Positions 1-64,000 of a stretch of 64,000 nucleotides of DNA are shown here, piece after piece. Within the stretch, counting starts at the first letter, position 1. Each line of letters opens with the position of its first letter. The translations under genes were made by a program, and so were the position numbers. The notes below the pieces were generated by a model that saw nothing but the letters and a program-made list of their open reading frames with translations, did no database searches and had not been told where the DNA came from. The stretch comes from Prochlorococcus sp. AG-347-J14 (GTDB taxonomy: Bacteria > Cyanobacteriota > Cyanobacteriia > PCC-6307 > Cyanobiaceae). The stretch covers positions 3,075-67,074 of the forward strand of contig QCBU01000007.1 in NCBI GenBank assembly GCA_003281505.1, read 5' to 3'.

Positions 1-147
1 ACCCTTTATAGCTATAAAGAGATCATTTTTTAATAAAGTTCTACTATCAATACTTATATTTTTAAAATATAAAAAATCTCTTTTCTCCTCGCTCAGATTT
101 TTAATATCCCCCAAAACGTTGTTTAATTCTGATAAAGAGAATTCCAT
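1..147 (-). CDS. murF: UDP-N-acetylmuramoyl-tripeptide--D-Ala-D-Ala ligase, N-terminal part (runs off window)
   Basis: Manual translation from ATG at 147: MEFSLSELNNVLG...NISIDSRTLLKNDLFIAIKG; the 'SIDSR...LFIAIKG' motif is typical of the MurF N-terminus. Not in ORF track. Confidence 0.8.
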   Translation of the reverse strand, partial: MEFSLSELNNVLGDIKNLSEEKRDFLYFKNISIDSRTLLKNDLFIAIKG

Positions 148-159
148 TAAAAAATTAAG

Positions 160-1611
160 TCATACTTTTTTTAAAGATGGATCAGCCGATTGACCGTAAG
201 AGAATTTTTCAACTTCTGCAAAATCTGGAGAAGGTTCTTTTATTCCACAAACATCTTTATACATAATTTCGTATTCGAGAGCGGATCTTTGCCAACTAAA
301 CTCTTGGCTCATTGCCCTTTTTTGCAATAATTCCCAACTATCTTTATGCCTAAAGGCCTCCCAAGACCTTACTAAAGATGTATAGAAATCTATAGGTTCA
401 AAGCGATCGAAGCAAAAACCAGTGCCAGTATTATTTTCTGGATCATGAGGTAAAACTGTGTCAACTAAACCTCCTACTCGCCTTACTATTGGAATAGAAC
501 CATATCTCATAGCAAGTAGTTGACTAATGCCACAAGGTTCGAACCTACTTGGCATTAAAAATGCATCAGAGCCACCATATATAAGTCTTGATAAAGAATC
601 ATCATAAGTAAGAAATACAGAAAATCTTCCTGGGAAATCTAATGCAAGTTGCCATAATCCTGACTCTAAATATCTATCTCCAGTTCCTAGAACAACTATT
701 TGCGAATCTGTATATGCTAAAAGTCTTCTTGAAACTTGTAGAAGTAAGTCAACCCCTTTCTGATCAACTAACCTACTGACCATACCTAAAAGATATTTTT
801 TGGGATTAACTTCGAGACCCATTTCTCTCTGGAGAATTTTTTTATTTTCTAGCCTATTTTCTAAATTCTTAATACTAAATTTTGCTGGTAAAACTGGGTC
901 TTTGGCTGGATTCCATTCATCAAGATCTATACCATTAAGAATTCCCCTTAATTTTCCTGAAATGTAATTAAGTAATCCTTCAAGGCTTTCCCCATATTCA
1001 TGGGTTTTAATTTCATCTGCATAAGTAGGAGAAACAGCATTGACTCTATCTGCGTACAACATTGCCGCAGCCATTGTATGGTCTCCATGCATATACCAAG
1101 GACACCAAGTCATTTTTTCAAGTTTCCATCTCCAAGGGCCTTGGTATTTTAAATTATGAATTGTGAAGACAGTACTAATTTCTGGGTCCTGATGCATCCA
1201 TACAGGAATCATGCCAGTATGCCAATCATGGCAATGGAGAACTTGAGGTTTCCAACAATTCCAGGCAAATTCTGCAGTGGCACTTGCAAAAAATGTAAAG
1301 CGCCAGTCCTCATTTTCACCCCCGTATATTTGGTCAGAGTCAAATGTTGGATGACCCACTAGGTAAATTACATAATTATGAATGGGATGTTTTGCTTCAT
1401 ATACTGCGAAATCAGTGCCCATTGTGTTTGCCCTAAAGACTGGTTCATTAGATACCTCTAAAAGACTCCACAATTTTCCGTATCCAGGAATTATTACCCT
1501 TACATCGTGACCAAGTTTTATCAAAGATGGAGGTAACGAACCAACCACATCTCCCATACCTCCAACTTTGATCATTGGAGCACATTCAGCAGCGGCAAGA
1601 AGAATTCTCAT
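160..1611 (-). CDS. glgA: Glycogen synthase
   Basis: [11 protein letters not shown]-glucose motif, [19 protein letters not shown]. Confidence 0.97.
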
Positions 1612-1645
1612 TGATAATTATTTAAAAAGTTCTTTTGTAAATTAA

Positions 1646-2503
1646 CTAGGGTGTCCACTTATAGTCAGAAAAGTCTGGTGGACGCTTTTCAAGAAAGGCA
1701 TCTCTACCTTCTTGAGCTTCATCAGTCGAATAGAATAATTGAGTTGTGTATCCAGATAATTCTTGAATACCCGCAATCCCATCACTCTCCGCATTGAAAG
1801 AAGCTTTGAGAATACGAATAGCAGTTGGACTATTTCGCAAAATCTCTCTTGCCCAGATTACACCCTCAGCTTCTAATTCTTCAATCTTTGTAATTGCATT
1901 TATCAAGCCCATCTCAAGAGCTTCTTTGGAATTATATTTTCTACATAAAAACCAAATTTCTTTTGCTTTTCTTTGACCAACAAGTCTTGCTAAATAACTA
2001 GATCCAAAACCGGCATCAAAACTACCAACTCTTGGACCTGTTTGACCAAATATTGCATTTTCAGAGGCTATACTGAGATCACAAATCAAATGAAGCACTT
2101 GGCCTCCTCCAATCGCAAAACCTGGAACTAAGGCAATAACCACTTTAGGCAAACTTCTTATTAATCTTTGAAGTTCAAGTACATTTAATCTCTGCTTCCC
2201 CTCATCATTTTTATATCCATTTTCACCTCTTACACTCTGATCACCTCCAGAGCAAAAAGAATGAATACCTTTCTTGTCAGGTCCCGCACCTGTAAAGAGA
2301 ACTACGCCAATAGTTTCATCATTTCTTACGATATTAAATGCGTTAATGAGTTCCTCTACGGTTTGTGGCCTAAATGCATTTCTTTTTTCGGGCCGATTAA
2401 TTGCAATTCTCGCAATTCCCTCATCTGATTTGTGAAACAATATATCCTCATAAGATTTGCATTCTGACCAATTTAAAATTGTTTTACCAGGTAATACTTT
2501 CAT
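1646..2503 (-). CDS. menB: 1,4-dihydroxy-2-naphthoyl-CoA synthase
   Basis: Crotonase fold; [20 protein letters not shown]; adjacent to menD. Confidence 0.96.
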
Positions 2504-2538
2504 GAAACCTAATTATTCAAAGATAGAAAATGATAAAT

Positions 2539-4302
2539 TTAATTGCCAATTAATTTTTCTAGCAGGGCATTTTTTTCACAAATTTCATTTTCTGGATCAA
2601 TATCAACTTTTATTATTACAGATTTCTGGATAGAAATGCTCCAATCGAATGCCTCTCGTAATTTTTTAAAATTTGTCACATTTCTAAAGTTTACTTGATA
2701 GCCCTCTGCGAGTTTTGGCCAGTTTATTTCTTTTGGCATAAGAAAAAGTTGTTTTAATTCATCTTCTTTTAAATTTTCTTTATATAAACGATTAAATATA
2801 TTTCCGCCATTATTATTTATCAAAAGAATTGTTAAATTCATGTCGATAGAATTTTCAATCAGCCAACCGTTTATATCATGAATAAAAGCCAAATCTCCAG
2901 TCACAAGAAGTAGAGGATTTTTAATTCTAGAAATACCTAATGCAAGTGATAAAGTACCGTCTATGCCCGAAGCTCCTCTGAAGCTGAAACAATTTCTCGT
3001 TAAAGTACCATTTTCAGAGAATGTAAGCCAATCTCTAATTGGGCTACTCGCGGAGAGCATTATAGGATTTTCAGCTGGCCAAATTTTTGGAACAAGATTT
3101 GCAAGCATATACTCAGTAATTTGATTATCTTGAGTAATTTTCTCTTTTAAGATTACTTTAATCTGCTCGCCCTCCTCTATTAGATCTACAGCCATCGGAG
3201 TAAGAGACTTTCTGTTTTTTTCGTTAATTGATAATTCTTCAAACAATAGATTAGTAAAATTTGACAGCCCAAAATCATATTCAAATGATTTTTTTATAGG
3301 GTCCAATTTTCTATAGTTTTTTTCTTTTATGAGAATTTGTATCCCTTCGAATGTTGTTAAAAACTTCTCCAAATCAATTGAGGATGACATAGGGCCAAGC
3401 CTCAAAAGTTGATGACAATTAATTGAATTATTATTTTTTCTTAAAACTAATTCCCAATTCAAAACTAATCCTCTCAAATCAGAATAAACACCTGAAACAG
3501 GATCAGCAAATACTGGCCAACCAGTAATTTCTTGTAATTGTTCTAAAGATTTATTGAAAGAAGTTAGATCATTTATAGAACCTTGATAGGGACCTACCAA
3601 AATAATGCCGGATTCATCTAAATTTAAATTTTTTGAAATTTCTAAGAATTTGTTTTTATCAGACCTTATTTCAACTTCCTGAAATATATATTTTTTCTTT
3701 AAATAAATCCTCTCAAAAACCTCTAAAACATTTTTTTTATTCAAAAATGAAATACTTAAAGGCTTATCAATAGGAATATTTATATGAATAGGTCCAGGGA
3801 AGTTTGATATTTGTTTCTCAGTAATTCGAACTAAATCTAAGATTTCATTTTCTTGTGTTACATGCAGTCCATTTAAATTTGTACTTAAAACTCTTCTACA
3901 GACTGAACTCAAAAAATCTTCTTGATTTACTGTTTGATTAGCACCACAATCTTTTAATCTTAAAGGCCTATCAGCTGTAAGAAATATAATGCCTTTACAA
4001 GACCGATCTGCCTCAACTGCTGCTGGCAATAAGTTACTTACTGCAGTACCAGAAGTAGTAATAACTAAAGAAAGATTACCCGATGCAGCAGAAATTCCAA
4101 GAGAGTGGAATCCCGCAGATCTCTCATCTATTGAATTAAAAATATTTACCAGTCCTAATTTATTTAATTCTCCAGCAGCTATTGCTAAAGGTGCGGATCT
4201 ACTACCAGGACATAGTATTAAATTTTGAACTCCTATTTTTATAAGAAGATCCAAAAGTTGTAAACTTCTAAGAAAATTTTTGCATTCAATAGATGATGTC
4301 AT
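2539..4302 (-). CDS. menD: SEPHCHC synthase (TPP-dependent)
   Basis: [26 protein letters not shown]...[11 protein letters not shown] motif. Confidence 0.95.
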
Positions 4303-4352
4303 AATTTATATAAATGCTTTGGGATATTCCTTATAACTGAATTAAACAGAAC

Positions 4353-4937
4353 ATGTCTACAACTCAAGAAAAAAGAAAATCAATACTAAAGGATTTAAAA
4401 AATCTTTTAATCTGGATATCTATTGCTTTAATTATACGATGGCAGGTTATCGAGCCAAGATGGATCCCATCCGGATCAATGCTTCCAACTCTTCAAATAC
4501 AAGATAAAATTCTTGTTGAGAAAGTAACCCCAAAAATCACATCCAAATCAAATCTTTCAAAATTAAAAAATAAAATAGTTGTTTTTAACGTGCCGGAACA
4601 ATTAATTAATGCTGGTTACGAAGCAGATACTGCACTAATAAAAAGGGTAATTGGCATACCTGGAGACAAGGTAGAAGTAAGAGACGGTAACCTTTACTTA
4701 AATGATATCGCTCAAAAAAATTACGTTTTTGACAAAAATATTAATTATTCTATTGGGCCTTTTATTGTCCCAGAAGAGTCATTATGGGTGATGGGAGATA
4801 ATAGAAATAACAGTATGGACTCTCATATTTGGGGATTTTTACCCTATGAAAAGGTTATTGGTAAAGCTATTTTTAGATATTGGCCGTTTAATAAAATTGG
4901 ACCTATTCGGTTCCCTGCCCTTAATAATTTAGATTAA
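4353..4937 (+). CDS. lepB: Signal peptidase I
   Basis: IPSGSMLPTL (Ser), IKRVIG (Lys), GDNRNNSMDS. Confidence 0.95.
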   Translation: MSTTQEKRKSILKDLKNLLIWISIALIIRWQVIEPRWIPSGSMLPTLQIQDKILVEKVTPKITSKSNLSKLKNKIVVFNVPEQLINAGYEADTALIKRVIGIPGDKVEVRDGNLYLNDIAQKNYVFDKNINYSIGPFIVPEESLWVMGDNRNNSMDSHIWGFLPYEKVIGKAIFRYWPFNKIGPIRFPALNNLD

Positions 4938-4982
4938 TGGGTACGTGATGTTGTAGGGTTTTTATATCTTGAAGATGTAGAA

Positions 4983-5318
4983 ATGTTTAATCCAGAATTT
5001 CTCGCTACTGAAAATAATGATCCAAACGATGAGAATGATTTAATCCAATATTTGCAAAAACAATCTCCAGAAGTTTTGCAAAGAGTAGCAAAATCAGCTA
5101 GTGAAGATATTCAGGAAATTATTAGACATAATGTTCAAGGTCTCCTTGGAATGCTTCCTTCAGATCAATTTGATGTAAAAATTACGTCTTCAAAAGACAA
5201 CATTGCCAATTTATTATCTTCTGCAATGATGACAGGATATTTCTTAAGACAAATGGAGCAAAGAAAAGAGCTGGAACAAACTCTTAAAAATGATGAAAAT
5301 ATGTCTATTGAAGAATAA
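4983..5318 (+). CDS. DUF760-family conserved cyanobacterial protein
   Basis: IIRHNVQGLLGMLP...LANLLSSAMMTGYFLR-type signature. Confidence 0.75.
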   Translation: MFNPEFLATENNDPNDENDLIQYLQKQSPEVLQRVAKSASEDIQEIIRHNVQGLLGMLPSDQFDVKITSSKDNIANLLSSAMMTGYFLRQMEQRKELEQTLKNDENMSIEE

Positions 5319-5323
5319 TTTTT

Positions 5324-6496
5324 TTAAAAATTTACTTCTTCAGGAATTATTCCTAGCTCAAACAACTTTTTATATAAACCCGTAAGAAATTTATTATCTT
5401 CCGGTAGTTTGTCCCACTTTTGGGAATTAATTTCATTAATTAATTTTTGACAATCCTCTATTGTGAATTTTATAGGTGCCGTAAAGTGAGCTGGAATTAA
5501 ATATTCCATATCTTCAAAAGACTTGATATTTTCTAACCAACTAAGTAAAACTTCTTTGGAACGCGGAAAAATTAATTTTTGTAAAACTGGTGCTATTTGA
5601 ATCTTAGGCGTATCTTCACCCATTATTTCAAAAAGAGAGGATTCCCAATCTTCTTCCCATAAAAAGGGATAAATACCGAAATGAGATCTCCAATTTCTAA
5701 GATCTTTTTTGAATGAATACTTAAATATTTTTTTTAATGGTGGAATATTTAATTTACTTGGTTTCAAAAAAGATGAAAATAAGACTAACCTTTTCCATCC
5801 TTTTTTTCTCTGTTCTATAGTGTCAATTAAAGGTTCATCTCCTCTCTCTCTAGAATGAAATAGAAGTGGAGTTGGATCAAAATTAAATATTTCAGGTGGT
5901 ATTGAGTTTATTCCAACTATTGCGTCTGTTACATGAAGAGTTTTCGTAGGATAATGGAAACAGCTTATCTCCTGATATCTTCCAAGTCCTAAATTCAGTG
6001 GGCCTAATGAAGACCATTTAAAGGAGTTTTTATAAGGAGTACCTTCCTCAAAGAGTATTCTTGATCTTTTTGATGGAATTCCTAAAAAATCTAGTGGTAG
6101 ATTTATGGGAAAACTCCATTGTCCAGGACAAAGCCAAATTTCTGCATCTTTAAAAATTCTTGAAAGAGCAGGCAGCCCAATTTTATGTTCTAGTCCAGAG
6201 GCACTCGGTAGAATTAATGTTTTTACGTTGCCGTGTATGGCAATTAGTTTTTCTAACTCATTTATTAATTCTTTTGTCGGAGGTAGTGGATTTATTAGCA
6301 TCAAACCATTATCAACCTTTATTACCGTCATTCTTATTGGAACCGCAACATAATAAAGTCCCTGTATTTGTTCCAAGGACCATATTTGATCAGGAATTAA
6401 TTCTTTGAAAATTGTTTTCTTTTTCCCATAAGGATATAAGGGGAATAATGGCCACCAATTCCACTTTTTATTTAAAGTTTCTTCCACCACTATCAT
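5324..6496 (-). CDS. DUF4336-family protein (metallo-beta-lactamase-like)
   Basis: WPLFPLYPYG start, PIRMTVIK, GLEHK, LIPAHF motifs. Confidence 0.7.
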   Translation of the reverse strand: MIVVEETLNKKWNWWPLFPLYPYGKKKTIFKELIPDQIWSLEQIQGLYYVAVPIRMTVIKVDNGLMLINPLPPTKELINELEKLIAIHGNVKTLILPSASGLEHKIGLPALSRIFKDAEIWLCPGQWSFPINLPLDFLGIPSKRSRILFEEGTPYKNSFKWSSLGPLNLGLGRYQEISCFHYPTKTLHVTDAIVGINSIPPEIFNFDPTPLLFHSRERGDEPLIDTIEQRKKGWKRLVLFSSFLKPSKLNIPPLKKIFKYSFKKDLRNWRSHFGIYPFLWEEDWESSLFEIMGEDTPKIQIAPVLQKLIFPRSKEVLLSWLENIKSFEDMEYLIPAHFTAPIKFTIEDCQKLINEINSQKWDKLPEDNKFLTGLYKKLFELGIIPEEVNF

Positions 6497-7365
6497 TTAT
6501 ACCCAGCAAAAAATTTCTTTAACTTAAATATTCCGTATCTTGGAGCGAATAAAAAGGCAAATAAAAATATAAAAGTTTGTGCCAAGACAATTGATCCACC
6601 TGTTTCAAGATCAAACCAAAAACTTATGTAGATTCCTATTAGGCTTGAGATAATTGCACTTAATACTGAAATTACTGTCATATTATCAAACTTATCCGTA
6701 AGTAAATATGCTGTAGCTCCTGGTGTAATCAACATTGCAACTACCAATATAATTCCAACAGACTGCAAGCCTACAACAGCTGCCAAAGATAAGCATGTGA
6801 GGAGTAAATAATGAAGAAAAAACACGTTAATCCCAACTGTTTTTGCATGCCGAGGATCAAAACAATAAAGCATTAAATCTTTTCTAAAAATTGATAAAAG
6901 GATTACTACCAACAAAGAAATGAATATGGTTTGTTTTACATCTGAAAGTGATATTCCTAATGGACTACCAAAAAGAATAGAGTGCAGATCAATATTACTT
7001 TTAATCTTTGAAACCAATACGATTCCAAGAGCGAAAAATCCAGTAAATACCAACCCAATAACAGTATCTTCCTTCACTCTAGATTTCTGTTTAATAAACC
7101 CTATCAATGCTACAGAACCAACTCCGAAAATAAATGCCCCTAAGGAGAAAGGAAGACCTAATGCATAAGCAACAACAACACCAGGCATTACTGAATGTGA
7201 CACTGCATCTCCCATTAAAGCCCATCCTTTAAGAGTTAAATAGCTTGAAAGGAAACCACAAACAGCTGCAACTAATGAACTCATAAGAAGTGCTTTTCTC
7301 ATAAAGTTATGAGTTAAAGGATCTGTAATGAATGAATTTAAAGTTAAAAAAGAACAGAGCTCCAT
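6493..7365 (-). CDS. mntB: Mn/Zn/Fe ABC transporter permease
   Basis: Hydrophobic; LMGDAVSHSVMPG ABC-3 motif; in an operon with the ATPase and binding protein. Confidence 0.88.
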   Translation of the reverse strand: MELCSFLTLNSFITDPLTHNFMRKALLMSSLVAAVCGFLSSYLTLKGWALMGDAVSHSVMPGVVVAYALGLPFSLGAFIFGVGSVALIGFIKQKSRVKEDTVIGLVFTGFFALGIVLVSKIKSNIDLHSILFGSPLGISLSDVKQTIFISLLVVILLSIFRKDLMLYCFDPRHAKTVGINVFFLHYLLLTCLSLAAVVGLQSVGIILVVAMLITPGATAYLLTDKFDNMTVISVLSAIISSLIGIYISFWFDLETGGSIVLAQTFIFLFAFLFAPRYGIFKLKKFFAGYK

Positions 7366-7377
7366 ATAATTTAAAAT

Positions 7378-8142
7378 TTAGGATTCAGGTCCAAACAAGA
7401 AATCAGGTGAGATCCCTCCAAAAGTGGTTGTAATATTTTCAGGAGTAAACACTTCAGAGGTCTCGCCATAAGCTACAACAGTTTTATTTATTAAAAGAAC
7501 CAAATCACAAAATTCCCGGACATGAATCATATCATGCGTTGATAATAATATAGTTTTTCCCTCATTTTTAAATTGAATAAATAATTCCGAGATAAGTTTC
7601 TCAGTTCTTATATCAACACCTGAAAAAGGCTCATCAAGAAGTAATATTGACGCTCTTTGCGCAATTGCTCTAGCTAAAAAAGTTCGTTTTCTCTGGCCTC
7701 CAGATAAGTTTCCAATAGGTGTAGATAAATGCTCAGCAAGATCAACTCTCTCAATAGCATCTTTAACCGCCTGAACATCAGACTCTCTAGGACACCTAAA
7801 AATATTCATCGAACCATATCTTCCCATCATGACTACATCCCAAACGCTTATTGGAAATTGACTATCAATTCCCTCATTTTGAGGCACATAAGCAATTGTC
7901 TGATCTTTTTGAGCAGATCTTACAGACTCTCCATTAATTCTAATTTTTCCCTTTGAAATACTTACAAAGCCAGTTAAGGCATTAAAAAAAGTTGTTTTGC
8001 CAGCTCCGTTCATCCCTACTAACCCACAAATCTGGCCAGGTTTCAATCTTAAATTGGCATCATACAAAGCCACCTTACCGTTGTAATCTACGCAAATATT
8101 CTCTGCGTCAATCCTAAAATTTTGATAATTAATTGTTTCCAT
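7378..8142 (-). CDS. mntA: Mn/Zn/Fe ABC transporter ATPase
   Basis: GMNGAGKTT, YVPQ, LSGGQRKR, LLLDEPF. Confidence 0.88.
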   Translation of the reverse strand: METINYQNFRIDAENICVDYNGKVALYDANLRLKPGQICGLVGMNGAGKTTFFNALTGFVSISKGKIRINGESVRSAQKDQTIAYVPQNEGIDSQFPISVWDVVMMGRYGSMNIFRCPRESDVQAVKDAIERVDLAEHLSTPIGNLSGGQRKRTFLARAIAQRASILLLDEPFSGVDIRTEKLISELFIQFKNEGKTILLSTHDMIHVREFCDLVLLINKTVVAYGETSEVFTPENITTTFGGISPDFLFGPES

Positions 8143-8145
8143 AAT

Positions 8146-9054
8146 TCAAAAAAGCCCTTTTTTAATCAAATCCAAATTATGCTCAAGCATTTTTATATAG
8201 GAACTAGCAGGCCCACTATCATCAGACAATGAATCAACAAAAAGATTTCCTCCAAAATTGGCCCCAGTTTCATTCGCAACAACCATTTGAGACTCGTTAC
8301 TCACAGTACTTTCGCAAAATACAGCTGGGACATTTTTTTCTTTAACTAGTGAGATTGTTCTTGACATTCTTTTGGGAGTAATTTGACTCTCAGCATTAAC
8401 TGGCCACAAATAAACTTCCTCTAATCCATAGTCATTTGTTAAATATGAAAAAGCACCTTCACAACTTACTAGATACCTACTGTCTTTATTTAAGTTATTA
8501 ATAAAAAGTGAGAATTCTTTATCTATTTTAAAAAGTTTATCTTTATAAATTTTTCCATTTTCTTCAAATAATGTCCTTTTGGATGGTCTCAATTCTGATA
8601 AAGAATCGACGAGAATATCTACGTATTGGATCCCTCTTTTTGGAGAAATCCAGGCATGAGGATTGGGTTTTCCTTTATAAAAATCTTCACTGATAAAAAT
8701 AGGATCTAAATCTTCGGCTACAGTAATTCTATTAACTTTTAAATTAGAAACAAATTTTTCAGCCCATAATTCAAATCCAAATCCATTATCAATAAAAACA
8801 AAAGCATTAGAGGCATTTACCAAATCGCTTGGAGTTGGTTGGTAGCCATGAACTTCAACTCCAGGTTTCGTTATTGATCTAACAATAAAATCATCTTTAG
8901 CGACATTGCTTATAATATCCGCCAAAACAGTGAAACTTGCCAGTATTACTTCTTTAGTTTCATTTTTATTTGATATTCTCTTACATGAGGCAGAAGCAAT
9001 AGAAAGCAGAAGTATCAAACTTAAAAAAAGAATATTTTTTTTCATATTTAACAT
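8146..9054 (-). CDS. mntC: Mn/Zn/Fe ABC transporter substrate-binding lipoprotein (TroA/PsaA family)
   Basis: Lipobox-like ASASC; EVHGYQPTP, NPHAWISP, CEGAF, DSL metal ligands. Confidence 0.88.
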   Translation of the reverse strand: MLNMKKNILFLSLILLLSIASASCKRISNKNETKEVILASFTVLADIISNVAKDDFIVRSITKPGVEVHGYQPTPSDLVNASNAFVFIDNGFGFELWAEKFVSNLKVNRITVAEDLDPIFISEDFYKGKPNPHAWISPKRGIQYVDILVDSLSELRPSKRTLFEENGKIYKDKLFKIDKEFSLFINNLNKDSRYLVSCEGAFSYLTNDYGLEEVYLWPVNAESQITPKRMSRTISLVKEKNVPAVFCESTVSNESQMVVANETGANFGGNLFVDSLSDDSGPASSYIKMLEHNLDLIKKGLF

Positions 9055-9065
9055 TCATCCCAAGA

Positions 9066-10400
9066 TTATGAACTAAAAGATAGTTTCATAAGTGGTTTTC
9101 TAAGATCAGAAATAAATCCTTTCCAATTTATTTTTTCTTTTTCAAAAGCTTCTTCAACAATTTTCTCAGAATTTTTCTTTATAAAATCCAAATCAGGTTC
9201 TTCTACCCCTTTTGTTATTGCCATAAAATCAGCCAAAGAACTTGATACTACTCTTGTTAAATAAGCAGCACTGACAGCCTGAAATGTTCCAGAGACAAGC
9301 CAATTTGGGCCATGTAATTTTGTTATGCCAATTAGAGTCTGTCCACTCCATTCAATAACTCCCTGAGCAATTGCAGTCTTTAAAATCTCTTTGGATACTT
9401 TATCTAACATTTCAGGAGACCAATTACATCCCCATATAGACTTAATTTCTCTAATCATTAAAGAATTTAATACTGTCATTGCCATAACATCAATTGACGG
9501 GATAGGCGATAAGAAAACAGTTGTTGCGACAAGAATTTGATTTTTTCTTTGTATACCTTTCAACTGCATTCTTCTTATACCTTCAATTTCAGATTGCCAG
9601 GCTGCATGAAGTTCTTTCAAGAGCCTTTTTTTTGTATTCTCAATATTTTTAGATGAACTTATGAAGAACTTCCTTAAAGAAAAAGGTATATTTGTTATTT
9701 CACTCTTATTCACATCAAAAGTAATAATTTTGTTTATAAAGTCATTTGAAATTTGAGACTTTAGGTCTTCTATCTGATTTTTAGCTTCTATTTGGTTGGA
9801 AGTTAAAGCCACCAACCAGATTGGCATATTTTTAGGAAACTTTTCCAGCCACAAAAAATCATTTGCCGACAAAGGCAAGTTTATAAGATACAAGATTGCA
9901 TCACTCTTCAAAGCTTCTTCAGGAATAACTTGAGAAGAATTGTATTTAGGAAGTTTTTCGTATAAATCAAAGTCAAACTTATCTGCTTTGAAATTACTTT
10001 TTAAAACAGATTGAAAACTTTGATAATCCTTTTGTCCAATGCAACTTATTTTTTCTTTTTCACATCTATTAAGAATAGATTCAAGTGTTTTTTGTCTTTT
10101 TGAATTATGTTTTTCTAATTCATTTCTTGCTTCAAGTTCTTCAAAAAAATTTAAATCTTCATTACATAGATTTATCCAGCCATCTAAATTATTTGGCTCA
10201 TTAAATTTAGGCTTATCATTCTTCAAGTAAAAATATCCCCCCAAACACAACGCAAAAAATCCTATAGAACCTCCTGCAAAATGAATTAAGTCACTGACAA
10301 ACCATTCCCCAAAACCTAAAAATAACAAAATAGTAAGAATATTTTTTTTTGGAAACTTTATGAAATCCTTTAAAAGGTTGTCTTTACTGATATTAAACAC
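9066..10400 (-). CDS. YcjF/DUF697-family membrane protein
   Basis: N-terminal TM helices; C-terminal SPIPSID...QAVSAAYLTR typical of DUF697. Start moved to GTG at 10400 (ORF track starts at 10454). Confidence 0.65.
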   Translation of the reverse strand: MFNISKDNLLKDFIKFPKKNILTILLFLGFGEWFVSDLIHFAGGSIGFFALCLGGYFYLKNDKPKFNEPNNLDGWINLCNEDLNFFEELEARNELEKHNSKRQKTLESILNRCEKEKISCIGQKDYQSFQSVLKSNFKADKFDFDLYEKLPKYNSSQVIPEEALKSDAILYLINLPLSANDFLWLEKFPKNMPIWLVALTSNQIEAKNQIEDLKSQISNDFINKIITFDVNKSEITNIPFSLRKFFISSSKNIENTKKRLLKELHAAWQSEIEGIRRMQLKGIQRKNQILVATTVFLSPIPSIDVMAMTVLNSLMIREIKSIWGCNWSPEMLDKVSKEILKTAIAQGVIEWSGQTLIGITKLHGPNWLVSGTFQAVSAAYLTRVVSSSLADFMAITKGVEEPDLDFIKKNSEKIVEEAFEKEKINWKGFISDLRKPLMKLSFSS

Positions 10401-10565
10401 AATACATAATTTTTCTATTTTTATTTTAATGCAAGTTGTGAATGAGAAAAGCAAAATTTCATAAGTCGTTAATCAAAAGATAAAAATTTAAGCCTTTTAA
10501 AAAGACTTATTGCATGACAAGATGCTAAGTTAATAGACTATTTAAATAACTTAAGAAACATTAAG

Positions 10566-10988
10566 ATGTCTAATTCAAATTTCAGCAATAATCCTGGACA
10601 AGAAAATTACAGAGGTCGTTCTAACAATGAAAGATCTAATTTCAGAGATAGATCGGGAGGAAGAAGAGATGGAGGAGGATTCCGCATAAGATTGAGTGAT
10701 AACGAAATGAAAGCTGTTAAATCAATACAAGAGACCTTTCAATTAAGATCTACCGTTGCAGTTCTGGGTTTCTCTGTTAGAACACTTAGCGAAATGATCA
10801 AAGACGAAAAATTGATTGAATCAATCAAAGAATATGCAAAAAATAATAAAAACTCTTCTCCGAGTAGACAATCACAAAATTTTTATGAAGAAAAGACAAA
10901 AACAGCACCTGACCCTTTTGCAAGACCTGTAAAAAGCACATCAATTGAAGAGATCCAATCTAGCGAAGTAGAAGAGGATGACAAATAA
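10566..10988 (+). CDS. Conserved hypothetical protein with R/G-rich N-terminus and possible ribbon-helix-helix core
   Basis: Clean ORF overlapping the trpS start; FRIRLSDNEMKAVKSIQE pattern. Confidence 0.7.
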   Translation: MSNSNFSNNPGQENYRGRSNNERSNFRDRSGGRRDGGGFRIRLSDNEMKAVKSIQETFQLRSTVAVLGFSVRTLSEMIKDEKLIESIKEYAKNNKNSSPSRQSQNFYEEKTKTAPDPFARPVKSTSIEEIQSSEVEEDDK

Positions 10989-11994
10989 AAAAAGAATTCT
11001 TTCGGGAGTTCAACCAACTGGTGATTTACATATTGGGAATTGGCTTGGGGCCATAAATAATTGGGTTACGCTTCAAGAGCAATATGAAACATTTCTATGT
11101 GTAGTTGATTTGCACGCAATAACAGCCTCATATAATCCCAAAGAATTATCTAAAAACACTATCTCTACAGCGGCTTTGTACGTTGCTTGTGGGATAGATC
11201 CCAATATATGCTCAATTTTTGTCCAAAGTCAGATTTCAGCGCATTCAGAACTTTGTTGGATATTAAATTGCATGACCCCAATAAATTGGATGGAAAGAAT
11301 GATTCAATTTAAAGAAAAATCCATACAACAAGGTAATAATGTATCTATTGGATTATTTGACTATCCAATACTTATGGCTGCAGACATCCTTCTATATGAT
11401 GCTGACTTCGTACCAGTAGGTGAGGATCAAAAACAACATCTTGAACTTGCGAGAGATATTGCACAACAGAGAATTAATGCCAGATTTAGTAAGGATAAAA
11501 ATATTTTAAAGATCCCTCAACCAATCATCATGAAGAATGGTTCAAAAATAATGAGTTTAATTGATGGTTCAAAAAAGATGAGCAAAAGTGATCCTAATGA
11601 GGGCAGTCGCATTAACTTATTAGATCCTCCTGAAATAATCACAAAAAAAATTAAAAGAGCAAAAAGTGACAGCTATGTTGGAATTGAATTTAATAACCCT
11701 GAGAGACCAGAATCTAAAAATCTTTTGATGATTTATTCCATATTATCTGGCAAAGAAATTTCTCAATGTGAAAATGAATTCTTAGAAACTGGATGGGGGA
11801 CATTTAAAAAATTAATTACTGAACAACTTATTGAATCACTAGAACCTATTCAAAAAAAATATAAATTATTAATTAATGATCCCTATCAACTAAATAAAAT
11901 CCTTAATGAAGGGAAGGAAAAAGCTGAAGATTTAGCGAATCAGACTTTAAAAAGGGTTAAATCAAAATTGGGATTTTTTGAAATGGAGAAATAA
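10978..11994 (+). CDS. trpS: Tryptophan--tRNA ligase
   Basis: GVQPTGDLHIGN (HIGH), VPVGEDQKQH, KMSKS. Confidence 0.98.
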   Translation: MTNKKRILSGVQPTGDLHIGNWLGAINNWVTLQEQYETFLCVVDLHAITASYNPKELSKNTISTAALYVACGIDPNICSIFVQSQISAHSELCWILNCMTPINWMERMIQFKEKSIQQGNNVSIGLFDYPILMAADILLYDADFVPVGEDQKQHLELARDIAQQRINARFSKDKNILKIPQPIIMKNGSKIMSLIDGSKKMSKSDPNEGSRINLLDPPEIITKKIKRAKSDSYVGIEFNNPERPESKNLLMIYSILSGKEISQCENEFLETGWGTFKKLITEQLIESLEPIQKKYKLLINDPYQLNKILNEGKEKAEDLANQTLKRVKSKLGFFEMEK

Positions 11995-11997
11995 ATT

Positions 11998-13914
11998 ATG
12001 CCAATAATTTACTTGCCTGATGGTTCAAAAAAGGTTTTCGAAAAATCTGTAACTATTCTAGAAATTGCCCAGAGTATAGGCGCTGGATTAGCCAAAGCAA
12101 CAATTGCTGGGAAGGTAAATGATGTTCTTCTTGATGCAACAATTCCTATAAATAAAGATTCCAAAGTTGTAATCATCACATCAAAAGATAAAGAAGGAAT
12201 TGAAATAATAAGACATTCTTTCGCTCACCTTATTGGTCATGCAGTTAAACAAATTTACTCTGATATTAAAATGGCGATTGGGCCTGTAATTGAAGATGGT
12301 TTTTATTACGATATTTTCTCTGAATACAGATTTACTCCTGAAGATTTAATAAAAATCGAAAATAGAATTAATAAATTAATAAAAACAAACTATGACGTTG
12401 AAATTTTACAAGTTTCTAAAGAAGAGGCAATTAAAACTTTTAAAGAAAGAGATGAGACTTTTAAATTAAGAATAATTGAAGAAATTCCTGAAGAAGGTCT
12501 CATCAATTTATATAAGCACGAAGAATATATCGACATGTGTAGAGGGCCTCACGTTCCTAACACTAGACATTTGAGACACTTTAAATTACTTAAATTATCA
12601 GGTTCATATTGGAGAGGTAATAGTGAGAATGAATCATTACAGAGAATATATGGAACTGCATGGGCAAAAGAAAAAGAACTCAAAGATTATTTAACAAGAA
12701 TTGAAGAAGCGGAAAAAAGAGATCATAGAAAACTTGGTAAAAAACATTCATTATTTCATATACAAGAAGAATCTCCAGGAATGATTTTTTGGCATCCAAA
12801 TGGATGGACAATCTACCAAGTACTGGAAAAGTACATAAGAGAAATACTCAAAAAAAATGATTATTTAGAAATCAAAACCCCACAAGCTGTTGATAAATCT
12901 CTTTGGGAAAAATCCGGTCATTGGGAGAAATTTAGAGACGATATGTTCACTACTGCATCAGAAAATCGAACATATGCTATTAAACCAATGAATTGTCCAT
13001 GCCATATTCAAGTATTTAATCAAGGTTTAAAAAGTTATAAAGATTTACCAATTCGTCTTGCTGAATTTGGTTCTTGTCACAGAAACGAGCCCTCAGGCGC
13101 ACTACATGGCTTAATGAGAGTAAGAAACTTTACTCAAGACGATGCACACATATTCTGCACAGAAGAGCAAATTCAAGAAGAGGTATCTACTTTTATAGAT
13201 CTTGTTTTCGAAGTTTATAAAACTTTTGGTTTTGATGAAATTATTATAAAATTATCAACACGTCCTGAAAAAAGGGTGGGAAGTGAAGATATTTGGGATA
13301 AATCAGAAGAGGCTCTTACCAAAGCGCTAGATAATAAGAATCTGAAATGGGAACTACAACCTGGTGAAGGTGCTTTTTATGGTCCAAAAATAGAATTCTC
13401 GTTAAAGGATTGTCTTAATAGAGTTTGGCAATGCGGAACTATTCAGGTTGATTTCTCAATGCCTATTAGATTGGATGCAACTTATGTAGATATAGACAAT
13501 GAAAAAAGAAATCCAGTTATGCTGCATAGAGCAATTTTAGGATCCTTTGAAAGATTTATAGGAATTTTAATTGAACAATATGAGGCAAAATTCCCAATTT
13601 GGCTTGCCCCTTATCAAATAATTTTAATAAGCATTACTGATAGAAATATTGAAAAATGTTCAAAGTTTAATGAATTAATAAACAATAATGGTTATCGATC
13701 AAAAGTGGATATTAGGAATGAAAAAATAGGATATAAAATAAGAGAGGCAACTCTCGGCAGAGTTCCTTTAATTGCAGTTATTGGTGATAAAGAAGAGGAA
13801 ATTGATTCAGTAGCTCTAAGAGCTTTGGATGGAACAAATTTAGGAATTTTCGATTTACCTAATCTATATAAATTAATTGATGATTTAATAGCAAAAAAAG
13901 GAAGAATAGAATAA
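11998..13914 (+). CDS. thrS: Threonine--tRNA ligase (with N-terminal TGS domain)
   Basis: [14 protein letters not shown] editing motifs, [19 protein letters not shown]. Confidence 0.98.
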
Positions 13915-13924
13915 TTTCAAATAG

Positions 13925-14959
13925 ATGAATTTTCTAGCTTGTGATTTAGGAGGTACTAAGGTTCTATTAGGAATATTTAAAAAAGATATAAATGATGATT
14001 CGCCCAAATTAATCTTCAAAAAGAAATATTTATCTTCTGAATGGGGCTCTTTTGAAATAATCCTAGAGGATTTTCTCAAAACAGAATGCAAAAATATTGC
14101 TCATCCTTCTTCTGCATGTTTCGCCGTAGCTGGTCCTTTATCTAAAAACAACGCAAAAATCATTAACTTGTCTTGGAATATTTCTGGAAATGCTTTACAG
14201 AGCAAATTTAATTTTAAAAGCTGCGAGCTAATAAATGATTTCGCTGTACAAATTTATGGAATACCTTTTTTAAAAAAAAATCAATATTCCACTATCCAAA
14301 ATGGATCCAATTCTGAAGGTGCTAATAATGATTTGCATGCCATCGTTGGAGCGGGGACTGGCTTGGGGATTGCAAGAGGAATAATATCAGGGAAAAGGGT
14401 AAAAGTTTTAGCTAGTGAAGGTGGTCATGTTGAATACTCGCCAAAGTCAAAATTAGAATGGGATTTAAAAATTTGGCTTAAGAATTACCTAAAAGTTGAA
14501 AGGATATCTTGTGAAAGAATTATTAGCGGTCCTGGTTTATCTAGAATTGCCGAGTGGAGACTAAGCAAACCTGATGCCCAAAACCATCCTCTACAAAATT
14601 ATTTAAAAAAGATTAAAATTTTTGATGCTGCGAGAAAAGAACTACCTGAAAAAATTTGTAATCTTTCGAAAGAAGGTGATCAGCTAATGATTGAAGTTGA
14701 GAGGATTTGGTTAGGCGCTTATGCCTCTTTATTGGGAGATGTTGCTCTTCAAGAATTGTGCTTTGGTGGATTATGGATTTCTGGAGGAACAGCATCAAAA
14801 CATTTCAAAAACTTTAAATCAGACTTATTTTTAAAACAATTTTTCGACAAGGGAAGATTAAAAGATATTCTTAAAACTATACCTATAAAAGTAATTTTAG
14901 ATGAAGAGTTTGGACTTTTTAGTGCAGCCTGCAGAGCAAAAATGCTTTTAAAAACTTAA
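13925..14959 (+). CDS. glk: Glucokinase (E. coli Glk type)
   Basis: DLGGTK, INDF, GAGTGLG, SEGGH. Confidence 0.93.
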   Translation: MNFLACDLGGTKVLLGIFKKDINDDSPKLIFKKKYLSSEWGSFEIILEDFLKTECKNIAHPSSACFAVAGPLSKNNAKIINLSWNISGNALQSKFNFKSCELINDFAVQIYGIPFLKKNQYSTIQNGSNSEGANNDLHAIVGAGTGLGIARGIISGKRVKVLASEGGHVEYSPKSKLEWDLKIWLKNYLKVERISCERIISGPGLSRIAEWRLSKPDAQNHPLQNYLKKIKIFDAARKELPEKICNLSKEGDQLMIEVERIWLGAYASLLGDVALQELCFGGLWISGGTASKHFKNFKSDLFLKQFFDKGRLKDILKTIPIKVILDEEFGLFSAACRAKMLLKT

Positions 14960-14967
14960 AACCAAAA

Positions 14968-15915
14968 ATGTCTATTCCTGAAGTAGGTAAAAAAATAAGG
15001 GTAACAGTGCCTTCCACAACTGCCAATTTAGGGCCTGGATTCGATTGCCTTGGAGCAGCATTAGATTTGTACAATGAGTTTATTTTTACAAGAATTGAAG
15101 GTGGTGGAGATAGATTTGATTTAATAATGGAAAGTACCGATGGTAATCATTTAAGAGGAGGGCCTGAAAACTTAGTTTTTAGAGCAGCTCAGAAAGTATG
15201 GGAGAGCGCAAATATGGATCCTTTTGCACTTGAAGCAAGAGTTAAATTAGCAGTGCCCCCTGCACGCGGGCTTGGAAGTAGTGCTACAGCAATAGTTGCT
15301 GGATTAATCGGAGCAAATGCAATAATGAACTCTCCATTGTCCAAAGAAAAACTCCTTGAACTTGCCATTGATATAGAAGGCCATCCTGATAATGTAGTGC
15401 CCTCTCTTCTGGGTGGGCTTTGCTTGACTGCTAGGTCTTCTTCTCAAAGATGGAGAATCATTAGATGTGATTGGCACGATTCAATTAAAGCTGTCGTAGC
15501 AATACCTGCAATTCGTCTAAGCACAAGTGAAGCAAGAAAGGTTATGCCCAAGAATGTACCCATATCTGATGCAGTTACAAATATGGGAGCACTTACTTTG
15601 TTACTAAACGGCTTAAAAGCAGGTAATGCGGAACTTATAAAAGAGGGAATGTTTGATAAGTTACATGAACCCTACAGATGGAAACTTATTAAGGGTGGAT
15701 TAGACGTTAAAGATGCCGCACTAAATGCAGGCGCTCTTGGATGCGCAATTAGTGGAGCTGGGCCAAGTATCTTAGCTTTGTGTAAAAAAGAAAATGGTAA
15801 AAACGTCAGTCAAGCCATGGTTAAAGCATGGGAGAAGTCAGGTGTAGCTAGCAGAGCACCGTTCTTAAACGTTCAAACAATGGGCAGCCAATTTAGCACT
15901 ATCTCTGGTAAGTAG
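14968..15915 (+). CDS. thrB: Homoserine kinase
   Basis: ANLGPGFD, PPARGLGSSA GHMP motif, EGHPDNV, ISGAGPS. Confidence 0.96.
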   Translation: MSIPEVGKKIRVTVPSTTANLGPGFDCLGAALDLYNEFIFTRIEGGGDRFDLIMESTDGNHLRGGPENLVFRAAQKVWESANMDPFALEARVKLAVPPARGLGSSATAIVAGLIGANAIMNSPLSKEKLLELAIDIEGHPDNVVPSLLGGLCLTARSSSQRWRIIRCDWHDSIKAVVAIPAIRLSTSEARKVMPKNVPISDAVTNMGALTLLLNGLKAGNAELIKEGMFDKLHEPYRWKLIKGGLDVKDAALNAGALGCAISGAGPSILALCKKENGKNVSQAMVKAWEKSGVASRAPFLNVQTMGSQFSTISGK

Positions 15916-15994
15916 TTTTACTTAGGCATTTTTAATGTTATAGTCTCAAGCTAGTACAACTTCAACTAGAATAAAAAAATTATTCATTACATAA

Positions 15995-17536
15995 ATGAAT
16001 TTAGAAACTTTTCCATGGCTATCATCTATTGTTTTACTGCCTTTAATTGGGGCATTAATAATGCCTTTCTTGAGTTCAAAAGAAGGAGAAGATAATTCAC
16101 TCCCTAGAAATATTTCATTAAGTTTTTTATTTATAGATTTTTTACTAATAATCGGCGTCCTTTTTCAAAAATTCAATACTTCAGATAGCTCTTTACAACT
16201 GGTAGAAAGAGCTTCCTGGTTACCATCAATAGGCTTGGAGTGGTCTCTTGGCGTAGATGGATTATCTGCACCTTTAATAGCTTTAAGTGGGTTAATTACA
16301 TTTTTATCAGCAGCGGCTAGTTGGAAAATTAAGAAAAAATCGAACTTATATTTTGCTCTTTTATTAATCCAATCATCAGCACAGGCACTAGTTTTCCTTT
16401 CTCAAGATTTTCTATTATTTTTCTTGGCATGGGAACTTGAATTAGTTCCGGTATATCTTCTTATTGCAATTTGGGGAGGGAAAAAGAAATTATATGCGGC
16501 CACTAAATTCATTCTTTATACAGCTTTAGCTTCTTTATTAATACTCATAAGTGGGTTAGCACTTGCCTTGAGTGGCGATACCTTTACTTTAAACATCACC
16601 GATTTAACAAATAAACATGTAACAGGCAGCCTAGCTTTATTATCCTATTTAGGATTTTTAATTGGTTTTGGAGTAAAACTTCCTATCTTTCCATTACATA
16701 CCTGGTTACCCGATGCACATGGAGAGGCTAATGCTCCAGTTTCAATGTTACTCGCTGGAATACTCTTAAAAATGGGAGGTTATGCTCTCTTAAGATTTAA
16801 TGTTCAAATTCTACCTGAAGTACATCTTCAAATTGCACCTGCGCTAATTATCCTTGGGATCATTAATATAATCTACGGAGCTCTTAATGCATTTGCTCAA
16901 GATAATGTTAAAAGGAGAATCGCATGTAGCTCTGTGAGTCATATGGGTTTTGTTCTTTTAGGGATTGGAGCTGTAGATGCTCTAGGTATAAGCGGAGCAA
17001 TGCTTCAAATGATAAGTCACGGACTCATAGCTGCAGCTATGTTTTTTGTTACGGGCTCATTCTATGAGAGAACAAATACTCTTTCAATACCAAACATGGG
17101 CGGTTTAGCAAAGGTCTTGCCAATAACTTTCGCATTTTTCTTGGCAAGTTCTTTAGCCTCTCTAGCCCTACCTGGGATGAGCGGTTTTATAAGTGAAATA
17201 ACTGTATTTTTAGGAATCACTAGTCAAGAAGGCTTCAGCTCTATCTTTAGATCGATCACTATTCTTATTGCAGCTATAGGTTTAGTTCTAACACCAATAT
17301 ATCTACTATCAATGTGTAGAAGAGTATTCTTTGGCCCTAGAATTCCTGCACTAGCAACAGTAAAAGAGATGAATGGTCGAGAATTGACGATTGGTTTCAG
17401 CTTATTGTTGCCTACTTTAGTGATAGGTTTTTGGCCAAAAATTGCGATAAATTTATACGAATCTTCAACCAATGCTCTCAGTCAGCAGCTTACTCTAGCT
17501 AAATTGATAGGATTAATTCCAACTTTAGTTAACTAA
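15995..17536 (+). CDS. ndhD: NAD(P)H-quinone oxidoreductase subunit 4
   Basis: Multi-TM; [27 protein letters not shown]. Confidence 0.94.
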
Positions 17537-17549
17537 ATTATTTTAATAA

Positions 17550-19637
17550 ATGGATACCTCAATCTTTAAATATGGAGAATTACCTGAATTTAAAAAATTT
17601 ACTTCCGAAAAAATAACTAAACAATTTCCAGTAGTTCTTAAAAAGATCGACGAAGACTTTCAAAAGATAGAGAAAGATTTATCTAATTATTTGATTCAAA
17701 ACAATTTAAATTGGGATAAAGTTATAGATCCTTTAAATGAAGTCAATGAAATACTTAGATGGAGTTGGGGAGTAATAAGTCACCTAAATGCTGTAAATAA
17801 TTCTGAAAGTCTTAGAGATATTTATTCAAAATTTCTTCCAGAGATTATTAGCTTGAGTAACAAATTTGGACAAAGTAAAATAATTTATAATTCTTTAGTC
17901 AAGCTTAAAGAGACAAACAACTTTGATCAAATAAAAAAAAGAATTTTAGATAAAGAAATTCTTGAGATGCAACATAGGGGAATTTCACTACAAAAACATG
18001 ATCAAGAAGAATTTAACAAAATTTCAGAAAAACTTGGAAAGCTGTCAACCCAATTCAGTAACAATGTTCTTGATGCCACTAACGAATGGTTTTTAATATT
18101 AAATAAAAAATCTGAAGTCGATGGTCTTCCAGAACGAGTACTTGAATTGATGGCAATTTCTGCACACAATCACTTAAAAAAAGATGAAAAAGTTGATATT
18201 AAAAATGGTCCTTGGAAATTAAGTCTAGATATTCCAACTTATACTTCGTTCATGACATATGCTAACGAGCGTAATCTTAGAGAAAAACTATACAAGGCAT
18301 TCGTTAGTAGGGCGTCTCAAGGAGAAAAAAATAATTCTCAAATCATTGAAGATATATTATCTCTTAGAACTAAACAAGCTAATCTTCTCGGTTATAAAAG
18401 TTGGGCAGAACTAAGTTTGTCGACGAAAATGGCAAAAGAAATTAAAAATGTAGAAAACCTTTTAGAAGAATTGAGAGAACCAGCATATAAAGCTGCAAAA
18501 ATTGAATTAGAAACGCTCGATAAGTTTTCTAAAGCTAATGGGTTTCCAAAATCGCAGAATATTGAGGCATGGGATATTAGTTATTGGTCTGAACTTCTTA
18601 GAAAGGAAAAGCTCAATTTGGATCAAGAGTCTTTGAGACCTTGGTTCCCATTAAATGATGTTTTGAAAGGTTTATTTAAATTAAGTGAGAAGCTTTTTGA
18701 AATTAAAGTAGTAGAGGCGACTGATGAGGCTCCTCTATGGAATGATGACGTCTTATTTTTTAATATCCTCAATAAAGAAGATAAGAAAATAGCATCTTTT
18801 TACCTGGATCCATATTCGAGGCCTGAATCAAAGAGAGGAGGAGCTTGGATGGATGAATGTTTGAATAAAAATAATGTTGGCAAAAAGACCCTCCCTGTAG
18901 CTTATCTCGTTTGTAATCAGACTCCACCATCAAAAGATAAACCTAGTTTGATGAGTTTTGAAGAAGTTCAGACACTTTTCCATGAATTTGGTCATGGTCT
19001 CCAACACATGCTAACTACTGTAAATCTTCCTCAAGCAGCTGGCATAAACAACGTTGAGTGGGACGCAGTCGAACTTCCAAGTCAATTTATGGAAAACTGG
19101 TGTTTTCATAAAAATACACTTATGAATATTGCTAAGCACTACAAAACAGGAGAAAAATTATCCGATGAGAATTTTGAGAAGCTCCTAAAGAATAGAACTT
19201 TTAATTGTGGTATGGCTACTCTTAGACAACTACATTTTGCAATAACAGACCTCAGATTGCACAGTAGTATTGATAAAAACGAAGGTAAAACAGCCGATGA
19301 GATAAGAAGAGAAATTGCAAAACAAACTACTGTTATTGAACCAATTCAAGAAGATCACTTTCTTTGTTGTTTTAGTCATATATTTGCAGGTGGATATTCT
19401 GCAGGATATTACTCATATAAATGGGCTGAAGTTCTAAGTGCTGATGCATTTTCTATGTTTGAAGAAGCTGATCTAGAAAACTCTGAAGATTTAAAGTTTA
19501 TAGGAAAGAAATTCAAAGATACAATACTTAGCTTAGGAGGGAGCCTTCCTCCATTAGAGATATTTAAACTATTCAGGGGAAGAGAGCCACAAACTGATTC
19601 CTTAATAAAGCACTTAGGTCTATCTGGAGCTACTTAA
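17550..19637 (+). CDS. prlC: Oligopeptidase A (M3 family)
   Basis: FHEFGHGLQH zincin motif, WDAVELPSQ, HIFAGGYSAGYYSY. Confidence 0.94.
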   Translation: MDTSIFKYGELPEFKKFTSEKITKQFPVVLKKIDEDFQKIEKDLSNYLIQNNLNWDKVIDPLNEVNEILRWSWGVISHLNAVNNSESLRDIYSKFLPEIISLSNKFGQSKIIYNSLVKLKETNNFDQIKKRILDKEILEMQHRGISLQKHDQEEFNKISEKLGKLSTQFSNNVLDATNEWFLILNKKSEVDGLPERVLELMAISAHNHLKKDEKVDIKNGPWKLSLDIPTYTSFMTYANERNLREKLYKAFVSRASQGEKNNSQIIEDILSLRTKQANLLGYKSWAELSLSTKMAKEIKNVENLLEELREPAYKAAKIELETLDKFSKANGFPKSQNIEAWDISYWSELLRKEKLNLDQESLRPWFPLNDVLKGLFKLSEKLFEIKVVEATDEAPLWNDDVLFFNILNKEDKKIASFYLDPYSRPESKRGGAWMDECLNKNNVGKKTLPVAYLVCNQTPPSKDKPSLMSFEEVQTLFHEFGHGLQHMLTTVNLPQAAGINNVEWDAVELPSQFMENWCFHKNTLMNIAKHYKTGEKLSDENFEKLLKNRTFNCGMATLRQLHFAITDLRLHSSIDKNEGKTADEIRREIAKQTTVIEPIQEDHFLCCFSHIFAGGYSAGYYSYKWAEVLSADAFSMFEEADLENSEDLKFIGKKFKDTILSLGGSLPPLEIFKLFRGREPQTDSLIKHLGLSGAT

Positions 19638-20241
19638 TAATTTCGTCGATTATTTTGTCAACCACAGATTGATTTCTTACAAGGTTTCTATGTTTGTATA
19701 CTTTTACTGATATATTTTTTCCAAAATTTAAATTTGTCCACCAGCCAGGGAAAACCATCATATCCCAATAAGTAAAAAAATTTATACACTCAATTTCATC
19801 GAGAAAAAAATCATTATTTGCGAGTTCTCTTAAAAACTTACTATTTATTTTCATTTCTGATATTCCCTTAAAGGGGTATTTAGGTATTAATTGAGCCATC
19901 AAAGTTCCTTTATGAGGTGAACCTATAGATATTAATCTTCTTGTTCTTTTATGCCCATTAAATTTTTGAAGCCAGTATCTACCAATTATTCCTCCCATAG
20001 AAAATCCCAAAATATCTATTTCTTTTTCTAAACCATATTTCTCTAAAATTAATTCGTTTAATTTATTAGTCAATTCCAAAATTGAAGTCATTCCATATGA
20101 ATGCTTAAGAGTTGGGGCAAAATATTCAACTTCAATATCATCAAGTTTTGAGGTAATAGAAGAAAAAATACTTGAAGTATTCCAAAGACCATGAATCAAT
20201 ATAATAGGATTCCTTTTTTCCAATACTTTAATTATTTTCAA
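19630..20241 (-). CDS. Alpha/beta hydrolase (lipase/esterase family)
   Basis: LIHGL, GFSMGG nucleophile elbow, SPHKGT. Confidence 0.85.
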   Translation of the reverse strand: MKIIKVLEKRNPIILIHGLWNTSSIFSSITSKLDDIEVEYFAPTLKHSYGMTSILELTNKLNELILEKYGLEKEIDILGFSMGGIIGRYWLQKFNGHKRTRRLISIGSPHKGTLMAQLIPKYPFKGISEMKINSKFLRELANNDFFLDEIECINFFTYWDMMVFPGWWTNLNFGKNISVKVYKHRNLVRNQSVVDKIIDEIIK

Positions 20242-20590
20242 GAATTCTTACTATTGACACCTTCCCATCGAAACCTGTAATTGGAGGCTTAAATTTTGTC
20301 AAAATAATTTTAACTTTAGAAAGCTTAAATTCCTGATTAATGATTTCTAAAATTTCGTTTGAATATTTCTCGATTGTAAAACAATATATTTTCTTTGATT
20401 GGTCTTTTAAAATTTGAACTAATTTTGAATAGTCAATTGTTTTTTCTATATCATCATTTACTGTACATTTTTCAAAATCAGTCCACAAAAATATATCTAA
20501 AATAAATAGTTGTCCCAATTCCCTTTCTTCATCAAGAACACCAACCCTAGCCCAAAGTTTAATATTCTCAATTTTTAAAAAAGTTTCCAT
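20228..20590 (-). CDS. folB: Dihydroneopterin aldolase
   Basis: VGVLDEERELGQ, TIDYS. Confidence 0.88.
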   Translation of the reverse strand: METFLKIENIKLWARVGVLDEERELGQLFILDIFLWTDFEKCTVNDDIEKTIDYSKLVQILKDQSKKIYCFTIEKYSNEILEIINQEFKLSKVKIILTKFKPPITGFDGKVSIVRILENN

Positions 20591-20601
20591 CTTTAAAAGT
20601 T

Positions 20602-21912
20602 TTAAAGATCTTTATGCGTGTAGACAGCCTTTCCTGATGAAAAATCATCAACTATATTTCCATCACCTTTAAGAAAATATTTATAAGTTACCAAACCTTC
20701 CAGACCTACGGGTCCCCTAGGTGGAAGAGTTTGAGTAGATATGCCAACTTCAGCGCCAAATCCATATCTAAACCCATCTGCAAACCTAGTTGAGCAATTA
20801 TGAAAAACACCTGCACTATCAACTACATTCATAAATTTATTGGCAGTATTTGAATTATCAGTAATTATTCCATCTGTATGTTTTGAACTATATTTTTGAA
20901 TATGTATGATTGCCTCCTCAAGATCATCAACAATTTTTATCGATAGAATTAAATCCAAATATTCAGTTCCCCAATCTTCTAGGCTAGCCTCATACTTTAA
21001 CCCTAATTCGACTGATCTTTTATCTCCGATTAATTTAACATCACTAGAATTAAAAAGAGGGATGGCCTTTTCTAAAAAAGCTGGTGCGATATCTTTATGG
21101 ACTAATAAAGTTTCGATAGCATTACATGCTGCCGGATATTGAATTTTGCTGTCCAAAGCAACTGATAAAGCCATCTCTATATTTGCCTCAATATCTATGA
21201 ACAAATGACAAATTCCATCAGCATGTCCTAGCACAGGAATCTTTGTATTCTCCTGAATAAATTTAACTAATTCATTACTTCCTCTTGGAATTATTAAATT
21301 AATATATTTCTCAAGATTTAACATCGCCATGCTATCTTTCCTGCTTGTTAGTAAACATATTGCATTTTTATCAAGGCCTGATTCATTTAAACCTTCTTGT
21401 AATGCTTTCACTATTAAAGTATTTGTTAAATTGGCTTCACTACCTCCCTTTAGCATTACTCCATTACCCGATCTTATTGCTAAAGAACTAATCTGCATTA
21501 CGGCATCTGGCCTTGATTCAAAAATAACCCCTAAGACTCCAATTGGCACAGTTTTTCTTTCTAAGATCAATCCCTTTGCAATCTCTCTTTTTATTTGAAC
21601 TTGATTTACTGGATCAGCTAAATCGCCAACTTTTCTTACTCCTTCAATTGCTGAATTTAATTTTGATTTTGATAACTTTAATCTAGAAAGTAAAGCCCTA
21701 GAAATACCCTTTTTTTCTGCATTTGAATAATCCTCATTATTAGCCTCTAATATTTCTTTAGAATTTTTTTCTAGATAATCCGCCATAAAATTTAAGGCTT
21801 TAATTCGTTTTTGATTTTCAGTCTGACTTATTTTTATTGAAGCCAAACGAACTTTCTCAGCTTTTTCTAAAAGATCATTTCCTGGTTGGGGAACTTCAAA
21901 GATATTAGCCAT
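20602..21912 (-). CDS. proA: Gamma-glutamyl phosphate reductase
   Basis: IFESRP, CNAIETLL, STRFADGFRYGFGAEVGIST, RGPVGL. Confidence 0.97.
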   Translation of the reverse strand: MANIFEVPQPGNDLLEKAEKVRLASIKISQTENQKRIKALNFMADYLEKNSKEILEANNEDYSNAEKKGISRALLSRLKLSKSKLNSAIEGVRKVGDLADPVNQVQIKREIAKGLILERKTVPIGVLGVIFESRPDAVMQISSLAIRSGNGVMLKGGSEANLTNTLIVKALQEGLNESGLDKNAICLLTSRKDSMAMLNLEKYINLIIPRGSNELVKFIQENTKIPVLGHADGICHLFIDIEANIEMALSVALDSKIQYPAACNAIETLLVHKDIAPAFLEKAIPLFNSSDVKLIGDKRSVELGLKYEASLEDWGTEYLDLILSIKIVDDLEEAIIHIQKYSSKHTDGIITDNSNTANKFMNVVDSAGVFHNCSTRFADGFRYGFGAEVGISTQTLPPRGPVGLEGLVTYKYFLKGDGNIVDDFSSGKAVYTHKDL

Positions 21913-21978
21913 AATATTTTTTAGTTAATCTAATAATAATTCAAATTAACGATTCTTTAAAGTAAATTTCTTTCTAAA

Positions 21979-24900
21979 TTAATACCTAAAAAATAATTGA
22001 ACTTGACTTTTCCAATCTCCATCCGAATCATAAGAACCTAATAATTCTAAGTTTGGATTTGCCTGAAAAGTCAAAATTCCTAAAGGTGAAATATCATCTC
22101 TACCTGGAACCGTTTGAAAGGCAAAATTTATTGCATCATTAATATCAAGCCCTATTTCTGCTACCCAAGCTTGAGAAGAAAATTCCTCATTAGATGATGA
22201 TTGACCATCATTCTCAATATCTAAATTTTCATTAGAAAAAATATTATTTAATGAATCATTATTTTCTATTAACGCTGGATATAAAGAAAACTGAAATCTT
22301 TCACTAAATGCATCAGCATTATTAAGTTGAGAAATAAATGCTCTATTTATTAAATTTGCAGAGTTACCTCCAATTAAACCAATTATTTGTGATCTGTTAT
22401 AACTTGGCGTGCTTCTTAATTGGATTCTTCTATTTTCATCAGCAAAAGATAATTGATCTAAAAATCCTTCATAAGATGCTTCAATTTTGATAAGCCTAGT
22501 ATTACCAATTCCAAATGCACCATAACTGCTTGAACTAGCGTCGACAGCGACATCACCTGATACATTTAAATCCTGATTGTTTTCACTTATAGGTATTATA
22601 GAATCTGGAACTTTACTTACTAAAGAAAAATTTATAAATGGAACCACACCGCTTCTTGATGCAAATAAAATATAATTGTCTTTATTTTTATTAAGCTTAA
22701 ACGGGGTAGTATATAGATTTGCTCTTCCTTTCTTAAGGTAAATAAGACCCCTAGCATTTAAATCTTTTCCTACCTCACCATTTATAGTAAGGTCTAATTT
22801 GGTATCTAAATAAGCTTGAACTATCTCTGAATATTGTAGTTTAAATTCTGGTCCAAGTTTTAGTTTAAGATTATTAAAACTCAAATTATCTAGATAACTA
22901 GGCAAAGTTTCTCCTAAAAGAACTGAATTCAAAATTGTTTCATTTGATATTATTTCAATATTTTTTTTATTATTCCAATAGAGTTCTGGCCAATCTTTTT
23001 TATCCTCTTTTCGTATGAGATTATTTTCTTTTTTGATATTTTGATTGGTGCTATTAAAATTAATAAATCCATTATTAAAAGATAGAGATCCTCCCAAAAC
23101 AGGACTTTCAAATGATCCACTTAAATCGATATCTGAATCTATTAAGAAATCAAAATTATCTTTTTCTAAAGTAAATCTATTTGTTTTCAAATTAATTTTT
23201 GCCTTTTCGGAATTATTATTACTATAAAAAGGCAAAGACCCTTTTATAAAAATTTCCCCAGAATCTTCAGCCTTTGCTTTTAGATTATTGATTTCTAAAG
23301 AATCAAAATCAAAAATTATTATGCTATTAATATCTTTTATTTTATTATTGAAAAAATCAATTTCAGAATCGTTAATTACGATAAATCCATTTAAAAGTGG
23401 TTTATTTAAGGTACCTTTTAGAATCATTCTTAGATTCACATCACCTTCTTTAAAAGTAAAGTATTCATCAGCAAAAATATCTATTAACTCAACAAATTTC
23501 CCATTCCCAATCAATCTTAGATCTAAGTTATCTGATTTATTTATAGGTACTGAGCCCTCAATATTAATTGGGATTTCAGAATCATTTATTAGTATGGAAA
23601 AATTAATATCAAAAATAGAGTTATCAAATTCAACTATTCCTTTATCAAATATTATTGTGTTGTTTTTAATTGATGAATTATTGGAAGAAATTTCACTAAA
23701 GAAAGATTTTGTATCAATATCATAAAATAAATTCATATCTAAACCTCCAAGAAAATCTCTTGGTTTATTTAAAAAGATATTTGCGGTACTTAATGGTAAT
23801 TTATTAAACTTTAAAGAACCTTTACCTGTTAATAATCCGCCTTCTAAATCAATAGAAAATTCCTCTTTTTTATTTTTATTATCCTCTCTAAATACATCAA
23901 GATAACCATTTAATTTTGCATCCAATTTATAGTTGCTTGGCCTATCCCCCTCAATAGTTACTTTTGCATTAAATCTACTCTTGAATTTATTAAAATATTT
24001 TTGCAAATTAAATTTGTCCTCTAACACATTCCTATTTTCAATAAAGTTTTCTATAAGATCGATCCTCTCTTTAAAAGATTTATTAAAGTTATTTATTTCC
24101 AAATCATCTAAAATATTCGATTTACTTATGGGAATAACTTTTTTATTATCAAAGTTAAAAATATCAATCGCAGTAAGGATAGTCCAACTAGTACTTACAT
24201 TCGTGAATTCTGAATTAATAAAATTATTTTTATTTGAATCATATTCAACTTCAATTAATCCTCCATCAATTGGATAAAGTGAAGTATTTATATAAAAATA
24301 ATTATTTTTGACGCTGAAATCAAATAATGAATTGGCTAGATTAATATTTCTATATTTACCTAAACTCCAAGCAAGTCGGCCAACTAGCGATGACTGGTCT
24401 GACGTAATTGATCCTTCACCATTAATAATTCCATCAATTTTATCAAATTGATTTTTGTATAAAGATAATTCAAGTTCATCAAGAGGAAAATTATCCGCCC
24501 GCCACTTATAACTATCTTCCTCTTTTACAATGCCTACAGTCCCTTTATTTGAGTTAAAAACTCTTATAAAATTTGCATTATCTAGTTTAAGATCAGAATC
24601 AAACTTAATTGAAAGAAATGAAGGGATTGGAGAATATCTATTTTTCATATTTAGCAGAAATTCATTATTTACATTTTTAATATCACCCTCCCATGTCTCT
24701 CTAATGCGGACACCTTTAAAGTGCGGATAATCAACATTAAAGTTTATAGAAATATCAGGATCCGTAATTTTTCCTTTTAATTCTCCTTTAGCCGTAATGA
24801 AACCCCTTATATCATTTTTCCGGAAAATATTTAAATTAGATAATTGTGTTCTATTAATTTTAAAACTAGTATCTATATCACCAAAATTAATACCTCTTCT

Positions 24901-25938
24901 ATCAAACCAGAAGGGGATATTACCCGATAATTTGATATCTGGATTCAGGCTATTAATGTATCCAATACTTCCTATTAAATTAATATTATTGGAACTTTTA
25001 TTAAATGGTACATTGAGATTAAAATTCGAAGTCAAAGTTCCATAATTTAATTTTTCTGTATTACCAATTAAATTATTATCTTTACAAAAAAATCTAGTTG
25101 AATTTGAATTTATATTCTCTGCTAAATCTTCTGATTTTATTTTAAAATTAGTTAAAGAAAATCTTCCTTCACAAAATGTGCGCTTTGATGATTTATTAAA
25201 TTTAAAGTTAGATTTAAAGATACCTTTTTTAAAGCTAATTTTTCTATTACCAATAATATATTCAGAATTATCAAGAACTAAACCATTAGAAAATACATCC
25301 AGTTTTAAAAAGTCTTGATTTAATTTTGTATTAAATTTAAATTTTAAAAAACCCTTTTCATCAAAATTTGATTTTATACTTGCAATGATTTGTCTATTTT
25401 TTGACTTGTAAATAATATTACCTTTTACTTTTGTTTTTAATCCTGCATTATTAAACTTCAGATCTGAATATTTATTTAAGTTAAAGTTCAACTCATACTT
25501 AGATTTTGATTTTTTTGTAATTCGATCATCTTTATAAGATTCGTCCCTTTTAAAAAAATCTCTATCTATATTTATGGCAGCTTCCCTAGGACTTATTTTT
25601 ACAATCCATTTTTGTTTTACAAAAGATCTAAAAGGCTTAATTCCAACATATAAATTTTTGGCTGTAATTTCAGAATCAATATTGTTTTTATCATTAATTT
25701 TTGAATTACCCAAAGAAATACCTAGAAATCTAATCCCAACATAATCACCTAAATCAACATTTTTATCTAAAAGATTCTCAATACTTTTTTCTAGTTCTAA
25801 TTTCCTAGAACTATAAGTTTCTTTTAAAAAATTATTTAATAAAAAAGTGCCCAAAAAACCTAAAGGTAAAAGCATCCCTACCAAAAGAATCTTAGTATTT
25901 AAATTTAGAGTTCTAATTTTTTTCAAGTTAGAGCCCAA
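21979..25938 (-). CDS. TamB/DUF490 (AsmA-like) translocation and assembly module protein
   Basis: 1319 aa, single N-terminal TM, beta-rich body, C-terminal beta strand ending in FRY. Confidence 0.75.
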   Translation of the reverse strand: MGSNLKKIRTLNLNTKILLVGMLLPLGFLGTFLLNNFLKETYSSRKLELEKSIENLLDKNVDLGDYVGIRFLGISLGNSKINDKNNIDSEITAKNLYVGIKPFRSFVKQKWIVKISPREAAINIDRDFFKRDESYKDDRITKKSKSKYELNFNLNKYSDLKFNNAGLKTKVKGNIIYKSKNRQIIASIKSNFDEKGFLKFKFNTKLNQDFLKLDVFSNGLVLDNSEYIIGNRKISFKKGIFKSNFKFNKSSKRTFCEGRFSLTNFKIKSEDLAENINSNSTRFFCKDNNLIGNTEKLNYGTLTSNFNLNVPFNKSSNNINLIGSIGYINSLNPDIKLSGNIPFWFDRRGINFGDIDTSFKINRTQLSNLNIFRKNDIRGFITAKGELKGKITDPDISINFNVDYPHFKGVRIRETWEGDIKNVNNEFLLNMKNRYSPIPSFLSIKFDSDLKLDNANFIRVFNSNKGTVGIVKEEDSYKWRADNFPLDELELSLYKNQFDKIDGIINGEGSITSDQSSLVGRLAWSLGKYRNINLANSLFDFSVKNNYFYINTSLYPIDGGLIEVEYDSNKNNFINSEFTNVSTSWTILTAIDIFNFDNKKVIPISKSNILDDLEINNFNKSFKERIDLIENFIENRNVLEDKFNLQKYFNKFKSRFNAKVTIEGDRPSNYKLDAKLNGYLDVFREDNKNKKEEFSIDLEGGLLTGKGSLKFNKLPLSTANIFLNKPRDFLGGLDMNLFYDIDTKSFFSEISSNNSSIKNNTIIFDKGIVEFDNSIFDINFSILINDSEIPINIEGSVPINKSDNLDLRLIGNGKFVELIDIFADEYFTFKEGDVNLRMILKGTLNKPLLNGFIVINDSEIDFFNNKIKDINSIIIFDFDSLEINNLKAKAEDSGEIFIKGSLPFYSNNNSEKAKINLKTNRFTLEKDNFDFLIDSDIDLSGSFESPVLGGSLSFNNGFINFNSTNQNIKKENNLIRKEDKKDWPELYWNNKKNIEIISNETILNSVLLGETLPSYLDNLSFNNLKLKLGPEFKLQYSEIVQAYLDTKLDLTINGEVGKDLNARGLIYLKKGRANLYTTPFKLNKNKDNYILFASRSGVVPFINFSLVSKVPDSIIPISENNQDLNVSGDVAVDASSSSYGAFGIGNTRLIKIEASYEGFLDQLSFADENRRIQLRSTPSYNRSQIIGLIGGNSANLINRAFISQLNNADAFSERFQFSLYPALIENNDSLNNIFSNENLDIENDGQSSSNEEFSSQAWVAEIGLDINDAINFAFQTVPGRDDISPLGILTFQANPNLELLGSYDSDGDWKSQVQLFFRY

Positions 25939-25990
25939 AAATAGAGTAGGCTTACAAAATATAAGAAATTAATCAGGTCAAAGCCACTAA

Positions 25991-26434
25991 ATGTCTTTTT
26001 TTGAACTATTAGAGAACACACCCAAAATTTTTGGATTCCTTGGAATATTTCTTTTCATTTGCACAATAGCAGCTTTTATATTTGATTTTGGTTTTAAATT
26101 TCGAATAATTGGAGCAACTATCTTTTCATTATTGCTTTCTTTGAGTAGTTGGGCATTTATACAAAGTTACTCAGAAAAGGTTGCAATAGAAGATGCAAAA
26201 TATGTTCCAATTGTTTATGATAATGGGTTCGATTTGATTATTGCTAAAGCAGATGATGACTTTCAAGAAGAATCTATTGAACCAACTTTAGAACAATTAT
26301 CGGAAAACTTAAGGAAAGGTAGCAGATCTGGTGCGAATGTAAAAATAAAGATAAGAAAACTTGAAAAAATTTCGGATGGCGTAAGTAAACCAGTGGTTAT
26401 AGGAGAAGTTCAGAAAAATGTCAAAATGAATTAG
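25991..26434 (+). CDS. Ycf51/DUF2518-family protein
   Basis: Two TM helices with FRIIGAT, then VYDNG. Confidence 0.7.
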   Translation: MSFFELLENTPKIFGFLGIFLFICTIAAFIFDFGFKFRIIGATIFSLLLSLSSWAFIQSYSEKVAIEDAKYVPIVYDNGFDLIIAKADDDFQEESIEPTLEQLSENLRKGSRSGANVKIKIRKLEKISDGVSKPVVIGEVQKNVKMN

Positions 26435-26445
26435 TCTCTTAAACA

Positions 26446-26841
26446 ATGGAAAGTAAAACCTTTTTAGATATCTTGCCAAATAATTTTAGACATGAGAAAT
26501 CTTTTTTTGTTCAAAATAATTTAACTGACATTGAAAAATTAAGTAATCTTTCTGACCTAGAAATAAATGAGATTCAAAGAACATATTCACTATGCACATT
26601 GAATAATCTAAAGAAAATTAGAGCCATAGCTATTTTTAAAAAAGAAATTGGAATTTCTCCACCGCAAGCATATCTACTTTTGCATTGCGGTATATCTTCT
26701 ATTAAATCATTATCACTATCAAGTCCTTACGAATTAGAGCGCAAAATTGGTAGATTAGAAAGAATTCTTGGAGTAAAAACTGAAACAGATACAACTTTTG
26801 CTCTCTTAAAGGAATGGATTAAAAAAGCTAGTGAAATCTAA
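26446..26841 (+). CDS. DUF4332-family (helix-hairpin-helix-like) protein
   Basis: AYLLLHCGI...EWIKKA pattern. Confidence 0.65.
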   Translation: MESKTFLDILPNNFRHEKSFFVQNNLTDIEKLSNLSDLEINEIQRTYSLCTLNNLKKIRAIAIFKKEIGISPPQAYLLLHCGISSIKSLSLSSPYELERKIGRLERILGVKTETDTTFALLKEWIKKASEI

Positions 26842-26899
26842 AAATCTATTTGAAATCTTGGTTAAAAAAATTTTTTAATGTAGAATTTAGAAAAAGTTA

Positions 26900-27172
26900 G
26901 TGAAAATGAAACCTCTGTTATTTTTATTATTTTTGTTTTCCAACTCTTTATACCCTGTTTTTAGTCAATCTAACCTACTGGAAAATGTAAAAAAGAATCC
27001 AAACGAAGCTAAGAATTTATGCAATAAGTTTAGAGAGTTTAATTCAAAAGGTATTTCAGCTAGTTCAGATAAAGCTATAGAGTATGTATCAAACAAAAAA
27101 AAGTTAACTCCCGTTAACGCAGAGATCTTTTCTATTTACGTGATTGGGCTGCACTGTCCAGACATTATCTAA
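26900..27172 (+). CDS. Conserved exported hypothetical protein (signal peptide, 2 Cys)
   Basis: Hydrophobic N-terminus; NLC...HCPD. Confidence 0.65.
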   Translation: MKMKPLLFLLFLFSNSLYPVFSQSNLLENVKKNPNEAKNLCNKFREFNSKGISASSDKAIEYVSNKKKLTPVNAEIFSIYVIGLHCPDII

Positions 27173-27179
27173 AGCCTAA

Positions 27180-28757
27180 ATGTCTGGTTCAAGATGGTTT
27201 GACAAGTCTTTAATACTTAGAGATGGAGTAAAACTTATATCAAGGATTTGGTTACCTAATAGCAATGGACCATGGCCTGCATTATTAATGAGACAACCTT
27301 ATGGCAGGGAAATTGCTTCAACTATTACCTATTCTCATCCTGAATGGTGGGCTTCCAAAGGGTATATGGTCATAATTCAAGACGTTAGAGGTATGGGTTC
27401 TTCTGAAGGAGTCTTTAATGGTTTTTCTCAAGAAGCTAGCGATACTTCAGAAACTCATGAATGGGTAAGGTCTCTAAAAGAATGTAATGGGAAACTTGGC
27501 TTATATGGTTTTTCATATCAAGGATTTACTCAACTAACCGGCGAATTAAATTCAAAGCCGCCCGATTGTTTATCTCCAGCAATGACTGGGATGAATATTA
27601 AGGATCATTGGTGCTCAGATGGAGGAGCATATTGGTGGCATAACAATATTGCATGGGGACTTCAAATCGCGGCACTAAAAATGAAAAAAGAAAATAATTT
27701 GTTTGAGTGGAGAAAGATAAGATTAGCTTTAGAAAATAAAAGTTATTTAACGGAAGGAATTGAAATTTTAAAAAAATATGATCCTAATAGCTTTGTTTTG
27801 GAATGGCTTAAAAATTTAGATAATGCTCGCCCATTTGAAGAATTTAAACCAATTTCAACATGGATTAAACAACCTATGTTAATTATTGGAGGACTTTGGG
27901 ATCCACATTTAAAAGGCGCCTTTGATCTTTATAAAAAATCTAAAGAAGCTGGTGGAAGCCCAGAGATTATTATTGGGGATGCAACACATCTAAATTGGTG
28001 GAAGGGATCACAAGAATCTTTATTAAATTTTTTTGATAAACATTTAAAATTAGATGAAGATTTCAATTCAAAGAATTTAAAAGACGAGAGAAAAATATGG
28101 AATATTTCATTAAATAAATGGGAAGATTTAGATAACAAATTTAATCCTGAATTTATTTTTGGACTCAAAAGCGATGGTACAGCAAATGTAGAGGTTGAAG
28201 ATGGAAGTCTGACCATAAATTCAAAAGGATCAGGATGGTTCACAATTGTTCATGACCCATGGAGACCTACTCCATCTGACGGTGGACATTTAGGTCCAAA
28301 TCCAGGAAAGTTTAACAGAAGCATTATTGATAAACGACTAGATGTAGGTGTTTTTCAAACCAATTCTTTTGAAGAAGATCAGTATTTAAAAGGAATACCC
28401 ACATTAGAAATCCAAGTAAAAAGTGATCAGCCCAATTTCGATATCTGCCTTGCTTTATCTCTAGTTGAACAAGGTAATGAAAAGGTGAATCAATTTTCAA
28501 CCGGGTTCTTAAGGGTTAAAAACTCCAAAATAAGTGAAGAATGCATTTATCAAATCACAATGCAACCAACAAATATTTGTTTAATTAAAGATAGCAAGCT
28601 TCGCTTATCTATATCTGCATCAGCTTATCCCGCTATTGGAGTTAATCCTGGATTTGGGGAGGGGAATATTGGATCTCCTTCAGCAAATCATAGAGTTATT
28701 ACTCTAAGTTTTAGCCTAGATAAAACATTTATGAAAATGACCCCTTTTTTTTTATAA
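27180..28757 (+). CDS. CocE/NonD-family acyl esterase
   Basis: RQPYG, QDVRG, GFSYQG (GxSYxG). Confidence 0.88.
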   Translation: MSGSRWFDKSLILRDGVKLISRIWLPNSNGPWPALLMRQPYGREIASTITYSHPEWWASKGYMVIIQDVRGMGSSEGVFNGFSQEASDTSETHEWVRSLKECNGKLGLYGFSYQGFTQLTGELNSKPPDCLSPAMTGMNIKDHWCSDGGAYWWHNNIAWGLQIAALKMKKENNLFEWRKIRLALENKSYLTEGIEILKKYDPNSFVLEWLKNLDNARPFEEFKPISTWIKQPMLIIGGLWDPHLKGAFDLYKKSKEAGGSPEIIIGDATHLNWWKGSQESLLNFFDKHLKLDEDFNSKNLKDERKIWNISLNKWEDLDNKFNPEFIFGLKSDGTANVEVEDGSLTINSKGSGWFTIVHDPWRPTPSDGGHLGPNPGKFNRSIIDKRLDVGVFQTNSFEEDQYLKGIPTLEIQVKSDQPNFDICLALSLVEQGNEKVNQFSTGFLRVKNSKISEECIYQITMQPTNICLIKDSKLRLSISASAYPAIGVNPGFGEGNIGSPSANHRVITLSFSLDKTFMKMTPFFL

Positions 28758-28813
28758 ATAATTAATTTTTTGGTTAATCATTTGATATTATTAATCGTTA
28801 ATGTCTACCAGTC

Positions 28814-31078
28814 ATGATCGAGACAATTCAAGCAGACTGGATTAAATCAGAAGCTATCAACCTAGAAAATTGTTGCAATGATAATCCATTAAAAATATTA
28901 GGTCCTCATTTTTATGAAGAACAATGGGTAATTAGGGTTTGGATGCCTGAAGCCGACGAAGTTAAAATAAATTTTAAAAACAAAACCTATAAGGCGGAAA
29001 GCATAAACCATAAATGGCTTTTTGAAGCTATCTTGCCTGAAAATCCAAATCACAATTACGAAATAAATATTTCACGAGGAGGGATCACACATACACAACA
29101 TGACCCTTGGTCATATAGAGAAGAGTGGATGGGAGAAGTTGATAGACATCTTTTTGCAGAAGGTAATCATCATCATATTTGGGAAAAAATGGGAGCACAT
29201 CTCATTGAAGAAAAGAATCAAAAAGGGGTCATGTTTTGCATTTGGGCTCCAAATGCAAAATCAATCTCGATAATTGGAGATATAAATTCTTGGGATGGAA
29301 GACATCATCCAATGCAAAAAAGATTAGGGGGAATTTGGGAACTATTCATGCCATCAATGCAAGAGGGCGACACATATAAATACGAAATAAGAACACAACA
29401 AGGTCATATCTATGAGAAAGCTGATCCATATGGTTTCCTTCATGAAATCAGACCTCAAAATGGTTCAATAGTTTCAAAGTTGAAAAACTTTAATTGGAAT
29501 GATAGTTCTTGGATTTCAAACAGAGATTCTTCTAGTCAAATTAACAAGCCAATTTCAGTTTATGAAATGCATTTAGGGAGTTGGCTCCATGAATCAACAG
29601 ATAATAAATATCTGGAGGACAATGGTGAACCAAGAGAACCAGTACCTGCAGCCGATTTAAAACCCGGAACACGATTATTAACTTATCCAGAATTAACCAA
29701 GAAACTAATCCCTTACGTAAAAGAAAGAGGATTCACTCATATTGAACTAATGCCAATATCTGAACACCCTTTCGATGGATCATGGGGATACCAAGTTACA
29801 GGCTGGTATGCACCAACAAGTAGATTTGGCACCCCAAATGAATTTAGAGATTTTGTAAATAAATGTCATGAAGAGGGCATAGGCGTAATTCTTGATTGGG
29901 TGCCCGGTCATTTTCCAAAAGATAAGCATGGTTTAGCATTTTTTGATGGCTGCCATCTTTATGAGCATGGAGATTCACGAATAGGTGAACACAAAGAATG
30001 GGGAACCTTAATATTTAATTACAGCAGAAACGAAGTAAGAAATTTCTTAGTAGCAAATCTCGTTTATTGGTTTGAAGAGTTTCATATTGATGGCATAAGA
30101 GTAGATGCTGTAGCTTCCATGCTTTACAGAGATTATCTACGTCCTGATGGAGAATGGATACCCAATGAAAATGGTGGGAATGAAAATATAGAAGCCGTTA
30201 AATTTCTTCAACAGGCTAATCATGTACTCTTCCAACACTTCCCAGGTGCACTTTCTATTGCTGAAGAATCAACAACTTGGCCAATGGTAACCAAACCAAC
30301 TGACATGGGAGGGTTAGGTTTTAACTTGAAATGGAATATGGGATGGATGCACGATATGCTTGATTATTTTGAAATAGATCCTTGGTTTAGGCAATTCCAT
30401 CAAAATAGTGTGACTTTCTCAATTACATATAACTATACAGAGAACTTTATGCTTGCACTTAGTCATGATGAGGTTGTCCATGGTAAAAGTCATCTTTTGC
30501 ATAAAATGCCGGGCGATGACTGGAAGAAATATGCAAATACTCGAGCATTACTAACTTATATGTGGACCCACCCTGGTAAAAAAACAATATTTATGGGAAT
30601 GGAATTTGGGCAAAGACAAGAATGGAATGTTTGGGATGATTTGCAATGGGATTTACTAGAATTTGAGCCCCATAAAGGTATCAGAAACTTAATTGATGAC
30701 CTAAACGTTCTTTATAAAAATGAACCTGCATTATGGAAAAATGACTTTGATCCCTATGGATTCCAATGGATAGATTGTAATGATAAATCTAATTCGGTTA
30801 TAAGTTTCATGAGAAGAGAAAACGATACCAATGAATGGCTTGTTGTTGTTGCTAACTTTACACCTAATACTCATGGGTCATACAAAGTTGGTGTTCCTGT
30901 AGAAGGATTCTATAAAGAAATATTTAATTCAGATGGCTCTAAATACGGGGGCAGTAACAAAGGAAATATGGGGGGTAAAGAAACTATAAATTACAATATT
31001 CATGATTATCAAAATGCTCTAGAACTTGCTTTGCCCCCATTAAGCGTGAGTATCTTCAAACATCAGTCAAAAAAATAA
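28814..31078 (+). CDS. glgB: 1,4-alpha-glucan branching enzyme
   Basis: [38 protein letters not shown]. Confidence 0.97.
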
Positions 31079-31193
31079 AAAGGCTAATTTAATTTACTGC
31101 TTCATATAAATGTTCATATACTGCTTTTGCTCTGCTTTACATTGTAAGATTTTTAAGTTGGATTTTAATTTTTTAAAAATATCGAATTGAAAA

Positions 31194-32234
31194 ATGGGTC
31201 AAGATTTACCACTACTACTTTCTGCCGCAATAGGTAAAAAAGTAAATAGACCTCCAGTATGGATGATGAGGCAAGCAGGAAGATATATGAAAATCTATAG
31301 AGATTTAAGGGAGCGTTACCCTAGCTTTAGAGAGAGATCTGAAAATCCAGAACTATCATATGAGATTTCAATGCAGCCTTTTCATGCTTTCAAACCGGAT
31401 GGTGTGATCCTTTTTTCAGATATTCTCACACCTCTTCCAGGGATGGGCATAAATTTTGAAATAATTGAAAGTAAAGGTCCAATTATTGAGGACCCAATAA
31501 GAACTCTTAACCAGGTAGAGAATTTAAATGAATTAAATCCAAGTGAGAGCTTAAGTTTTGTTGGGCAAGTTCTTACTTCACTAAAAAAAGAAGTTAATAA
31601 TGATGCAACAGTTTTAGGTTTTGTTGGCGCACCTTGGACTCTTGCTGCATATGTAGTTGAAGGTAAAAGCAGTAAAAATTATTCCTTAATAAAATCAATG
31701 GCTTTTAATGAACCAGATTTACTTCATAAACTTCTTGATCATTTTGCAAAATCTATTGGTGAATATCTTAAATATCAAATAAAATCTGGAGCGCAGGTAG
31801 TACAAATTTTTGATTCATGGGCTGGCCAACTAAGCCCACAAGATTATGATATCTTTGCTGGGCCATATCAAAAAAAAGTTGTTGAAATTGTAAAAGCGGA
31901 ATACCCTGAAACACCAATAATTCTTTACATTTCAGGAAGTGCTGGGGTTCTGGAAAGAATGGCAAAAACTGGAGTAGATATAATTTCATTAGACTGGACA
32001 GTAGATATTGAAGAGGCTTGCAAAAGAATTCCCAGGGGGATTGGAATTCAAGGTAATGTTGACCCTGGCATTTTATTCGGAAACAAAGAATCAATAAAAG
32101 AAAGGATAGATAATACTTTCAATAAAATCAAAGGCAGGAAATATATTCTTAATTTGGGTCATGGGATTTTACCTGGGACTCCAGAAGAAAATGCTCAAAC
32201 ATTTTTTGAACATGGAAAAAAACTCACTTACTAG
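31194..32234 (+). CDS. hemE: Uroporphyrinogen decarboxylase
   Basis: [27 protein letters not shown]. Confidence 0.97.
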
Positions 32235-32242
32235 TCAAAGTC

Positions 32243-33226
32243 TTGGCATATAAAAACTTATTAATAACAGGCGCCAATGGATGTGTTGGCCAATATTTAG
32301 TTGATTGGTTTTTGAAAAACACAAAATTCAGGCTTCATCTCATGGTAAGAGACAAAAGTAAGTTACCAATTTCTGTTCAAGAAAATAAAAAAGTCAAGTT
32401 AATGATATGCGATATCAGGGAATCAAATAAGTATAAAAAAGAAATTAGTCAAATTAATTACTTAATACATACTGCTACAGCTTGGGGAGATCCCAAAAGA
32501 GCCTATGAAGTAAATATCAAAGCTTTTGAAGAATTACTAGAAATGCTTGATATTGAAAAGTTAGAAAAGATTATTTATTTTTCAACAGCTAGTATTCTTG
32601 ATACCCAAACTGAATTAATGAGGGAATCATTGATTTATGGAACAGAGTACATTCAAACAAAATATGAATGTTTCCAGAGACTTAGAGAAAGCTCATTTGC
32701 AGAAAAAACATTCGCTGTTTTCCCTACCTTGGTTTTTGGAGGAAATCTTGGAAAAAAAAGTAAATACCCTGTGAGTTATTTAACTAGTGGATTGAAAGAA
32801 ATTGGGAAATGGCTTTGGTTAGCAAGATTTTTAAAACTCGATTCTAAATTTCACTTTATACACGCAAATGATATCGCCCAGATTTGCGGGTTTCTAATTA
32901 AAAATCATAAAGAAGAGCAATACAAAGGCTTTAGAAAATTTGTGCTAGGTCAAAAATTCATTTCAATTGATGATGCCATAATTACACTTTTAAAAAGAAA
33001 TAATATGAGGAGATTTTTTGCGATACCGCTTACAAGAAAGATTCTAAAAATATTATTAAGAATTCTCCCCATCCAAACTACTCCTTGGGATAGCTTCAGT
33101 ATCAAAAAATATGACTTTAATCATGTCCCCATCACTAATCCTGAGACTTTCAAACTTAAAAGTTATGCCAAGTCACTGAATGATATTTTAAGGTTATCAA
33201 AGTTACCAAGCTGTAATAACAATTAA
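32243..33226 (+). CDS. NAD-dependent epimerase/dehydratase family protein
   Basis: ITGANGCVG Rossmann motif, YIQTK (YxxxK); TTG start. Confidence 0.85.
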
Positions 33227-33285
33227 AATTCTCGCAGTTAAGTTACCAAAGCCTTGTAATATATACAGATAAGCAAATTTTTATT

Positions 33286-33636
33286 ATGTTACGTTCAATC
33301 TTTGCAGGGTTATTTGCAATAGTTTTAACTCTAGGTCTAGGTATTTCATCAGTTTCAGCTAAGACTGTTGAGGTAAAACTCGGAACGGATGCTGGAATGC
33401 TTGCATTTGAACCAAGTACAGTAACCATTAGTGCTGGTGATACAGTTAAATTCGTCAATAATAAACTTGCCCCTCACAATGCTGTATTTGATGGGCATGA
33501 GGAATTAAGTCATGCAGACCTAGCTTTTGCTCCAGGAGAGTCTTGGGAAGAAACGTTTGATACAGCAGGAACTTATGATTACTATTGCGAGCCACACAGA
33601 GGTGCTGGAATGGTAGGTAAAGTTATTGTTGAATAA
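33286..33636 (+). CDS. petE: Plastocyanin
   Basis: Signal peptide; PHN and [11 protein letters not shown] Cu ligands. Confidence 0.97.
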
Positions 33637-33703
33637 ATTTTCTAAATAGTTAAACACCCTTTTTGGCTTAATATATATTACGGTCAGATTCAAATTTTGA
33701 TAA

Positions 33704-36286
33704 ATGAAAATAGTCCCAAGCGAATTCTCAAATTCTGCTTGGGACTGTTTTATTTTTGCCAAAAAAATTGCTTATAAAAATTATCAACAAAACGTAGATT
33801 CTGATAATTTATTATTAGCTCTTATAAAAAAAGACAATATTACAAAAAATATTTTAAAAAAAAATAATTTAAATTTAAAAGATCTTGAAAGGGAAATAAT
33901 TTCTTCATTAAATGCCAAGGCAAAAATGAAAAAAAAACAAGATAATCTATATATTGGTGAGACTCTACACAAAATATTTTTGAAGGCGAATGATATTAAA
34001 AACACCTTAAATGGTGTAGTGATATCAACAGAACACTTAGTTTACGGTTTCACTTATGATGATTATTATGGATTTCAAATTTTAAATCAAAAAGGTATTC
34101 CAGAATTTCTTGAAACTATAAAGAAAATGAAGTCAGATCCGGCAGTAAAAAATGAATTTAATGGTTCTAATGAGTCTTTGGAAAAATATGGTATTGATCT
34201 AACTCAATCTGCACGAGATGGGATTTTAGATCCAGTTATTGGTAGGGATGAAGAGATTAGAAGAACAATTCAAATATTGAGTAGAAGAACAAAAAATAAC
34301 CCAGTTCTTATTGGAGAACCAGGGGTTGGCAAAACAGCCATTGTAGAAGGGTTAGCTCAAAGAATTATTAATGGCGATGTACCTTCTGCGCTACAAGATA
34401 GGAAACTTATTTCATTAGATATGGGTTCACTTTTAGCTGGAGCAAAATATCGTGGAGAATTTGAAGAAAGAATAAAAAATATTCTAAAGAAAGTGAAAGA
34501 ATCAGAAGGTAAGATCATTCTTTTTATTGATGAAATTCATACAGTAGTTGGTGCAGGCGCTAGTGGAGGTTCTTTAGATGCAAGCAACTTATTAAAACCA
34601 ATGCTTGCAAGAGGAGAACTTAGATGTATTGGTGCTACTACTATTAATGAACACAAACAAAATATAGAAAAAGATCCTGCTCTAGAACGAAGATTTCAGA
34701 AAATAAAAATTGAGGCTCCTTCAATAGATGATACTGTATCAATATTAAGAGGATTGAGAGAAAGATATGAAGTTCATCATAGTGTGAGAATTTCTGATAA
34801 TGCTTTGGTTGCAGCTGCCTCCCTCAGCGAAAGATATATTAACGATAGATTTCTTCCTGACAAAGCAATAGATTTAATCGATGAAGCAGCCTCAAGATTG
34901 AATATGGTCATAACTTCCAAACCTGAAGAAATTGATGAAATTGATAGAAAAGTTCTTCAGTTTGAGATGGAAAAATTATCTTTAAAAAGAGAAACTGATG
35001 ATTTTTCCATAGAAAGATTAAAAAAAATCAATAATGAACTTATTTCACTTAAAGATAGACAAGAAGAATTAGGCGCTCAATGGAAAAAAGAAAAAGATGA
35101 AATTAATGAGATTAGCACCATAAAAGAAGAAATTGAATCTGTTCAATTGCAAATAGATCAAGCTAAAAGAAGTTTTGACCTCAACAAAGCAGCAGAATTA
35201 GAATTTGGGACTTTAAATTCCTTACAAAAAAAATTAAAAGAAAAAAGTGAGTCCTTGGTAAATTCTCAAAAAAATGGAGATGCAAGTCTTTTAAGGCAAG
35301 AGGTGACTTTCGATGATATTGCAGAAGTTGTCTCAAAGTGGACCTCCATTCCAGTTCAAAACTTAAACCAGTCAGAAAAAGATAAGCTTTTAAGCCTAGA
35401 GTCAATCCTTAAAGAAAAAATCATTGGTCAAGATAGTGCAATTAGAGCTGTTGCAGATTCCATTAAGAGATCAAGAACTGGTCTAAATGATCCAAATAAG
35501 CCATTAGCCAGTTTCCTCTTTTTAGGTCCAACTGGTGTTGGGAAAACAGAGCTAAGTAAAGTGACAGCCAAAATTATATTCGATTCAAATTCTTCAATTA
35601 CAAGACTGGATATGTCTGAATATATGGAAAAGCATTCAGTTAGCAAAATCATAGGTGCGCCTCCTGGATATTTAGGTTTCGAATCAGGCGGTCAACTAAC
35701 TGAAGCTGTACGCAAAAATCCTTATTCATTAATACTCCTAGATGAAATAGAGAAAGCTCACAAAGATATTTTAGATATTCTCTTACAGGTTCTTGATGAT
35801 GGAATCATTACTGATGGTCAAGGTCGTACAATCAATTTCAAAAATTCAATCATTGTTCTCACAAGTAATTTAGGAAGTCAATCAATAAATGATTTATCAG
35901 TTAGAAAAGAAGATACAAATGAAATTAAAAAAGTTGTAGATAAAGAAATTAAAAAATTTTTCAAGCCTGAGTTTTTAAATCGTCTTGATGAAATAGTTTT
36001 TTTTAATAATTTAGAATTAAATGACATAAAAGAAATTGCAAAAATACAGCTTCAACATTTAGAAAAAAGACTTAACAAAAAAAACTTAAAATTCAAAATT
36101 ACGGATGAAGCAATTAACCAACTTGTCGAAAATAGTTTTGATCATGCCTATGGTGCAAGGCCTTTAAAAAGAATTATTCAAAAACAAATTGAGACAAAAA
36201 TTTCAAATAATATATTGAATAATCATTACCTTGATAAAGACGAGATTAATATTTATCTGATTAATGGAGAGATAAATGTTGATTAA
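33704..36286 (+). CDS. clpB: ClpB-type AAA+ chaperone (ClpB2-like paralog)
   Basis: Two Walker A motifs ([16 protein letters not shown]), coiled-coil M domain, GARPLKR. Confidence 0.9.
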
Positions 36287-36334
36287 ATATCTAATTAAAG
36301 AATCCTATACGACTTTAAAATTAACAACTTTAAA

Positions 36335-36808
36335 CTAAGATTTGAACCAATCAGGAATTTCCTCAAAACTTGCTTTATTCGATTTATTTTCTTTTGATTC
36401 TGTTTTCCAACAACATGTTCTGCCCTTATCCTTATCCTGTAAGTATTCATTAGCCCATCTCCAAATTAATTCAGAGGTGAACTCCATTCCCACATTCTCC
36501 ATAATTCTCAGATCTAAAGCATCTAAGTCATGTAATTTTTTCCAGTAATTCAGCAAAGGGTCATCTTTATTTATTAGAAAAGTATGGTCAAATTGCGCCT
36601 TTAATCTATTTTCTAGGGGCTTTAGACTTGAAAAATCGACAACAAAACCATTTAGGTCTAATTTTTTTGCAGTGAACCAAAAGGTGAATGATCTTGAATA
36701 TCCATGCACAAATCTGCAGTGGCCCTCATGGCGCCATTGCCTATGTGAACAGGGAAAATCCTCGTAACTTTTGCTGCATGAAAATTTCAGAGAATGAATA
36801 TACATCAA
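36335..36808 (-). CDS. queD: 6-carboxytetrahydropterin synthase / PTPS family
   Basis: CSHRQW...CRFVHGYSR, VVDFS, FDHTFL. Confidence 0.8.
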   Translation of the reverse strand: MMYIHSLKFSCSKSYEDFPCSHRQWRHEGHCRFVHGYSRSFTFWFTAKKLDLNGFVVDFSSLKPLENRLKAQFDHTFLINKDDPLLNYWKKLHDLDALDLRIMENVGMEFTSELIWRWANEYLQDKDKGRTCCWKTESKENKSNKASFEEIPDWFKS

Positions 36809-36867
36809 TTAACTGTTAGGATAATTTTAATAAAACACATTGAGTAGGATTTAACATAACGAGCATA

Positions 36868-37527
36868 ATGACTTATTCAACTAAATTTTCGATAGAGGAT
36901 CTACGCTTTGATAATTATGGATTAATCCCTGCAATAGCACAAGATTGGCTTGACGGATCAATTCTTATGCTTGCTTGGATGAACAAAGAATCTTTGATAA
37001 TGACAATTGAAACCAAAAACGTTCATTATTGGAGTAGATCAAGATCTGAAATTTGGAGAAAAGGAGCTACAAGTGGAAGTACCCAAATACTTAAGGAGAT
37101 AAGATTCGACTGCGATAATGATGCACTAATCCTTTTGATTGAACAAAATGGTTCAGGAGCATGTCACACTGGGGAAAAAAGTTGTTTTTTCAACGAAATC
37201 AAAATTAATCAAAGTTATAAAAAAGAGAAAAAAACAACTCCCTTCTCAAATATTTGCTCTGAATTATTCAATACAATAAACGAAAGATCAATAAATCCAT
37301 CAGAAAAAAGTTACACAAATCATCTATTAACAAAAGGTAGTAATACTATTTTGAAAAAAATAGGGGAGGAATCTGCAGAGTTTATAATGGCTTGCAAAGA
37401 TAAAGATAAAAATTCAATCTCAAATGAAGCTGCTGATTTAATTTATCATCTGCAAGTAGCCCTTATGCATAAAGGGGTTGAGTGGAGAGATGTACTTGCT
37501 GTTCTAGAATCGAGAAGAAAAAATTAA
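36868..37527 (+). CDS. hisIE: Bifunctional PR-AMP cyclohydrolase / PR-ATP pyrophosphohydrolase
   Basis: YWSRSR, DCDND, ACHTG..SCF; KKIGEE, EAADLIYH. Confidence 0.95.
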   Translation: MTYSTKFSIEDLRFDNYGLIPAIAQDWLDGSILMLAWMNKESLIMTIETKNVHYWSRSRSEIWRKGATSGSTQILKEIRFDCDNDALILLIEQNGSGACHTGEKSCFFNEIKINQSYKKEKKTTPFSNICSELFNTINERSINPSEKSYTNHLLTKGSNTILKKIGEESAEFIMACKDKDKNSISNEAADLIYHLQVALMHKGVEWRDVLAVLESRRKN

Positions 37528-37687
37528 ATAATTAAAATTTATAATTTTAATTTTTTAACCTAAAAATTTTAAAAAATAATGTTAATTACCTAATTAATAA
37601 TTATTAATGAATTATTAATTAATTATTACATGTATGGCTTATTACTGAATTGACTATAAGTTGAATATATCAACAATGAGGTAAATC

Positions 37688-38611
37688 GTGAGTTCATTAA
37701 GCGATTTTCTTGGTGAAATAGGTCGTCATCAACTTTTGACTCCCGAAAGAGAACTCACAATGGGCAGAAAAGTCCAAGAAATGGTTGTACTTGTCAATAG
37801 ATGTCAAGAGGCAGGAGGGAAAGGCCCCGCTTGTGAATACTCTGAAGCTGAGAGAAAAAAGATAAAAATTGGTGAAAAAGCTAAAAACGAGATGATAACA
37901 GCCAATTTAAGATTAGTTGTCAACCTTGCTAAGAGATACCAAGGAAAAGGATTAGAATTACTGGACTTAATTCAAGAGGGAACATTAGGTCTTACAAGAG
38001 CCGTAGAAAAATATGATCCGTCTAGAGGACATAGATTTTCTACCTATGCTTATTGGTGGATTAGGCAAGGTTTAAATAGAGCATTGTCAACTCAAAGTAG
38101 AACGATAAGGATCCCTGTTAACATTAATGAAAAACTTACAAAACTAAGATCAGCAAAATCAAAGCTTATGCAACTTAAGGGTATTCCACCCACTAGTGTT
38201 GAGCTAGCTGAAGAAATGAAAATAACCAAAGAGGAAATTGACGAACTCCTCTCTTGTGAATTGAGAAGCATTACTGTTAGTCTTCAAGGTACTGTTAAAT
38301 CAAAATCAGATCCTTCCGAATTAGTTGATATTCTTCCAAGTGATCAAACTCCCCCAATGGAATTAGCCGAATTAGCAGAAAGGACAGCCTCGGCATGGAA
38401 GTTATTAGATAAAGCAAATTTAACTGAGAAAGAAAGAAAGATAGTAAGCCTAAGATTTGGTTTAGACGGCTCAAATGAATGGAGAACTTTAGCTGAAGTT
38501 GCAAGACATATGAGTTGTAGCAGGGAATATTGCCGACAAGTCGTTCAACGTGCTTTAAGAAAACTTAGAAAAGCAGGAATACAGAATGGATTAGTTGATA
38601 GTATTAGCTAA
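37688..38611 (+). CDS. Group-2 sigma-70 factor (RpoD/SigA-like)
   Basis: ANLRLVV, DLIQEG, FSTYAYWWIRQ, region 4 HTH; lacks region 1.1; GTG start. Confidence 0.93.
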   Translation: MSSLSDFLGEIGRHQLLTPERELTMGRKVQEMVVLVNRCQEAGGKGPACEYSEAERKKIKIGEKAKNEMITANLRLVVNLAKRYQGKGLELLDLIQEGTLGLTRAVEKYDPSRGHRFSTYAYWWIRQGLNRALSTQSRTIRIPVNINEKLTKLRSAKSKLMQLKGIPPTSVELAEEMKITKEEIDELLSCELRSITVSLQGTVKSKSDPSELVDILPSDQTPPMELAELAERTASAWKLLDKANLTEKERKIVSLRFGLDGSNEWRTLAEVARHMSCSREYCRQVVQRALRKLRKAGIQNGLVDSIS

Positions 38612-38648
38612 AAATTCCATTAAAAATATTTAAATTTCATTTATAAAG

Positions 38649-39017
38649 ATGAAAGAGAATTACAAAGCCCAAGAAAAAATCTATGATGCTGAAGTTTTAG
38701 AGAGTTCAACATTTGATGAAAATATCATTATCAAGATTCTTATTAAAGCGGGAAAAACAATTGCCAAGCCTGCCTTAGAAGTTTTGGAGATGGCATTAGA
38801 TCCTTATACTCCTGCACAAGTGAGAGTTTCATTAATGGCTGCTCTAGCATATTTGATTATGCCATTTGATCTTTTCCCTGACTTTATGCCTTTAGTTGGT
38901 TTTAGTGATGATTTTGTAGCCCTCACAGCAGTACTCAGTATATGGAGCAAATACATGACTCCTTCAATAAGAGCAAGAGCAGAGAATAAGCTTAATAAGT
39001 TATTTCCTTTTTATTGA
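38649..39017 (+). CDS. YkvA/DUF1232-family membrane protein
   Basis: ALAYLIMPFDLFPDFMPLVGFSDD signature. Confidence 0.85.
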   Translation: MKENYKAQEKIYDAEVLESSTFDENIIIKILIKAGKTIAKPALEVLEMALDPYTPAQVRVSLMAALAYLIMPFDLFPDFMPLVGFSDDFVALTAVLSIWSKYMTPSIRARAENKLNKLFPFY

Positions 39018-39338
39018 ATGAGTAAATTATCTCTACAGGAAGAAAAAGAACTCGTCTCCTTCATTAAAGATTGGTTAAAAACGCATGGATTTACCCAAAA
39101 AGACTTAGCAAATGAATTAAAAGTCAAATCGAGTAGAACCTCCGAGATTATTCTCAAAATGAAAGAATTATATAAAAAAGGCGGCATGTTCAATATTGCA
39201 AAAAATCTTATAAAGATTGAGCAAAAATGGTTAAAAAATATCAAGAACGATTATCTAGAAACAAAACAAACACCACCATATAATCAATTAGATATCGACT
39301 CATTAGTAAACCAGATAAATCAAGATACTAGTAAATAA
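39018..39338 (+). CDS. Hypothetical protein with XRE-like helix-turn-helix
   Basis: GFTQKDLANELKVKSSRTSEII resembles an HTH; abuts the ykvA-like stop. Confidence 0.6.
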   Translation: MSKLSLQEEKELVSFIKDWLKTHGFTQKDLANELKVKSSRTSEIILKMKELYKKGGMFNIAKNLIKIEQKWLKNIKNDYLETKQTPPYNQLDIDSLVNQINQDTSK

Positions 39339-39532
39339 ATATTATTTAAAATAATATATTTTTAATTAAAAATTATATAACCTATTAAAACTTACGTTTA
39401 AATAAATATCTTTTTAAGTACTAAATAAGATAAATAATTGAATCATTAAAGCAAAAATAATATGTATATTTAAGTTAAATTAATTCTTTTAATAAATAGT
39501 TAAAAATTACTAAATTTTTTAGTAAATCATAT

Positions 39533-39802
39533 TTAAAATGCTTGAATCCAGGGATAAATATCATAATTAATCCATATACCTTTTTCCCAATATATATCCT
39601 CCTCAATAAGATCTTTCAACTCATTTACATCCTTAGCATTAAAAATTCCAAACAAATATTTGGTACATTTTGTTGGCCCTAATGTAACTAAAATATCTCT
39701 ATCTTTTAAGTTTTTAAGTCTCTTAAGATGTTGTTCTCGAAATGGTTCCCTTTTAATAATTGCATCTTCACAGTACCTTCCAAAAACTACAAACTTTTCC
39801 AT
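39533..39802 (-). CDS. YciI-family protein
   Basis: REPFREQHL...LGPT...EDIY; start moved to MEKF ATG at 39802. Confidence 0.8.
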   Translation of the reverse strand: MEKFVVFGRYCEDAIIKREPFREQHLKRLKNLKDRDILVTLGPTKCTKYLFGIFNAKDVNELKDLIEEDIYWEKGIWINYDIYPWIQAF

Positions 39803-39903
39803 TTTTAAATATAAATAATAGAATGAATAGATACTTAATAATTGCATATATTACACGCAGATTGCTATGTTATTTAATACAACTTTCTTTTAATTAATTA
39901 ATT

Positions 39904-40260
39904 ATGCTAACTGGTAGCGATCTCCTTGCAAAAGTTAAAGAACTTGGTGATGTTAGCAAATCTGACCTGGTTCGCGCCTGTGGATATGTTTCCACTAAAA
40001 AAAACGGAGGTGAACGCTTAAACTTTACCGCATTTTATGAAGCACTTTTAGAAGCAAAAGGGGTTAATCTTGGTGATTCTGGAGTTGCAGGTATTGGAAA
40101 AGGTGGGAGAAAACTTAGTTATATTGCAACAGTTCAAGGCAATGGAAATCTTCTGATTGGGAAAGCTTATACAGCACTTCTTGATTTAAAAGCAGGTGAT
40201 GAATTCGAAATTAAGCTCGGAAGAAAACAAATCAGATTATTACCTACAGAAGAATCTTAA
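39904..40260 (+). CDS. Cyanobacterial AbrB-like transcription regulator (cyAbrB)
   Basis: CGYV, FYEALLEAKG, VQGNGNLLIGKAYT, FEIKLGRKQIRL. Confidence 0.92.
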   Translation: MLTGSDLLAKVKELGDVSKSDLVRACGYVSTKKNGGERLNFTAFYEALLEAKGVNLGDSGVAGIGKGGRKLSYIATVQGNGNLLIGKAYTALLDLKAGDEFEIKLGRKQIRLLPTEES

Positions 40261-40342
40261 AGACAACAACAATAAATTGGTCATAACATTTTTAATTAAT
40301 TTTCTATAAATAATTCTTTTAATTAATAAATTATCTTTGTAT

Positions 40343-41185
40343 TTATTTTTTTTGATCAGCAGCTAAACGCATTTCTTTACAAAACTCACCAACATGATCG
40401 ACAACATCTTTTTCACTTGAGCTCGAGATTCGTTTTACAAATGCACTCCCAATAATTACTCCATCTGCTCCCCATTCACGAACTTTATCTACATGTTCTG
40501 GAGTTGATATTCCAAAGCCAACAGCAATTGGATTGCTATTTACATCTTTTAATTTAGCGATAAGATTTTCTACTCTATTTTCCATTTTGTTTCTCTCACC
40601 AGTGACACCTGTAACACTTACTAAATAAGTAAAGCCTTTTGTATGATTTGATATTTGTTTCATTCTTTCAAAAGGAGTAGTTGGTGCTACCAATAAAATT
40701 AAGTCCATAGAATGGTTACTAACTATTTTAGAAAATTTATAAGCTTCCTCCAAAGGGAGGTCAGGAACTATTAGTCCAGAAACTCCAGAATCAGATGCCA
40801 TCTCACAAAACCTTTCAAAGCCAAAAGATAGTAATGGATTCAAGTAAGAAAAAAGGATGATGGGGATATTTAATTTACCTTTTAAAGACTCTAAAAGTTT
40901 AATTACTTTTCTTAAGCTAGTACCTGACTTTAAGGCGCGAGAGGCCGCCACTTGAATGACAGGTCCATCTGCAAGTGGGTCACTATACGGGATACCTAAT
41001 TCAATAAGGTCAGCTCCATTTTCTTGTAACTTTAATAAGATCTCAGACGTTATTTCAATATTGGGATCCCCAGCCATTATGAAGGGCATTAGAGCAAATT
41101 TTTTTTTATTTTTTAACTCACAAAACATCTCATCTACCTTAGATAAAGATTCATTTTTAGTAATTTGCATTTTGTTATCTTTCAT
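40343..41185 (-). CDS. trpA: Tryptophan synthase alpha chain
   Basis: ELGIPYSDPLADGPVIQ, GVTG, VGFGIS, DGVIIGSA. Confidence 0.97.
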   Translation of the reverse strand: MKDNKMQITKNESLSKVDEMFCELKNKKKFALMPFIMAGDPNIEITSEILLKLQENGADLIELGIPYSDPLADGPVIQVAASRALKSGTSLRKVIKLLESLKGKLNIPIILFSYLNPLLSFGFERFCEMASDSGVSGLIVPDLPLEEAYKFSKIVSNHSMDLILLVAPTTPFERMKQISNHTKGFTYLVSVTGVTGERNKMENRVENLIAKLKDVNSNPIAVGFGISTPEHVDKVREWGADGVIIGSAFVKRISSSSEKDVVDHVGEFCKEMRLAADQKK

Positions 41186-41213
41186 AATATTTAGATAATT
41201 TTTTATGAAAAAT

Positions 41214-41534
41214 TTATGGATTTTTTTCTAAATCTTCCATAAGTTTTTGCTGCTCTTCCTTTGACAATGAGTTGAATTTGGTTTCTAGTTTATCATTAAC
41301 AACTTTTTCATACTCTTTTCTATAACGCTTCCTTTGTTCCATAAAAGTCATTTTTCCATTTACAACTCTATAAACATAAGATGTTACCCAAGTAATAACA
41401 ATCAAAATCAAGATAAAACTTGATAGAGTGGTGGCTGTAAAATTATAGATACCAATTTGCGGTGCAAATTTATAACTAATTAATCCTATTAATGAAATAA
41501 ATAAACCTATTTGTATAACTTTTCCTTTAGTCAA
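41214..41534 (-). CDS. DUF3007-family membrane protein
   Basis: Two TM helices then WVTSYVYRV..KMTFMEQ; between ndhL and trpA. Confidence 0.75.
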   Translation of the reverse strand: MTKGKVIQIGLFISLIGLISYKFAPQIGIYNFTATTLSSFILILIVITWVTSYVYRVVNGKMTFMEQRKRYRKEYEKVVNDKLETKFNSLSKEEQQKLMEDLEKNP

Positions 41535-41538
41535 TTAT

Positions 41539-41772
41539 TTACCCTTTACCACTTCCTTTAAGTCTGAGATTTAAAAATGGAGAAAATAAAATTAAACCTG
41601 GAAAGAAAAGAAATACAAGGCCATAAATACCTAATCTTTCGTATTTGCCCATAATATTCCATCTATTATTCATCCAGTAAAATAGTAACAATGGGATAAC
41701 CAATAAATAGGTAGAAATAATTCCGATATAAGCAATTAAAGTAGCTAATGAATTATTGTAAAAACTTTCCAT
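41539..41772 (-). CDS. ndhL: NDH-1 subunit L
   Basis: YLLVIP...RW...ER...[15 protein letters not shown]. Confidence 0.9.
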
Positions 41773-41850
41773 TTTAATTTATGGTTGCTTAGTTAAAACA
41801 TAACAACTATTGGAAGTTATCGTCAGAACTAAAAATAAATAATTAAATAA

Positions 41851-41936
41851 TGGGAGTGGGGGGACTTGAACCCCCACGAGCTAAATCGCTCGACGGATTT
41901 TAAGTCCGGCGCGTCTACCAATTCCGCCACACTCCC
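41851..41936 (-). tRNA. trnL-UAA: tRNA-Leu(UAA), intron-less, long variable arm, CCA not encoded
   Basis: Reverse complement GGGAGTGTGGCGGAATTGGTAGACGCGCCGGA-CTTAAAA-TCCGTCGAGCGATTTAGCTCGTGGGGGTTCAAGTCCCCCCACTCCCA folds as a class II cloverleaf. Confidence 0.97.
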
Positions 41937-42012
41937 AAAAAGAATTTGCGCTTTTTCATCGTAGCCGAAAGTATCACTTTTAACCAAAAAAATATCCCAA
42001 TATTTACACTTT
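41898..42012. repeat. Direct repeat copy 1 (tRNA 5' half from anticodon loop plus ~75 bp of upstream promoter)
   Basis: Colinear with 43392-43504 at offset 1494; first 21 bp identical (ttttaagtccggcgcgtctac), also ccgccacact, gaatttgcg and atcgtagccgaaag. Confidence 0.93.
41958..41963 (-). promoter_or_regulatory. Putative -10 element (TACGAT) of tRNA-Leu
   Basis: TAnnnT hexamer 21 nt upstream of the mature tRNA 5' end, inside a 14-bp block conserved in both repeat copies. Confidence 0.5.
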
Positions 42013-42058
42013 CCTTGAATAGATAGACTCGCAGGATTAATTATTACCTATTAATTTC

Positions 42059-42083
42059 CTAAAAAATTGTTGCAATTTTTTAG
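42059..42083. promoter_or_regulatory. Perfect 11-bp inverted repeat upstream of islet gene (possible operator or hairpin)
   Basis: CTAAAAAATTG-ttg-CAATTTTTTAG, 38 bp before the TTG start. Confidence 0.4.
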
Positions 42084-42121
42084 TCATCTAGCTAGCAATC
42101 AATTAATCAACATAAAAAAAA

Positions 42122-43243
42122 TTGAAAAAATTTATTGCATTATCTTTAATAGGTTCTAGCTTCTTGATCAGTAGCAATTCAGTCAAAGCCGACCTAATAA
42201 GAGTAGTTACTTTAGGAAGTAAAAACTATAAAGTTCAACGCGTTAATGAAACCACAAATGTAGCTACTGATTTAGTTGAATTTAATCAACCTAGTGGAGT
42301 AGCTTCTTCAGGATCTTTTCTAGATTCTTACAATAGAAAACTCTATATGGCTGGTGATAGCGATGGATATACTATTTATGATATTGACGCAAATACAATT
42401 ACAAAAGTGCCTTACGGATTAACTGGCCAGCTTAATAATTTTGTACCTTGGGAAGGTAAAAACGTTATCAAAAAAAATGAAGATGGAACTATTCAGATAG
42501 GTGGAGATGCTAATGATGTCGACATAACTTCAGAGGGTTTATCTGTTGATGGGGATCCCATTATAAGTAAGAAAGCAAATGGTGAGTTGCATATTGGTAA
42601 AAACTCTTGGATTACTAAAGAAGAAAATGGCAGGCAAAAAGTATATGCAAAAGATGCCGCAGGAAATCCAATACCTATAGACTATACAAATGGAACTAAA
42701 TTATTGATAAATGGAAGAGATATAGAACAATCAATAAATAATGTCGGAGCATTAAGTGCTGCTCTAACAGGATTACCAACAGTTCCTACTGACACTGCTC
42801 TTGCTTGTGGTTTAGGAGCAGGAACTCACGGGGGTGATTTTGCCTTTTCAGGAGGATGTGCTTCTAGAGTAAATGAAAAACTATCATTTAACTATGCCGC
42901 ATCTATGACTATGCCAGGTCAAGAATATGCCGGTGAATTTGAAGATAGTTTTTCTGCTAGAGCTGGATTTGTTTGGCAATTAGGTAAGGCAAAAAAGCCA
43001 ACTCAAATTAGCATGAATCAAAAAGAAGAAATAGATCTAAAATTATCTCAACTTGAAAATGATAATGAAAAATTAAAAAATGAGAACGAGAAAATAATAT
43101 CTAAAAATACTCATTTAGAAACTAGTAATAATGAGATAATTTCTCAAAATAAAAAACTTCTTGCACGATTAGAAAAATTAGAAAAAATTGCGTTTAAATT
43201 CCAGGGGGACAAATATAAGTTTTCAAAATCAATTTCAGAATAA
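42122..43243 (+). CDS. Exported protein with YadA-like anchor region and C-terminal coiled coil (trimeric autotransporter-like)
   Basis: Signal peptide MKKFIALSLIGSSFLISSNSVKA; beta-rich N-part; INNVGALSAALTGLP helix then amphipathic strands ending SARAGFVWQL; heptad tail LENDNEKLKNENE...LLARLEKLE. Confidence 0.7.
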   Translation: MKKFIALSLIGSSFLISSNSVKADLIRVVTLGSKNYKVQRVNETTNVATDLVEFNQPSGVASSGSFLDSYNRKLYMAGDSDGYTIYDIDANTITKVPYGLTGQLNNFVPWEGKNVIKKNEDGTIQIGGDANDVDITSEGLSVDGDPIISKKANGELHIGKNSWITKEENGRQKVYAKDAAGNPIPIDYTNGTKLLINGRDIEQSINNVGALSAALTGLPTVPTDTALACGLGAGTHGGDFAFSGGCASRVNEKLSFNYAASMTMPGQEYAGEFEDSFSARAGFVWQLGKAKKPTQISMNQKEEIDLKLSQLENDNEKLKNENEKIISKNTHLETSNNEIISQNKKLLARLEKLEKIAFKFQGDKYKFSKSISE

Positions 43244-43314
43244 TAGATTCTTTTATTTTGACATTTACTTCGCGCTAGATATAAGTTGGATATTTGTCCT
43301 TAATTGGACAGGTT

Positions 43315-43352
43315 AAAAATTAAGTAAGGGACTAGGTTCTAGCCTAATCCCT
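43315..43352 (-). terminator. Putative intrinsic terminator (minus strand)
   Basis: Minus-strand RNA AGGGAUUAGG-CUAGAA-CCUAGUCCCU (10-bp stem with one U.G pair; C.A mismatch on the plus strand) followed by UACUUAAUUUUU. Confidence 0.55.
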
Positions 43353-43391
43353 ATATATGCTGTACGCTAGTGTATTAATTATTTTGTTAGT

Positions 43392-43430
43392 TTTTAAGTC
43401 CGGCGCGTCTACAATTTCCGCCACACTACA
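43392..43430 (-). pseudogene. Degenerate tRNA-Leu 5'-half fragment
   Basis: 35/39 match to 41898-41936; changes in the acceptor stem (TGTAGTG vs GGGAGTG) and D-loop. Confidence 0.88.
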
Positions 43431-43504
43431 ATAAGGAATTTGCGATATCCAATCGTAGCCGAAAGCATGCCATTTAACTTAAAAAATTGGAATATTTCCA
43501 CTTT
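43392..43504. repeat. Direct repeat copy 2 (displaced tRNA 5' half plus promoter)
   Basis: See copy 1 at 41898-42012. Confidence 0.93.
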
Positions 43505-43530
43505 TAATTGTCAGATTAAATCTAATTTTT

Positions 43531-44580
43531 TTAATTTACTATTCCTTCTACTTGCCATTGTAAAGTTTCACCAGCATGAAATGGTTTAATTTGTCCGACA
43601 ATTTTTTTTTCTTCAACAACATCAATATATTCTTTAATTTTATTAGGTCTAGAAACTAATTTTAATTTTTCTTTATTTGGGGGGACATTATAAAAATGAG
43701 GGCCATTCAAACTTGCAAACTTTTCAAAATTATCTAGAGCATCCTCCTCTTCGAAAACTGTTAAGTAGCTTTCTATTGCTACTGGTGAATTAAAAATGCC
43801 TGCACATCCACAAAAAGCCTTCCACTTCCTAAGGTGTGGAGCAGAGTCAGTCCCCAAGAAAAAACATTTTTTCCCACTTGTTGCCGCTCTCCTTAAAGCG
43901 AGTCTATTATTTTCCCTTTTAGCAACTGGTAAGCAGTAAAAATCACTATTTAAGCCTCCAAAAAACATTGCATTTCTATTTATATGCAAATGATGCGGAG
44001 TAATAGTAGCCCCAATATTATTTTCTTGCACAAAATCCACTGCATAAGAGGTGGTTATATGTTCAAGAACGATTTTTAATTTTGGGAATCTTTTGGTTAT
44101 TTGAGAAAGTTCTTTATCTATAAAAACTTCTTCTCTATCGAATACATCTACTTCAGAATCAGTCACCTCCCCATGAATTAAAAGAGGCATTCCAGAATCT
44201 TGCATTAATTCAAAGATCTTATATAGATTTTCTATTTTCCTAACTCCATGACTAGAATTTGTTGTGGCATTTGCAGGATATAATTTTGCTGCAAAAAAAA
44301 CATTATTTTTAAAACCATTAATTAGTTCCCCTTTATCAGTGTCATCTGTAAGATAAATTGTCATTAATGGTTCAAACTTAGAACTTTCTGGTAGCGCTTC
44401 AAGAATAGATTTCCTATAAGAAATAGCGCTATTGATTGAAGTTATGGGACTTTTAGTATTTGGCATAACAATGGCTCTTCCAAAAAATTTGGAAGTAAAA
44501 TGAATGATATTTTTTAATACAAGACCCTCTCTTAAATGTAAATGCCAATCATCAGGTTTTATTATGTTTAAAGTCTTCAA
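43531..44580 (-). CDS. pyrC: Dihydroorotase (homodimeric type)
   Basis: PDDWHLHLR, KLYPANATTNS, LEHITT, GTDSAPH. Confidence 0.96.
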   Translation of the reverse strand: MKTLNIIKPDDWHLHLREGLVLKNIIHFTSKFFGRAIVMPNTKSPITSINSAISYRKSILEALPESSKFEPLMTIYLTDDTDKGELINGFKNNVFFAAKLYPANATTNSSHGVRKIENLYKIFELMQDSGMPLLIHGEVTDSEVDVFDREEVFIDKELSQITKRFPKLKIVLEHITTSYAVDFVQENNIGATITPHHLHINRNAMFFGGLNSDFYCLPVAKRENNRLALRRAATSGKKCFFLGTDSAPHLRKWKAFCGCAGIFNSPVAIESYLTVFEEEDALDNFEKFASLNGPHFYNVPPNKEKLKLVSRPNKIKEYIDVVEEKKIVGQIKPFHAGETLQWQVEGIVN

Positions 44581-44698
44581 AATTTTTTCTATTTAATCAA
44601 TTTTAACAGCAAATTAAAATTGACAATAAATTATAGATATTTGAGGATAGTTATTAACCAATTATGAAAATTTTAATTATCTAAGTAAAAGCCAAAAT

Positions 44699-45778
44699 AT
44701 GAGTGATTTTTTATTTCCAATAATAGAAATAGTTTTAGGCATAGTTCTACTTTTTGCTGGAGGAGAGTTCTTTATTCAAGGAGCCATATTTTTATCTTTA
44801 ATTTTAGGAATACCTCAAATAGTAATTGGTTTGACAGTTGTTTCTCTTGGAACAAGCTCACCTGAGTTGTTGGTAAGTTTGAGTTCAATTCTAAAAGGCA
44901 GTGATTCGCTTGCAGCAAGCAATGTAATTGGAAGCAATATTTTTAATGTTCTCGTTGTTTTGGGCATAAGCTCACTGATAACACCTCTTAAGGTAAAAAG
45001 CAGAATAGTCAGAAGAGATGTGCCTCTTTTAATGGCAATTTCTTGTGCAGTTTGGGCTATGTCATCAACAGGCTTATTAACTTTGCAAGCAGGGATATTT
45101 CTAATATTTTGTTTAATCTTAAATACAATATGGGAAATCAACACCATCAATGAAAAAGGAGAGGAGACAAAAGATGCTGAACCAGAGATAGAAGAATTAA
45201 AAGATAACTATAAAGGGAAAGTGAATATTTTACTAAAGTTAATATTGGGAATATTTCTTTTAAGCTTTGGTTCAAATATTTTAGTAAATGGTTCTCAAAC
45301 GCTCGCTACTCTTTTGGGTGTAAATGAAATTGTTATTGGTTTAACTATCGTCGCAACTGGGACATCTTTACCAGAATTAGTAACTTCAATAATTGCTGCA
45401 TTTAAAGGCAAAACAGATCTTGCGATTGGGAATGTAATTGGAAGTAATTTACTCAATCAACTTTTAATCCTTGGAAGTTGCAGTATTTTTTCAGGATTTA
45501 AAGGTTTAGTAATTGAACAGAGTCTAATAAAAGTTGACTTACCTTTTATGGTTTTGACTACCTTTGCATGCTTACCAATTTTCTGGAGCAAAGGGAAAAT
45601 TACAAGAATTGAAGGATTCATTTTGCTTAATCTTTATATTTTCTACATTCTGGATAAGATACTTTTCTTGAATGAATTTAACTTCCTTTCTGAATTAAGG
45701 ATAGGTTTATTTATTTACTTTGCATTACTTATAGTATATCTGATTGTTCAAGAAAAATTAAAATTTTCTAATTTATAA
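44699..45778 (+). CDS. Ca2+/Na+ antiporter (CaCA/YrbG family)
   Basis: Duplicated alpha repeats GTSSPEL / GTSLPEL and NVIGSN. Confidence 0.92.
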   Translation: MSDFLFPIIEIVLGIVLLFAGGEFFIQGAIFLSLILGIPQIVIGLTVVSLGTSSPELLVSLSSILKGSDSLAASNVIGSNIFNVLVVLGISSLITPLKVKSRIVRRDVPLLMAISCAVWAMSSTGLLTLQAGIFLIFCLILNTIWEINTINEKGEETKDAEPEIEELKDNYKGKVNILLKLILGIFLLSFGSNILVNGSQTLATLLGVNEIVIGLTIVATGTSLPELVTSIIAAFKGKTDLAIGNVIGSNLLNQLLILGSCSIFSGFKGLVIEQSLIKVDLPFMVLTTFACLPIFWSKGKITRIEGFILLNLYIFYILDKILFLNEFNFLSELRIGLFIYFALLIVYLIVQEKLKFSNL

Positions 45779-45780
45779 TT

Positions 45781-47145
45781 TTATCCATACATAGTCACAA
45801 ATTCTTCTGAGATAGTTGGGTGCAAAGCCATAGTAATATCAAAGTCTTTTTTTGTTATCCCTGCATTTAATGAAATTGATACCATTTGAATAATCTCAGA
45901 CGATGTTTCTCCAAACATATGACATCCTAAGACTTTGTCAGTTAGCTTATGAACTACAATCTTCAACATACATTTTGATTTATTCTTTTTAAAGGTATTA
46001 GACATAGGGGTAAATTTGCATTTGAAAATTTTTATATTTTTTTCAGAGTAAATCTCTTTAGCTCTTCTCTCACTTAAGCCAACTGTTGAAATTTCTGGAA
46101 TAGTAAAAACGGCCTTAGGGATATATTCATAATTTACTTTTCTTTTTTGGGCATTAAAAAAATTATCCGAAAAAACTCTCCCTTGTTCTATTGCTACTGG
46201 AGTTAAGTTTGGTTTATTTATGATATCGCCAACTGCAAAAATATTTTCGTTGCTTGTTTGATTTAGTTCATCAACATCTAAATATTGGCCATCCATCTTT
46301 AAATTTAAAAAATCTAAGTTTAAAGGCAAAAGATTTGGTTCTCTTCCTGTAGCAATAAGGATATTATCAGTCAGAATTTTATCTCCCGAGTCTAGGGTAG
46401 ATTCCAGATTTCCATTTACTCTTCTAATAGATTTTAATTGAGTATTGGAGATTATGTTGATTTCAGTAAAAGTAGGCGATTCCTCTAGGCATGAAGAAAG
46501 ATCCTCATCAAAACCATTAAGTAAATGTTGACCTCTAATTAATTGAGTTACTTCAGTACCTAAATTTCTGAAAATAGAAGCAAATTCACAAGCAATATAT
46601 CCTCCTCCTACTATTAATATTGATTTAGGAAACTTTTCTAATTCAAAAATATCATCACTAGTCCATGCCAAATCTACCCCAGGAATATTTAATTTCTTTG
46701 GTTTACCACCAACTGAAATAAGAATTTTTTTTGAACTAATTTTGTTTTTAATTTTCTTCGTTTTTAGGCAAATAATTTCCAATTCATTTTGAGTAATAAA
46801 TCTCCCTAAACCTTCAAAAACAGTTATATTCAACTTTTTTAAAGAATTTCTATGTAAATTACTTAATCTAGAAACTTCCTCTCTAACATTCTTCAATAAA
46901 ATGTTTGATTCAAAATTAATACCTTCATTTTTTAATCCATATCCTTCAGACGAATCGATATTTTTTTTACTTTTAGCGGCATAAACCATCAATTTTTTTG
47001 GGACACATCCCTTTATCACACAAGTTCCTCCTATTTGATTTACTTCTATGATCGCTACTTTTGCTCCATAACTAGCAGCACGTTTAGCCGCCGCGAGTCC
47101 TCCAGATCCAGCGCCAACAACAATTAAATCAAATTCAAATTCCAA
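45781..47145 (-). CDS. gor: Glutathione-disulfide reductase
   Basis: GAGSGG, GGTCVIKGCVPKK redox dithiol, HPTISEE. Confidence 0.93.
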   Translation of the reverse strand: MEFEFDLIVVGAGSGGLAAAKRAASYGAKVAIIEVNQIGGTCVIKGCVPKKLMVYAAKSKKNIDSSEGYGLKNEGINFESNILLKNVREEVSRLSNLHRNSLKKLNITVFEGLGRFITQNELEIICLKTKKIKNKISSKKILISVGGKPKKLNIPGVDLAWTSDDIFELEKFPKSILIVGGGYIACEFASIFRNLGTEVTQLIRGQHLLNGFDEDLSSCLEESPTFTEINIISNTQLKSIRRVNGNLESTLDSGDKILTDNILIATGREPNLLPLNLDFLNLKMDGQYLDVDELNQTSNENIFAVGDIINKPNLTPVAIEQGRVFSDNFFNAQKRKVNYEYIPKAVFTIPEISTVGLSERRAKEIYSEKNIKIFKCKFTPMSNTFKKNKSKCMLKIVVHKLTDKVLGCHMFGETSSEIIQMVSISLNAGITKKDFDITMALHPTISEEFVTMYG

Positions 47146-47197
47146 GACTTTTTTTAATCAATTATTATAACGTTAGTTTATAACTTTAATTCAAATA

Positions 47198-48427
47198 ATG
47201 AATGGGATTTTGACATGGGATGATTTAAATAAATTTGAAGTTGAAGATCTTGATAGAGTCCATGGTATAAATAATTCCTACGCAAATTTAAGATTATTTG
47301 GGCATAGTGAAAATGATGTATTAGTTACCCTCTATAGGGATAGGCATTCTTGGTGTCCTTACTGTCAGAAGATATGGTTATGGCTTGAATTTAAGAGAAT
47401 TCCATACAGAGTCAAAAAAATAAATATGTTTTGCTACGGTCAAAAAGAAAGTTGGTTCCTTGAAAAAGTTAGATCGGGGAAATTACCTGCAATTGAATTT
47501 AAAGGACAAGTTATAACTGAAAGCGACGATATCATAGCTTTTTTAGAAAATGAATTTGGAGCACTTGGTTCTTTTATAACATCTAATCAACTTATCAAAA
47601 TCAGAGAATTAGAAAGAGAAATTTTCAGATCCTGGTGTAATTGGCTCTGCCGAGAAAGCTTTAATTTTATAGAAAACTCTTTTAGAAAAAAAAGATTTAA
47701 AGAATCCATTTCTAAACTTGATGAAATCCTAAGTAGATCAAAATCAGGATTTGTTGATCCATCAGTATCTAATAGTGGTGATATAGAGCCTGGTGTTGGA
47801 GATATAATTTTTATTCCCTATATGGAGAGAATGAATGCTTCACTGATTTATTATAAAGGATTTAATTTAAGGTCTAATTACCGTCATGTAGATAACTGGC
47901 TTACCCTTTTTGAAGGGACAAGTGCCTATAGAGGCACTCAAGGAGATTTTCATACTCATTCTCATGATTTACCCCCACAAATGGGAGGGTGTTATAAAGA
48001 AAGAAATGAACAACAGATTACTTTCTCCAAGCTTATAGATACGGGGAAGGGTCTAGGTAATTATGAATTAAATAAAAATTATGATTCAAAATATTTCGCT
48101 AAAATTGCTCTTAAAAGAGTAATAAAACATAAAGACAATTTACTAAAAGTAAACCCATACAATAAAGAATCCTATGAGGAATCATTGAGATCAGCATTGA
48201 CCCATATGATCACAGGTGAAGTAATAATCCCTAAAAAATTTTCAGGAATCTCTCTAAGATACTTAAAAAATAGAATCTCAGTTCCAAGAGATATGCCAAT
48301 TATTTCAGCAAGGTTATTAAGACAATCATTAAATAAAATTGAATCTCTCGGGGATATCAATGATGTAGATAAAATACCTTTAGGACATAGATATGACCAA
48401 GATCCTAGAAATTTTATTTCTAGTTAA
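47198..48427 (+). CDS. Glutathione S-transferase family protein (CPYC active site)
   Basis: WCPYCQK, ITESDDI GST N-domain motifs; divergent from gor. Confidence 0.85.
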   Translation: MNGILTWDDLNKFEVEDLDRVHGINNSYANLRLFGHSENDVLVTLYRDRHSWCPYCQKIWLWLEFKRIPYRVKKINMFCYGQKESWFLEKVRSGKLPAIEFKGQVITESDDIIAFLENEFGALGSFITSNQLIKIRELEREIFRSWCNWLCRESFNFIENSFRKKRFKESISKLDEILSRSKSGFVDPSVSNSGDIEPGVGDIIFIPYMERMNASLIYYKGFNLRSNYRHVDNWLTLFEGTSAYRGTQGDFHTHSHDLPPQMGGCYKERNEQQITFSKLIDTGKGLGNYELNKNYDSKYFAKIALKRVIKHKDNLLKVNPYNKESYEESLRSALTHMITGEVIIPKKFSGISLRYLKNRISVPRDMPIISARLLRQSLNKIESLGDINDVDKIPLGHRYDQDPRNFISS

Positions 48428-48434
48428 CAGTAAA

Positions 48435-49829
48435 CTATAAGTTTTTTCTTGAATCTATTTGAAGTAAATCCCTTATTTTTTGAACTTGACTTGCAATATT
48501 AGGATCAATAGACAATTTTTTTTCAACTTGTTCAATAGCATACATAACTGTTGTATGGTCTTTCCCCCCAAACTCATCACCAATTCTTGGTAGGCTTAGA
48601 TCCGTTCCATGTCGCATAAGATACATGCCTATTTGCCTGGCTTGACTTACTGGTTTCCTCCTACTTGAACTAATCAATTCATCAGTAGAAACTTTAAAGA
48701 AATCTGAAACTTTATTAATAACTTGTTTTGGAGTAACAACTACTCCAACACTATTCGGATCAAGCATTGGAGCAATTGATTGGACTGTCATTGGCAAGCC
48801 TGTTATTGATGCAAATGCAACAGCTCTAGTAAATGCTCCTTCCAATTCTCGAATATTCGAAGTAAATCTTCCTGCTATAAATTGAATTAAATCTCTTGGA
48901 AGACTCATCCTCTCTTGTTCTGCCTTCTTTTGAAGGATGGCTGTCCTCGTCTCAAGGTCAGGTGGTTGAATATCTGCAGTCATACCCATTGAAAACCTAG
49001 AAATTAATCTCTCTTGAATTCCCGACAGTTGATTTGGAGGCCTATCACTTGCAATAACTATTTGACTTCCTGATTCGTGAAGAGCGTTAAAAGTATGAAA
49101 GAATTCTTCCTGTGTATACTCTTTGCCTTCTAAAAACTGTATATCGTCTATTAAAATCAAATCTACATTTCTATATTTATCTCGAATAGCTGTCATTCCA
49201 TCTCTTCGAATACCACTAATAACATCATTAGTAAAAGTCTCTGTAGATACATATTTAACTTTTGCATCTGGATCTATTTCTACTCGATAATGGCCTATTG
49301 CTTGCATTAAATGAGTTTTACCGAGACCTACTCCACCACAAATAAATAATGGATTGAATTCTCTACCAGGGGATTCGGCAACTGCCAAAGCCGCGGCGTG
49401 AGCCAACCTACTATTTGGACCTACTACAAATCTTTTAAAAACATAGCGCAAATTTAGACCGTTTGGATTTTTGGATCGATTCTTTGAAGGAATATCTTTA
49501 CTATTATTAGGAAATAATTTTGTTTTATGATTCACTATCTCTTCATCTAGGTTCCCTTTGTTTGTTGTAATGTTGCTGATATTTGTTTCAGATTTAAAAA
49601 CAACTTTTACATCATGGCCGCATATTTCTTTTGCAGCCTTTTCTATAGTTTGACAATAATTCTTTCTTAACCAATCACTGGAAAATGTATTTGGAGCAAT
49701 TAAGGTTAATAAGCCATTTTCAAAACAATTAAATTTAGCAGGCCTTATCCATGTCTCAAAAGAAGGCTTACTTAAAGTTTTTTGAAGTGATTGTTGAACT
49801 TCCGCCCAAATAGGATTGATTGCTTGCAA
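48435..49829 (-). CDS. dnaA: Chromosomal replication initiator
   Basis: [37 protein letters not shown]; TTG start. Confidence 0.98.
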
Positions 49830-49995
49830 AATTTTATTCTCTAGATTATTAATCTAGTTGGAATTTAATAATTGGCCATTATGAAATCACAAGATCACGA
49901 TAAATTTAAAATTACTTAACAAAGTATCATACAAATTTAGGAAAAATTTTTATTTTTTTTATAGGCATATAATAATTTTAAATCGCACTAGATTA

Positions 49996-50631
49996 TTGGA
50001 TAAAGCATTAATTATTATCATGGCAAAATGGCATGGTTTTGGAAGATGCAAAACAAGATTATCTAAAGATATAGGTAAAAGAAATTCTGCAAATGTTCAA
50101 AGTGTGATGACAAAACACACTATTTCAGTCGCAAAATTTCTCCAAGAAAATAAATTTATTGATATTTCTATTGCTATATCTGGTTTGGGGCCAAGCAATT
50201 GTAGTAGATGGTCTAAACAATTAGGCATCAAAAAATTTAATTTACAAGGGAAAGGCTGCTTGGGAGAAAAAATGAAACGTCAAATAATTATCAACAAAAA
50301 ATTTTGTGCTAGACAAAATATCAAAAATATTATTTTTATTGGTACTGACCTTCCAGATTTATGCCATCAAGATTTATTGAATAGTCTAAAAGAGCTTAAA
50401 CAAAATGATCTTATTTTAGGACCATCTAATGATGGAGGATATTGGCTTATTGGTTTGTCAGAAAAAATATTTTCATCGCATATATATTTACCTTTTATCA
50501 ACATAAAGTGGGGTACAGAAAATGTTCTTCAAAATACAATTGATAATTTTGCTTCTACAAAATTGAAATATAAGTTTCTAGATAAAAAAATAGATATAGA
50601 TACAATTATTGATATTGAAAATAGAAAGTAA
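49996..50631 (+). CDS. DUF2064/CofC-like transferase (TIGR04282-like)
   Basis: CKTRL, QGKGCLGEKM, IGTDLP, LGPSNDGGYWLIG, DIDT. Confidence 0.8.
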   Translation: MDKALIIIMAKWHGFGRCKTRLSKDIGKRNSANVQSVMTKHTISVAKFLQENKFIDISIAISGLGPSNCSRWSKQLGIKKFNLQGKGCLGEKMKRQIIINKKFCARQNIKNIIFIGTDLPDLCHQDLLNSLKELKQNDLILGPSNDGGYWLIGLSEKIFSSHIYLPFINIKWGTENVLQNTIDNFASTKLKYKFLDKKIDIDTIIDIENRK

Positions 50632-50636
50632 ACGGT

Positions 50637-51326
50637 TTGTCTAAAATCTCCATAATCATTCCCACTATTAACGAAGCTAATAATTTGCCATTATTGCTTT
50701 CAGACTTGTCAAGTATTCCGAAAGAGGGCGAAATAATAATTGTTGATTGTGGAAGTGAAGATAAAACGATTGATATAGCAAATATTTATGGAGCGAAAGT
50801 ATGTATATCCAAAGAAAGGAATCGAGGTTTGCAATTAGATATTGGAGCTAAAAATTCAAAAGGAGAGTGGCTTATATTTTTACATGCAGACACAAGATTA
50901 ACCCATGATTGGTATAAAAAAATAAATTCATTTTTAAATGGAAACAAGAATAGTATTTACTATTTTAAATTCAAAATTAATCACAAAAAGATAATTTATA
51001 GAGTCCTCGAAATTCTCGTTAATCTTAGAAGTAAATACCTTAAACAACCGTATGGTGATCAAGGTTTGATAATTCATACAACTACCTACTTTAAGAATAA
51101 TGGTTTTAGAAAGATACCTTTGATGGAAGATGTAGATTTTTTAAGGAGATTAAACCAAAAAAAAGATTTAAAACAATTAAATCTAGCTATTTTTATAAGT
51201 TCAAGGAAATGGGAAAGAACTAATATTTTTCTCCAAGCAATTAAGAACTGGCACTTTAGAAGAAGATGGTTAAAAGGCGAATCGTTAAAATCTATATATT
51301 CTGATTACTACAAAAAAAATGATTAA
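50637..51326 (+). CDS. GT2 glycosyltransferase (TIGR04283-like)
   Basis: SIIIPTINE, FLHADT, YGDQG, LMEDV, SSRKW. Confidence 0.85.
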   Translation: MSKISIIIPTINEANNLPLLLSDLSSIPKEGEIIIVDCGSEDKTIDIANIYGAKVCISKERNRGLQLDIGAKNSKGEWLIFLHADTRLTHDWYKKINSFLNGNKNSIYYFKFKINHKKIIYRVLEILVNLRSKYLKQPYGDQGLIIHTTTYFKNNGFRKIPLMEDVDFLRRLNQKKDLKQLNLAIFISSRKWERTNIFLQAIKNWHFRRRWLKGESLKSIYSDYYKKND

Positions 51327-51853
51327 TTTGCATACCAAAAAGCACATTTAGAGCCTCTAGGTTCTAATATCCAACCTTGTCTTTTGTAAAATGAAACCAC
51401 TTCAGCATCGGCAAAAAGGGTTACTTTAGAAATTCCAATATTTTTCAATTCTTTTAGGACGTATTTCATTAACTCTTTTCCCAATCCAAGTCCTTGATAG
51501 ACAGGGTTAATAGCTACATCCCAAACTGTTGCTTCTAGAATTCCATCGCCAGTGCATCTTGCAAATCCTACTAGTCTGGGGAATTTATCATCATGACGCC
51601 ATAAACCAACCACCAAAATACTGAAATCTAAAGCTCTTTTTACCCTCCTTATAGGTCTTCTGCTCCAACCAACAGTTTGCAAAAGTTGATCTAGTTCTAT
51701 TAGATCTAAATCTTTATTTTTACTACATACAAATATTTCTTCTTTATTTGTTTGAGTGAACTCATAAGAATTTAAACCATAGAAATCTATCAGCTGATCT
51801 CTTGATATACTGGTTGATTTTTTTATTAAGGATCCTTGGTTTCTAAAAATCAT
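51323..51853 (-). CDS. GNAT N-acetyltransferase (Ycf52-like)
   Basis: VGFAR, WDVAINPVYQGLGLGK acetyl-CoA motif. Confidence 0.88.
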   Translation of the reverse strand: MIFRNQGSLIKKSTSISRDQLIDFYGLNSYEFTQTNKEEIFVCSKNKDLDLIELDQLLQTVGWSRRPIRRVKRALDFSILVVGLWRHDDKFPRLVGFARCTGDGILEATVWDVAINPVYQGLGLGKELMKYVLKELKNIGISKVTLFADAEVVSFYKRQGWILEPRGSKCAFWYAN

Positions 51854-53649
51854 TAAAAATTCGCGAATCCTTTTTGTTGAAGCTCAGAGAGCTGAAAATA
51901 TAAACCTTTTTTTAGTCTCAATTCACTATGTGTTCCCTCTTCAACTAATGATCCCCCTTTTAAAACTAAAATCTTATCAGAACTTTCAATAGTTGCTAAT
52001 CTGTGAGCAATAACTAATGCTGTTCTTTTTGAAAGAATTCTCTCAAGATCTTTCTGCAAAGTAGCTTCTGTAGACGGATCCATAAACGCTGTGGCTTCGT
52101 CCATTATTAAAACGACAGGATTTCTAATCGCTACACGAGCTACTGAAAGAAGTTGTCTCTCTCCAGAAGAGAGATTTCCCCCTCTTTCTCTGAGAAAGGT
52201 ATTCAAACCTTCTGGTAATTTTTTTAACAAATTATCTAACCCTAATTCGTTACAAAGATTTTCTAATTCAAAATTATCAAAATTCGAATTTAGTTTTAAA
52301 TTATCTGCAACATTTCCACTAAAGATAAAGGTATCTTGCAAAACTACTCCCAACATATTTCTCAGCGTTGCAATAGGAATATCTTTGATATCTATATCGT
52401 CGATTAAAATTTGGCCTGATTGAGGTTCATACAGTCTACATAATAGTCTTATTATGGTCGTCTTACCTGAACCAGTTGGCCCTACAAAAGCCACATGCTC
52501 TCCTGGATTGATCATGAAAGATAAATTCTTAATGATAGGTTCTCCTTCGTTGTAGAAGAAAGTGACATTCTTAAACTCAATTTTGCCCTTAAATTTTTTA
52601 TTTAAATTTTTGGCATTTTCTAAAAAATATCTTGCGGAAGTAGAGTCCTTAATCTGTATTTCTTCGTCCAATAATTCATTTATTCTTTCTACAGCGGTCA
52701 ACCCTCCTTGTATCTGAGTAAATCTTTCTGCAAGCTGCCTTAAAGGTTCAAAAAGTCTTTGGGAATATAAAATAAAAGTTGTTAAAGTTCCTAAACCAAT
52801 ATTTCCAGAAGTAACAAGATATCCTCCAACTGCCAAAACCAAAGAAACTGCGGCAAGAGAAATCCATTCTATAAATGCCGAAATACTGCTGTCATAAAAT
52901 ATTGTTCCATTAACTGCTTTCTTATAAGCAACTCCAGTTTTGGAAAATTTCTTGCTATTAAAAGCCTCTCTTCTAAACATCTGAACGACTTCTAAACCTT
53001 GAAGATTCTCTTGAAAATCAGAGTTGAGTTGAGATAATTCTTCCCTTACTTGATAATTGGCTCTTCTATAACGTTTTTGAAGCCAAATAATAAAATATGA
53101 AACTGGTATTTGAGTCAAAAGTAATAAAATGGCAAGACCTCGATCAATTGACAACATTGTCAAAGAAATTACTATCAGACTGACAAAGTCAGCAATGACT
53201 CCGACTGCCCCACTACCAAAAACCTCGGCTAAAGCATCAACATCATTTGTTAATCTCGTTAATAATTTCCCTACAGGCATTTTATCGTGATACTTAAGAG
53301 ATAAAGATATTGAATGATCAAAAAGTTCTCTTCTTATCCTTGCTGTCAAACGTTGTCCAACTGCTTGGATATTGTAAGTTTGGTATCCTTGAAGAACTAA
53401 TCTGAATATTACAGTTATAAATAAAGTTAGGATTATGGCATTTAATGACTGCCCAAAGAAAGTTTTACTTAGCCAAACATCAGTAGTTTCGTTCTTCAGG
53501 ATGGTAATTGCTTGACCAACTAATAATGGTTGAATCGCTCCAGAGAAAGAAACAGGTAACAAAACTATCAAGATTAGATAGATTGTTTTTTTATCTTTAG
53601 TTAAATATTTACCTAACTTTTTAATCCTTCTAAAATCTTTAAAAAACAT
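51853..53649 (-). CDS. ABC exporter, fused permease/ATPase (MdlB-like)
   Basis: N-terminal TMD; GPTGSGKTT, LSSGERQ, IMDEAT, AHRL. Confidence 0.92.
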   Translation of the reverse strand: MFFKDFRRIKKLGKYLTKDKKTIYLILIVLLPVSFSGAIQPLLVGQAITILKNETTDVWLSKTFFGQSLNAIILTLFITVIFRLVLQGYQTYNIQAVGQRLTARIRRELFDHSISLSLKYHDKMPVGKLLTRLTNDVDALAEVFGSGAVGVIADFVSLIVISLTMLSIDRGLAILLLLTQIPVSYFIIWLQKRYRRANYQVREELSQLNSDFQENLQGLEVVQMFRREAFNSKKFSKTGVAYKKAVNGTIFYDSSISAFIEWISLAAVSLVLAVGGYLVTSGNIGLGTLTTFILYSQRLFEPLRQLAERFTQIQGGLTAVERINELLDEEIQIKDSTSARYFLENAKNLNKKFKGKIEFKNVTFFYNEGEPIIKNLSFMINPGEHVAFVGPTGSGKTTIIRLLCRLYEPQSGQILIDDIDIKDIPIATLRNMLGVVLQDTFIFSGNVADNLKLNSNFDNFELENLCNELGLDNLLKKLPEGLNTFLRERGGNLSSGERQLLSVARVAIRNPVVLIMDEATAFMDPSTEATLQKDLERILSKRTALVIAHRLATIESSDKILVLKGGSLVEEGTHSELRLKKGLYFQLSELQQKGFANF

Positions 53650-53661
53650 TTAACAAATCTT

Positions 53662-54300
53662 CTATAAAGCATTAGTCGATTCTATTGATAAAATCGTATC
53701 TCTGAGATGATTATCATCTAACCTCATAGATAAAGGATTTCCAATTAGTCTTGCAGTCGAGTAATAAAGATCATCTATCTTAATTAGACCATTTTCTTTA
53801 AGAGTCTTTCCGGTTGCCACCAAATCAACTATTGCCTCTGCCATACCTGTAATAGGGCCAAGCTCGACGGATCCTGTCAAATGAACTATTTCTACAGGAA
53901 TATTTAATTCTTCAAAATAAGATCTTGCTGTTTTTATAAATTTACTTGCTACTTTACAATTCGCTGGAAGATCAGTTGGTTTTGAATAATTGCTATTTTT
54001 CTTAACCGCCAAAGACATATGACAACCACCAAATCCTAAATCTAATAACTTTGCGACTTTTAAGTCAGTTTCTCGTAAAACGTCATGGCCAACAATACCC
54101 AAATCAGCCTGACCATAACTTACATAAACAGGCACATCTCCATTTCTTACTAATAAGGCTTTTGCCCTTTTGCAATTTGATTCAAAGGTTAATGATCTTT
54201 TATTTTCGTCCAACGCATCAGAGAAATCCAATCCAGCTCTTTTAAAAGTTGAAATTGAATCTTTTAACAGAGCCCCTTTTGGTAAAGCTATAGTAAACAT
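53662..54300 (-). CDS. hisG: ATP phosphoribosyltransferase, short form (HisZ-dependent)
   Basis: [35 protein letters not shown]; 212 aa. Confidence 0.95.
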
Positions 54301-54340
54301 AGATCAATTTCTTCCAAGGATTCTTCATTCTAAGTTAACA

Positions 54341-55081
54341 ATGGAATTTAATAAAGCTCGAAATATAATCGGACTTAGAGTTTTAAGTGATAACATAATT
54401 TGGTTGTTGGTAAAAGATAAATCAGTTGTGGTTGTAGATCCATCTGTTCACGAACCAGTTATTAAATATATATGTGAAAACAATTTTCACTTAGAAGCTA
54501 TTTTGCAAACTCATCATCATTCAGACCATATTGGAGGAACGAAGTCTCTTATGGAAAGATGGCCAAATGTAAAAGTAATTGCTTCTTCCAAAGAAAAAAA
54601 GCGAATACCTTTTCAAAATATATCTGTTGAGGATGGAGAAACTTTAAATATTTTAGGTGAAAAAGTAAAAATAATTGAAGTATTAGGGCATACAAGCTCA
54701 CATATTGCCTTCTTTTTGAATGGGAAAAATCCTGTTCTTTTTATTGGTGACACATTATTTTCTGGAGGTTGTGGAAGAATTTTTGAGGGGACTTATCAAC
54801 AAATGTATTCTTCACTAGAAAGAATCAAATCTTTACCAAAAAATACTCTCATATATTGTGCACATGAATATACAAAGGCAAATATATTGTGGGCATTGAA
54901 TCTCAAGCCAGAAGATCAAGATATAAAAAATAAACTTTCAGAAGTTGAAAAAAAACTTTCTCTTAATGAATTAACAATTCCATTTTTACTTGATGAAGAG
55001 ATGAAAATAAACCTTTTCTTAAGAGCAAAAAATTTAGAAGAATTTACTTTTTTAAGATCAAATAAAGATTTATGGGTTTAA
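54341..55081 (+). CDS. gloB: Hydroxyacylglutathione hydrolase (glyoxalase II)
   Basis: [30 protein letters not shown]; start moved to ATG 54341 to avoid overlap with hisG. Confidence 0.92.
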
Positions 55082-55105
55082 ATAGATAGGTATCTTCTTA
55101 AACAA

Positions 55106-55498
55106 ATGTCCCCCAAACAAGTAATTAAAACATCAAATGCTCCAGATCCAGTAGGACCTTATAATCAAGCAATAAAAGCTGGGGATTTTATCTATTGTTC
55201 TGGTCAAATTGCTATAGACCCAGCTTTAAATGAAATAACATGTTTAGGTGATATAGAGAAGGAAACTATTCAAGTTTTAAAAAATCTCGCAGCAGTTCTC
55301 AAAGCTGGCGGAGCAAAAATAGAGGATGTAATTAAAACAACTATTTACTTAACCGACTTAAGTAATTTTCAAATTGTCAACAAAATATATAGTGATTTTT
55401 TTAATATAGAGAATCCTCCAGCCAGGGCCTGTGTAGAAGTTTCATCTCTACCAAAAGGAGTTTTAGTTGAGATAGATTGCGTCGCATTTCTAGATTAA
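55106..55498 (+). CDS. ridA: RidA/YjgF family enamine deaminase
   Basis: GPYNQA, SGQI, PPARACV, VEIDC. Confidence 0.9.
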   Translation: MSPKQVIKTSNAPDPVGPYNQAIKAGDFIYCSGQIAIDPALNEITCLGDIEKETIQVLKNLAAVLKAGGAKIEDVIKTTIYLTDLSNFQIVNKIYSDFFNIENPPARACVEVSSLPKGVLVEIDCVAFLD

Positions 55499-55583
55499 TT
55501 TCTAATTATTGAGAAATTTGAAATATGCACCTATTGTGCACCATAGTTGTATAGATTATTAGTTGATAATTCATCTTTGATCT

Positions 55584-55811
55584 ATGTCAGCAGCAAAGCT
55601 TAATATAGATGAACTAGAAGCAGGTTATCCTTTATTTTGCAAAGCTCTAAGACTATTAATTTTAAAAGGAAACTCAGTTAAAGATATAGAAAAGACAGTG
55701 TGTTGGGGTCATCTTGAGACTTTAAATAGATGTCTACCTGGTAGATATAAAGCCCCCACATATTTAATGGCTTTAATCAAAAGAGATATTGCAAAGCCAA
55801 ATAATTATTAA
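55584..55811 (+). CDS. DUF3136-family small protein
   Basis: ELEAGYPLFCKALR...TVCW..L..L pattern; lies next to the cso locus. Confidence 0.7.
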   Translation: MSAAKLNIDELEAGYPLFCKALRLLILKGNSVKDIEKTVCWGHLETLNRCLPGRYKAPTYLMALIKRDIAKPNNY

Positions 55812-55817
55812 AAAGAA

Positions 55818-56057
55818 CTAATCTTCTAAATAAAATTTATCAATATCCTTTGAAAAGTTTTTTTCCTTTTCTGATATTTCTTTATTATCTAAAAAAATTG
55901 AAAGACTTACAAAATTTTTACCGAAGCTGATATTTGGATAGACATCCCTTTCTTTACATAATTTCTCAATTTTCATCATGAATTTACTAATTTTTGAGTA
56001 TTGCTCAAATTCAAATCTTTTTTCAATCCTTAAAGGTGATTCTCTTTCATTCCACAT
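55818..56057 (-). CDS. Pterin-dehydratase-like alpha-carboxysome Rubisco assembly factor (acRAF/Raf2-like)
   Basis: EKRFEF..Y...YPNISFG; lacks the PCD catalytic HHP; downstream of csoS4B. Confidence 0.75.
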   Translation of the reverse strand: MWNERESPLRIEKRFEFEQYSKISKFMMKIEKLCKERDVYPNISFGKNFVSLSIFLDNKEISEKEKNFSKDIDKFYLED

Positions 56058-56131
56058 TAAATTTTTTAATCAAAACTTATTACACTATACCTTCAACAAA
56101 GTTACTCAATAAATTTTTGAAGTTAAAATTT

Positions 56132-56380
56132 TTAGTCACTCTCCCAATAATCAATAATACCTCCAATAGTTAAATCGGTTTGAATTTCTGGATTAGGGCA
56201 AGCAAATCTTGCGGCAGAGCCACTAGAAGTAAAAACCCAGTTACCTTCTCTGGCACCAACAGGATCAACAGCAACTAATTTCTTTCCTTTATTATTTTCT
56301 AAAATTCGTAAATTCATATAACCTAAGCCTGCGACTCTTTGAGTACAAACCATCCTTCCTAATACCTTCATAATTTCCAC
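56132..56380 (-). CDS. csoS4B: Carboxysome vertex protein B
   Basis: VAVDPVGAREGNWVF, DLTIGGIIDYW. Confidence 0.93.
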   Translation of the reverse strand: MEIMKVLGRMVCTQRVAGLGYMNLRILENNKGKKLVAVDPVGAREGNWVFTSSGSAARFACPNPEIQTDLTIGGIIDYWESD

Positions 56381-56398
56381 AATATCTATCCTCCTTTT

Positions 56399-56650
56399 TT
56401 ATGACTTATCAGGATCCCAATGATCAATTATTCCAACAATCGTCAAATCACTTGGATAAGATTTGCTTCCCGCAGCTTCCCTAGCAGCAGAACTTCCAAC
56501 ACAAATAACCCAATCTCCTGGCTTACAACCAACAGCATCTACCGCAACCTTACTTGAAGAACCATCCAAAACAACCTGTAGATGTTTATGTTCAAAACCA
56601 GGAATCCTATTGGTAGAAACAAGTGGTTTTACAACCTTGCAAATTAACAT
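56399..56650 (-). CDS. csoS4A: Carboxysome vertex protein A
   Basis: LVSTNRI, VAVDAVGCKPGDWV, DLTIVGIIDHW. Confidence 0.94.
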   Translation of the reverse strand: MLICKVVKPLVSTNRIPGFEHKHLQVVLDGSSSKVAVDAVGCKPGDWVICVGSSAAREAAGSKSYPSDLTIVGIIDHWDPDKS

Positions 56651-56652
56651 AA

Positions 56653-58182
56653 TTAGTGAGCCTCCTCTGTTTTTTTATCTAAAGACATTCCAATAATTTG
56701 GGCGGAATGAATGTTGTCTCTATCTCTAATAGTAGAGCAAGTATGTAACAAACCTTGATCAACTAAATTTTTATACCTAATTGATATCGCATTATTAACC
56801 CTTTCACAATCTTTTATTGCCCTCTCTTTTGCGCCGGGTACTTTGCCAGAGTAATCAAATCTTATTACTACTGGAATAGGTAGATCTTGAGACACATTTA
56901 GTCCAGTAAAAATCTTCACTCCTACATCTAAATCTGGAGCCCCTTCTTCGACTGTATCTAAATGAGCAAAATAAGTTAAGTTTCTTAGATGTACTTCTTT
57001 AAAACCTATACCTACTCCAATAAACCTCTCTGCATGTCCAATATCTTCATAAGAACCATTATGAAAACTCTTTACATAATCAATTTGAGAAATATTATTA
57101 ACAATTAATTTATACATAAATTTTTCCAGTCCACTGAGTTTATCTTTTGAAAATTGCTTAGAAATTGTCTGACAAATTTCTCTTTCCGCATCCTCTTTTG
57201 AAAAGTTTATTGTTGAATTATAAATTTCTAAAGTAGAAATAGTTTTTTCTAAATCAATCCCTCCATCACTAGTTGGTATATGTATTTTTAATGAATCAGT
57301 ATCCGTATCAAGTCCAATTAACATTAAATCCACAGAAGCACCACAGCAAAAGCTATTCTCTACAGCCTCTTTAAAAGCGTATAGTTTACTTCTCCCTTCT
57401 TCCGCAGCTAACTCGTCATTACTCCCATGAGCTGCGCATCCCTGATGCAAAGGATCTACAGAACTAAAATGATAAGTTACAACCTTTAAGTACCTAGTAT
57501 CTTTATGGGCTTCATTAGGGATATTCTCTCTATACCTTTTATGTTCAGTTTTTACCCATCTATTTACTGTATTTTCAATATCAAAAAGTGCACCAGCATG
57601 AGATCTTCTTCTTACTGAACTAAAAGGTATTCTCATTACATACGCTACTGAATGAGCTAATCGACCATCCGAACAAGGAGTTATATCAAGTAAATGTATT
57701 CCACAATCTAAAAGAAATTTTTCAAAATCTTCCGCACCTCTACTTCCTGAAGCCCCTTCAAGAGGATCATTTTTAAAAAAATTGTCACTAAGTTTCTCAT
57801 GTTGTTTAAAAGCACACCATGCATATAGAGCTCTCATATCGAGAGGTTTAACCCAAGATTTATCTAATACATGAAGAGGTAGATCTATTCCCAAATTTTT
57901 TCTTGATATGACCTGAGCTTTACTTATAAAATCTTCATGATGTTGTATCCTAGCAATTTCCTTTAAAGTAGGAACAATTTCATCAAAATCACTTTTTATT
58001 TTGCTTTCATAACTATATAAATTTTTATTCTGAATACTGTTAGTTAATTTATGAGATTTTCCAGAATTACCTAAATCGCTTGATTTTTTAGTTTGTGTAT
58101 GAATATTTTCCGTAAAAGTTTTCATTGGAGCTGTAGGCCCCAATGTGAAGTTCTTGGCTTTTGCCAGTCCTCTTAAAGGCAT
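56653..58182 (-). CDS. csoSCA: Carboxysomal beta-carbonic anhydrase
   Basis: PCSDGRL, YHFS...HQGCAAHGS Zn ligands; position in operon. Confidence 0.95.
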   Translation of the reverse strand: MPLRGLAKAKNFTLGPTAPMKTFTENIHTQTKKSSDLGNSGKSHKLTNSIQNKNLYSYESKIKSDFDEIVPTLKEIARIQHHEDFISKAQVISRKNLGIDLPLHVLDKSWVKPLDMRALYAWCAFKQHEKLSDNFFKNDPLEGASGSRGAEDFEKFLLDCGIHLLDITPCSDGRLAHSVAYVMRIPFSSVRRRSHAGALFDIENTVNRWVKTEHKRYRENIPNEAHKDTRYLKVVTYHFSSVDPLHQGCAAHGSNDELAAEEGRSKLYAFKEAVENSFCCGASVDLMLIGLDTDTDSLKIHIPTSDGGIDLEKTISTLEIYNSTINFSKEDAEREICQTISKQFSKDKLSGLEKFMYKLIVNNISQIDYVKSFHNGSYEDIGHAERFIGVGIGFKEVHLRNLTYFAHLDTVEEGAPDLDVGVKIFTGLNVSQDLPIPVVIRFDYSGKVPGAKERAIKDCERVNNAISIRYKNLVDQGLLHTCSTIRDRDNIHSAQIIGMSLDKKTEEAH

Positions 58183-58189
58183 TATTTAA

Positions 58190-60484
58190 TTACCCTCGTG
58201 CACCACCTGAGAAGGTAACAAGTTGTCCTTCACGAGTATTACCACTTGATCCCGTTATCAAGAAATCTGGCTCTTTCATTTCATCATTCCTTTTTATATC
58301 CATCACTGGCATTGCACTCGTCATGCCTGGTCTTGTAGGATTTCTTTTTCTTGCTGAAGCTCCTTCAGTACCTGTTACCCTGTTTCCTCTTGCCCAATCA
58401 TCCCCTGTTATCTTCAACCCAGCAGATTGACCCTCGCCAGTAATTCTGGATTGTGCTCTCTCTTTTGAAGAATCAAATTCCTTTAAATCTTTTTTTGGGG
58501 TAAGTAGGGAATTTTTGTTTTTATCAAACCTAAATTGTTCTGTCCCTGTTACTGTGTCCTCAGCCATATCGAATGGGCCTGTAATCTTTGAGCCATTTTC
58601 ATACTCATTGCCTGTTACACCATCTCTTTTTTTATCAGAGTATTTATCTCTTGAGGGAGAATTTACAGAAAATTCTTCCCATGAGCTTGAATTTTTTCTT
58701 TCACTATTGGCATAATTTTTTTCGGATGAATGATTGGAACAATTATTACCTAACTGATCTCCGCCAACATATGGGGTGCCTGTTGGATTTAGACAAGCCC
58801 CTTTACCTGCTCCAGTCATACTTCCTCCGATACCAGGTTGTATACCTGTAAGGCGAGCATTTGAGCTACCTCCTAAATAAATTTTTCCTTTATCTTTTAA
58901 TTCAGTTATTAAGTCAGAATTACAATTTTCCTCAACTTGATCTAATCCAGCATATGGTGTCCCAGTTACATTTTTGCAAGTTCCAGGTTCATCGCCAGTA
59001 ACTTTCTCAGATCTTCCAGTTAAGGTGCCACTAATCTCATTAGCGTTATTTGAGAGACTAACTCCAACCTTCATTGCTTCAGGTTTTGGTTTGGATTTAC
59101 AGAATGACTCGTATTGTTGGGAACCAATATATTCATCGCCAGTTACATTTTTACAGCTTCCTGGTTCATTACCAGTAACGAATTCAGACCTCCCTACTCC
59201 TGTACCAGTTAATGCATTGCCATTTAATGTATCGTATTTCCCGACTTTTTCATGAGATCTCCCTTTAGGATTAGTTTCTGAACCAAGATATTGATCGCCC
59301 GTTAATTGATGACCAGATCCTGACTCATCTCCAGTTACAAGTGCAGATCTCCCAGGTAAAGAACCAGATACTTTTAATCCGTCAGCTGTATTACTATGTT
59401 TAACCTTTGAGGGATTTTTGGGAACTTCCCCACAATATTCCTTTGACTGATTTGCAGAACTATATTCAGTACCAGTTACATTTTTGCAAGTTCCAGGTTC
59501 ATCGCCAGTAACTTTCTCAGATCTTCCGACCTCATTACCTGTGACTTTATTTCCAGCTGATGTTGAAGTTACTGAGGATCTAGTTGGCTGTTTATATTCA
59601 GGTTGATTTTGGCAAAATTGATTAAGTACTTCGGATCCCAAATATTGTGTACCTGTGACGCTTCTACATGTACTAGCTTCATTACCAGTAGTTTTTAACG
59701 ATCTATTAGCCTGTGTTCCAGTTACTGTTTGTCCAGAATTAGTTTCACTTTTGCCAACTTTCCAACTTGCATCAGCAATATTCATTTTTGATCCATTTTT
59801 ATTCGGACCACATGGTCTACATTTACCATTTCCTTTTTTTGAGGTTGCTCCAGTTTTACTTCTTAATTCCCTAACTCTTTGAGATATTTCTCTGCTTGAT
59901 AAATCTGGATCTCCTCTTCTAGCTAAAGATGCTGCACTACTATTTTGTTTAGAAGCTGATTTGCCATGTTTAGATTGAGCTTCTCTTCTTGCCAAAACAA
60001 TATCTCTACTTGTATTGGTGATAGGTTTTCTTTTTTGAGTAACCCTTCTTTTAATTTTAGTATTTAGAACTTTATTCTCTGAATTACCAGAATTTGATAA
60101 GTCAGGGCTTTTATCTGAAGTTATTTTTATTTCATTTACTTGGATCTTTTTATTAGCTTCTGTACGAGTTCTATCAGATGAACTTATGGCTGATTTGCCA
60201 TGAGTTGACATTGCTTTCCTTCTTTCAATTACAAGTTCTTTGCTGGATAAATTTTTAGAAAAGGATTTTTTATTCATTTTTGCTGTTGGAATATGTTTTT
60301 TCGAAGTATTTGTCATATTTGTATCAATGGAAGATTTTATCCCAGAAATTTGCATATCATCAGATGTGCGAACCCTGTCTTTAGTAGTAGAAGAATTAGC
60401 AACAGCTTTTTTTCCGCTATCACTCATAGCTTTTCTTCTCTCTAATGCAATTTCTCTACTAGTTTTCATTGACATAACCTTCAA
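58190..60484 (-). CDS. csoS2: Carboxysome scaffold protein CsoS2
   Basis: N-repeats (SREIALERRKAMS..GK), M-repeats with VTG triplets, C-terminus VTFSGGARG; the true start may be the MSMK ATG at 60475. Confidence 0.96.
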   Translation of the reverse strand: MKVMSMKTSREIALERRKAMSDSGKKAVANSSTTKDRVRTSDDMQISGIKSSIDTNMTNTSKKHIPTAKMNKKSFSKNLSSKELVIERRKAMSTHGKSAISSSDRTRTEANKKIQVNEIKITSDKSPDLSNSGNSENKVLNTKIKRRVTQKRKPITNTSRDIVLARREAQSKHGKSASKQNSSAASLARRGDPDLSSREISQRVRELRSKTGATSKKGNGKCRPCGPNKNGSKMNIADASWKVGKSETNSGQTVTGTQANRSLKTTGNEASTCRSVTGTQYLGSEVLNQFCQNQPEYKQPTRSSVTSTSAGNKVTGNEVGRSEKVTGDEPGTCKNVTGTEYSSANQSKEYCGEVPKNPSKVKHSNTADGLKVSGSLPGRSALVTGDESGSGHQLTGDQYLGSETNPKGRSHEKVGKYDTLNGNALTGTGVGRSEFVTGNEPGSCKNVTGDEYIGSQQYESFCKSKPKPEAMKVGVSLSNNANEISGTLTGRSEKVTGDEPGTCKNVTGTPYAGLDQVEENCNSDLITELKDKGKIYLGGSSNARLTGIQPGIGGSMTGAGKGACLNPTGTPYVGGDQLGNNCSNHSSEKNYANSERKNSSSWEEFSVNSPSRDKYSDKKRDGVTGNEYENGSKITGPFDMAEDTVTGTEQFRFDKNKNSLLTPKKDLKEFDSSKERAQSRITGEGQSAGLKITGDDWARGNRVTGTEGASARKRNPTRPGMTSAMPVMDIKRNDEMKEPDFLITGSSGNTREGQLVTFSGGARG
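58962..59017. repeat. 56-bp exact direct repeat copy A within csoS2
   Basis: ccagttacatttttgcaagttccaggttcatcgccagtaactttctcagatcttcc, identical to 59472-59527. Confidence 0.95.
59472..59527. repeat. 56-bp exact direct repeat copy B within csoS2
   Basis: Identical to 58962-59017 (offset 510 bp, in frame). Confidence 0.95.
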
Positions 60485-60504
60485 TTGTGAAACTTTTTAA
60501 AAAG

Positions 60505-60540
60505 ACTTTCTCCAAAAAATTAAGTTCTTATGGAGAAAGT
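60505..60540 (-). terminator. Stem-loop between rbcS and csoS2 (attenuator or mRNA stabiliser)
   Basis: ACTTTCTCCA-N16-TGGAGAAAGT perfect 10-bp inverted repeat; minus strand continues CTTTTT. Confidence 0.65.
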
Positions 60541-60561
60541 TATTTACTACGAAAAGTAGCT

Positions 60562-60903
60562 TTAACGTCCTTGGAAAACTACAAAAGCTGTTCCTTGACT
60601 TTGAGTGTAAGCATCGTATCCGATAATTCTTACATGATGATCAGGATATGCTCTATGGCATGCCTCTAATTCGCTCACGATCAAGTTAAGATCTTTTTCC
60701 CCAAAGAATGGGAGTTTCCAATAAGACCAATAAGTTTGCATACATCCACTTGGATGAACATGCTCAATAACTGGACTCCAACCTTGAGCAATTATGTAGG
60801 CAATTTGGTCATATATTTCTTCCTGGGTCATCGGTGGTAAGAAACCGAATGTTTCCAGGGTTGCAACTGTTTGATAGTCGCTTACTGTGCTCTGGAAAGG
60901 CAT
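60562..60903 (-). CDS. rbcS: Rubisco small subunit, form IA
   Basis: ETFGFLPP, YWSYWKLPFF, RIIGYD. Confidence 0.98.
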   Translation of the reverse strand: MPFQSTVSDYQTVATLETFGFLPPMTQEEIYDQIAYIIAQGWSPVIEHVHPSGCMQTYWSYWKLPFFGEKDLNLIVSELEACHRAYPDHHVRIIGYDAYTQSQGTAFVVFQGR

Positions 60904-60992
60904 AATTAATCAAAATGTGAATGTAATTACTCGTAAAAACGAGATTTTAATAAGTTTGAGGAGAATAAATCTACTCAATTTCGAAACTTGAG

Positions 60993-62408
60993 TTAACCCT
61001 GAACATCAAGCTTGTCGACAGTGTCAAACTCGAACTTAATTTCCTTCCAAGTTTCTAGAGCAATAGCTAATTCAGGACTATGCTTAGCAGCTTCCATAAG
61101 AATGTCTCTACTCTCTTTTTCGATTTCGCGACCAGCATTTCGGGCTTTTACACAAGCTTCTAAAGCAACTCTGTTAGCTGCAGCTCCAGCAGCAGAACCC
61201 CATGGATGACCATGTGTTCCTCCACCGAACTGAAGGCAGGAATCATCACCAAAGATCGCTAGAAGTGCAGGCATATGCCAAACATGGATACCACCTGATG
61301 CGACTGCAAATACTCCAGGCATTGAACCCCAATCTTGATCAAAGAAGTTACCTCTTGATCTATCTTCAGGAACAAATGACTCTCTTAAGTTGTCAATATA
61401 ACCAAGAGTTGTTTGACGATCACCTTCTAGTTTTCCAACAACGGTTCCAGTATGTAATTGGTCTCCTCCAGATAGTCTCAAACATTTTGCAAGAACTCTG
61501 AAGTGAATACCATGCTTTGGATGTCTATCAATAACAGCATGCATAGCTCTATGAATATGCAAAAGCATGCCATTTTTACGACACCAATTAGCTAATCCAG
61601 TATTTGCAGTAAAACCACCAGTTATATAATCATGCATGATGATTGGCATATCTAGCTCTTTTGCAAATTCAGCTCTTTCATAGAGTTCTTCAGGAGTGTT
61701 AGCAGTACAATTTAGATAGTGACCTTTAACTTCTCCAGTTTCTCGCTGAGCAAGCTTAACTGCTTCTGCAACAAACTCAAATCTTTCTCTCCAACGTTGG
61801 AATGGTTGAGAATTAATATTCTCATCATCCTTCGTTAAATCAAGACCTCCTCTAAGACATTCATATACAACTCGACCATAGTTTTTACCAGATAATCCTA
61901 ATTTAGGTTTGATGGTACAACCAAGTAGAGGTCTTCCGTATTTGTTAAGTCGATCTCTTTCAACTACGATTCCATTTGGTGGACCACCGCAAGTTTTAAT
62001 GAAAGCAATTGGGAATCTAATATCTTCTAGACGTAGATGTCTAAGAGCTTTAAATCCAAAAACGTTTCCTACAAGAGATGTTAATACGTTTGTAATTGAG
62101 CCTTCTTCAAAAAGATCTAAAGGATATGCAATAAAAGCATAGAAAGCTTCAGGATCTCCAGGAACGTCTTCGATTCGATAACAACGTCCTTTATAAAATT
62201 CTAAGTCTGTAAGTAACTCGGACCAAACTGTTGACCAAGTACCTGTTGAAGATTCAGCGGCAACAGCTGCTGCAACTTCTTCTCTTGGAACACCTTCCTG
62301 ACCTGTACATTTGAAACAGGCTAGTAAATCGGTGTCTAGGGGGACATATTCTGGAGTCCAGTAGGTATCTCTGTACTCCTTTACCCCTGCGTCATACTTC
62401 TTACTCAT
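60993..62408 (-). CDS. rbcL: Rubisco large subunit, form IA
   Basis: [34 protein letters not shown]. Confidence 0.99.
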
Positions 62409-62477
62409 AAGGATAAATTTAGGTCTGTGTAGGGAAAATAATTATTTTGCAAAATTTATAAATCTTGCTTTACTTAA

Positions 62478-62789
62478 TTAGTCCTTTTGACCAAGAAATT
62501 CACCGTTACCTAGAGCAGGTTCAACTTCTCTATGAGGACGAGCAATAATGTGAGCTGCAACTAAACCGTCACCAACTCTCTCACAAGCATCAGCACCAGC
62601 TCTTACAGCTGCGTTAACTGCGCCTGTTTCGCCTCTAACTAATACTGTGACATAACCGCCACCAACGAATTCACGACCAATAAGGCGAACTTCTGCTGCC
62701 TTTGTCATTGCGTCTGCTGCTTCGATTGCAGGTACAAGTCCGCGTGTCTCGATCATGCCGAGAGCGATACCCATTGTTTCTGTAGCCAT
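62478..62789 (-). CDS. csoS1: Major carboxysome shell hexamer CsoS1 (CcmK-like BMC-H)
   Basis: ALGMIETRGLVPAIEAADAMTKAAEV, IIARPH. Confidence 0.98.
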   Translation of the reverse strand: MATETMGIALGMIETRGLVPAIEAADAMTKAAEVRLIGREFVGGGYVTVLVRGETGAVNAAVRAGADACERVGDGLVAAHIIARPHREVEPALGNGEFLGQKD

Positions 62790-62898
62790 TGTCTACTAAA
62801 TACTAAATGTGGAATGTTCAATTCGAAGAATGCTTCATTAAGTACTTATAAGTCAAGCGTTTTCGACAAAATCTCCATTAATGTTTTTTCTATGATTC

Positions 62899-62913
62899 AT
62901 AAGTTAAACTTAT
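62899..62913. promoter_or_regulatory. Palindrome in cso promoter region, LysR (CbbR/RbcR)-type T-N11-A site
   Basis: ATAAGTT-A-AACTTAT, containing TAA-N7-TTA, ~110 bp upstream of csoS1. Confidence 0.45.
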
Positions 62914-63012
62914 CACCCTTGGTACTATTGATATGTCAATACTTATAGAAATTAGTTAGTGCATCAAAACATACTGTTGTGTTAAGAAAAAATTTACATT
63001 ATGTTATTTCCG

Positions 63013-63069
63013 TACGAGACAGGCCCTGTCTATACAGGTGTGGAATGTTCAACCTTTCCTGTCTCCGTA
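63013..63069 (+). ncRNA. Candidate structured small RNA or leader element between csoS1 and ham1 (strand uncertain)
   Basis: GC-rich outer stem TACG-AGACAGG / CCTGTCT-C-CGTA, inner hairpin CCTGT-CTAT-ACAGG, unpaired TGTGGAATGTTCAA identical to 62808-62821. Confidence 0.55.
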
Positions 63070-63116
63070 TCAAGCTTTGAAGTAAGATAATATTCACAAT
63101 AAATTTATTTGTTATT

Positions 63117-63701
63117 TTGAACCTTCCAGTTCTAACAATTGCTAGTGGCAATCAAAGAAAAGTATCTGAAATTTCAGAGATGCTGGATGTTTTGTCTTTA
63201 AATGTTCAGAAGCAACCAGAATATTTAAATGTTGAAGAGACTGGAAATACATATTTTGAGAATGCACTTCTAAAAGCAAAAGCAGCTGCTTTAGAGACTA
63301 AAACTTGGGCATTAGCTGATGACTCGGGTCTTGAAGTAGATTTTTTAGATGGTCGGCCAGGAATTTATTCTGCTCGATATGCCAAGACTAATGATGAGAA
63401 AATTAAAAAATTAATTAATGAACTTTCTGATAGTCCTTATAGGAGTGCAAGATTTATAAGTTGTATGGTTTTGTGCGATCCCTCAGGAAACTTAGTTAAA
63501 GATACAACAGGAATATGCTGGGGAGAAATTCTTAAGAACCCCAAATATCCAAACGGGGAATTCGAATCTATTTTTTGGGTAAAAGAGTCTAACTGTGTTT
63601 ACGGTGAGCTCTCGCAATCACAATTAAATAAATTAGGTAGTAGAGGTAAAGCTGCAAAAATCATGTCACCTTTTTTAAAGAAAGAGATAGGTTTAAGTTG
63701 A
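63117..63701 (+). CDS. Ham1/RdgB-family NTP pyrophosphatase-like protein (divergent specificity motifs)
   Basis: ASGNQRKV, EETG.TY.ENA..KA, ADDSGL, PGIYSARY; TTG start. Confidence 0.85.
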   Translation: MNLPVLTIASGNQRKVSEISEMLDVLSLNVQKQPEYLNVEETGNTYFENALLKAKAAALETKTWALADDSGLEVDFLDGRPGIYSARYAKTNDEKIKKLINELSDSPYRSARFISCMVLCDPSGNLVKDTTGICWGEILKNPKYPNGEFESIFWVKESNCVYGELSQSQLNKLGSRGKAAKIMSPFLKKEIGLS

Positions 63702-63724
63702 AAAAATTTTAAATTAAAAAATTC

Positions 63725-64000
63725 TCAATAATTTGAAATTTCTTCAATTGCTCTTATAGCAGCAGCTGCAGCCTCTTCTACATCCCCTTCTTTCCCAGCG
63801 AGAGTTAATCTACCAAAAGCTCCAACTGCCTTAACATCAACAACAGTTATATTAGATGCCTTTTCAGCTTCATTTGCTGCTTTTAAAACATAACCAGCAG
63901 GTTCAGTTTCTAAAATAAACATGCTCATTCCAGATTGAATCATTGATCCACTTCTGTTTTGTCTATTTATTAAAACTGCATGATCTGGAGTAATTGCTCG
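63725..64000 (-). CDS. csoS1D: Tandem-BMC shell protein CsoS1D, C-terminal part (start outside window)
   Basis: Frame open to the window edge: [13 protein letters not shown]...[19 protein letters not shown]...GAFGRL. Confidence 0.9.

Follow-up and report, generated by a model that had tools for sequence, protein, structure and literature searches.

How did a single gene come to lie between two copies of the 5' half of tRNA-Leu(UAA) in a genome in which no matching integrase was found? The locus belongs to a 64,000-nucleotide stretch of Prochlorococcus sp. AG-347-J14 (contig QCBU01000007.1), termed the window, from a genome (G000, 87% complete, GC ~32%) with 35 tRNAs, among which Leu(taa) is single. 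The GC content and the named homologues of the cargo protein point to a high-light Prochlorococcus. Local alignment revealed two direct repeats, 41898-42012 and 43392-43504, which share 80% identity over 115 columns at a start-to-start spacing of 1494 bp. The alignment scores 116, whereas none of 300 shuffles exceeded 28, and the BLAST E-value within the genome is 4e-23. Identity begins with TTTTAAG, the complement of the anticodon loop CTTAAAA, and spans the 39-nt tRNA 5' half plus ~75 nt upstream. The first-pass annotation had described colinear direct repeats 1494 bp apart that start at the anticodon loop, with one gene and no recombinase between them, and both statements are borne out: a single long ORF of YadA-like type is present, no int, RNA polymerase (RNAP) or other phage gene was found between the att sites of the window, and no P-SSP7-type integrase was found in G000.

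On the tRNA strand, the locus reads pyrC, host arm B, a decayed 5' half, the phage arm P' ending at a motif, the cargo, a second motif, a host-type spacer, the complete tRNA and ndhL (Table 1). The upstream core gene is presumably pyrC, a name that follows the first-pass annotation. Both attL and attR are retained around the insert, each partly decayed, and recombinase and transfer genes are absent. In the displaced core, the 21 nt that end at the loop are unchanged. A hairpin scan of the P' region found one hairpin against 0.8 expected by chance and is thus weak alone; P-SSP7 has a 10-bp stem at the equivalent place, in which the letters differ and the pairing is kept. Contigs from independent metagenomes span 41925-42642 (9 differences in 715 positions) and 42895-43524 (14 in 631) at ~98% identity, and the genome G011 shows the same arrangement; therefore, the insert is not a misassembly.

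Table 1. Features of the tRNA-Leu(UAA) locus in window coordinates.
Feature	Position	Strand	Evidence
ndhL, a core gene on the host B' side, downstream of the tRNA	41539..41772	-	PF10716, E 9e-27
Working tRNA-Leu(UAA)	41850..41937	-	ARAGORN
Intact att core of 39 nt (5' half of the tRNA, anticodon loop included), attR-like	41898..41936	-	P-SSP7 and P-SSP3 share this core
Element-side arm (P*): spacer of host type, likely -10 box TACGAT (41958-41963)	41937..42012	-	likeness to empty sites; -10 position as in phage arms
Decayed phage arm motif (ATCTAGCG type), ~100 nt from core	42026..42039	-	motif-core spacing
Cargo, 373 aa, YadA-like anchor	42122..43243	+	PF03895
P' (downstream arm of phage attP), 120 bp, with its end exactly at motif TATATCTAGCGC (43272-43283)	43272..43391	-	matches to L111 and P-SSP7
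Terminator-like hairpin within P'	43327..43352	-	hairpin scan and P-SSP7 comparison
Displaced, decaying tRNA 5' half, attL-like core with 4 changes in 39	43392..43430	-	alignment
Resident host arm B, with original likely -10 box at 43452-43457, running into the empty-site pyrC flank	43431..43530	-	outer flank matches empty sites
pyrC-like dihydroorotase, upstream core gene	43531..44580	-	PF01979 (amidohydrolase), E 5e-20

The origin of the insert is disclosed by P', which lies outside the repeat. Together with the core, it matches the gap between int and RNAP of P-SSP7 (AY939843.2:5850-6018) with 83% identity over 171 bp, in line with the link to P-SSP7 suggested at first; the best match among uncultured phages is the viral locus L111, with 88% identity at phage positions 1-120. 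When viral contigs were scanned with part of the tRNA 5' half, 107 loci emerged: a whole tRNA gene in 16, the exact host 5' half but no full tRNA in 90, and a near-exact half in one. In the 91 loci without a tRNA gene, int and RNAP enclose the core wherever the flank is long enough (both genes in 76, RNAP only in 14 loci with a short upstream flank, int only in one locus with a short downstream flank). An attP next to an integrase, which the first-pass annotation proposed to seek, is present in viral contigs. On the other phage arm, the motif TATATCTAGCGC recurs where int ends. In metagenomes, the core is followed by a non-host base pattern at 106 loci, of which 73 are phage sites with int and RNAP, 13 have one of the two genes and 20 have neither, the last group including tandem arrays. 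The 16 viral loci with whole genes (e.g. L031, L036 and L064) encode a complete tRNA-Leu(UAA), the D arm and anticodon stem of which are host-like.

The far junction has a counterpart in a true prophage edge. L127:1-451, at the edge of a contig in the viral collection, is an attL composed of the host spacer of another clade, the core, P' and the start of RNAP, with the same B-core-P' geometry and breakpoint as in the window. Integration of P-SSP7 at tRNA-Leu has been shown by PCR, and the attP motifs of T7-like cyanophages all match the first half of the tRNA, according to the sections of Shitrit 2021 (PMC8776855) at hand. The P' match, L127 and the published integration of P-SSP7 thus define the far copy as an attL-type junction of known 5'-half geometry, and the source of the element is identified from the 120-bp phage arm. 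It is near certain that the insert goes back to the integrase of a T7-like cyanopodovirus, with crossover in the 7-nt loop, and the integrase origin proposed earlier is supported. Replacement of a 5' half, once taken as unusual, is the geometry already published for T7-like cyanophage attP (Shitrit 2021, PMC8776855, in part). As far as the consulted parts of Sullivan 2005 (PMC1079782) and Shitrit 2021 (PMC8776855) go, the attP/attB of P-SSP7 and S-TIP37 share with the window the core in the first half of tRNA-Leu, the int-attP-RNAP gap and the breakpoint; however, these phages integrate whole and transiently, with no stable lysogen, whereas in the window the arms are stably fixed, the phage genes are gone and a host-type cargo is present.

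On the promoter side, the near copy tells a different story from the foreign promoter that had been supposed for the working tRNA. A TAnnnT box lies 19-20 nt before the core in 110 of 110 distinct phage attP, compared with 2-66 in control windows, and because this position is constant, phage arms likely supply a promoter. In the window, the 75 nt upstream of the working tRNA are of host type, unlike phage P arms: they have a median identity of 83% to 89 empty-site spacers, and no long match to phage P arms was found for this spacer. As to which copy matches empty sites, the 75 nt are equally host-like in both copies and do not distinguish them; the pyrC flank of empty sites is continuous with the far copy only, not with the near one. 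Next to the restored tRNA, the window thus has a decayed motif and a host-type spacer in place of a phage P arm. Among 16 filled relatives, a true phage P arm with its -10 box precedes the working tRNA in six, and a host-like arm does so in ten. The TACGAT box of the window likely serves as a promoter element; a promoter scan found no consensus promoter at either repeat copy, and the -10 call accordingly rests on position. The arm motif lies 98-101 nt from the core in 22 of 23 host-like units and 96-98 nt from it in phage P arms, and is present in none of the 89 empty sites. By the conventions for integrase arm-binding sites and anticodon-loop crossover, this motif is likely an integrase arm-binding site, and P* would be a phage arm in which host sequence replaced the interior in register.

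The site is empty in most of the genus. There are 94 genus genomes with at least 90% completeness, G000 included, and 89 of them match the site. Among the 88 near-complete relatives, with split cases fetched, 72 are empty and 16 are filled, 15 of the latter keeping a recognisable phage P' arm; the empty sites and cargo swaps anticipated earlier are both found. A further set of 121 loci, the best rows of a longer match list and hence biased, so that frequencies are taken from the 88 genomes, comprises 89 empty sites, one empty site with a long spacer, 30 filled sites (the window among them) and one unresolved; P' is lost in three of these 30. In all 18 units of P-SSP7 type, the P' homology extends to phage position 118-137 and stops there, past the motif (111) but short of the RNAP start codon. 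In a second arm family, it enters the RNAP start by ~35-115 nt in five of nine units, and some P arms reach ~200 nt from the core. Tandem arrays of two to three units are present in L160, L339, L344, L239, L240, L285, L292 and L295, not in the window, and L145 (G199:C6:35276-35865) is a cargo-less unit of ~250 bp with one arm motif, similar to a microCIME. One of the 89 empty sites, L187 (G176:C3 near 87,900), has an element-type spacer variant, which indicates loss of a cassette by recombination between the repeats. L342 (G018:C1:194900-195800) has an insert of ~1 kb with neither a phage P' match nor a clear gene and is probably a far-decayed unit.

Distal cores are intact in nine of 35 cases and mutated in 26; changes are slightly rarer on the loop side (7% versus 11%, p 0.02), a mild bias among kin that are not independent. 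Where a unit has both phage arms, as in 17 cases, the pair matches one and the same phage subfamily (r 0.81 versus 0.57 +/- 0.05, 0 of 2000 shuffles, again with kin not independent), and some unit arms are identical to a phage over 95-100 nt. No close phage integrase was found in the 285 genus genomes; only three match a phage integrase at all, at 27-28% identity. Across 301 genomes of the family, the core pattern matches only this genus and one other, where it is single-copy; since other genera differ in tRNA sequence, the pattern says nothing on cassettes there.

The cargo of the window has a YadA anchor (PF03895, residues 220-286, E 4.5e-5, above the cut-off). By eye, it also has an apparent signal peptide and a probable coiled-coil tail, and its domain points to a surface-exposed role. 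In classical trimeric autotransporters, the anchor is C-terminal; in the window, ~85 further residues of probable coiled coil follow the YadA-like anchor. The protein has at least 1143 homologues and no match in 50,697 phage records. Its dN/dS is 0.18 against G011 and 0.09 against G077, and it is under purifying selection while the att sites decay. The cargo of G011 is 95% identical to that of the window, compared with 88-90% for the flanks, and the genomes closest to the window at both flanks (97-98%) have either an empty site or another cargo. These discordant identities, together with the low dN/dS, indicate that the cassette moved between backgrounds and that the gene was maintained. G000 also has four tandem paralogues of the cargo near its tmRNA (C4:74090-80111). 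By eye, they lie downstream of the tmRNA and a ParA-like ORF, and their N-terminal parts are variable, with a conserved YadA-like C-terminal part.

In total, ORFs from 51 loci gave 67 proteins in 34 families, some of them spurious. Scanning of 27 representatives named an OMP beta-barrel, PspC, the YadA anchor, trypsin-TPR, MORN and rhomboid proteins, in addition to DUF805, DUF3721, a 2OG-Fe(II) oxygenase, an FkbM methyltransferase and a C-type lectin fragment. Because cargo families recur with different arm families, arms and cargo are not strictly linked. A cargo of ~225 residues of no Pfam family is common to L157, L292, L307 and L339, with at least three arm types, and has a partner of 125-140 residues in L157, L292, L339 and L299. 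A defence role was considered and rejected: PADLOC gave no match for 26 of the 27 representatives, and the lone match, the trypsin-TPR protein, aligned over the protease part. This cargo (L305:403-2112) combines a trypsin-like protease with TPR repeats, and its partial PADLOC matches lie mainly over the protease.

We propose that one host-type gene, enclosed by the two attachment arms of a T7-like cyanopodovirus, makes up a cassette without an integrase, and that this cassette was inserted as a unit by the phage integrase during infection; we give this reading a probability of roughly 55%. In the scheme, the phage integrase would first cross over in the 7-nt anticodon loop. Phage genes between the directly repeated arm motifs would then be lost, leaving a minimal attP able to take up genes of the flexible genome, and units of attP and cargo would be added successively at tRNA-Leu(UAA), with the phage integrase acting in trans or in cis. 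In the lineage of P-SSP7 type, host promoter sequence would overwrite the inner P arm in register. After fixation, the att sites would decay while selection keeps the cargo, as in the window. The units are possibly substrates of the integrase, with the arm motif as a candidate binding site and excision as a candidate reaction. The window copy, with four core changes and a decayed motif, fits the remnant supposed at first and is probably locked in. In support of insertion as a unit are the sharp ends at the motif, the kept motif spacing, the ordered tandem units, the matched arms and L237. The latter (L237:1-2390) is a single metagenome contig in which a P-SSP7-like early region with int (92% over 1.6 kb) is followed by the core, P' and, in place of RNAP, the 3' end of a YadA-family cargo; it could represent a phage that lies next to a cassette or carries one, or else a chimera that arose in assembly via the common arm. 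Decay of a prophage in place would predict matched arms within a unit just as well, and the RNAP overruns and long P arms of the second family are as ragged decay would give.

That rival holds that a whole phage integrated, its genes were deleted or replaced, and cargo entered at the arms by homologous or illegitimate recombination; filled alleles would then have spread by ordinary homologous recombination, the cassette never being an integrase substrate as a unit. We regard it as doubtful, though it accounts for several observations. The excised-circle pattern motif-spacer-core-P' has no match in metagenome contigs. In four runs compared with the window, joints skipping the insert were seen and no circle joint was convincing; one joint that goes back was rejected as a circle, its short side being the 40-nt core only, and is read as another allele. 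None of the 91 viral attP loci contains two cores or cargo, L237 being the one cargo-carrying phage contig, and its int-to-cargo bridge was not found in the contigs of four other metagenome runs. The decaying distal cores, the remnants of the RNAP start that the second arm family retains, the recurrence of one cargo with different arms, the loss by recombination in L187 and the existence of real prophage attL junctions (L127) likewise fit a scar filled in place. However, integration, cure and cargo gain would have to repeat for each unit of the arrays with two to three units, and all 18 units of P-SSP7 type end sharply at the arm motif. Nor would a scar readily explain why the motif-core spacing is preserved in P*, or why apparently the same unit, a cassette of a 227-residue porin-like protein, occupies different array positions in L240 and L344.

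Insertion as a unit might instead have been served by an unsampled autonomous satellite or tycheposon-like element, with its own P-SSP7-type integrase and a host-like attP, from which the cassettes would be deletion derivatives. The start of P* is fixed and its variants are common to many units, as such a source would predict; but a host-like spacer occurs in one of the 107 viral loci, which is a prophage edge, the P*-core-P' junction has no match in metagenome contigs, and the few integrase matches in the genus (above) are distant. We consider this origin improbable. An integron-like array is more improbable still. It would use a scar of L145 type as a platform, at which a recombinase inserts cassettes at the ATCTAGCG motif and duplicates it, in keeping with the direct motif copies that flank cargo and the single copy in the cargo-less unit. 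Yet tandem units are separated by whole P-core-P' junctions and not by the motif alone, the two-gene cargoes of L138 and L139 lack an internal motif, and the motif patterns in G000 match this locus and one unrelated place rather than the C4 paralogues. Finally, ancient local duplication or misassembly, which the first-pass annotation named as what could overturn it, can be dismissed despite the host-like 75 nt of both copies, given the phage arm inside the far copy, the 72 empty sites among 88 genomes and the independent contigs over both junctions.

A broader reading can be offered tentatively, with somewhat less than even confidence: lytic T7-like cyanophages would run a gene-cassette shuttle, in which minimal units of attP and cargo exploit the phage integrase and build up at tRNA-Leu(UAA) in roughly a fifth of high-light Prochlorococcus lineages; in some of these, a phage promoter would now drive the sole tRNA-Leu(UAA) gene. 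Integration of T7-like cyanophages proceeds without lysogeny, a behaviour whose consequence is left open in the consulted parts of Shitrit 2021 (PMC8776855). A lasting consequence of such integration is seen in 15 of 88 near-complete host genomes, where phage att arms are fixed and enclose varied, largely envelope-type genes. The site offers an eighth tRNA-linked entry point for genes in Prochlorococcus, driven by a lytic phage and not by a tycheposon. If the shuttle is real, the integrase of T7-like cyanophages, with no lasting host effect known so far, would have one, and part of the published ocean signal of integrated phage would be cassettes. In the part of Shitrit 2021 (PMC8776855) at hand, host-att-phage reads with flanks of at least 20 bp were counted as integrated phage, giving 1.6% for group I. 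The P' arms of cassettes are 75-86% like that of P-SSP7 among the 11 of 31 units listed, and cassette attL junctions could score as integrated phage in that count, on the assumption that they correspond to its att groups.

The attP geometry of the phage is known; the cassette family at tRNA-Leu appears to be new. The parts of Sullivan 2005 (PMC1079782) and Sullivan 2009 consulted do not describe such cassettes, and no description was found in the full-text literature, mostly of non-subscription sources; the figures and supplements of Shitrit 2021 and Hackl lie outside this scope and may mention them. The closest likeness in working is to streptococcal CIMEs and microCIMEs (PMC7563491, in part), which likewise have att sites without a recombinase, cargo (1.2-13 kb) or none (130-220 bp), and tandem accretion at a single target gene. 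However, CIMEs stem from ICEs or IMEs and are moved by conjugation, whereas the Leu cassettes lie upstream of the tRNA, their mobilisation is a candidate only, and they derive from the attP of a lytic podovirus, so that they are CIME-like but not CIMEs. Tycheposons (bioRxiv 10.1101/2020.12.28.424599) are also tRNA-targeted, patchy, cargo-bearing and tandem with partial tRNAs in Prochlorococcus, but they have their own integrase, and the targets given in the part of the preprint consulted are Pro-tgg, Ser-tga, Ala-ggc, Thr-ggt, Arg-tct, Met-cat and tmRNA, with no Leu. The Leu cassettes differ from them in that most units are below 2.3 kb and have phage arms; with no integrase and a target outside those seven, the tycheposon link suggested at first does not hold. 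HTVC019P-type pelagiphages of SAR11 (bioRxiv 10.1101/410191) are likewise T7-like, with attP between int and RNAP, and several restore the 5' end of the tRNA; the consulted part of that preprint describes whole-phage junctions and no cargo cassettes.

A phage satellite of the PICI-like type was also considered. Such satellites carry integrase, replication and capsid-hijack genes, and none of these was found in the window or in the scanned representatives of 27 of the 34 cargo families. The other partial tRNA repeats in G000 are 3' parts, which is the usual type for islands. They include six 3' fragments of tRNA-Pro(tgg) at C13:3368-18773 and one fragment of tRNA-Thr(ggt) at C17:2394-2441, the opposite half to that at the Leu site. 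A 42-nt 3' fragment of tRNA-Gly(gcc) lies at C2:110471-110512, ~3 kb from its gene, and Gly is outside the seven tycheposon targets.

What the first reader, a model, noticed from the sequence alone, without database searches (positions are those of the whole stretch)
42122..43243. Atypical trimeric-autotransporter-like protein: YadA anchor followed by a long C-terminal coiled coil
Seen: Sec signal peptide and a beta-rich passenger with short repeats (IKKNEDGTIQIG / ISKKANGELHIG / ITKEENGRQKVY). Then an Ala-rich helix (INNVGALSAALTGLP) and about four amphipathic strands ending SARAGFVWQL. About 85 extra residues follow, forming a heptad coiled coil (LSQLENDNEKLKNENE...LLARLEKLE). Two Cys lie in neighbouring strands (ALACGLG, SGGCASR). 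Known: canonical type Vc anchors end at the last strand with a terminal aromatic residue read by BamA. YadA-domain proteins are also annotated in cyanomyoviruses, and C-terminal coiled coils promote trimerisation of phage fibre proteins. Inference: a non-canonical type Vc-like adhesin with a periplasmic coiled-coil tail, or a captured phage protein altering the cell surface (adhesion, phage or grazer interaction). Either is unexpected cargo for a streamlined planktonic cell.
Basis: partly seen in the sequence, partly recalled or inferred. Interest (0 to 1): 0.7.

Follow-up and report, generated by a model that had tools for sequence, protein, structure and literature searches.

The report
Propeller-headed adhesin in phage-site cassette
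This Prochlorococcus gene encodes a trimeric-autotransporter-type protein with an already-described coiled-coil tail and an interchangeable two-blade head predicted to close into a six-bladed propeller, and it lies in a small integrase-less cassette bounded by the attachment arms of a T7-like cyanophage, which likely delivered it.

Summary
In detail: a 373-aa ORF with signal peptide, beta-rich passenger, YadA anchor (above Pfam cut-off; the model matches Hia, YadA and AtaA anchors) and an 86-aa heptad tail. The feature called atypical, a coiled coil after the barrel, is already published for Veillonella, Fusobacteria and Synechococcus autotransporters. A phage origin of the protein is not supported.

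Two unflagged features are more interesting. (1) Residues 24-110 model as exactly two beta-propeller blades. 298 of 340 family heads share this unit, once each, so the trimer likely closes a six-bladed propeller, a head type I did not find described for autotransporters. No trimer model could be run. Heads are swapped as modules (median identity 22% against 94% for the anchor), yet each allele is under purifying selection. (2) The gene is the only cargo of a 1.5-kb cassette at tRNA-Leu(TAA), bounded by attP arms of P-SSP7-type podoviruses. All 20 occupied slots examined carry that arm, no integrase, and varied cargo, mostly envelope-type.

Verdict: new variant of a known kind; ligand and mobility untested.

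The parts
41850..41937 (-). tRNA-Leu(TAA), intact; the known attB target of T7-like cyanopodoviruses
   Evidence: ARAGORN; Rfam; PMC8776855 passages
41898..42012 (.). Left copy of the duplication: 41-bp att core starting at the anticodon loop, plus about 75 nt upstream of the tRNA
   Evidence: core is 100% identical over 41 nt to the phage attP core
42026..42037 (+). Degenerate left arm-type motif (3 of 12 mismatches to the phage motif), 128 nt from the core start; 124 nt in phages
   Evidence: within 2 mismatches in 10 of 20 occupied slots and 0 of 24 empty sites; role as integrase-binding site inferred
42122..42190 (+). Sec-type signal peptide, residues 1-23
   Evidence: sequence inspection; family consensus
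42191..42451 (+). Interchangeable head, residues 24-110: two Kelch-like beta-propeller blades (3+4 strands modelled, possible eighth strand at about 104-109)
42452..42721 (+). Beta-hairpin repeat stalk and neck, residues 111-200; repeat number varies in the family
   Evidence: no clear structural match
42722..42982 (+). TAA membrane anchor, residues 201-287: pore helix plus four strands, with C229 (42806-42808) and C246 (42857-42859)
42983..43243 (+). C-terminal coiled-coil tail, residues 288-373 plus stop; predicted periplasmic
   Evidence: topology inferred from 10.64898/2026.01.22.700529
43272..43391 (.). Right arm, homologous to the attP arm between RNA polymerase and integrase of P-SSP7-type podoviruses; two repeat motifs at 43273 and 43365
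   Evidence: 83% identity over window 43272-43442 to P-SSP7 5850-6018; 26 of 26 IMG/VR matches are phage attP regions; homology starts about 120 nt before the core
43392..43506 (.). Right, decayed copy of the att core, tRNA 5' half and upstream region
   Evidence: 82% over 96 nt; 80% over 115 nt

Best explanation
The gene encodes a short trimeric-autotransporter-type protein that is likely displayed on the Prochlorococcus outer membrane, where three two-blade heads are predicted to close into one six-bladed beta-propeller that likely binds a specific surface ligand, and it sits in an integrase-less cassette that was likely inserted at tRNA-Leu by a T7-like cyanophage integrase. Shown: the anchor family and monomer fold, the heptad tail, two blades per chain, head swapping, purifying selection on this head allele, the attP-homologous arm, and the absence of phage genes. 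Inferred: Sec export, then BamA insertion of a 12-stranded barrel. The periplasmic coiled coil would stabilise the trimer in place of BAM lipoproteins, as proposed for Veillonella. A C229-C246 disulfide would staple the first hairpin. The heads would close on the three-fold axis above a short beta-hairpin stalk and present three copies of each binding site, most likely for a glycan on other cells, particles or vesicles. Recombination in the conserved stalk and anchor would swap heads, giving a population-level repertoire. The main reservoir is the array between the parA-like gene and argJ; this copy arrived through the tRNA-Leu cassette route. Component odds: TAA 0.92, six-bladed closure 0.65, glycan-type ligand 0.4, phage-integrase origin of the cassette 0.75.
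For: Anchor: above the Pfam cut-off. The top five hits in both structure searches are TAA anchors (AtaA 9vnj, Hia 2gr8/3emo/2gr7, YadA 2lme); Z 8.4-10.1, next row 5.5; rmsd 1.7-1.9 over 76-81 residues for the best two. Classical YadA heads sit on the same anchor in P0057 (E 1.6e-18), P0341 and P0373. An Omp85/BamA gene is present. Head: pLDDT block means 74-88 over residues 21-100. The listed Foldseek PDB rows are beta-propeller proteins. VIA gives Z 8.2 to 3hrp (79 aligned, rmsd 3.0) and Z 6.8 to the 93-residue designed SAKe2BE chain (72 aligned, rmsd 2.4). An independent Atlas model of homologue P0039 matches Kelch-type propellers at TM 0.61-0.65. 298 of 340 heads fit one profile, one copy each. 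Both faces of the blade strands are hydrophobic in the family profile, so both need a neighbour. Coevolution recovers five hairpin ladders and blade 1-2 packing. Swapping: 92 sequences, median head identity 22% against anchor 94%, 40 head types. P0058 is head 82%/anchor 63%, P0009 is 26%/87%, and G153 has another head in the same slot. Head dN/dS is 0.04-0.06 against G011 and G077. Cassette: site empty in 24 of 29 top pyrC matches. All 20 occupied slots examined have the arm plus the half-tRNA repeat, with cargo from none to 3 kb and no match to phage integrase, RNA polymerase or neighbouring ORFs. P-SSP7 integration at tRNA-Leu has been shown experimentally (PMC8776855).
Against: Propeller Z-scores of 6-8 are in the range the tool calls common for simple arrangements. 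The eighth strand is unresolved (pLDDT under 50 at 101-112). Coevolution gave no clean ladder for it (0.3 against 1.7-2.8 for true hairpins), and the permutation null passed nearly every strand, so it does not discriminate. Synthetic two-blade constructs can form tetramers instead of trimers (PMC6805158). No lectin is among the listed structural matches and no ligand motif is conserved, so glycan binding rests on analogy. Foldseek E-values for the anchor are only 3e-3 to 1e-2, and a sequence-profile search of the PDB found no TAA. Some distant members match PHROG families, including 'tail protein' and 'adhesin', over the neck-anchor region (7, 4, 3 and 2 of 28). Between core and left motif the cassette resembles host tRNA-upstream DNA more than the phage arm, which simple integration does not explain. 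In this genome the left motif and right core are decayed, so the copy is probably no longer mobile. The family is patchy (24 of 68 near-complete genus genomes).
Confidence: 0.6

Rival explanations
1. It is a TAA as described, but the two-sheet head does not close into a propeller. It forms another intertwined trimer (beta-prism-like), or three separate small domains.
For: Known TAA heads are beta-rolls or beta-prisms (PMC7247746). [quoted passage not shown] Z-scores are middling and the closing strand is unsupported.
Against: Kelch-like blade motifs and hits; hydrophobic residues on both outer faces; exactly one two-blade unit in 298 of 298 matching heads, as three-fold closure would require; a natural six-bladed propeller made by trimerisation exists (BambL, PMC9764287).
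Confidence: 0.25
2. The protein is not an adhesin but a surface shield, decoy or receptor whose heads diversify under phage or grazer pressure.
For: At least 40 head types on a near-invariant anchor; tandem arrays of different heads in one genome; patchy presence; the slot's other cargo is mostly envelope-type.
Against: A given head allele is under strong purifying selection across divergent hosts (dN/dS 0.04-0.06), which fits specific binding better than escape by drift. No phage or grazer data were tested.
Confidence: 0.3
3. The protein is a captured phage fibre or tail protein, and the coiled coil is a fibre trimerisation chaperone.
For: It lies between phage attP arms. The beta-hairpin stalk is fibre-like by inspection. 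Distant members have weak PHROG tail and adhesin hits.
Against: Signal peptide and true TAA anchor fold. No homologue in phage records or IMG/VR; no PHROG hit for this protein at E<=0.001. All 50 genome loci are Prochlorococcus or Synechococcaceae chromosomal contigs, 33 of them at argJ/parA-like. GC is host-like (33% against 31%).
Confidence: 0.04
4. The cassette is not a mobile unit but a single old prophage scar that later became a passive landing spot, with cargo exchanged by host recombination between conserved flanks.
For: Decayed motifs in many slots (10 of 20 have more than 2 mismatches or a shifted left motif); host-like left flank; a cargo-less version exists (L147).
Against: Right arms differ among genomes (72-90% identity to this one), as phage arms do. 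Tandem double cassettes occur (L110, L211). Homology ends sharply at the outermost motif in the 15 slots profiled.
Confidence: 0.35

Closest known systems
TAAs with a short periplasmic coiled-coil domain (Veillonella VtaA/VtaE/VtaF; Fusobacteriia; Synechococcus) - PMC7549365, 10.64898/2026.01.22.700529
   Same: YadA anchor followed by a coiled coil of under 100 aa with no SLH or OmpA domain; host lineage lacking proteobacterial BAM lipoproteins (as the preprint states).
   Different: Very short passenger (about 180 aa), two-blade propeller-type head, invariant Cys pair in the barrel, cassette carriage. Prochlorococcus is not named in the preprint's main text; its supplements could not be read.
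Classical type Vc adhesins YadA, Hia, AtaA (2lme, 2gr7/2gr8/3emo, 9vnj)
   Same: Helix plus four-strand anchor fold.
   Different: The barrel is not C-terminal and the last strand ends W-Q-L. There is no beta-roll head in this protein, though a few family members carry one.
Oligomeric six-bladed propellers: BambL lectin (PMC9764287); RSL (recalled); designed SAKe2BE (8pjq)
   Same: Short chain that would give six blades on trimerisation.
   Different: Soluble proteins with no anchor. No sequence or top-ranked structural match to the lectins was seen; the blades here are Kelch-like and dissimilar to each other.
attP/attB system of T7-like cyanopodovirus P-SSP7 (PMC1079782, PMC8776855)
   Same: Same tRNA-Leu core, homologous right arm, left motif at near-identical spacing.
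   Different: No integrase, RNA polymerase or other tested phage gene; host-type cargo fills the space between the outer motifs.
Tycheposons (10.1101/2020.12.28.424599)
   Same: Cargo integrated at a tRNA and flanked by partial tRNA repeats in Prochlorococcus.
   Different: tRNA-Leu is not among the seven target tRNAs; no integrase or replication genes; only 0.4-3 kb.

Membership tests
Trimeric autotransporter (type Vc) | YadA_anchor domain above the curated cut-off | tested here: met
   23.9 against 22.7 bits; 104 of 104 homologues at E<=0.05
Trimeric autotransporter (type Vc) | Pore helix plus four antiparallel strands with the TAA anchor fold | tested here: met
Trimeric autotransporter (type Vc) | N-terminal Sec signal peptide | tested here: met
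   by sequence inspection and family consensus only; no predictor run
Trimeric autotransporter (type Vc) | Homotrimer forming a 12-stranded barrel | not tested
Trimeric autotransporter (type Vc) | Outer-membrane location and surface-exposed passenger | not testable with these tools
   Omp85/BamA gene present; localisation needs experiment
Classical proteobacterial TAA subtype | Barrel ends the chain with a terminal aromatic residue | tested here: not met
   86 residues follow the last strand; not filed under this subtype
TAA with short periplasmic domain (Dorison 2026) | C-terminal extension of 10-100 aa that is mainly coiled coil, with no SLH or OmpA domain | tested here: met
   definition
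TAA with short periplasmic domain (Dorison 2026) | Tail needed for protein stability | not testable with these tools
   shown only in Veillonella
Oligomeric six-bladed beta-propeller (BambL type) | Two propeller blades per chain | tested here: met
   seven of eight strands modelled
Oligomeric six-bladed beta-propeller (BambL type) | Closure into a ring by trimerisation | tested here: inconclusive
   indirect only: two-faced hydrophobicity and weak coevolution; no trimer model
Oligomeric six-bladed beta-propeller (BambL type) | Carbohydrate-binding site or lectin homology | tested here: inconclusive
   no lectin among the listed rows, which does not exclude it
Phage structural (YadA-domain or fibre) protein | Homologue encoded in phage genomes | tested here: not met
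   weak PHROG hits only for distant members
P-SSP7-type prophage | attP-derived core and arms at tRNA-Leu | tested here: met
P-SSP7-type prophage | Integrase and phage genes | tested here: not met
   0 of 20 slots match ORFs of the 16-kb P-SSP7 locus
Tycheposon | Own integrase and one of seven target tRNAs | tested here: not met

The most novel reading that the evidence does not exclude
Streamlined marine bacteria (Prochlorococcus, some Synechococcaceae, and at least one SAR11 record) carry a family of miniature autotransporters in which trimerisation itself builds a six-bladed propeller head, drawn from a repertoire of 40 or more interchangeable specificities. In Prochlorococcus these and other envelope genes are delivered by integrase-less cassettes that borrow the attP arms and integrase of lytic T7-like cyanophages, giving the transient phage integration seen in the lab a lasting genomic product.
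Probability: 0.35. Interest if true: 0.82.

Novelty: new variant of a known kind. Interest (0 to 1): 0.6.

Why it matters
If the head closes as predicted, it adds a natural oligomeric propeller, which is rare, and a new head type to the autotransporter domain set. It would also give a small, expressible, allele-diverse surface protein for asking what free-living Prochlorococcus binds or hides from. The cassette makes an open question testable: T7-like cyanophages integrate at tRNA-Leu without forming lysogens, and the consequence for hosts has been speculative. Here an arm match was found in 18 of 201 genomes searched, with varied cargo in the 20 slots examined. The tail that prompted the flag matters little, since it is already in print.

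Tried and rejected
First monomer model (close homologues only): anchor unfolded at pLDDT under 50. This was an alignment-depth effect, since a diverse alignment folded it. A PDB sequence-profile search found no TAA. NCBIfam gave only weak hits. Phage origin: no match; a homologue with a classical YadA head hit only a Rhodococcus phage Hep_Hag protein (2 records). A search for the head in proteins of 654-2000 aa found none of 74 candidates (weak evidence). Velcro-strand test: one search timed out. One search was spoiled by all-gap columns and a mis-mapped first strand (17 of 100 shuffles reached the observed value). One search was redone after seeing and its null does not discriminate. Expression: contigs of three RNA runs (two studies) cover the stalk-to-tail part, mostly as relatives, and none covers 42148-42531; contigs cannot show transcription, so no claim is made. 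The 43272-43391 element was first considered a small RNA (folding z -2.8; no Rfam family) and dropped once it matched phage attP. Promoter scan at chance level. Tycheposon reading rejected. The SAR11 adhesin of PMC12636525 is a different, 5-9.5-kb gene. The stalk has no clear structural match, which does not show a new fold. Four look-ups of earlier scan findings returned nothing.

Full report
Observation. The ORF is at 42122-43243 (+), 373 aa, between tRNA-Leu(TAA) and pyrC (gene name from the sequence, recalled) in a 31% GC genome whose homologues are named Prochlorococcus. The homologue search returned 1,143 proteins; I analysed the best 120 plus the query.

Anchor. Pfam YadA_anchor passes its cut-off, and 104 of 104 aligned members hit it at E<=0.05. 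A model from close homologues left the anchor unfolded. A model of residues 143-295 from 99 diverse sequences gave a helix plus four strands at pLDDT 88.5. Its five best matches in both structure searches are the AtaA, Hia and YadA anchors (Z 8.4-10.1, next 5.5), although Foldseek E-values were only 3e-3 to 1e-2 and a PDB sequence-profile search found no TAA. A few family members carry a classical YadA head on the same anchor. The genome has Omp85. C229 and C246 are in register across the first hairpin and invariant in the diverse alignment; a disulfide is inferred. The trimer could not be modelled.

Tail. 119 of 121 sequences have a tail over 40 aa (the other two end within 12 residues of the last strand), and 110 of 117 vary only in whole heptads. 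This architecture is published. Bechon 2020 (PMC7549365, passages) found it in all Veillonella TAAs. Dorison 2026 (10.64898/2026.01.22.700529; parts 1-4 of 6 of the text and term passages; supplements not seen) report it in 12% of 12,394 TAAs and 92.5% of Synechococcus TAAs, and show that deleting the coiled coil destabilises Veillonella adhesins. They propose it compensates for missing BAM lipoproteins. Prochlorococcus does not occur in their main text, but their supplements may list these proteins.

Head. Residues 21-100 model at pLDDT 74-88 as three plus four strands. Structural hits are beta-propellers, including Kelch domains and the 93-residue SAKe2BE chain, at Z 6-8, which the tool warns is middling. 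An independent Atlas model of homologue P0039 also matches Kelch-type propellers at TM 0.61-0.65. One iterated profile covers 298 of 340 distinct heads (the first 190 residues of sequences with the stalk motif), always once. The other 42 include YadA-type heads, other head types and fragments. Both faces of the blade strands are hydrophobic. Coevolution (effective depth about 190) recovers the five hairpins and blade 1-2 packing but gives only a weak hint that residues 104-109 complete the first blade. Since TAAs are obligate trimers, two blades per chain most simply give a six-bladed ring; this is inference. A TAA review lists beta-roll and beta-prism heads and never uses the word propeller (PMC7247746, passages and section 10). 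Natural oligomeric propellers are rare (PMC9218822, passages), BambL is a precedent (PMC9764287, passages), and synthetic two-blade units can also tetramerise (PMC6805158, passages). Searches (listings only) showed no paper on a propeller-headed TAA or on this Prochlorococcus family; subscription papers such as Bassler 2015 (recalled) were not searchable.

Variation. Among 92 of 121 sequences passing filters, median pairwise identity is 22% for heads and 94% for anchors, with 40 head types at 50% linkage. Mosaic pairs show module exchange (P0058 head 82%/anchor 63%; P0009 26%/87%), while this head allele has dN/dS 0.04-0.06 against two other genomes. Matches occur in 59 of 201 genus genomes (24 of 68 near-complete) and in 5 of 400 other phylum genomes at E<=1e-8. 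This genome has four more paralogues with different heads in tandem before argJ. Of 50 genome loci, 33 are at argJ/parA-like, 4 at tRNA-Leu and 13 elsewhere. Distant members with the same layout exist; one cluster has a member named Candidatus Pelagibacter, and most are unnamed.

Phage question. No protein homologue was found in phage records, IMG/VR or five attP-bearing phage records. Distant members weakly match four PHROG families over neck and anchor. The cyanomyophage YadA-domain protein described in 10.1101/261479 is 2,235 aa (passages); I did not compare it directly.

Cassette. The gene is flanked by a duplication beginning at the tRNA anticodon loop. The site is empty in 24 of the 29 best pyrC matches. 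A 120-nt element at 43272-43391 matches 18 of 201 genomes including this one (two of these matches are only 28 nt elsewhere). All 20 occupied slots I examined (6 already held, 14 fetched; chosen because they were occupied) share tRNA, duplication, cargo, element, half-tRNA, pyrC. Cargo is a TAA in 5, otherwise an outer-membrane barrel, a DUF3721 protein, other small and mostly exported-looking proteins, or nothing; one slot has two tandem units. The element is the attP arm of P-SSP7-type podoviruses: 83% identity to P-SSP7 between RNA polymerase and integrase. 26 of 26 IMG/VR and 21 of 30 metagenome pattern matches are phage attP regions, 5 are host slots and 4 are unclear, three of them with TAAs. 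Homology starts sharply about 120 nt before the core (15 slots profiled). A third motif lies 124 nt beyond the core in phages and at about 127 nt in cassettes (10 of 20 within two mismatches, 0 of 24 empty sites). No slot matches the phage integrase, RNA polymerase, neighbouring ORFs or the host integrase-like gene. The 42-bp attP was described in PMC1079782 and integration was shown in PMC8776855 (passages); the latter cites 'remnants of phage integration' in hosts, and the Hackl preprint (passages) cites links between attachment sites and recombination hotspots. I did not read those cited papers, so the scars may be partly known. Cargo-bearing cassettes bounded by the arm motifs were not described in the passages I saw. 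Unexplained: the left flank is host-like between core and motif, and this copy's motifs are decayed.

Verdict. A real, selected gene. It is a member of the TAAs with a short periplasmic coiled coil, with a likely new head type and an unusual vehicle. New variant of a known kind, interest 0.6.

Noticed in passing
window 41898-43506; loci L067, L068, L110, L142-L155: The tRNA-Leu(TAA)/pyrC site is a cargo slot bounded by P-SSP7-type attP arms. Other cargo includes an OMP beta-barrel (L039), DUF3721 proteins (L048, L149-L151, L154) and, by eye only, MORN-, TPR-, PspC- and rhomboid-like proteins; L147 is cargo-less and L110 and L211 hold two tandem units.
   Followed up: yes
G000:C4:74126-80111: Tandem array of four paralogues with different heads between a parA-like gene and argJ; this is the family's main locus (33 of 50 genome loci).
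   Followed up: partly
L152, L153, L198, L211 (left flank after the tRNA): A second type of left arm with only a 41-68 nt duplication and a different sequence before the motif; possibly from another phage group.
   Followed up: no
L103, L104, L107, L111, L112, L117: Family members lying within 3 kb of tRNA-Pro(TGG), one of the tycheposon target tRNAs.
   Followed up: no
P0057, P0122, P0341, P0373, L081, L111: Members in which a classical YadA-type repeat head replaces the two-blade head on the same stalk and anchor.
   Followed up: partly
P0217, P0219, P0226, P0238, P0239, P0246, P0247 and the homologues: A non-Prochlorococcus-like branch with a 10-12 residue insertion between barrel strands 2 and 3; those scanned (P0217, P0232, P0247) miss Pfam YadA_anchor, so surveys based on that model would overlook them.
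   Followed up: partly
window 43327-43352 and 43285-43375: Hairpins within the phage-derived arm (terminator-like on the minus strand, folding z -2.8); they may terminate transcription in phage and cassette.
   Followed up: partly
G000:C7:86248-86676: The only Phage_integrase match in the genome, on the window's contig; only remotely similar to the P-SSP7 integrase (24%, E 0.036).
   Followed up: partly
G409 and G577 (L122, L123, L127): Much longer ORFs (1,759-3,232 aa) in other genera of the same family share the anchor and tail region.
   Followed up: no

Follow-up and report, generated by a model that had tools for sequence, protein, structure and literature searches.

Several type I toxin-antitoxin loci, including IstR-1/tisB, OhsC/shoB and OrzO/zorO, encode an antisense RNA whose gene is adjacent to and divergent from its target without overlapping it, and whose complementarity to the target's 5' leader forms a single long run. 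The candidate regulatory RNA described here, which is encoded beside the carboxysome shell gene csoS1, shares with these systems both the neighbouring divergent gene and the single long leader complementarity, but its predicted target serves housekeeping carbon fixation, the pairing would start from +1 of a 30-nt leader, and the ends of the RNA are paired, with no U tail. How Prochlorococcus tunes its carboxysomes is, to our knowledge, largely an open question.

Prochlorococcus is described as having few regulatory proteins (PMC2518516). Its RNAs Yfr1 and Yfr10 are likewise small and structured and pair with mRNA leaders through a conserved single-stranded motif, but they differ in motif, locus and fold and have many targets (PMC6778093, PMC2518516), whereas the csoS1-adjacent RNA is linked to a single operon next to it and matches the +1 end of that operon's transcript. 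Yfr10 is reported to have pulled down csoS1 and csoS2 RNA (PMC6778093). In Synechocystis PCC 6803 the RNA RblR is also a regulator of the Rubisco message, but this organism is a beta-cyanobacterium, and RblR is antisense to rbcL and is reported to act positively (PMC5306279); the csoS1-adjacent RNA, unlike RblR, has no overlap with its target and lies 194 nt away. We found no published description of this RNA in a search of mainly openly accessible literature, and published start-site lists for MED4 and MIT9313 could already include it. No description was found in the accessible parts of PMC2518516, PMC1242208, PMC7368042, PMC5069720, PMC6778093 and PMC13249358, the last of which, a 2026 review of CO2-concentrating mechanisms, names no small RNA on the cso leader in the sections available. 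The initial annotation of this locus had allowed for a match to a catalogued Yfr RNA, but none of the 14 in Table 1 of PMC2518516 lies at this position, and the comparison with Rfam that it had proposed (positions 58000-64000, E<=5) returned two chance matches elsewhere and none over the element. The element is thus apparently an undescribed small RNA present across the family.

The window, that is the whole stretch of 64,000 nucleotides that was analysed, comes from a genome of 1.5 Mb with a GC content of 31%, and ends in the alpha-carboxysome locus, where csoS1 is flanked on the left by rbcL and the other genes of the cso operon, and on the right by ham1 and a csoS1D-like gene. The features discussed below are as follows.

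62478-62789, minus strand: csoS1, which opens the cso operon and encodes the main shell protein of the alpha-carboxysome; predicted target (NF053791, above cut-off); ATG at 62789
62790-62796, minus strand: predicted target site 2, GUAGACA immediately 5' of the csoS1 AUG (complementarity to P2)
62805-62819, minus strand: predicted target site 1, covering +1 to +15 of the csoS1-rbcLS mRNA, with the start site placed at 62819 (promoter boxes, CC9605 start-site spacing)
62827-62832, minus strand: cso promoter -10 box CATTCT (position constant across family loci)
62851-62856, minus strand: cso promoter -35 box TTGACT (plus-strand GTCAA, position constant across family loci)
62899-62913, no strand assigned: putative RbcR-like inverted repeat ATAAG-N5-CTTAT between the divergent promoters (30/30 same-genus loci)
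63000-63005, plus strand: -10 box TATGTT of the RNA (TAnnnT at this offset in 47/49 loci; 30/30 same-genus loci)
63012-63070, plus strand: small RNA gene, about 59 nt (fold, -10 box, covariance model, CC9605 start-site distance, MED4 64-nt peak)
63013-63023, plus strand: outer stem P1, 5' arm (folding, covariation)
63025-63038, plus strand: inner hairpin P2, holding the predicted second pairing site TGTCTAT at 63027-63033 (folding, complementarity)
63036-63050, plus strand: seed, 15 nt predicted to pair, with two G.U pairs, to cso mRNA +1 to +15 (complementarity)
63058-63069, plus strand: outer stem P1, 3' arm, with no U-tract after it (folding, covariation)
63083-63088, plus strand: likely separate ham1 -10 box TAAGAT (TAnnnT in 30/30 same-genus loci; second ham1 start site in CC9605)
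63117-63701, plus strand: ham1 (RdgB/HAM1 family), downstream neighbour of the RNA gene (TIGR00042, above cut-off)

The observation from which this work began, an exact 14-nucleotide repeat, was confirmed: TGTGGAATGTTCAA occurs at 62808-62821, 19-32 nt 5' of the csoS1 ATG on the minus strand, and again at 63039-63052, a spacing of 231 nt. It had been held unlikely to arise by chance, in agreement with our finding that, when the 327-nt spacer was simulated 5000 times with a dinucleotide-Markov model, an exact repeat of at least 14 letters appeared twice. The distal copy lies in an element that is, as described, GC-rich within an AT-rich spacer (49% GC against 26% in the remainder); folding reproduced the proposed outer stem (63013-63023 with 63058-63069) and inner hairpin (63025-63038), and the hexamers TACATT and TATGTT are found at the positions given for them. 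Two statements about the 14-mer held in part. It is unpaired in the centroid structure, but in the minimum-energy structure it forms a weak 4-bp hairpin, with per-base unpaired probabilities of 0.2-1.0; and the repeat is exact in this genome, but the motif truly shared between the two copies is a core of 10-12 nt. The last AA of the 14-mer lies 5' of the probable csoS1 start site and is not shared beyond this genus, and the last motif position is the same in both copies at 9 of 51 loci. Folding z-scores are modestly unusual (-1.7 for the plus and -2.7 for the minus strand), and folding energy is neutral with respect to strand, the plus strand being better in 13 of 23 genera.

A near-identical element is present in Prochlorococcus single-cell genome records (eight matched), but across 30 same-genus loci the spacer is conserved throughout, with 53 of 59 columns invariant in the element and 41 of 50 and 40 of 54 in the flanking stretches, and comparison beyond the genus was therefore required. 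We compared 60 csoS1 loci from across the family with 8 from the same genus, assigning the labels low-GC, marine-type and high-GC to clades by inference from GC content, gene order and genome size. The distal core was found with at most one mismatch in 48 of the 68 loci, and one more, a decayed copy, was included manually. A covariance model (R1) built from 42 of the compared loci, whose source genomes match by construction, gave one strong match each in 79 of 148 family genomes; weak matches (E 0.004-0.04) were seen in 4 of 112 genomes from other cyanobacterial families. A search of viral contigs with one pattern gave 18 matches, none of which had stems when inspected by eye, and these were judged to be chance matches in coding sequence. 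The initial annotation had reckoned with the possibility that stems and 14-mer would prove unconserved; both copies and the stems are in fact conserved beyond the genus. Decayed relics of the RNA gene are visible at six loci (L051, L052, L083, L089, L151 and L168), indicating repeated independent loss within the family.

The outer stem carries the evidence for a structured RNA. In a plain MAFFT alignment of 42 sequences two-sided changes are seen in 6 of the 8 P1 pairs, and 87% of cells pair, against 32-53% in slid-register controls. The P1 covariation score was reached by none of 500 shuffles, with two-sided changes in 31 cells compared with 7.7 in the shuffles, and an alignment-free comparison gave the same picture: the P1 arms of a genus pair better with each other than with the arms of other genera in 23 of 23 genera. 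The stem sequence has been fully replaced in several lineages, and the loop core is almost fixed. The covariation across relatives anticipated by the initial annotation is accordingly present in P1, but within the 10-nt core the compared loci showed no compensatory double change. A conserved structure with an accessible seed, as expected of a base-pairing sRNA, is thus seen, P1 being covariant and the seed weakly paired. We conclude that the element is a conserved structured RNA gene of about 60 nt, encoded on the plus strand divergently from the cso operon.

The strand is indicated by the promoter. A plus-strand TAnnnT begins 40-47 nt 5' of the core in 47 of 49 loci, both exceptions being decayed copies, and counts at the nine other plus offsets listed are 0-9, two of them being 9, with a best minus-strand offset of 15/49. 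The predicted 5' end of the RNA is G63012, 7 nt past the -10 box, and its predicted 3' end is the end of the outer stem. On the other strand a TTGAC -35 element and a CAnnnT-type -10 element of the cso promoter place +1 at the G of GAACAUUCC. The predicted start sites are 193 nt apart here; among 35 marine-type loci the distance is 194 nt in 30 and falls within 192-194 nt in every one. These marine-type loci (L001 and L024-L060) range from 37 to 64% GC, and their divergent start-site geometry is unusually rigid.

Published transcript data from two relatives fit the predicted ends. In Synechococcus CC9605 the csoS1 start site is listed at +716414 (133 counts) and starts on the ham1 strand at -716220 (33 counts) and -716107 (29 counts) (PMC5069720, Table S2). 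The first two are separated by 194 nt, as predicted, the match of -716220 to the element being made by distance; its count is a quarter of that of csoS1 in a single data set, and -716107 falls 18 nt before the revised ham1 start codon. In MED4 a stranded library shows, on the strand of ham1, a peak of 64 nt (518428-518491). It is distinct from the ham1 peak (518230-518413), and the csoS1 peak begins 186 nt away, its start being given as 518677 and elsewhere in that file as 518666; these peaks were placed by distance, and their ends, which come from peak-caller windows, are good to about 10 nt either way (PMC6778093, supplementary file 4). The RNA thus has its own -10 box, in 47 of 49 loci, and a primary 5' end in a relative, CC9605. 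Coverage in four metatranscriptome runs (unstranded contigs) is flat across the spacer and speaks neither for nor against the RNA, and a promoter and terminator scan that required a -35 match returned neither at the element. No U tract follows the stem in the 47 loci listed, so that the intrinsic terminator typical of Hfq-type RNAs is lacking and read-through into ham1 is possible. Nor does the RNA overlap its target in the manner of a cis-encoded antisense RNA, the start sites diverging 193-194 nt apart.

The start site and the peak thus already stand in published tables, filed under ham1 (PMM0548 in MED4) (PMC5069720, PMC6778093). This labelling, the missing terminator and the constant position of the element upstream of ham1 and on its strand would suit another reading. 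On this view the RNA either reaches the csoS1 leader solely as the leading segment of an extended ham1 transcript, or it serves ham1 as a leader acting in cis and does nothing at csoS1. We regard this as unlikely. In CC9605 ham1 has its own start site 113 nt downstream, in the genus of the present genome it has a likely, conserved -10 box of its own, and in MED4 the small peak is separate from that of ham1. The element lies about 75 to 255 nt from ham1 depending on the locus, ham1 remains where the element has been lost, and a cis-acting leader would leave the match to csoS1 unexplained.

Between the two promoters lies an inverted repeat with its centre some 87 nt before the cso start site. 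It resembles the Synechocystis RbcR motif in both its sequence and its typical position, as quoted in PMC13249358. This repeat and the fixed promoter spacing together suggest joint control, and it is likely that in marine lineages the two promoters, held 192-194 nt apart around the RbcR-like site, are controlled together. In the present genome the stretch 62899-62945 consists of the RbcR-like repeat followed by a conserved block with the palindrome TTGA-TATG-TCAA, and 41 of its 50 columns are invariant in 30 same-genus loci. At L066 an insertion of sbtA-like and sbtB-like genes (567-1922) has placed the RNA promoter back-to-back with that of the bicarbonate transporter.

Identity between the two copies halts at mRNA +1 and extends in the other direction, giving a pairable run from +1 with a median of 15 nt, and of at least 12 nt in 39 of 51 loci. 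Since the CC9605 and MED4 data fit the predicted ends, the motif is the first 10 or so bases of the cso mRNA, and the plus-strand RNA bears its complement. Where the copies differ, counting distinct genus-position cases, 15 differences retain a G.U pair, the RNA supplying the G and the mRNA the U, against 3 that give A.C, and 15 are plain mismatches; the excess of G in the RNA could reflect the need of P2 for a G-run. The base that precedes the core has become A in both copies in 6 genera, and the A/G combination is never seen. An uncompensated A-to-C change in the seed opposite an unchanged leader occurs at L074, L178 and L180, which belong to different genera, and single mismatches between seed and leader occur at L058 and L082. 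The stems and the -10 box of L180 are intact despite its seed change.

Among the 1492 start regions of this genome the seed ranks csoS1 first, as does, independently, the inner hairpin; the whole RNA places csoS1 second of 1492 by duplex energy and third among the top 80 by net co-folding, and co-folding with the leader beginning at +1 yields a net of about -13 kcal/mol. The seed ranks the leaders of rbcS, rbcL, csoS2, csoSCA and csoS4B at 269-644 of 1492 and that of csoS4A at 12; the additional pairing with the rbcS leader proposed at the outset, at rank 269, is unremarkable. The predicted second pairing site lies in the inner hairpin P2, which differs by clade. Its match in this genus is GUAGACA, just ahead of the AUG; other low-GC lineages show complementarity of up to 11 bp to the start codon and the bases flanking it, and in those of high GC the 7 matching nt adjoin the Shine-Dalgarno sequence. 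This match reaches p<=0.05 in 10 of 25 genera, whereas a control arm does so in 3 of 25; in one marine genus and in the high-GC group the match is weak.

The two copies also tend to be lost together. The leader core is intact in 78 of the 79 genomes with an RNA model match against 27 of the 69 without, a contrast that is inflated by the kinship of the genomes (two of the 69 are without a csoS1 match), although drift has nonetheless occurred in many separate genera. Where relics of the RNA are visible the leader tends to be kept, and where the RNA is traceless the leader has often drifted. The GTTC end of the leader is mostly retained with or without the RNA, and because of this, and of the intact leader in 27 RNA-less genomes, part of the leader motif may have a role in initiating transcription. 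At 35 loci lacking a model match only decayed relics were seen, and no changed RNA compensating a drifted leader; several of these loci are without ham1 beside csoS1, so their RNA may have been relocated. Several high-GC and other lineages (L153-L165, L170 and L171) have no ham1 within 3 kb upstream of csoS1, and in these the leader has mostly drifted, with one genus retaining the core without a detected RNA; at L155 genes resembling protochlorophyllide reductase subunits occupy the place of ham1. The original proposal of a plus-strand RNA antisense to the csoS1 leader is therefore strongly supported by the -10 box, stem covariation, start sites in a relative, the G.U bias and linked loss, with the pairing itself predicted.

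It is quite unlikely that both copies instead act as duplex DNA bound by a single protein, the first copy lying over the cso start site and the second 231 bp away, possibly with looping. The core is an imperfect palindrome, the spacing in marine lineages is about 230-238 bp, the leader copy persists in 27 of 69 genomes that lack the distal copy, and one core position has changed recurrently at three loci, all of which an operator might produce. Yet the distal copy sits inside a co-varying stem that begins at a mapped start site, and conservation of the leader stops at +1. Moreover, where sbtA and sbtB-like genes (named from reading of their translations) lie between csoS1 and the element, both copies are retained at a spacing of 1.6-1.9 kb, and neither the G.U asymmetry nor a second complementary site would be expected of an operator.

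The complementarity of the RNA to a target that it does not overlap is conserved, and on sequence grounds it likely works like a base-pairing sRNA, with the leader of the carboxysome operon as its target. Our main reading, to which we assign a probability of roughly 0.7, is that it base-pairs with the csoS1-rbcLS 5' leader, with a predicted block of CsoS1 translation. The exposed seed would first pair with mRNA +1 to about +15, after which the inner hairpin would open and pair around the Shine-Dalgarno sequence or the start codon; ribosomes would then be denied access to the 30-nt leader, and CsoS1 translation would be blocked. With its start at +1, the duplex may in addition protect the 5' end of the mRNA from decay, in which case shell synthesis would be lowered and the Rubisco message retained.

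The same start of the duplex at +1 would be consistent with an RNA that mainly stabilises or activates its message, in the way reported for RblR on rbcL, instead of repressing translation. High-GC leaders can hide the Shine-Dalgarno sequence in a hairpin that pairing at site 2 would disturb, and site 2 is weak in these lineages. We nevertheless consider this improbable, as site 2 in low-GC lineages covers bases just before, or including, the AUG; from the position of the duplex we infer repression rather than pure stabilisation. It is very improbable that, as had been proposed in the initial annotation, a minus-strand RNA with the leader's own motif titrates an RNA-binding protein as a CsrB-like sponge, for although the minus strand folds about equally well it has no positioned -10 box, the CC9605 table contains no csoS1-strand start across the element (7160xx-7163xx; PMC5069720, Table S2), the MED4 peak is on the opposite strand (PMC6778093), the transcribed strand is the complement of the leader rather than of the same sense, and each RNA has a single motif copy where CsrB-type RNAs have many repeats.

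Repression of CsoS1 by the RNA could be part of a broader scheme, which we put forward as tentative and somewhat doubtful. An ancient, dedicated RNA 'cap' in alpha-cyanobacteria, transcribed from a back-to-back promoter with a shared RbcR-like site, might clamp the mRNA from +1 to the start codon, silence CsoS1, protect the transcript and thereby set the ratio of shell to Rubisco. If so, this ratio would be set by an RNA in the most abundant phototrophs of the ocean. In any event the family gains an apparently undescribed RNA with a precise predicted target that is amenable to compensatory tests. The MED4 ccmK (csoS1) promoter has been used to drive reporters (PMC7523629), and constructs with the csoS1 promoter would be predicted to be subject to the RNA in hosts that carry it.

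A terminator-like hairpin within csoS1 (62647-62662, minus strand) is probably due to chance. The genome contains four exact copies of the 14-mer against a Markov expectation of about 0.02, the two additional copies being at the end of an ABC-transporter open reading frame and 299 nt 5' of rpoD. The latter (L144; G000:C8:75847-75860) is in the target sense and shares with the csoS1 leader the top place among contiguous matches in the genome. It is absent from 7 of 7 loci in other genera; within the genus it is exact here and in one of three other loci, with one mismatch in the other two, and if located at a start site it is possibly a second, recent target of the RNA.
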